A stretch of 63,261 bases of DNA, counting the filler, from Sluysia triapertura (taxonomy: Eukaryota): assembly GCA_046118255.1 (NCBI GenBank). It is 5 parts of 5 records of this genome, joined end to end, with 100 filler letters (N's around TTAATTAATTAA, not from the genome) between each part and the next. Parts side by side here need not be neighbours in the genome. Positions count along the whole stretch, not along the records: positions 11,421 to 26,551 come from JBJNIA010238216.1; 4 more parts are not named here. One strand, 5' to 3'. Numbering within the stretch: the stretch's first letter is position 1; every line of letters begins with the position of its first letter. Below, piece by piece: positions 1 to 63,261 of the stretch. The position numbers were made by a program, and so were the translations under genes. The notes below the pieces were generated by a model. It had not been told where the DNA came from. It saw only the letters and a program-made list of their open reading frames with translations, and did not search any database.

Positions 1-46
1 TATGTAACACGTTAATATATTTAAATAATTGATATTCATGATGAAG

Positions 47-97
<51 letters not shown>

Positions 98-115
98 GTT
101 GTTGTTGTTGTTGTT
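47..115. repeat. (ATT)n followed by (GTT)n compound microsatellite
   Basis: Directly visible trinucleotide runs. Confidence 0.95.
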
Positions 116-2209
116 TTAAACAAAATTTTATTTACATATAAAATTGCGATTAAATATTTTATATTTATTATTTATTTGACATTTATACAAAATACATAAA
201 AAATTTTATTTTAATTTTAATGAATAATAATATTTTAATAATAATTATTATATTACTAGATATTAAAACAAAAACGATAAAAATTGAAAACTTTTGATAA
301 AAATTCAAAACTTAAAAGTTATATCACGAAATGAAGAAATATCACGAAAAATAACCAACTTACATTATTATGATATGTTTTGTAAATTTTTAACGAAAAT
401 ATATTTTAATTTTAATCATCACGAATTGCAATATTTTGTATCTGTTAATGTTTTAAAATTTACAATTAATATATGAAAAACGAAAGGATAACCTAAAGTA
501 ACCATTTTGTTAATATTCATTTATTAACATGCTATTTACCATTCCTGCTTTACTATTGCAAAGTAGTCCGAATTAAATGTAAAAGACTGCATAACGAAAG
601 TTTATTTTAGGAAAATTATCAACAATATCATAACTATTATAGTAGTAGCATGTGCATAAGTAATTGGATTATTAATGTATATTGTGGTAGTTAAAAATGT
701 TAAGATTCTTAAATTATAAAATTCTGCCTAAGTTATACGCAATGAATTAAACTATAAATTTACGAATACGTAATTAACTTTAAGACAGCAATCATTTAAT
801 TGGATATCGTAATTAATTAAAAACCGATTCATTTGTAACGATGCAGGACTAAAAATATTTATTAATTACGTAAATTAAAAGTTGTTTGAAAATGTTCAAT
901 AACGCTTTATTTAAAATTTAAATTACGAACAAGAATTATTAATTTTACGGGTTCATAAAAATATTATTGTTATGAAATGAAGTCGAATTTTATGATTTCA
1001 AATTTTGTTCATAATTGCGTTTACAGTGTCTGAGAATCTGTCGTCCATTATTTCTTCGTCAAATGTCTTTGATATAAGTTTAATAACTTTCATAAAGTTT
1101 AGATGTGAACTTAAGAAATATTTATTACTTATTAAATCGTCGTATAAGTCATTACTGAGTAATTTTATTATAATATAAATTATTATAATTATTATAATTA
1201 TTAAATTATTTTATATTTGTAATTCTTAGTAAAATTATCTTTGATTATTTCTAGGCTCACAATCAAAAATTAATAGAATCTTGATATTCTTTTAATAAAA
1301 TAAAATAATAAAAATGCAAAATGTACTAAAACTAAAACTTTAAAAACTATGATAAAAGCAAAACATAACAAACTCAATAAAAGTATAATACAAATTTTGA
1401 GTTGGGTTATAGGATTTGTTACGGATTCGTCGTAGTACTACGGAGAATTTCAGTATTTAATGCTAATATCTAAATTCATCATTAAATGAATACAAATAAC
1501 TTGTAATTTCGTTTTATTTACTAATTTTATCTAGAACTGAAGAAATTACTTGTTGCTTATTGCAAAGAACAAATTCTAAAGGGTTATTTTCAGATTCAAT
1601 TTTAAGAACCAAGTTTATTCATTTTTGTTCAATGTTAAACAAGTGTAAAACGATTACCAATTTTGTAGAAATTTAGAATTCAACCTATAATTAAATTTAC
1701 AATTCGCTATTGAATTATGTATTAAGAAGAAAAATATTTTTGGTATGTGACTCAATAATAAACATTTGTTATGAATTTTTCATAATTTATATCTAAATGT
1801 CCTATTTCAATTGATTTTTAGGACAAATTTTATGAAGTTGTCTTGTTAATCTTATCGTACAATTAAGTGACACTAATTCATCAATACTAAGTTCTGCTTT
1901 TGTTGATGACAACAACTGAAATTCAATATGATGGAAATCAGAAATTTCTTCGCACAATTGCTTTTATCATTAGGAGTAAATTTACCTTAGGTCATTCCAT
2001 AACTTAATTCTGGCAAAGTTATCTGAAATGTAACTTAGGTGGAGTTCGAAACATTATTTTTCTATTGGGATCTATATTTATTGCTCCCCAATAATTTTTT
2101 TACGTTATAAGTATTTTATAATTGACAGCTAATTTAGACAATTCATATTTCATTGGTTTAGAACACACGTAATTTTTGTGATAACACCGATTATGTTGAG
2201 GCCTAGATT

Positions 2210-2346
2210 NNNNNNNNNNNNNNNNNNNNNNNNNNNNNNNNNNNNNNNNNNNNNNNNNNNNNNNNNNNNNNNNNNNNNNNNNNNNNNNNNNNNNNNNNNN
2301 NNNNNNNNNNNNNNNNNNNNNNNNNNNNNNNNNNNNNNNNNNNNNN
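2210..2346. other. Assembly gap (N run)
   Basis: Run of N. Confidence 0.99.
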
Positions 2347-5279
2347 TATTAGAATTATTAATTTAATTTGTTATTAAATTTATTGCTTGATACATTAATA
2401 AACTTAAAGGTTCTGAAGCTGCGATAATGATTCTCAATAGGATAAAGTAAAAGATCGTGTGAAACATATTGTATGTGGAATAGAAAAGGATCATTACATG
2501 CTATTGTTTGTTACAAACATTATAAGTGAACGGTTTGAAACAGAATGCTTTATTACTATGTTAAAAAATTTAGTAAGGTTTAAAAAGGAGTATTTAATGT
2601 TTTACGAACGTGTGATTACAAAGTGAAATTGATGGATTAGATTAAAATTAGAGATTTCCTTATGCATTTTGTGAATTATGTGGTATTGTGTAGTGTGTGA
2701 ATAATAAACTTATGAATTGTTATTATTGTAGTAGTTGTTGAGAAAGTTTGAATTGTATTCTGTTTTTAGTGCTTCCGAATTCTGTTTATTGTTTGTTGTT
2801 TTTTCGCTAATACTTGTGTTAGGTTAAGTTAAAATTGTCTGTGTATTAATGGTATTGATAATGATAATACTACTGACAACTGTGAGTTATAATGCTTTGT
2901 AGAAGTTAAAATCTGGTAATATTATTAATTGAATGCGATAGTTTTTTTATAAACTTTTTATAAATTTATTGTTTTAAAAGTTATAGTTTGGTAATGAAGA
3001 TACAGGAATTAATATAGGGTTATACGATGATATCTGTGTTCAAAATATGCGCACATAATCGAAAGTGAAGTACTGAACCACCACAGAAAACATTTTTATT
3101 CGATTAATGTTTGAAATCCATGTTCGGCTTAGCAAGTATAAATTTAATGTTAATATAAGTTAAGTATGTTATTTGGTAGTTAATTTTGTTAAGGGCTCTA
3201 AGCCTTTCATTCGTCCATTTTAGAATTTTAATGGCTTTAAACTGATTAACTATAATAATTTATTCGTTAAGCACCCTAAGCGTTATCTCATTACAATAAT
3301 GCAAATAATAATTTTATTAATCGTTTAATTATAAGCACGAAGGAAATATTAAAATTATTTTCCTATCTATTAGAATCATTTCTAATATCATTTTTTTTAC
3401 AAATTTTCGCTTTCATTTCACTTATCTAGCTAATACTGTCTCTGTCATCATCGCCGGATCTTACCATACTAATTAACTTTTAACTATTTCTTTAAAATGT
3501 TTGCCATCTATTCGAATAGCGTAAGTCCATAAATCTGGACTTACATCTTTAATTTATTAGTTCAAGTCTGTATTTATTTTTGTCTTTATGGTCTTTTACC
3601 CTATCAACTAAACTTTAAGTTTACATCCGAATTCATAGACTGATTCATTTGACTTTTGTTTCCTTTGTTGGCGTAATATTTTCCAGTATAGTCCAAAGTA
3701 TATACGATTACATTCACGTTTGTTTATTATTATTACTTATTTCCTTATAGGTCTACATCGTCACTCCAGTTAAATAATTTTGTGTTCACGTAATCTTTTA
3801 GGCTTTGTTTTAGCTGAAAATTTATAAGATTTTTAAAATAAGTTATATTTTATATCACCTTAGAAGTTACCTCTGTTTAAAGTAAAAATTGCAAAGGCAG
3901 CTTATTGTAAATGGATAATCGCAATGATGCAACAATAAACTTAACTAATATTTTATACTAAATAGGAAAACTACAAAAATAATACAATTATAAAGGAAAA
4001 GAATAATATAGTGTATCTACCTAGAGATAAAGTTCTGTAAATAGTTTAAAATATATTTTGGTTATGATTTAGTAGGCTCTTTAAAATACCAATATTTAAA
4101 ATAACGATATTACAATATAATAATGATAAGTGTTTTGAATGGGCAAAGGCCTTGATATTTAATCAATTAGTAAATGAAAAAGTCCGTAATATTAAACGAA
4201 TCAATTGATCGATACACAAAATTACTTATCATTCATTCATTGTTATGACATTTAAAGTCACAAAATACTAATGCATTATATATTAAAAACATTACATTCA
4301 CAATATTTTGGTACGTAAAACGTGCAGAATTATTTACAAGCGCTTTATTTGCTACTGTTTTATGCTCAAGTGATTGCTCGAATATTTATATGTGCTTTAT
4401 TTACAACTGATTAACGCAAGATATTGTTCAAGTTATGCTCCAAATTCATACTGAACCTATTTTCAAGTTAGATATTTGTTTAAGTTTATTCATGGTTAAT
4501 AATATGACATAATGCACTTAAAATAGTGCCGTAAAGTTTGAATGACCATTTTAAATAGGTCAATAAATTAATAATTATCAATTAAAGACTTGTAGGAGCT
4601 TTAATTCAGTAAACTTCTTTTTATCACATTTATTCACCTATTGATACTTAATATTTTGTGATTTTTATTAGTTGTTGAAATATTAATTTTATATTATTAA
4701 CTCATTATATTTAATTATTCCACTCACTATCAGCGCTCCCTTCAAAAGCCATTTTAAAGAAAGTAAAAAATGCACAAAGGAAATAAAATAACTTACGTAG
4801 TTTAAATATCATAATCTCAGTTGTGCTTAACTAGTTAAATGTTAAAGAATTAAGTTCAAAAGAGTGATAAACTTAATTGTAATCAAGCTAATAAGTTGGA
4901 GTTTAAATACTGATACTTAATAATATTCAAAAATAACAATTCATTTATATAAGATATTTAATGACTCCATACGTTCTGACATTTTATCTTTTGACTAAAA
5001 ATCTTATGGACAAACCCTTAACTATGTAAGACTGATTTTAATTAATACATTTATGATTGAATGTCAATTATTTTTAGGTAATTATAAATTTTTTAAATTA
5101 TTAGACAAAAAGCTAACTTAACATTTATTATTAAATAAGATAAGTAACATAACTATTATTGGTGTTTTTTTAATTTATCAATTTAGAAATGTATTTTCTT
5201 TAAATTTTTCTAAATCTGTGCGTGATGTAAACCTATCTTAAGATGATTTATATTAAAGTTTATGTTAGACTTCGTAAAA

Positions 5280-5349
5280 TGGACAGACCGGGGATCGAAC
5301 CGGGACCATTGCTGCGCAGTTCAAATACTCTACATTGAACTATCAGCCC
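5280..5349 (-). pseudogene. tRNA-derived sequence (tRNA pseudogene or SINE head)
   Basis: Minus strand reads GGGCTGA TAGTTCAATGTAGAG...CCCGGTTCGATCCCCGG TCTGTCCA. It has a Pol III A-box and B-box (GGTTCGATCC), an acceptor stem GGGCTGA/TCTGTCC with one mismatch, and a T-stem with one mismatch. The anticodon arm does not pair. Confidence 0.7.
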
Positions 5350-8300
5350 CGTCTAACGATTTTATTTTATTATAGTCAATTTTACCAAATGCCATTTTAG
5401 GCCTTTTTACCCCAATATTTACTTAACTTTTATTAATAGCTACAAACTCTTTTTAACTATCATTAACTCGAAAACAAAATAGACTTAGCAAAATGTATTA
5501 TTAAAACTAATATTCTATTTATAAAAATGAAAACAATTAAAAACAATTAATGATACATATAATAATATGTAAATATAAAGATTTCAATGTATTAAATTAA
5601 TCCTTAATATTGTGGTGATTTTAAAAATTATTGTTTATAAATTTTATAAATTTGGCTTAAAAATAGGTCTCTGTAACATGAGAATACGTTATGAATCAGT
5701 AAATTTTGTTATTATGATCTTTAAAGTTTTAACAAAAGGATCCATATTTTTGTAACAATAGAAAAACATAAATGCAAAATTAGTTTGACTCTTTATAGAT
5801 TAAGCACTGAGGTATTAATAGAATTATAATGCAGCTACAACGGTAATTGCATCTTTAATAATGAGACCAATAGAGATTATATCAACAATAATAGTATCAA
5901 TAATACTAGTATTAGTAATAGTGCTAAGATTAGTAATAATTATATAAGCAATGAAATATTTCTCTTCTTAACAATGGAAAACTGCACTTTATGCAGTATT
6001 TTTCCCTGATTTCATTATAAGGTCAATAAATTATTGATTTCTATTCTTTAATAAATTTTCTACAGTTAGTTTCTGTAATACGCTCAATAATTAAAGTCAT
6101 ATAAATGATTTGTATTGATTTGTGCTTGTTCGTAAATTTTTTCGTATACATTTTACTAAAATCGTAGATAGTTTAAGCCTGCAATGTTCTTGCATAATTC
6201 CTAATTTATTTTCCTACTTACTAATTAAGAGTAGTAAGTTCCCATCTATTTTTTCTTTTCATTTCTTCCTATTTTTAGAAAATTTAGAGTTGTTTCTTTG
6301 CATTTCCTGGGATTACTAAGATATTTTAGATTTCATTTCATTAAAATTTGTGTAAAATTAAAAAATACTGCCAATTACGCTATTTAATATAGAATAAATT
6401 ATTAAATTTATTTAAATACATTTCTCAAAATGCATTACGCCTACGCAATATCATCAATAAAAACAGTAAATCATTATCAGCATTATAATGAATAATATCT
6501 GAAAACATTCCGCGATTAATACTGTCATACTTAGTTATGAAATAAATATTAAAATGTCGGAAATATAAAAACATAATAAATATGTGTATTTATACTTTTA
6601 TACTGTGCGCTCAGTTAATATACAAATATAAAGATTATGAATAAATAAAATAAATAAATGTAACAAATCAAAATAAAAATTTTCATTGCTAATTTACTCA
6701 ATAAATAGAACCAATGAAATATGTTTTAGAATATTTACTATATATAAAATAATTTCAAATTATTATATTTTCTATAAAAATAATTGCGTTACCGAAATTT
6801 AGAAATAAAAAACATTATATTTAAATAGATAACAAATATGAATGATCCATCTAATAATGAATTTTGTAATAATATTCTACGGAAAAAACTACTGACACCA
6901 GAACAGTTAGCAGGTTAGTAGAAAATGCATTTATTTAAAATATAAATGAGATTTACATTTATACTGAAATTAATCATTAAATTAATAATTTATTTATTTT
7001 ATCTGAAAAATAAAATTTATTTAATTATGTAATTATAAAAAATGTTTATTTCGAATATCCGTATTAGTTTTTTTACATCTATGTATCGTGTAATTTATGA
7101 ATAACAAATATGAATGATAAGCATGATTAAAAGTACAAATATCGTAAATATAGAATATGCAATTTTTGAAACAAAAATCAATGAAATTAAAAATTTAAAT
7201 AATTAAAAATATATATGTCATACTCCTACACATATTGAATTACCAATACAGTATTCAAATGATGTTTTAAATAACGTCTCCATTTTAATTTTGAACGATA
7301 AAATTAATAAATATAAAAGTGTTAGTTTGATTTTAAACTTAATTCAATATGTAAAAGTAGAATGTAATTGCTAAAAGTACATTTAATAGTATAAAATTGT
7401 CAAAGGTATTGTTAAATTAAAATTATGAATAAAATTCTTTGGGTTGAATATTTAATGAGAAATATAAAATAATTTGCAAGATCATGAAATTTTCAAATAA
7501 TTAAATAATGCAGAAAACAAACCATTATTTATCCATTGATTTTAACAAATGACGAGTTTCATTTTAGGAAAGGAATTATGTATCTAATTATTTTAAAAGT
7601 TCATTTAATTTTAAAAATCTGCGAATGTTTTAAAATTTCATAATTTCAATTTAATTATAAGTACATTATTAAACTATTATTATTAAACTTTCAACATTTA
7701 TTAAAAATAGTGACTAATATCATTTTGGGTTGATAAATTTATCAATAAGTTTCTGTCATAATAGAGATGTATATTAAATATGGTTAATTCACTTATATTA
7801 ATTCTCAATGTATGCTGTTTTAAATCGTTATTTTCATATGCAACATTTAGATAGCGGGAAACAAAAAATGATGAATTTCTATCCTATGTTACTGTTAAAA
7901 AATGACTTAAAAAGTTTCTAGTTTTTATTAATATTTTATTAATATTTATTAATATATTTTTATTAATATTTGTATTAATATTAATATTAATACTTTTTAT
8001 TAATTTCTTTGGCTAAATATTAAAATATGCTTCAGAATAAAAGTTACAATTTTTTCATTTTTTTATATTAGGCTACATCTTGAAATTTCTATACTTCGTC
8101 TCTGTTACATAATAAATGAGCCATGTAGGATTGTTTTCAATTAAAGAAAATGTTATATTTACTCTATTTTTGTTTAACTTATTAATCTAAAAGATTATAT
8201 TTTTACAAAAGTTTAAAATTATCAATTTTATTTACGATTTATTTCGGAACAGAGGTAGTAATATTTTAATATATGTTTTTTGATAATTTTGTTACTAACC

Positions 8301-9949
8301 ATCAATTTTAATGCTTGTAATAAGTAATTCTTTGAAACCAATGAAATCGAGTTTAAAGCTATCCTTCAAAACATTGTATGCTTGAAAAGCGATAGTTTCT
8401 GAACTGTACGAAACCAGAATGAATATCTAATAGCAATAGTTTATGATGTTTAGAGATCAGGAAATATATGACATGTTATAGACCACAATCCATGTATGCA
8501 TCAACAAAAGGAATTGTTTCACATTGCAAAATTAAGTGATAATTGATATAATAGCTAGTGCAATTGTAGTAGTAGACGATTTACGTGTGATATTAATTAA
8601 AGTAACACAACGGGTGTGGCTAAGAAGTAACACGAAGTTTTACTTATGAAAAATGAATTAATTATAAAATCATTCATTTAAAATATGTAAAATGTTTGAC
8701 AAATGTTGTTAATTCAGTAAAACATTTGATATGTCAAAGATATTCATACAGCAGGATAGAAACTTTAAAAATTTTAAAAATATATTAAATATTGTTCGTA
8801 AAAATTAAAACACTTCTTTAAAAGTAACTAAATTTTTATGAGTAATGTTTGAATTTATTGATTGGTTTAAATTATTAAATATAAATGAAGTATTTTACAT
8901 TCAATGTCCATAAATAATTGTTTAATTAATAATAAATTTACGAGTTTGTAACAAAACTTCATTTTAAATATTATTTTCCAAATTTTAGGGCAAAATTTGC
9001 ATCATGTTTATAAGTAAAAACAAAATGAAGCTAAAAAATAAAAAATAAACATTAATAAAATGGACGCAAAGTTTATTTATTATTTACAGAGTTTTTTTTA
9101 TATATTTAAATACTTAAAGGATTAATTTTGTATTTCTTTTAATAAAAGTAAATTATTTTTTAAAATAATTAGTGAAATAATAAATAAATTCAAGTCAGTC
9201 TATAATTAATGATTCTTAATCAATTTAAAATTATTTGTAAATTATAGGAAATTCTGATTTAACTTAAGAATTTAAATTGATACACAATTTTAACTAATAT
9301 CAAATGATTTTAAAACCTTAATATAAACGGTCTGTATCTGTGAAGTTGTGGTTCTAACGTGTCAATGATGTTATAGATGGAAGTGAGAAAAATTTAAAAA
9401 TATTATTTCAGTTTCTATAAAGAATTAGCAAAAAAATATATGAAGTAACATCTAATATAAAATAAACATAAAAATGCTAAACTTAATTTAAATAAAGACA
9501 TAAGGAATTTAAATGCTTTATTTTAATTTCAAGACGTCGATTTTATTTTATAGTTTCTCACATTAATTTTTAGTTGTTCCACAATCAAATGTTATCAAAT
9601 ATCTCCAATAACATCTTCAGAATTTAACCAAATACTTTCAAAAGTATTCTTTTACCTGTATTGCAATTTTGGTTACATTTTCATCCTCTTTATATACATC
9701 TTATGTATTCAATATTTGCATCCGCCTTAATTTCTATTCATGTTTTTGTATTTCTGCGGTATTCAGCTCATTTCTTGGTAAATTAAGTATCGCAAGCTCA
9801 ATTCTTCTTTCTTATTCTTCTTTTGTTATCCTTTGGGTATTTTTTTGAAATATTTTTTCCAAATTTTCAAATATTATAAGTTTTTTAAGTTGTTTAAAGT
9901 TATTGGCGATTTATTTTAAAAATTAATAAATTAATAATTAATGCATGAT

Positions 9950-10960
9950 TTAATCCGAACTTTAATAATCCGAAAACTTCGTAGTCCGAAAAACATTTAT
10001 TTATTTTCGAACGTTTCCGGGCAAATTTGATTCATTAATCCGAAACTTCATGATACGCAATCGGAAAGCACTGTTTTGAATTAAATTTCTAATAAATTTT
10101 CTGATTAATGTTGTTTAAATATTAAGCTTGTTTACAATTTAAATTTATTTAAATTAAATATCCATATGGCTAGAAAAAGAATATAAATTACAATTTATCA
10201 AAAGGCAAAAATTTGTGCAATAAAGGAGTCGAAGAAAATGTCTCCGAGTGAATTGTCTCACTCAATTATCAGAAGAGAATTAAATCTGGACCTAAGAATT
10301 TCTATGTTATCAGAAATTTTGAAAAATAAAGAGTAATGGGAAAATTGTGAAAGTTCCAGACTATCATTGAGAATTCATTGATCGAGTAGATATCTTGAAT
10401 GATGCGATAAATAGTTACGTGACTGATAAAATAATTATTACAAAAGCAAAGAAATTTGGACAGAAACTAAATGTTGATGACCGGCAATTCAGCAAAGGAT
10501 GGCTCTATAGATTCAAAAATCGATTTAATCTGATACTGAAAGTTCTCCACGGAGAAGCAAATTCAATGAATGATGTTGATATTTCAGCCCATAGAAAAAA
10601 ATGGTTGCAAACTTGGCCGGTATTGACCAAGAAGTTATACTCAATATGGATGAAAATAACCTTTCTTTCCAACAAAAACCATTTCATCAAGTGAAAGAAA
10701 AGGCATAAAACAATCTAAAGTTAGAATAACCATAGTTTTATGATCAATTAAAATTACACCCTTTGTTATTGGTGTTTTAAAGGATTTAATGATATTGTAA
10801 TTACCACAAAAATTCGAAAGCATGGATGACCACCGATTTGTTTAATTGTTTCATGCAGGCAGCATCTTGATGATGAAATGAGAAAATACGAAAAGAAATT
10901 TTATCTACTTCTTGATAACACTCCAAGTCATAGCTTGAAGAAATGTTTTCAGAACATTTT
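9950..10960 (+). mobile_element. Degenerate Tigger/pogo (CENP-B-like, Tc1/mariner superfamily) transposon
   Basis: ATG at 10166 gives MARKRI*ITIYQK (CENP-B N-terminal HTH-like). Then FSKGWLYRFKNRFNL..LHGEA (HTH_Tnp_Tc5-like), and across frameshifts NMDE, SKVRITIV, NSKAWMT and LLLDNTPSH (DDE_1 motifs). Repeated (T)AATCCGAA motifs at 9950-10045 resemble Tigger subterminal repeats. Multiple stops and frameshifts. Confidence 0.9.
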
Positions 10961-11245
10961 TTGTACATCGTTTTTTAACTATCGTAACCTGTATTAGTAG
11001 TGGACGTCCAATCACGACACAGAATTCAGTAAGAACCACGATTGTGTGTTTGTGCACTAATAAAAAATTAAAACAACATCAGCAACAATAATGCAACAAA
11101 AAGTACGATAGAATAATATTATTTAAAATTATTTCGTGAAAAATTATTAATATTTTAGTAACTCGTAAAATAATTTTGATGCTCACATTGAATAAATTGT
11201 TTGTTTCAAAATATTATTATAATCAAGGCTTTACAACAATGTATT

Positions 11246-11320
11246 TTAACCTTTGTCAGTCAACCTGGGGGGTAATTTTACCCCCCATGGGAAGAAAAAT
11301 GTGAATAACTTTAAAACTTT
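11246..11320 (+). mobile_element. Probable DNA-transposon terminus (TTAA-CC start plus GC-rich subterminal palindrome), truncated by the gap
   Basis: TTAACCTTT... followed by the perfect inverted repeat TGGGGGGTAA-TT-TTACCCCCCA (11266-11287) in an AT-rich background. Confidence 0.4.
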
Positions 11321-11420
11321 NNNNNNNNNNNNNNNNNNNNNNNNNNNNNNNNNNNNNNNNNNNNTTAATTAATTAANNNNNNNNNNNNNNNNNNNNNNNN
11401 NNNNNNNNNNNNNNNNNNNN
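11321..11420. other. Assembly gap with TTAATTAATTAA linker (44N+12+44N); the same structure occurs at 26552-26651, 38316-38415 and 52026-52125
   Basis: Four identical 100-nt structures. The linker has stop codons in all six frames, typical of a scaffolding spacer. Confidence 0.97.
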
Positions 11421-12000
11421 TTTTATTGGCAACCAATGTAATTCTTTGAGATAGGGTGTTATATGAGATCTTCTTCCAACTTGGAGAATTAGTCTTGTTG
11501 CTTGATTAATTATTAATTGCAATTTTTTCACTTTTCTTTATGAATTAAGTATAAGAAAATCTATGAGTGAACAATAAGTTTAGCTATTTCGAATACATGA
11601 TATTTTATTTAATTGATATTTACACTTTTTAACAATAAAATTAATATTTTCTTCCATGTTCATTTGTGAATCCATATAACAGCCTATATTTCGTACCACC
11701 TAAAATTAACTTTCCTTCATTTATTTTGGTATTGTCACTATTTTTATTACTAAAGATTATAAATTTTGACTTTTCATCATTGATTTTCAAGTATTTATTT
11801 CCAAATCATTTTATGAATTCAGATAGAAGTTCTTCTGTATGTTCTTTGAATAGTATTTTCTATGTTGTTCATTTCAAATTCAGTATATATTTGCACGTCA
11901 TCAGCATATACATTGTATTTAAAATAATAGTAATTATGTAGTTTCATGTTTATTTATTTTATAATTACATATAGATTTATTTAATAGTTATTTCTACTTG
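11421..12000 (-). mobile_element. L2/CR1-group LINE reverse transcriptase fragment (decayed)
   Basis: Minus-strand peptides NVYADDVQIY (YADD at 11897-11908), NIGCYMDSQMNMEENINFIVKKC and ATRLILQVGRRSHITPYLKELHWLPIK. The last matches the typical L2 HITP-L--LHWLP motif. Confidence 0.9.
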
Positions 12001-13156
12001 ACAGTATTTTCATTTTAATTAAGTTCAGATCTATGTTTATAGAGTTCTATTTTTATTATAGTACATTCTGATGTTTATTTTGAGATAATTATGTAACTTT
12101 AAAAGTTATTTTTAGTAATAATTTTAAATTTATTTAATTAAGGAAGTTTTTTTTACTTATATAAATATCATTAAAAGAAATACGCATAGTTTAATTACTA
12201 TGGTTATGTAAACATGAAAAATAAATTTATATAAATAAAAATAAACAAAAACACTTAAACAAAACTAATGATATAAAAATTAAATAAACTAAAAATTTTT
12301 ATTTATTATACCAAATGTTGAGTGTGTATAATTTAATTTATCTAAATATAATGACTAAAATGATTCACAAACCAAATTGAAATAAGTGTGAGATTTTTCA
12401 ATTATTATTTATATTATTGATATTATTTTATTAAAATCGTTTATATTCAAATGAATTGCGGCTTTCCATTATTTTAACATGTGTTTATCACTTTTTAATT
12501 AACGCTGATTTGCACTTTTAAATTGAGATTAAAAATGTAACTAAACTAAATTTAGTAACCAAAAAATAGTTATTGTACTTTTCAATTTTACTAATTTTAA
12601 ACATTAAAAATTAAAAAGACTTTAAAAATTATAGAAAATACACATTGTACTTTAATATATTAATATATTACCTGTTAACAATTATAGATGGTTCCGAAAC
12701 TTCATTATTTACACAATTAATCATTTATGAGATAAAAATGATAACAAATATTACTAAAAACTTTAAGAATAATAATAATATTATTATCTTGGATAATAAA
12801 AATTTACAGAGAATTCACAATGGCAATAAGACAGGCTATATGTTATTTACCTTTTATTACGAAAAAATTTCAAAAGACAACTTTATTTCTGTTTCAGAAA
12901 TATTGTGAAGGATAATATCCTTTTGAGTATTTATTTAACTACAACTTTTAAATAAATAAATATATTATTATTAATCAAACAAGTTACATTCTAAATATCA
13001 AAAAAATTAGTGTTCTAAAAATTATTTGTGTAATATTGTCAGAATAATACAAAAAAAGTCAGGATTTATTTAGAAAATGAAATTCTTTAACTGAGCAAAT
13101 TATTATAATTATGGGTTCGTCTATAGTAAGAATAGGCTCTCCTGCAGGATTATGCA

Positions 13157-13224
<68 letters not shown>
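13157..13224. repeat. (AAT)n microsatellite
   Basis: Direct. Confidence 0.95.
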
Positions 13225-13226
<2 letters not shown>

Positions 13227-15646
13227 TACATTGTCAACAATGAAGGTCTACCTGCTTTAAAACAATTTTTTAATTTGTGATTCTTGCTAGGAATAAATAT
13301 TTATATTAATTTATAAATTTTCGGGCACGTATTTCTGTATGACATTAATGTCGTCATCAGACAAATGTTTAAACTTTTTAAAAAACTTTGTCAGTTAACT
13401 CACTAATATTTTATTTTACTTTTAACGAAAAGTAATATATTTTGTAAAAATTACAAACACTTAGCTTAATGATAAGCATTACAGATTTATCTTGTAACTG
13501 TGATTTTAGTCGCATGTTTAAAATATTTCTAAAATTTAAAATAACTTTCGAAAGAAGTTTAAAGTTTCATTTTAACAATATTAAATCTTGTAGAACTTAA
13601 ATAATGCTGAGAATAATATAACTTGTAATGTTGAAACGAACAATATTTTCCTATAAACTTTTGTAAATCAAAATTTTATTTTAAAATTATTCTTATTTTA
13701 TATTAAAAAATGTCGTTATTTTATCTATTTATTTCATTTTTATTACGCTATTAAATTTCTATAAAATTTCGTTTATTAAACAATAAAATGTTTTCTGATT
13801 AAATTTCTAAAAATAATTAAAAGATTTAGTTTATTTAAAATGGATTAATTTGTCGTAAATTTGTATTAAAAATTAAATAAAATGATTTTAATAAATTAAA
13901 CATAAACCAATGAATCATATACCAATTAGAAACCAATATACCTAATAAAGTAAAGTTTGATGTCAAAAAATTTATCTATCTAACGTAGAATGAAAATATT
14001 TTGTGAAAATATTTCACTAAATTTAATAAAAATTTCATTCCATAATAAAACTTTTACTTACACCACAAATAATAAAATTATTAATTAAAATTAGTTAACA
14101 TTTAACATCTTTAAACACAATTTATAACAATAATGAAATTTCATATCAAGTTTCGAACAAATTATAACTTATATTAAACATCGTTGTTATGAATATTATG
14201 AGTCATTTTTTCTCTTTCTTTGATGTCCTTCATTAGCAATATAAAATTTACATGAAATTATTGCAGGATAAAGTGAGAACGATCGAAGGAATGTTAAAGA
14301 AATGCCAATAAAAGTAAATACAACAACACTATTCGGAAGCTCAAATTAGTACAATCAATCTAGAAAAATAAAGGTCAGAAATAATTTCGAATCGGGTCCT
14401 TTTTTAATTTGAAACATTTGATAATAATTCTGGTCAGGATAATTGGAATCTGACTCTAAATTAACATCAATAAACATTGTTTCAGTCGTTCGGTCTTGTA
14501 CCCAATTATCATGAACATAAACAACAGTATGTCAAGTTTTCTGAATCTGACTGGAATGATCACATTCCAATTATTGACAATTTATCTGATCAAATAAATA
14601 CTTACAGTGATAATGAAATTATTCCGTTACGTAATAAGAGAGAGAGAGAGAGTCATTCTGATTCACTGAATTTAAAAATGAAATCTACTACATTGATAAA
14701 GAACAAATGAATCGAGTGATCATAAAGTAAAAAAATGACATTGGAAATGTTGGTATATAAAAAAAGATAAAACATCGGATTTAATTTTATAAAGTCTAAA
14801 AAAAGACCTTTTAACAGAAATTTTAAATAATCAGAAACATTCATTGAAACCTTTCAAACATTTAACGTTAGCTTTAGAAGAAATTTGAAGTTTATTCATT
14901 AGGTGATGGTGCAAAAAGATGTTTACTAAAAAGGAGAATTAATTGAAGCTATTGTTTAGTACAACGCGTAGAATTATGAGAACATGTTAATAGCAAGAAA
15001 GTCGTCAGAGAGTGAATAAACGAACATATATAATTACCTCCTAATTGTGATGGCCGGGTGGTATTGTAATATTGAATGGAAAATATAGGTATTAGTTCGA
15101 AATTATCTTTATTATAAAAGGAATTACTAGATCTGGGCTTAAGGCCCGCTGCAAATTTTAAAATCACTTTATAAAAATCAATTTTATGAAAAGTGGACTT
15201 AAGGTCTTTTTCGTTGTTAAAATTAAACAGACTGATATTACGGAAATTCGGCTTAATGCCTTAAATCTATGAGAATATTGCAATTTAAATGAATGACATA
15301 AAATAAAATAAAATTTTGACATATATTCAAAATAAAACCTTACCACACCACACATTTTTAAATTTAAGATGTCCTGGAAGTCTTTAGGATAGATGATACT
15401 AAAACAAATAAAACTTCGGATTACGAAATCTGATAATAATATAAAACAAACTATGCCAAAATAACCAATCAAATAAAATCTCGTTCAACCAATATCGATA
15501 AATGTTGGCAATCATAGAATAAAAAAATTAAATTAATATCGAAAACGTTTAGATAAACTTCAAATTATGCGAAAATACTACAATGATTTATGTTTTTAGT
15601 AGAACAAATCAAGAGCCGTTTTAAGCTCGTAAATGTGGTGGCAACC

Positions 15647-16346
15647 TATTTCCTAACGAGTTTTAAATAATTACATAAACTTTTGTTAACTTAATATTTA
15701 CTCTCAAAATCTACAAATTATACACTAAACTAAATCAACACATTCTACATAAAACCATACTCTTAAACATTTTAACATTCCCATATTTATCTCTTTTACA
15801 TCCATTAAAAACATCTAAACACATAATCTCATAACATTCTACACCATTAAATTACAGTAAAAACTCATTCAAAAAATTTTTTATTCTTCATTTCCAAACA
15901 ATTCAATTTCAACCACATTCCAAATTAATTATCATACACTTTCAAATCTTTTCAAACACTCTAAACTCATGATCTTTTATCATTAAATTCTTCAAGGCTG
16001 GTAAATATATAAGAAAAGATTGTATTTCTTCTTTATTTTAACTTTTAATATGTTTAGAAATTGAAGAATAAAATATTTTTAATGAGATTTTATTGTAATT
16101 TAATGGTTTAGAATGTTACCAGATTATGTATTTAGTTGATTTTAACGGATGAAGATGTTTTTAATGGATGTAAAAGAGATAAATGTGGAAGTATTAAAAT
16201 GTTTAAAAGTATGGTTTTATATAGAATGTGTTGATTTAGTTTAATGTTGTTTTCTGTTGATTTTTTAATGTGATTTATAGATTTTGAGAATGATTATTAG
16301 GTTAATGAAAGTTTATGTAATTTTTATAAAACTTATTATGGAAATA
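15647..16346. repeat. Long imperfect inverted repeat (foldback); arms ~15647-15900 and ~16050-16346
   Basis: Paired examples: taaactaaatcaacacattctacataaaaccatac with gtatggttttatatagaatgtgttgatttagttta, and atctcttttacatccattaaaaacatct with agatgtttttaatggatgtaaaagagat. The left arm begins with a QPIS-LTS-like (RPIS) LINE RT relic. Confidence 0.85.
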
Positions 16347-17177
16347 AGTAAAAATAAAGCAAAATAACGTCGCATCAGTAAATAAGCCGAAGAAATCTGA
16401 AATAAAGAATAAATTTTCTGCTTAAAGCAATTCGATTAATCATATCAAATCAACTCATTTTAACATTGTCGAACACTTATATGCGAAAGATAAAGTTGCT
16501 TTAAATTTTAAATTATAAATTAAAATTCAAACTTAGTTCACAAAGTTTCGTAAAAAAGTTAAACATAATAACAAAAATATTTTCTTTTTAATTAAAAACT
16601 TATAAAAATTAACATTTTTATATGCAATTCAGCACAAATTAAACTCAAATGCAACTAATATAATCGATAACGCAAAAACTTATTTCATAAATCCATTACC
16701 ATATTCAATAAATTCATGTTAGAAACATTCTAAATCTGATAATATGTCAAATATTAAGTATTATTATTAGTAGTAGTAATAGTAGTAATTTACTATTTTA
16801 AATTGCATTTCTTGCAATAATTGATATTAATATTAAGCAAATATTAGCATTAAATAAATATTAGTAACAAATATTGTATTACTGATCATATTACTTATTA
16901 CGTAATTCAAAATTTAATACTTTACAAGGAAAAATATCAAAGATGTTGTGTGTTATAAAAGTTTAAACAACGCATTATAATTAAAATAAATTAATGACTA
17001 AAGAAACATTGAATTATTTAATAAATGATTTGTTTGAAATATTAACATATTGTTTTCCATGCAGGTTTTTACAAATTTCAACTATGTAACTCAATTTAAT
17101 TTAATATTAATTAATTTTACTTAATGATTTTATTTATTTATAAATAAATTATATGATTATTTTCTTATTTTATAATT

Positions 17178-17207
17178 TTATTATTATTATTATTACTATT
17201 ATTATTA

Positions 17208-17258
<51 letters not shown>
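17178..17258. repeat. (ATT)n microsatellite
   Basis: Direct. Confidence 0.95.
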
Positions 17259-20200
17259 GTCGTTGCTTTAGCTACTTCTGGCTATTTCTAGGAATGACTT
17301 CAAATTGTTAGATTATTCTTTTTATTTTGACTTCTCGTTATTTATGCTTCTTTTTCTCACTTGTTTTTACTTTTTTATTTTCTTGTCAAAATTTAAAAAT
17401 GAGATTAAGAATGAATGTTCTGTTACCAACCTTTCCTTGAAATATTTATTGCCTTTTTATTGTGTAATACGTCATCAATTTTAATTAAAATTTCAGTTTG
17501 GTATCTATCTTCTGGTGCTTCGATTAAGTCAGTTTTATTCATTAGAGTAATTCGTAACGATAAATCGTCAAGTTTTAGTCTTTTGAAGATTGCCAATGAT
17601 TCTTTCCTCCATTATTCTCTCTTCTAATGACTATTTTGTTACACCTTATACTAAGTTAATTTTCTTACTTACATTTTCTGATTTGTAATCTTAAGTGTTT
17701 TGTCATTTAAAAGCTCGTTTTCTTGTTGATCCAGAAGTTGACAATGTTACATCATTATTTCCTCTACTTGCTTTCTCTTCAATAACTTTTACAATTTTCT
17801 TCAACCTTTTGACTGCTCGTGAGAATATTCTCATTAGCTAAATCAACATGTTCAAACAACATGTTCATTGTTATCAACCGGTAATTATTTTACTTGGTTT
17901 CATTTCCATATCTGTATCTATAAGTTCAAATCCATCAGAATTTTCTAAATTTGATTTTGGAATTAATTTTCCTTACAGACGTATTAATCAGTTCGACTTT
18001 TTCGTGTTCAGCTCTATATATTATTTTTTCTGATTCATTTACATTGTTTTTAGATTATTTTCCTTCATTAGATTATCTTGAATTAAGTTCCCTCGGTTTA
18101 ATAATATCCACAACAAGGATGTATAGTATAAGTTATAATTTTGTTCAAAAATGGATATTAAATTTCGTTATCATTATTAGCTACGTATAAATCATTAAAA
18201 AATTTTAGGATGTTAAATGTGGGAAATCTAGTAGAATGTAATGTGATTTAAATTGAAAAATTTGTTATTTGTGTTATGGGTAAAATTTTTGCTATAAACT
18301 GATTTTGTAATAAAATTAGTATCCTTAGTTGTACCACCACATTAATGCTCGTCCATGATATACCTGAAGTGTATAGATTCTAAAATTTTAATTTTTACAA
18401 AAGGCAATAAGCCTACATATGCTTTAATTATTAATAATAATGATCTTAAAGCATATGTTTTAATCGCATATTTGACTATCAAGTCAAAATATGTGGCAAA
18501 AATAAAAGTTTTCAGACATACGAGAAAATAAAAAAATGCAATAATTTTATATACAATATTAAATAATCATGTAGCTTATTGAATTTTATAGCATCCTTCG
18601 TTTCCTGCTTTTAAATAAGATTACGAAATTCCGTAGAGGATCAACTATTATTTTATTTTTGTAAGGGGTTATTCGTTCATCGTTGGTGCTCAAATTCATT
18701 ACTCGTGTAAAGATAATTTCTTTAACGTTACCATAGTATTGAACCACAAGTTATATTTCTTATATTTTATGCTAAAATCTTTCAAGATAGAATGACTTAT
18801 GAATGGGCGTGATAGACTTAATTGCTTTTCGATAAATTTAAATTCGTAAAATCTTTCTTTAGGGTTTATTACATTTAAGACATTAGGAACTTCTTTAAGA
18901 TTTGAGATATATTTAAGTAAATATTTATTATACGTTGTTTTGCCTTTTAAAACTATCAATTAATACCTTTACATTTAGTTTAGTTACAAAAAATACAGAT
19001 AAACCATGTACTGCACATTATTTACATAAAAATCAAGAGTTTGGATTATAATTTTTGCCATTTATAATTATAATTGTCCAGGATTTCTACTTCATTACTT
19101 GTACATCGATAGTGTTAATTAACTAAAATAAATCTTGTACATATATGCAACTCACTGATTGAAATATTAGAACACAAAACAGCGTTAAATTTATAACTCG
19201 TATAACAACTGAATACCGTGCTGTTTGATAAATATCTTATATACATAATTTTGATTATAATAATGGTAATGATAATAATATTAATAATGGTAATATTGAT
19301 AATAGTGATATAATAATAAAATGTTAATATTAATGTTAATAATAATAATATTAATAGTAGTATTAATAATAATAATACCAATAATAATAATAGCAATGAC
19401 AATGATAATAATGATAATAATAATTATTATTATTATAAAATTAAATAGTATTGAGTAGTAGCAGTGATGGTGGTATTAATAATAGTAATAATAATTGTAG
19501 GAGTTGTATAAGTAAAAAAAGGTTGAAGTGATTGGTGAATACGATGATGAGTAATTAAATGCGAATTGGTTATTTATTGCTCGTCGAATTTGTTTTTTTT
19601 AATGCGGTTGTAATGATGCATTAGGGATTTGAATCACCACAATTATAAAAATTATAAAAATATTTATTTATAAAAAGTATAACATTTTATAATAAAAACA
19701 ATACGATTTTGATTTTACGATTATTCGGAGAAAGTATCTATATTATGCTTGTTCAGAGGAAGAATATTTGCGAATATTCGGAGAAAAAATCATCACACTA
19801 AGTGTCCGTTAACTGACAGTTTGAACAAAGGATTTCTGCTAAATAAAATAATAAGTTATTTAAAATCAGTTTGAATTAAATTTACTAATATAAACTATTA
19901 TTTTAATTGGATTATGTCCTTATTTTACGTATAAATGAAATTTTTATTAAAATGTTAATTGCCATTCTTGTATTATAATAAAAATTATTATAGTTTAGTT
20001 TTATTGAGAATAGAATTACTTGAAGAGTTAATTATAAGTATAATAAATAAAATAAAATATAAGTATAATAAAATTAATGTGAATTACAGTTTCTATAAAG
20101 TAAAAATAACGTTTCAAAAAATAAAATAAAAGTAAAAAACAAAGATTTAAATAGAGCATAATCAAATAAAGTTAATGAAAACAGATAGATTAAAACAAGA

Positions 20201-21316
20201 GTTTAATTTTTTAAGTAATAAACGGTTCGTTAAGCACTTATATCTCGAACAAATGAGATAAATAATTCGAATAAAATTTTTAAAGTTTAATTGAATTAAT
20301 GTTGGTGCATAATTGTTCATACACATTAAGAACATGCACAATAAAAGGACGAACTTCCACATAACACATAAACTTCAACACATTTATAATTTTTACAGTA
20401 GTATAATTTATTTTGCTGATATATTTATATGATTGAAGAATATTAATTTTTCAAAATTTTACAATTTGAACAAAAATAAAACTGCATACTTTATGTTAAT
20501 GTAATAATTTTCAAAAAAGTTTAAATTATATGAATTCAAAAATCAAAATATCCGAACTTCTTCAAAGATTTATTGTTTTAGTTTTGTGAAAGAAACCTAA
20601 AAATTTATTTCAATATGCATTTGAACATTTTAGAGATTTACACATGGAATGTAATTTAAGCGATTATAGAGCAGAATCTACTGATGATTCCGGTATAGTT
20701 TCGAATAATTCAGCAAAAGGTGTTAAAATAGAAAGCGATGATGAATTAAATGAAAATGACGTTAGAGCTAAACAATTAAAGAGGACGAAAATGAAATGTT
20801 AAATTATTGGAGTCCGTTATGGATGGTACGAGATTTTACGGATTAATTTTAGGTTAAGGTTATAGAAATTTTGATCGTATTTAATAGTGTTTAATAAATA
20901 AAAGTAGAAATAAAACTCCACCTTATTATATTTATAAAAAATGTAATCAAATAAAAACTTTAAAAGGTCCATTTTAATACTGAAAATTCCACAAGTTCTG
21001 TTAAGTTTATATTCATGAGTCAAAATGGCCACTGGTAATCGTAAAAATTCCAAAAATTCATTTCGATTTGAAGTAGGACCGAGTTGTTGAGACTCTGCTG
21101 GTTTAGTAGCCGCAGCAGCCGATTGACTAGCGTAATACCGTGAATCAAAAACTATTTCATTAAAATAAAAGTTAACAGAGAAAAAACAAAAACAACAATT
21201 AATTGAAAATTTATATGAACGACTAAATAAGCATTTAATAAAATTCAAGTTAGAAAGTCCGTACATTGGGATGACGTTATTTAGATTCAAGAAATAATAC
21301 GCTAAAACTTTATAAC

Positions 21317-21505
21317 CAACGTTTCGTGCAACATGTAAACTTTTAATCGCTTCATCTCTGTAATCATGCTCTGAATTTAAAACATAATACGTTATAACCT
21401 CATAATCAACGTTTCGTGCAACATGTAAACTTTTAATCACTTCATCTCTGTAATCATGCTCTGAATTTAAAACATAATACGTTATAACCTCATAATCAAC
21501 GTTTC
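21317..21505 (-). repeat. 90-bp tandem repeat (~2.1 copies, 30-aa unit) inside ORF 20817-21569
   Basis: caacgtttc recurs at 21317, 21407 and 21497. The two full copies are nearly identical, with unit NVDYEVITYYVLNSEHDYRDE(V/A)IKSLHVAR. Confidence 0.9.
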
Positions 21506-21818
21506 TTAAAAGATAATACGTTATATCTTCGTCTTCATCACATTGTTCTATCATCATCATCATCATCATCTTTTACTAAAAGTTTTATTGAAACATAATC
21601 TTGAAATGCAGTTCAAATTATTTTAAAAATTATTGTAAAACTATTTTTAGAGTTCTAAAAATAGTATGGTTTGCCTAAGTAGGTTCAAACAAAAAATAAT
21701 AAAAATAATAAAAATAATAATCAAAGAATAAAATTAATAATAATGATAATAAATGAAATTAATAGTAAATATAGGAAGCAATAATAATACTAAGAATTAA
21801 TAGTAATAATAATAAAAA

Positions 21819-22660
21819 TTAATAATAATTTAATAATAAATTAATAACACATAAAATAATAATAAAATTTAATAATATAAACTGTTTCTTAGTAGCAAAA
21901 ATCGGTTCTTTAGTCATCACTGAAGAATAAATTGATGAAGCATCATCAGAATCTGATTTTTGCTTTATATTTTTGATATTTTGGAATCCAATTTCTTCTA
22001 ATGTGTTATTAAATAAAATATCTTGAGTTTTTATTCTAACTTCAATTTTGTTTAAATATTTTTCTGTAAATGCTCGATTTAATAAACATTCACGATTTAT
22101 GTGATATGAAAACGTCTTCGGTAACAAACTGATTGAAGTAGAAACATATTCCTTGTGTTGCAAAAAATTTGTATTAACACTTATTTGTTTCTTACAGCGA
22201 AAGCATTTATACTTTCGTCCGACTTCTAAAACATTATGATAAAACGGATGCTCAGATTCAATCACATTCTTAGTTGCTAAACCAATTTCTAAATTATTTA
22301 ATGAAAGTATTGATAATTACCATTATCCACATTAGAAATCCAGTTATTTTTATCCTCACAAATATTTTGCAAAGATTCTTTTTCAAATTCTAATATTTTT
22401 AATTTGTGTTCTGAAAAACAAAATACATCATAGAGTTTATTAATTTCTCGCTTATTATCTTGATCAGAATTAAAATGTGTTTTTTTAAATGTTCTGAAAG
22501 TTGACTCTATTATCGAAAAACTGTTGTCAATTTCTTCCTTTCTTTCTTTAAAAAAATTCATTAACTCATCTGTATTATTATTCAGTTTATTTATTTCATA
22601 CAACTCTTCTTCAATTCTTTTAGTGCAGTCTTCAGAATCCAAGCTAATACCAAAAGCCAT
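21819..22660 (-). CDS. Two-exon gene of unknown function: charged N-terminal region plus a PARP-type-like Zn finger (CxxC-x30-H-x4-C)
   Basis: ORF 22298-22660 joins ORF 21819-22265 in frame if the 32-nt GT..AG intron 22320-22289 is removed (..VDN-E-IGLATKNVIESEH..). The motif is GRKYKCFRCKKQI...SYHINREC. The 3' end is uncertain. Confidence 0.65.
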
Positions 22661-23409
22661 TAATAAATAACTAAAAACGAAATTAATACTACAATAAAAT
22701 TATGAAATAAAACTCTAAATATAACTAGAAAAATTCGATGGATGTAATATTAGAATATTAATTCGATATATGTAATATTTGAATAATAACTAAAAATTTA
22801 TATCATGAGATTTTAATTCCAAGAATTAAATTTAAATATTTAAATTTTTATTTTTTTATAACAAATTTTGAAATAGCCATAAATAATTTAAATGACGACG
22901 AAAAAAGTAACATTCTTCAAATAGTTTGCCTCTGCAAAAACTTTAATTTCTTTATAAATTAAAGTGCATAAAATATTTAAATCAAAAGAATGAAAGATAC
23001 AAAGAAAGAAAAATGTTTGTTCATGATAAAATAGCATTAGAATTAGTATGTTATGTTGAATTTTAATAGTATTTTCAATGTTGAAATGCTGCAACACGTA
23101 GGCCCAGATAATATAAAAATTAGTTATTATAATTAGTTTTTATTATCTAAAATTAATAACTAATAATTAGAATAATTAAAATATATATTAAATTAATGCT
23201 CATGAAGATAGCAACGTACGGCTGACACAAAATGTAAAATATAAAAGATTTCTATCAAAAATAAATTTAGTATTTGATTAGTTTTATCTTTATTTTAAGT
23301 TGATAAATTGTGTTAATAACAGAATGTTTATGTAGTTATGTTGAAAAGTGCTACGATTCTGGGTTATACCTAACCTACGATGCAAATAAGCCTAGATGAG
23401 TTCGACCTA

Positions 23410-24080
23410 ACAAGAACGACTTAAGTCTATAAGACGGCGGCCTATTAGGATTTATGATAAAAGAAACAGAAATAGATAAGGACGTAAGGCCTATAACAAG
23501 TATCTCTCCAAATTATGGCGACCTAATCGGATCTAATATGCACAAAGGTGTAAGTAATCCAAAGATCCAAAATAGAAACAATTTTATGATAATTAATTCT
23601 TTAAATTATTATTATTATTTGTTAATATTTTAGAGATTTTAAGTTAGCCTTTTACGGTCTAACTGATCAAAAATTGAATATTAAATTAGCCGTTTACGGT
23701 CTAATTTCTTGAAAACAAAAATTGGATTTTATTAAATTGAGCTATCCAGTTACGGTATAGCAGTCAAGACAATTATTTTAGTTATTATTATTACAACAAT
23801 AAAAATAAATTAGTAACTTCTATTACCAAATTTAATTACAGATAAAACTTTAATAATAATAATAATATGCAATTTAAATTTACTTAAATTCGATAAGAAT
23901 TTAGTTTATTATTTAGAAAACTAGAATTTAACTTATCCTTCTTAAGGTATAAGTTAAAAAGGTTTAAATTAAATTTGAGTATGATTTTACTCCTTCCTTC
24001 TTACGGTAAGGAGGTAAAAACTTATGTATAAAGAACTTACCAAATGCATGGAAATTTGTATTGGTCAGCGAATTCCAAAT
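23410..24080 (+). repeat. Dispersed repeat homologous to ~53260-53760, carrying a hairpin array (probably the 3' non-coding region of an LTR retrotransposon)
   Basis: Shared blocks in the same order at both loci: gacttaa(g/a)tctat, ccta(t/c)taggattt, ttttaagttagcctttta(c/a)ggtctaac, agtatgatttta. Confidence 0.7.
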
Positions 24081-24874
24081 TAAATTTTTCTGAAAAATTT
24101 CTTGTGTTTGTTCCAAAATTTACAATTACTTTTATACCTGTTTTCTGCTCTTATACGTGTTATTACACGTGTACTTATTTTTAATTCATTTAAACAAACT
24201 AATATTTTTCATTTAAATAAACTAATTTTTCCAAATATTTTTTCTTTATTTTTACTTTTAATTTATTTGAAATATTTTGTTTTATATTTTATTATTTTAT
24301 TTTTAAATATTTATTTAATTTGGAATATTTTATTTTATATTTTAATATTTTATTTTTTAAATATTTATTTTTTCTTTTACTTAAATACTTTATAATTCTG
24401 TAATATAATATTTATAATAATTTTATAGAATATTATCACATATAATCATAATTCAATCTTTTATACAATACAATAACAATGTAATCGCATATAATTCAAT
24501 TTTAGGATAACAGTTCAAGTTCAGGTTCTCATATCAGGCTCTGCTCTCACACCAACATTGGCTGATTTAACACTTTCCTTATCATCAAAGTCGATTAATA
24601 ATTTGCCATTCTTTGTATAGCACTCTTATATCCCATGAATAGTGGTTGTAATTCTTTAAGAATAAATTAAGAGGACTTACATAAGCATGAAGCATTTTTA
24701 TCTATACATTTTTTATATTTTATATTTGAACTTTTTATATTTTTATAAATTTTAATAAATTTTGATCTCGATACATGAAGTCCACTGAACTCAGCCTAGT
24801 TGTGTTGCTGGTACATGATCGTTAAAAAAATAGAACATATATATAAATTACTATTTTCATTCGTCGCTCTATTT

Positions 24875-25005
24875 CAATCCCTATTGTGTCTTATTTGTAG
24901 GAACTATCTAAATGAGTATTATATTGTAAGTTCTTCTTGTGGACATAATTATGACTATAAATGCATTGTAGATCTTTTTCATAATGATACTGCAAAGGTT
25001 CCTCA
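24875..25005 (+). pseudogene. RING-HC finger relic
   Basis: SLLCLICRNYLNEYYIVSSSCGHNYDYKCIVDLFHNDTAKVP fits C-x2-C...CGH-x-Y-(C>D)-x2-C...(K-C-P>K-V-P). Several zinc ligands are lost. Confidence 0.55.
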
Positions 25006-25214
25006 GAAACTATTTTCAATTCAAACTTACTTCTACACCTTTTCTTTCATCTTATCAACCTCCCAAATATCATTTTAATCAACCTGATCTTTCACCTGCT
25101 CTTATTCCGCCATAACGGAAACATAAAAGACGTACTCAAATAAAATATTTTTACAAAGCATTAGGTACTTATTCCAATAATATTTTCTTTTAAGCTTTGG
25201 GACAGAGCTTACCT

Positions 25215-25340
25215 ACTGTGGGAGGAATGTAAAATGTAATATATATTTTGTAAAAGAATTTTAAACATAATACTCATTTTCAATTTAAAATAACATAATA
25301 CTCATTTTTCATTTAAAATAATCTCATTCCTTTTAAAATA
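25215..25340 (+). mobile_element. Possible PPT and start of a 3' LTR, with short tandem repeats
   Basis: GGGAGGAA is immediately followed by TGT, then tandem taacataatactcatttt units. No matching second LTR could be established. Confidence 0.3.
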
Positions 25341-26679
25341 AACCCATATTTAACAAAATAATTGTTAAAATAATAATGCTTAAAAAATTACTAAGATTCT
25401 AATGCTTTAGTATCAATTTAAAATTAGATTACGTATAGTTAATATAAATTCAAAATTTAATAACAAATAACAATTAAAATTAAATTTGTGCAAATAATCA
25501 TTTTAAAGTAAGATTCAATAAAGACAATGTTGGAATATTATATTAAAATACTGAAAGAATTATTATTAGCAAATATAAAATTAATAATAGAAATTTTCAA
25601 CAATATTTTATTTTCAAAAATAAATCTTTTCTATTGGTCGAATAAAGTCGATAGTCATTCATATTGTTATTATTAGTCAATAATAAAGTCAAAAACAACA
25701 ACACTTTAATATATTTTAAGTAATTTGCAAAATAACAATTGAAAAACGAAATTGTTAACAACTGATAAAAACAAATGAAAATCTATCACAATAATAAATA
25801 TCAATTTTAGTCTAATTATATTAAAGGAATAAACTCTAAAAATGTCAATTTAACATAATACAAACTCACTTAAAAAGGAATCACTCATTTAAATTAAAAT
25901 CAGTATGCGATCACCCTAAGATAACAAAATTGACTACAAAATATGAGAGAGTGAATCCCCAAAAATATACTTTAGTTTTAATTAAAAATAGAAAATGTTG
26001 GGACAAAATGTACCTTAATATTCATTTAAAATAAAATTATTTTGAGTAGATCAATAATAAACCTTAAGTCTCTATGATAAAATATTCCAATATCTACAAA
26101 ATCTAACTATTATGGCAAACTATTCAATATTTAAAAATTTATTTTAAATATATAAATAAAATATTCTAATTAAAATCAATATTTATTTATTTAAAAAAAA
26201 GTAAAGTAAATTGTTACCAAAAGCATGGATCTTCTTGTTTGTAATCAGCGGCGAATAGAGTCATATTTTACGTGTGAATAAAAATTCCTAAGTATTCTAA
26301 TTTATACCTTTTTTGTCATTCAATCATTTCTAGATTCGCAATCAGGAATTATTCTTATACAAATCATCAAAACCTCTTTTAAAGATTAAACCGACTACAA
26401 CAACTTTGACACTTACATGGTACGACCTGTCAAGAAAAACAAAACAATTCGATTAACAATCAACTCTCATTTTTTTCTACTCTACTCGATCTAGTTTTTC
26501 ATGAATCATTTCTTACATTAAAATAACAATTATTATTATTATTGACATACTNNNNNNNNNNNNNNNNNNNNNNNNNNNNNNNNNNNNNNNNNNNNTTAAT
26601 TAATTAANNNNNNNNNNNNNNNNNNNNNNNNNNNNNNNNNNNNNNNNNNNNTTAAAATATGTGTCAACATCATCAGGAA

Positions 26680-51100: not shown

Positions 51101-52125
51101 AAATACAATTTCCTGGTCTTCGACATAAAAAAATTCTAATGAACGACTCTACAGCGAATTATACAGGTAAATCATAAAACTTAAATTTACCAATAAACCA
51201 TCAAAAGAGCAAAACAAATTTTCACTAACTTTACAAGTCCATAGATTGTTGTATTGTATATACAATCTTTCTGCGTCAATCCAAGATAAATCATGTGTAA
51301 AAATTAGTAAAACGATTCCTATATGCAATGATGTCAAAATGTATAATATTGAATAAACAATCATTTACATTTCTAAATACGCTGATCTTTCCAGTAGTAC
51401 TTGTGTTAGAATGATCAACATGACGTTATAAAAACAATAATTAAAACTAATTGAGCTAATAATTATGCTATTAGTCTGTCACTAATTAATGATGTCGAAA
51501 TATATAATAAACAACTATGTAAATGTCTAAACACACTGATCTTTCCAGCCATACTTGTGTTAGATTGTAAAACACAATTATAATGCGGAAACCTGTGTTA
51601 AATTCGAAACTTTGTATGTATTTGTTTTGAAAAGACTTTTCGATGAAGGTATGGTTTGACCACTTCATGCAAGGATAGCCTTAATATTAAGCAAAGTCAA
51701 ATTTTAATTAATTCTTAATAATGAAATGTTGCATTTTTATACTTAGAATGAATTGAACATGATGAGGTAGCTATGAAAGAGGAGAATCTAGAAATGAGTT
51801 TGAAATGTTTGTAGAATGGTTTGTTTAAGAATAAGAACTTAAAACATGTTTCATTAAAAATTGGATGTGAAAAATCGAAAATCAAGTAAATTATAAAAAG
51901 TATAATTAAAGTCATTATTTTTATTTATGTTAACAATATTATTGATTGTTATTTTAATGTGAGAAGTAATTTAAGTAATAATAGATTGAGTAGAGTAAAA
52001 GAAAATGATGGTTGATAATAAATCANNNNNNNNNNNNNNNNNNNNNNNNNNNNNNNNNNNNNNNNNNNNTTAATTAATTAANNNNNNNNNNNNNNNNNNN
52101 NNNNNNNNNNNNNNNNNNNNNNNNN

Positions 52126-52637
52126 AATGCAGTTAAATGCGGAACACTGGAATGAACTTTTAGGTATTGACTTATGTTTCTGATTAAGAGTATATTTAAA
52201 CACTGGAAGATCGTGAATAAAAGACCTATTGAGAAGAGTGTAATTTGGTGAATGTGAAAAGGTCAGCTACAATACAACTCTTGGTATATTTGAAATATTA
52301 TGTGTAATGTTTTACGTCATTTGTTTGTTTGTTGTTTTTTAAAGGTATTATGTTGTGTTGTTGGTGTAAAGACAAATGTTGACTTTAAGGTGTTGAAATT
52401 AATTCGAAGATGTAAAGTAAATAATTTCAAAGGTGGATATTATTTGGTGTTATGGATGTCGAGTCACGTGTTTTCGATAAGTTTGTTGGTGTAAGTGATA
52501 GTATTAGTCGTAACTATGGCTTGTATATTATGAGATTGTGAATATGGTTTAGTTTAGGCAAATGAACTGTTTAGTAAGTGTGTTGGAGGTTTAATTAATT
52601 TTTTTAATTTTAAAGGTTATAAAGGTTGTCCACTACA
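52126..52637 (-). mobile_element. Probable LTR terminus (TGTAGTGG...) of a related element, cut by the gap
   Basis: A G/T-rich tract ends abruptly in CCACTACA, the same terminus as the 47809 LTR. Confidence 0.45.
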
Positions 52638-53760
52638 TAAAGAAACTATTTCAGACATCATTCGTACACAATCACATTGAGGCAGAATTTGGTACAGAAG
52701 CTTAAATGTCTACCTAGACCGAGTCAAACGCTAGGAATGAGATTGTGATTATTAAGGTTAATGATACTTAATCCAACCAAAAGGAATATGCAACGTTTTC
52801 AAAATAGGACTAATATCTTGTTGCGTAAATGACCTAAGAAATAGCGTCGAATCACGTAGATGTCCTTTGCCGATTACAAATCGTCTTCCTTGAGGTTATG
52901 AACGTCAAAGTAATCATTAGAAATTCGACGATAAGGGCGAATCTTTGTCTCATCATGATATTGCCTACTGTACGGGGTGCAAGCAATTTGAATAATTTGA
53001 GGTTTGTCATCTAGATCTACAGCATGATGACAAGCCATTAACATTAATCTTTCTTCATCAAATACAGTCCTATTTGGGTGTACTATGTTATAATATCAAA
53101 ATTATGAAAGTGTCGAAATTTCTTCCTATAATAGATGCTGCACCGTTTAACCGCAGAGTGGCACATCGGTCAAGAAGGGAAAGGTGTGGGGAAAGAATCC
53201 AAAAGAAAGAAAAGGCAACTGCAAGTGTTTTACTAAGAAAAGCTATCTTGCACCTTAGCAAAATAAGTACGACTTAAATCTATGAATGAGTCCTACTAGG
53301 ATTTCTTGAAGCGATTGTGTAATACTTTAAAGCTTAAAAAACGGTGACATAATTTTAGAAAAATTAGTGACGTGATATATTCTATGCTTCGATTAAACGA
53401 AATCATTTTAGTTGTATTTTAAGTTAGCCTTTTAAGGTCTAACAAATAATACAAGATTTTAAACTATTAAGCTTTAAAAAATCAAATTAAATTAACTCTG
53501 AGTTAATATTTATTAATAGAACAAAATATGCAATAAAGTACATATAATAACACAGTAGTTAAGATTTTAAACTCTTAAGATTTTTGTAAATCTCAGGTTA
53601 AAATTCAAATTTAGTTATAAATTAACCTAACCTGTAAGGCCTAGGATTATATTGAGGATTTTAAGTATGATTTTAAATGATCTTACTTTTTACAGTTAGG
53701 ATTTTAATACTTATTAAAAATATTCTTACTTTGACATGGACATAGATTTTCAGAAAGTTC
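52638..53760 (+). mobile_element. Decayed Ty3/gypsy integrase 3' part plus hairpin-containing 3' region
   Basis: Relic motifs in integrase order: T--LP*GYER (compare T-YHPQ-NG--ER), IAYCT (compare AY-T), IWVY, and KVSKFLP----PF (GPY/F). Confidence 0.5.
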
Positions 53761-54399
53761 CCATGTTTATATTACCGGTTGTTGATGTAGCTGTAGTGAT
53801 ATAATTCCAAAAATAGTCTTTTTGTACTAGATATAATCCCGCCATATTTGTTTGTTTATTTATTTATTTACTCCATTTTATGCAATAAAACAAAAATTGA
53901 TCAAAATTTATTATTAAAAAGTATTTTTTTATAAAAATAAGTAAATTGTTTTTTGATAATATAAATAGTATTTGAATAAAATAATTAATAATAATAATAT
54001 AAAATAATAAAAAATAAAATAAACGATAATTTTCATAATTAATATTTACATTTATAAATTATAAGTTATAGAATGTGTTAAATTGTAAATTATGTTCGAG
54101 ATTCAACAATCCACAACCCAACACAACGGAAATGAAATCTATGAGTACAGGGGCGAGTGACAGCGAGGTATTTCTTTAAAGATCGCAAGCAAATAGAACA
54201 GACGGAAAACCTCACTGCATTCTGAACATAAAAAAATTATAAGATAATAAATAATTTTAATTAATATTAATGAAATTTATCCTAATTATTATATTACTAA
54301 GTTACAATGAAAAAAACTATATATAATATTTAAAACAATGTAAGTTGTTATGTACATTTTCCAAAGAGAATTAAACTAGTTGGCGTTACGATATGTTAT

Positions 54400-55620
54400 T
54401 TACTGCATAACCAACTTGTTTTTTATTTTGTTTATCCTGTAATGAACAAACGTCTATGCATACCATGACGTTTTTACAGCCTGGTGTGACAACATTCATA
54501 TATCGCTGGAATGTTTCTGGTACACCTGTTTAACCAAACAGTTCATCTCCTCATGTGAATACTGTCTTATGTTTATCTTTCTCTGCAATCTCTATTTGCC
54601 AGTAACCACACTGTAAAATGTTGATCACACTGTAGATGTTTATCTAGTTAATCAAATATTTCGTCTATTCTTAAGAAAAACGTTTTTTATGGTTATCTTG
54701 TTTAGTTCCCTAAAATATGTGCAAAATCTCATTGTGCCATCTTTTTTCTTAACTAATAATACAGGTGATGAAAACGGGAAAATTTATTAATCCGGCCTTT
54801 TTCATTATGCCAATTTGTTTCTATATTGGGATTCTATATGGTTTTCTTCTGTTATTATAACCGAGTCTCCAATATCATTATTTTTCGAATAATATCATAT
54901 AATCGTTCTTATTTGTAATTCTTATTTGTAATTTCAATATCCACATAATTTTTATCATTTATTTCTCAGTGCAATTTTATAGTATTCCCTTTTGGTTTCT
55001 ACATTATAGTTAACGATTCTGCCAAACTTTGTGCCAGTATATAATCATTTATCATCGTTGATATAATTTGTCATTCGGACCAGCACTCTCCCTTCATACA
55101 TGTTTCAGATTGAGTCCACTATGCCAATATCAATTTTCTCTTGGTTGATTTCTGATGCTATGAACATTATTCTTCAGGTTCGTAAACTGTTAGTTTTTGC
55201 GGCATGATACATTCGCTTCTGCTTAACAACCATAATAGTTCTTCTAAAAATACATCATAATTATTTATAGTTCTCCGACTAACTGTCCATTAATTTTGCC
55301 TTTAGTTGTAACAATTTATCCATCGCCATTATCATATCTTTTGGGCAATTTCTCATTACCCTCGAATTTATTTCGTCCTAATTCACAACATGCTATCGTT
55401 ATACCGACTATGTGTATTGCATCTCCAGTAACACCTGCTAGATCTGACAAATTATCAGCAAGTCCCCTCAGTACTTCATTAATGAGAAGATTTTCGTTTA
55501 TCAATGATGCTACTACACCAGTATCTATTAGTACTATAATTTTTTTATGTCGACCATTGACCTTTTTGCTCCATTATAGTTATTATTAGCGCATATTGTA
55601 TGCACTACATTTTGGTATAG
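54400..55620 (-). mobile_element. Decayed Ty3/gypsy pol (protease and RT)
   Basis: VLIDTG at ~55520, [19 protein letters not shown], and LQCGYWQIEIAEKDKHKTVF. Many stops and indels. Confidence 0.85.
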
Positions 55621-57228
55621 GTGTTCTTTCTGACTTCCTTTGATTTCTTCAATTTCTTTATTCTTATTATTCTGTATTCTTTGTAACGCTATGTTTCCTT
55701 TTTATTTCTTTTTTTAAAGCGTTTATCCGCGAATTTGCATGATTGTGTAATAAATACGTAACTAAAAAGTGGAAACAACCTATTAATAGTTTCCATATAA
55801 ATCCAAAAATTTTGTAAATTTCTACTACCGAAAATAGTTGTGATACCATTAGTGCTGTTACTTTGATTATTATATAAATAACTATTAATCCGAAAAATGC
55901 TTGATCTAATATTAGAAAACTACCCAAAATATGTATTGTGGGCTGCCCTTTTGAAGTGATCTGGACCTAGTAGTCGTTCGAAATTTATTTGTCCTCGTTC
56001 TCTATTGTGATTTTATCAACTATATCTGTTAATACTTTATCCTTTTTATGGGGTTTAGAATTTCTTACCAAGCGGCTTGTATGTCATATCTCGCATATGT
56101 ACCTGAATTTGGAATGTTTTTTGATACAAAGAATTTCAACCTTCCCTTTAACTCTGTTAATCTTATTATTTCAGATGATTTAACCTGTCTTCGGTGTGGA
56201 AGTATAATATCCATAATTTGTCATCAATTTATGTTTTCTGGTGCCATTACATTTGAACAATGCATGGGCTTTGGTTTTATCTTATTATTTATATACAGTA
56301 CTCTGGTTACAGGTTCTAAATATGTTTGTATCTCACCAGATAATAGTTCATTTGCGTGGGGAGGGCTGTTTAGGTTTTAGATTCAACAAATTACAGTTAA
56401 TTTTATTTATTTTTAAATTAAAAATTTCTTTAATATGAAAAAATTAAACATTAAAACAGTTAAAACAATGAATAACTTATTAATTAATAACCTAGGCTTA
56501 AAGCCTGTAAAAAATAACAATTTTAACAAAGTTTAATATTTTTATTAAAAAACAATAAAACATTGTAAAAAAAATATAAATATACTCACAACACTATAAT
56601 GAAGTTTAACTGATGTTTCTTTTCTATAAGCACTGTAGAGAATTCTTCAAACAAAATCCATCATACTACATCACACAAAAGCACTTCACATACACACAGA
56701 CTATTAAACAAACTATTAAACTAATTCAAAAACAAACATGACCATCACATCTAATTATCATGAACTATCACTATTATTATTACAATTCAGATCTTATTAA
56801 AATGTATAAAGTAATTATAGTCATTATTGTCCTATAATATGATCATATAGTAATAACTTTTATAATAATTTTCATAATAATATTTCATAATAAAATTCAC
56901 CATAAATATTTCTGTATTAATAAACATAATATCCACATAATTGTTATCATTATTATTATTTCCTATTCCTATTATTTTTTTTTATTTTATTATCAATCTT
57001 TCTTTCTCTTTTTTTATATTACGCAATTATCTGACTGTGATACCGGAAAATTTGTACTTTTCTATAAGCAAGATCCATCGATGCATATTTCATCAGTTTA
57101 GAACAAAGTCAGTCTGTACCATCTGGAGAAAGTAATATTCGAAATAAAATACACCATATTGTGAGTACTGCAGAAAGAAATGATAACAATGCCAAACCAT
57201 TTCAGAAGCTACAATTTTTATTTCGTGG

Positions 57229-57875
57229 ATGTCAGAAGATTTAGAAAAGCAAATGAAACAAATGGAAGATCTTGGAAAAGGAAAACGTAAAAGAACTACT
57301 GTTACACCATTCGTACCAAACCAAACTCTTAGGAAAATTGACACTGGTAACAAATCCGATACATCTAGTGATGATGATAGCGAATATTTAGCTGAGTCAT
57401 CAGAATATTAAGAAGATTACAGTATAAGTGGAGACCAACCTGACTCACCTAATATCAATGGTCAAGTAACATAATCAACAATAGAATCAGTAGATGCTGG
57501 AACGGCAACTAGTACCAACCAAAATGTTAATTCGATAAATCGAGTTTATCAGAATCAAAAGGAAAATAGTGATTTATCACAATGGGCCTTATACGGTATG
57601 GATGAAAATTTAATTACTAGTGATGGAGTAAATATGCGTTTGCACAAAAATATTGTACGACGTCGTGAGTTCTCCGTTGTAGATGGTTTTTATCCACGAG
57701 AACGTATGGAAGTTTATAAAGCACGTATGCATTTTGGATTACCTTCAAAAACAGTTAAACGAAGTGATCGTTGGTGGCCTGATGAATTGCAACACAAAAA
57801 GAACGAAGAAATGTGGACCTATCTTAACCGTTTAACCAATAATATTATTTGTTTAAATCAGTCTGTTAATGGAAA
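57229..57875 (+). pseudogene. CHD4: CHD3/4/5 (Mi-2)-like exon, DUF1087/DUF1086 region, with two in-frame TAA codons (57409, 57472)
   Basis: EDL......LGKGKRKR..V, an acidic SDDDSEY tract, and VDGFYPRER..YKARMHFGLP...W...LQHKKNEEM..Y (compare [22 protein letters not shown]...WL..L.GKSE.EF.AY). Donor AA|GTAAGT. The gene symbol is family-level only. Confidence 0.8.
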
Positions 57876-58523
57876 GTAAGTATTGCTTTACTAAACAAAT
57901 TATAATTTCTACATTTAATATTATCAACACGGAAATTTTAAATTTAAAATTTGTTGATATATTCAGTATTATATGTACGTGGTGTATAGAAATAATTACC
58001 TTATTTTTGATTTAAATAACTTTTAAGTGACAATTTTTTCGAAGCACTCGTTGCTTTAAAATTTCATTCAATAACTTGCCGATTAAACAAAAAATTTGCA
58101 AATGTCATTTGAGCATTTGATTTATTTGTAGAGAAATCCATAATACATAGATTATCATCTATGCACATATTACTATAAACAGAATATTTCTAAAATAACA
58201 ATACCGTAACTTATCAAATTGCAAATATGAATCACAAATAAGTTCTTAAACAGAAAAATATTAAATGATGAGATTGTCAAACATTAATACATGAGAAAAT
58301 AGTCCGTTCACACAACTAGAAACAAATTCTATTGTAATTTACCTTACATAATTATTTTTCTGACAATTATTTTTCCTATGAATTACCAAAACAGTGCTAA
58401 AAAATACAATAATATTAAAATTAATATATTTGAATGTTGATATACTTCAGGAAAACAAATTTCATATAAAAAATCACACCTTGATATTGTATAAAATTAA
58501 ATTAAATTTTAAAATAATTTCAG

Positions 58524-58662
58524 TTTCAAAGATAATTCTCCCAAAGACGATGTGGATTATGACTTGATCTTATCCAGAATTGGAATTATGTCTTTAATCA
58601 ATTTCAAAGTTAATTATTATGAAGAAAAAAACAATGACCTCCTGCATTTCATAATGGATCGC
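58524..58662 (+). CDS. CHD4: CHD3/4/5-like exon
   Basis: Phase-2 join gives FKDNSPKDDVDYDLILSRIGIMSLINFKVNYYE (compare FADGVPREG....VLTRIGVMSLIRKKVQEFE). The 3' boundary is uncertain. Confidence 0.85.
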
Positions 58663-59601
58663 GTTAGTTATAAATTGCAAATGATTTACTATAAACATAT
58701 TTAGGGAGTTAAATGTTGAAATTAGTAAAACTTATGTATCAAACACCTTTTGAAATAATGTTATAAAATATTAATTTAACATTAAAATTTATTTCTAATT
58801 TTATTAATAAATTTAATTCTAATTAATCAACCGAAAGAAACTTAATATGACAAAATATTTACATTTGTTAAAATTCCAATTATCAAACTTTTGTTTTAAT
58901 CACCATACTTGAAAATTACGCAAGGTAACAATTGTGGCTAATTTGTTTATATTGTAATAATGACCTCAAATAATAATAATAATTGTAATATGTTTACTTA
59001 AATTTTTAAACTTCTATCAACTAATAATAAAGTTAATATTCGTTCGTCAGATAAAATCGCTTTAGTTTATAACTCAATTATTTTATCCGGGAATCAGGGA
59101 TATACTAGAAAATTTGCATTCTAAATTTAAATTTTCTCTCTATTCTCATAAAAGTAAACTAAGATTTATTCACAGCAATGTAATAAAATAAACAAGTCAA
59201 CCATATACTTTGATATAGCAAAATTTAGTTAAATTATAATTTTACAAATTTATTTTTAAACTTTCATTTAAAATATTGCACTAGAATTATTACCCGATTA
59301 CATCAAATTGTTAATGCGTGTTGATCTTGCAATTAAATGCACCAACAATATTAGCCCAAAAATTCAACAAGCGAATATAATTTAAAATCAGCTAGGTTAA
59401 CAATCGAATAACATATCTTTGTTGTAAATTGCGAATTTTACAGTGAAAAGATACTTCCTTTCTGCTACTGTACTTTAAAGCTTATTGTATAATGACCAAT
59501 TTTATATTATAACAAGCAGTAGTACATTTTAATTTTGTTCTAAATATTTTATAGCTTTCAATTAAGTACATTCAAGAGATAATAGCTAAATTATTCAGTC
59601 G

Positions 59602-59644
<43 letters not shown>

Positions 59645-59645
59645 G

Positions 59646-59787
59646 TCAAACATTAATAATACATTGGAAGATGAAATAGCATGTTCTATGGGTGCACTGT
59701 CAAAATTGAAAGAATTCCAAATGTTTGACGGTGGTTTTGTAAATTTGCATTCTGATTGGATGGAAATAGAAGAACAGAAACCTAATG
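59646..59787 (+). CDS. CHD4: CHD3/4/5-like exon, start of the CHDCT2 domain
   Basis: EFQMFDGGFVNLHSDW (compare FNIADGGFTELHSLW). AG/GT boundaries are present. Confidence 0.85.
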
Positions 59788-59829
59788 GTTATAACTATTT
59801 TTTTTAGAAAATACGTTTATGTTTTGTAG

Positions 59830-60120
59830 ATATTAATATGAAATCCACTAATTCTGACAATCGAAGCAACGTAAATAATGGAGCATATAATGATAATGAT
59901 ATTAATATAACAACACATGTTACAAATATTAATGAAATTGATATTAATTCTAATGATTCATCAAAAAAGATTGAATGGAATAATTTACACGATTATATAC
60001 TACTTGTTGCAATCAGCTTATACGGTTACGACTTATTTTTAGATCGTTTATTTCAAGAGAAATTTTTATCTAGTATTTTATTTTTACCATTCCGATGTCG
60101 AAATTTATGTCCAGTTAATG
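59830..60120 (+). CDS. CHD4: CHD3/4/5-like exon, CHDCT2 domain
   Basis: After a 42-nt intron: EWNNLHDYILLVAISLYGY...ILFLPFR (compare IWHRRHDYWLLAGI..HGY...ILNEPFK). Donor G|GTTAGT. Confidence 0.85.
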
Positions 60121-61709
60121 GTTAGTTGTACTTAATTGATTGTGTATCGACTTTGTGGATAGTAATAATATCTCATATATGACCCCTCATCGCATTTGCC
60201 CTAAATATGCATATTTCCATATATATGTAAATAGTTATAAGTTTTAATAAAAAATAAAATATTATTCAAACCATTTAATTGTTTTGTTAGATTTTATGGT
60301 TTTTCTTGATGCACTAATAACTTTCTACTTTACTAATCTTGCTACTTGAACGTAAGATAATTATTTTCTAACACTTATAATAATCTCTGGAGGTTACTGT
60401 TCACTCGTCTCGCGTCTTCCCCTTTAACTAAATAAAATAAAATAAGCTAAATTCACTAAGGTTTATTTATAAAAGATAAATAATTCGATATATAAAAAGT
60501 AATTTATGAAATTCGTGATAAAATATACCACGTGTAAAATGACTCTAATCTTTTTGAAATTTTCCTCACGTAATTAATTTGAGTTTTAGAAATGTCTTAT
60601 TTAAATAAAATCTTTATAATTTTTCTTTTAAATGTTATTCTGATAAAATTAAAATAAATTGAAATGTATCACTAGTTAATAATGAAATACCTTGATTTTT
60701 CTTTCAGTTAAAATACCTGGAATCGGTGTGAATCAAGTTGATTGCTCCTTGAAAATCTCGAAACTTCTTCAATCGAATAAAGTAGATTTTTCACCAAATT
60801 AACCCTCCTTTTTATATCCAGTTTTTTATAATAGTGTTAAATACAATTTTTATAAAAATTGTTTTTCATTATAAAATTACTTTTTGACTATTATAAAATA
60901 TTCCATTATTTTATGCCATTACATTATTATTACAATATAATAGATACTTTTAATTTCTATTAATTTTATTAATATTCAATTTCATTATTAAATTAATAAT
61001 GAATTAACAATTTATTATATAAAACTTTTCTATTCAATTTTTTGCTATTATTTGTTTATTAACAGTTTTATTAATAGATAATCATTTAAGCGATTTATCC
61101 CTGGAACAAATAATAAAAAATATATTTTTATTTTACTTTTTTTCACATTTTTACAATTTTCCCTTATAAATTTACTGCTTTTAATTTCCGTAGAATATGA
61201 ATTTTAAATCTCTCCTTTCGAAAAAATATTCATTTTCATTTAAATTCATCTCAATTTATATATTTGATAATATGCTGGTATTTAAATTTGGATGGATAAT
61301 TTCATTCAGTCGATTGTTGAGGATTCAAAATAATTTTACATTTTACATTTATGATCCAGTTACGATCCAGTTATGGAGTATAAGTCAAATATCATTAATG
61401 ATAATGAAAAAATAAATGAAGTATTTTTAATAATAACTCTTTATTCTTAAAATCACCTAATCCAAGCATTTTTCATACAAGCCACATTCGATATTGTGAA
61501 ATTATATACACCAAAAAAATAAAATTTCAATTTTTTTACAATAAGACTTCTGAAATCGTGTGTGATTTTGCGCTTTTTCATTTACGTTTTGTATCTTAAC
61601 GAGATGAAATGTTATCAACACAATTCTAAATATCATAATCTTTTTAATTAACTCAATGTTTAATATCTCAAACTCTTTAACTGTGAAATTTAATTTTAAC
61701 ATTCTTCAG

Positions 61710-61894
61710 ATAAACAGAAAATACGTGATCTTCTCAGCGCACGTGCATCCATATTGGAAAGAGCACTATTGATAGAAACTCAATTAGTAAAAATATGTAT
61801 CACTGTTGATAATTCATCCGTGGAAAACTTTCCCGAGTTTCGACTAAATCAGTTGGATGCATACCTTAAATCTCAAACCGATCAAGACAGATAC
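61710..61894 (+). CDS. CHD4: CHD3/4/5-like exon, end of CHDCT2
   Basis: TTCAG|(D)KQKIRDLLSARASILERALLIETQL (compare [22 protein letters not shown]). Phase 1 matches the 60120 donor. Confidence 0.8.
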
Positions 61895-63261
61895 GTTACA
61901 ACTAATGTTTTTTCTAATATTAATAAAGCTAGAGGTTTGATATTATTTACAAATTTCATGAATTTTTAAATTAAAGAAATATTTTATGTGTAACTAAAAA
62001 TTTAAATGATACAGAAAATGACAAACATAAAATTTAACTAGATTTTAAATATCCTATTTGTAAGGATTATGTGTTAAAAAGATTTAATTTAATTTATTTT
62101 ATTGTGAGTCCTCTATGACACTGGACTTATACAATTAAGGGCCAGCACATAGATTTTTGCAGTTTTTTAGTTAAAAATGGAATCTGGAGGTTTATTTATT
62201 AATCTTAATCTTTTTGTTGAATATTATATTTAATAACGAACTTAAATCAATCTTATTCAATATTAAAATAATACAAATCTTTCAATTATTTATTAAACAC
62301 AAAATATAACAAAAACGGCTATAATTATAAATGTAAAAACGATAATACAAGATTTTATAAAAAGTCTAAGTATACTATGCAAACTAAATCTAATTACTTA
62401 TTGCTTGATATATTGTTTTTCTAACTACACAATTTATTTAATTTAATAATATAATCTTTTTAATAAAATTGAATTATTTATTTAATATTTCAAGTTGTGG
62501 ATATTAATTGCGGAATTAATATCTAGTAAATCAAAATTTATAAAATTGAATTATTTCAATTTGAAAATATTAATTAGTAAAATTGACTTATTTTCAATTT
62601 ATGAAAATTAATTATAAAATTAATATCACTAGATTAAACTTTTAATAAAAATTTTATATCGTAATAAAAGCTAAAAAATATTTAAATTAGTTTAAGATTT
62701 TATAGTTATTTAAAATTTATCTTAAATTTTATCTTAAATAAATATTTCCCAGTGACTTTCTCAGAATATTTCAAAAATATTTACTTTTTATGTGTGAAAT
62801 TATAACTAATACTTGTTTCTTAAATAGTAGTTATTTGTTTACAATTTAAAACAAAATGACAATTAAAACAATAACGATTTATTTAATTTTTAACGATTTA
62901 ATCTTAATTGAAGAAAACCAATAATTATCTGGATCTAAGAAAGCCTCCAGTTCTTATCTTTTCTTTCTTAAAAGCTGTAAATCTATGTCCAGTATCAAAG
63001 AGAACTTACGTTAAGGATAAGGCATTCAATCCATTTAATACTGTTACTGTTATTTGTATTGCAAAGTAATAATTATATAATAATAATGTCTAAATATATA
63101 AAGTATTACTAAAATTGCTGTAATCACATTAGAATTATTTTGAAAAATCTGAAAAATAATCTAAATTATATTTGAAAATAAAATAATAATTAAAAATAAT
63201 TGATGCAATTATATTACAATTGGAATCTAAAAATAATTGGAACTATTGTAATTATTTAAAT

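Follow-up and report, generated by a model that had tools for sequence, protein, structure and literature searches.

Two diverged arrays of a bulged-hairpin motif, a candidate cis-acting RNA signal of a dispersed mobile element

The window analysed here, that is, the whole stretch of 63261 nt (~24% GC), contains four blocks made up of N44, 12 nt and N44 (11321-11420, 26552-26651, 38316-38415 and 52026-52125), one of which, as read, holds TTAATTAATTAA. We took these blocks to be joins between contigs, probably five in all, which places the two hairpin arrays described below, array A and its counterpart at locus B, on different contigs. Array A consists of five hairpins of the same shape on the plus strand, spread over ~370 nt (Table 1). 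To one side of it, on the minus strand, there is a host-like gene (21819-22699) with an ATG at 22660 and a 32-nt GT-AG intron (22320-22289). By eye, its product has a coiled-coil-like part followed by a Cys/His-bearing part; the gene has no Pfam match, none of 669 candidates was a homologue, and the best atlas value, 0.81, is at chance level. Array A may lie in an upstream intron of this gene. The window also holds a gypsy element on the minus strand (43635-47809), which has 107-bp LTRs that are 93% identical, a visible PBS and PPT, a DUF7041 gag and a protease that passes into the C-terminus of the integrase without an RT, RNase H or integrase core. A second decayed gypsy pol, also on the minus strand (~54130-55600, with an RT match at 54422-54777), runs in the direction opposite to the plus-strand reading of locus B. 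We take these two gypsy elements and the 32-nt intron as signs of an AT-rich eukaryote, probably an invertebrate.

The first-pass annotation of this DNA reported five hairpins in array A, and all five are found on the plus strand at the places that it gave. The lower stems of A1 and A5 are 6 bp, one pair longer than had been written there. In A2 and A4 the predicted top helix reaches into the nominal loop, resulting in a helix of 3-4 bp and a loop of 3-4 nt. Loop-loop complementarity among the hairpins of the array is small, at most 4 bp, and kissing between them was rejected for this reason. Positions 23636-23673 and 23678-23715, which hold A1, A2 and their flanks, form a direct repeat of 38 nt whose copies are 79% identical and 42 nt apart, and duplication has therefore contributed to array A. 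The sequence CAAAAATT comes after both A1 and A2 (at 23668 and 23716). On the minus strand it reads AATTTTTG, which we take to be Sm-site-like; it has 22 matches in the window, and its two occurrences here probably reflect one duplication. A2 arose by duplication, after which its stem changed from G-C to A-T on both sides. The earlier statement that simple tandem duplication would not give this pattern was too strong, A1 and A2 being a tandem duplicate, and the description of the spacers as unrelated AT-rich DNA does not hold for the flanks of these two hairpins.

Table 1. Positions in the window of the hairpins and of the features associated with them
Feature	Position	Strand	Remarks
Decayed coding-like sequence, locus A	23200..23580	+	GC 0.30-0.37 in 100-nt bins 23300-23600; A>T skew +0.15; no database match
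Shared 45-bp block	23409..23453 (upstream of array A) and 53262..53304 (locus B)	+	0/200 shuffles
Hairpin A1	23642..23664	+	6-bp stem, CC/GG, loop TTTTAC, bulged T; 27/28 nt identical to B1 with flank
Hairpin A2	23683..23707	+	A1 tandem duplicate; one stem pair changed on both sides
Hairpin A3	23741..23761	+	Stem predicted to extend over 23737-23767
Hairpin A4	23927..23958	+	10-bp stem; extension 23918-23965 predicted, with U.G pair
Hairpin A5	23990..24013	+	Extension 23976-24024 predicted, with G.U pair; 12-mer 23978-23989 common to locus B
GTAAG, splice-donor-like	24036..24040	-	23 nt beyond A5
Decayed coding-like sequence, locus B	52620..53410	+	A>T skew +0.08; weak RNase H-motif-like match near 52987
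Hairpin B1	53423..53443	+	Strict motif, A1 equivalent; extension 53412-53454 predicted
Hairpin B2	53456..53480	+	Degenerate, one top pair lost; 14.5 bits, E ~1
B2 duplicate (B3)	~53564-53588	+	More decayed; B2 and B3 are duplicates
Hairpin B4	53624..53647	+	A4 equivalent; bulged C, single A.C mismatch, one pair changed on both sides; weak alone, 10.8 bits
Hairpin B5	53679..53703	+	A5 equivalent; top helix CT/AG; two double-sided changes and one one-sided change
GTAAG	53725..53729	-	22 nt beyond B5

When both strands of the window were scanned with a strict pattern (a Watson-Crick stem of at least 5, CC, a loop of 5-8, GG and T), six matches were found, namely A1-A5 and B1. In 200 dinucleotide shuffles, made in 1-kb blocks, the mean was 0.135 and the maximum 2, so that the motif density observed is not matched in dinucleotide-shuffled sequence (six reached in 0/200). 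Because the pattern was picked after the sequence had been seen, all analogous classes of top pair and bulge were also scored. Of the 35 such classes of top dinucleotide and bulge that occur in the window, CC/T is the only one with a cluster of five inside 500 nt; the runners-up are AT-only classes with three each. A relaxed motif, written so as to admit B2 and its decayed duplicate, has 19 matches in the window, nine of them within the two arrays, which make up ~720 of 126522 strand-bases. Isolated matches elsewhere in the window, such as those at 34640, 58165 and 794-771, were treated as background; the one at 794-771, on the minus strand, is a lone relaxed-motif match that has no fold in motif form.

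Locus B (53411-53720) is a diverged, colinear homologue of array A. The similarity of B1 and its flank to A1 was reached by 0/200 shuffles. The alignment of the A4-A5 segment with the B4-B5 segment was matched or beaten by two of 5000 random window segments, and the two segments have an exact 12-mer in common. The long spacer between hairpins cannot be aligned between A and B (112/200 shuffles). Beyond the last hairpin the two loci are at best marginally alignable (228/2000 shuffles; 43/5000 for 65 nt), and homology extending more than ~65 nt past the array was rejected on the first of these figures. Homologous arrays, as in a dispersed repeat, are found on two different contigs. Given the second homologous locus, the sequence supports the suggestion that the array belongs to a dispersed mobile element; segmental duplication is a possible source of the two loci.

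In the eight hairpins the first five positions of the lower stem make up 40 cells, of which 39 are paired (38 Watson-Crick and one G.U), with two to four pair types at each position, and the observed pairing was reached in 0/100000 column permutations. The five hairpins with 6-nt loops are 95% paired, against 14-45% in slid controls, and at five of eight pairs both sides have changed (0/500 shuffles). Since pairing was the ground on which most hairpins had been picked, such counts are biased upward. Less circular evidence comes from B4 and B5, which stand at equivalent positions, and from A4 and A5, which were left out and then ranked by a model. Over seven pairs A1 and B1 are identical, A4 and B4 differ by one double-sided change and one broken pair, and A5 and B5 differ by two double-sided changes, of which one turns a C-G of the top helix into U-A, and by a single change from C-G to U.G. 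A covariance model built from five hairpins ranked the left-out A4 and A5 sixth and seventh of 44 matches in a scan of the window, at 22.0 and 17.5 bits respectively, with an isolated background match at 17.3. The bulged pyrimidine and the TA(C/A) end of the loop are kept in 8/8 hairpins. Given the hairpins themselves, the homology of locus B and the pairing of the lower stems, the structure has therefore been maintained and is not due to chance: the array is structurally constrained, in two diverged copies. Selection on structure, as proposed in the first-pass annotation, is supported by the covariation between positionally equivalent hairpins of these copies.

Both arrays are preceded by GC-richer, stop-riddled sequence which by eye is like Ty3/gypsy pol. 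In 5/5 other element-like ORF regions measured, A exceeds T on the sense strand. At locus B the RNase H-like match to a profile of Pol proteins is the best of its region and lies on the plus strand; its score was reached in 5/300 shuffles, the blocks having been chosen post hoc. In a window-wide block scan this match ranks sixth outside the known gypsy regions, and it accounts for two of the five blastx rows listed, with E of 4-10 throughout. The same scan gave no support for locus A, with ranks of 22-117 as best per block. The profile was built from 97 of 120 fetched Pol proteins, largely of one clade, so other clades could be missed, and it gave no match above 4 bits at locus A or B. We take the main clade to be CsRn1-like; one match is from Clonorchis. 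In a frameshift-tolerant profile alignment the score was reached by 2/60 shuffles for locus B on the plus strand, 3/60 for locus A on the plus strand and 0/60 for locus B on the minus strand, and the RNase H motif was placed elsewhere than at its by-eye position. None of these frameshift-tolerant results was significant, and locus B did as well on the minus strand as on the plus strand. Pfam searches (21 and 28 queries, with X at stops) found no retroelement family for locus A or B. The upstream frames, again with X at stops, had no matches among PDB sequences; phmmer, with one frame against 1.84 billion representatives, also gave none. A homologue search for the upstream sequence retained 0/157 candidates at E<=10, and tblastx against 70 gypsy-bearing loci gave no row at E<=1. 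Various readings of this sequence by eye (RT motifs, a Mag-clade pol, a minus-strand gag and SPRY-domain exons) were dropped, no search having supported any of them. No direct repeat that could be an LTR pair flanks either array, no purine run of at least 9 nt with at least 3 G follows either of them (the window's own gypsy has one), and neither is followed by poly(A) or a short tandem tail. A tRNA search of the window found none. It is possible that the LTRs were lost from these decayed copies, and locus B lies ~0.5 kb from a contig end. Of the earlier proposal that the array belongs to a retroelement RNA, the dispersed mobile element is borne out by the second homologous locus, and the retroelement class is only suggested, by the 5/300 shuffles of one post hoc test.

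Rfam 15, searched with the whole window, gave nothing at or above the gathering threshold, the best matches having E values of 0.16 and 0.35, far below gathering, and this agrees with the earlier description of the motif as undescribed. The hammerhead and other Rfam families or ribozymes were rejected for the hairpins on this result, SECIS was rejected by eye, there being no GA quartet partner, and tRNA was rejected on the tRNA search above. An exact 25-mer of the motif has no match in GTDB genomes; phages gave three short AT-rich matches at E>=0.1 and plasmids two matches at E 0.08. Run over the 70 gypsy-bearing loci (445889 nt), the covariance model gave one match, at E 4.4. These loci (L001-L070) are in GTDB representative genomes and encode animal-type gypsy Pol, and they are most simply explained as eukaryotic DNA in those assemblies. 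In titles and abstract openings of largely open-access papers, we found no published description of such a hairpin array. The motif appears to be new and is assigned here to no family; most likely it works in the manner of a kind already known, the structured cis signals of retroelements.

The evidence on the functional strand points both ways. Four G.U appositions on the plus strand (two in B5 and one each in the extensions of A4 and A5) would become A.C mismatches on the minus strand, where B5 folds poorly; the A>T skew upstream of both arrays favours the plus sense. We consider it unlikely that the minus strand is the functional one, in which case the hairpins would lie just 3' of GUAAG, with an A bulged on the 5' side and purine-rich loops of the form (G/U)UAA, and would act either as an intronic splice-donor modulator or in the 5' leader of a reverse element (packaging/dimerisation). 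Several observations nevertheless point in this direction. A GTAAG lies at nearly the same distance from the last hairpin at both loci (Table 1), against a background of 0.0006 per base. Where B4 and B2 have A.C appositions on the plus strand, the minus strand has G.U. On the minus strand, too, the bases at the two ends of the loop are, over the eight hairpins, G.A (three), U-A (three), G-C and G.U, compared with U.C (three) and A.C among those on the plus strand. The folding of array A as a whole is more unusual on the minus strand (z -4.3 vs -2.5 on the plus strand); in summed folding energy the two strands are level (-82.6 and -81.9). Read by hand, an AG at 22671 precedes the minus-strand ORF start at 22660, which would allow array A to be part of an intron of 1.37 kb (24040-22671). 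In addition, 24036-24142 and 26213-26316 are related 100-nt units (5/5000 random segments), each of which, on the minus strand, starts with AGGTATAAA and ends just before GTAA; these may be a promoter and first exon, a paralogous exon or a terminal repeat. However, the 26213 unit has no adjoining array, the sequence past the last hairpin is barely alignable between the loci, and stops are found in all reading frames just before the locus B pentamer. A more specific form of the minus-strand reading seems to us distinctly improbable. In it the hairpins, placed 22-23 nt downstream of a real GUAAG donor, would present GUAA(G) loops that resemble 5' splice sites, and the array, distributed by a mobile element, would engage U1 as a decoy or enhancer and so control the splicing or cleavage of the intron that contains it; nothing similar to a hairpin array displaying splice sites was found in Rfam or in the literature searched. 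The data weakly favour the plus sense and a gypsy pol.

Other explanations apply to the plus strand or to the DNA itself. In one of them, which we hold to be quite unlikely, the array would serve a non-LTR element (LINE or Penelope-like) as a 3' untranslated signal bound by the element's own reverse transcriptase. LINE 3' ends carry poly(A) or a short tandem tail, neither of which comes after either array, and there is no ribozyme match. The sole protein hint is also gypsy-like, the comparison having been with a gypsy Pol profile and no LINE profile. Such a signal would be consistent with the failure to find an LTR and PPT at the arrays and with an alignable region that ends with the array, and the 3' tail of the eel LINE UnaL2 is described as needing a bulged hairpin near the 3' end of the element (PMC1636434). 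The UnaL2 hairpin is a single stem in which a C is bulged and a U-U mismatch is present, whereas here there are five repeats and no tail. It is very unlikely that the hairpins are single-stranded DNA signals for an HUH-type transposase (Helitron-like or IS200/IS605-like). Bulged-T subterminal hairpins are known for HUH-type enzymes, the loops here end in TTAC, and the hairpins fold as DNA too, more weakly and with B4 and B5 not in motif form. Yet there are five spread copies and not one subterminal hairpin, G.T/G.U pairs are kept in B5, and no HUH ORF was present among the ORFs scanned. A Helitron 3' end is a single hairpin, then CTRR, then T, and CTRR-T is absent at either side of the arrays. 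We regard as highly improbable a neutral origin of the hairpins, as a by-product of short duplications and of the template-switch perfection of quasi-palindromes in AT-rich DNA. Template switching can alter both arms at once, and A1/A2 and B2/B3 are indeed duplicates. Repair would, however, tend to erase the bulge, and yet the pyrimidine bulge and the loop end persist in all eight hairpins, although the long spacer has diverged beyond alignment; the concentration of relaxed-motif matches in the two arrays also argues against this explanation.

The reading that we prefer, tentatively and at a little short of an even chance, is that the array may serve a decayed retroelement family as a multivalent RNA signal for protein binding, situated downstream of pol and by analogy placed like the retroviral export elements. 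The signal would act in cis, and the dispersed family to which it belongs would most likely be a decayed one of Ty3/gypsy type, transcribed on the plus strand; the array would adjoin the putative pol remains, directly downstream. The lower stem that is free in sequence and still paired, the fixed bulge and apex and the ~5 loosely spaced copies together suggest repeated binding sites for one protein. Each hairpin would then be one site, the same protein binding to all of them. What such a protein would probably read is a shape, with a pyrimidine bulge two pairs under the loop, together with fixed bases (the C-G pairs, the loop ending UA(C/A) and GGU); the lower stem would need only to pair. With about five sites, several copies of the protein could load on one RNA. 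The binding partner would most likely be a host export or transport adaptor, with the Gag of the element itself as the second choice; we infer both the protein binding and the role in export. To our knowledge, how RNA is marked for export or packaging in invertebrate LTR elements is mostly unknown outside a few models. The 25-nt hairpin is a compact unit that can be tested directly, and a covariance model can trace the family even where its protein is no longer recognisable. With two copies, both decayed, the value of the array is limited for now.

Given a plus sense and a position after coding remains, the nearest functional analogues would be the retroviral transport elements. The MPMV CTE sits immediately upstream of the PPT (PMC11379458), and the MTE of MusD and the PTE of MLV are multi-stem export elements (PMC5767303). 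As described there, all three are structured cis elements of 160-1400 nt with several stem-loops, to be compared with an array of 370 nt after coding-like sequence, and they have long or complex folds, with a kissing loop as well as a pseudoknot in the MTE. The array here, unlike these elements, consists of five near-independent mini-hairpins with a shared apex, and no PPT or LTR is seen. The first-pass annotation likened the array to repeated coat-protein operators. The MS2-type operator of leviviruses has an ANYA tetraloop and, on the 5' side two pairs below it, a bulged A. The likeness stands for the 5' bulged A, on the minus strand only, where an A is bulged two pairs below the loop in seven of the eight hairpins, and the lower stem is free in sequence as in the operator. 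It does not stand for the loop, which here is of 5-7 nt and on the minus strand of (G/U)UAA type, not an ANYA tetraloop; the present case also differs in being a natural multicopy array in a eukaryote. The Roquin ADE, which has U-rich hexaloops and of which several stem-loops can cooperate in one UTR (PMC11609897, PMC6145892), is similar in these loops and in the number of stem-loops. Its motif is a hexaloop GUUYUA or one of six listed variants on a stem of 6-8 bp, and 0/8 loops here match it (PMC11609897). The stem here, moreover, is broken by the bulge after 2 bp.

The window contains several further coding and repeated sequences. At 57187-57879 on the plus strand there are two ORFs of 74 and 134 aa, the 134-aa ORF being without a Pfam match; in the comparison with the Pol profile, though, the 800-nt block at 57201 came fourth of 314, with a score of 56.7. 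An Asn/Ser-rich open frame of 433 aa at 29684-30985 on the minus strand has no credible Pfam match. ORF fragments at 10371-10694 (plus strand) and 35971-36581 (minus strand) we take, by eye, to be pogo/Tigger- and piggyBac-transposase-like. Further repeats comprise one 90-nt tandem unit and two small dispersed families (21285-21505; 27078-27270 and 29229-29423; 26451-26549, 32363-32616 and 51689-52024).
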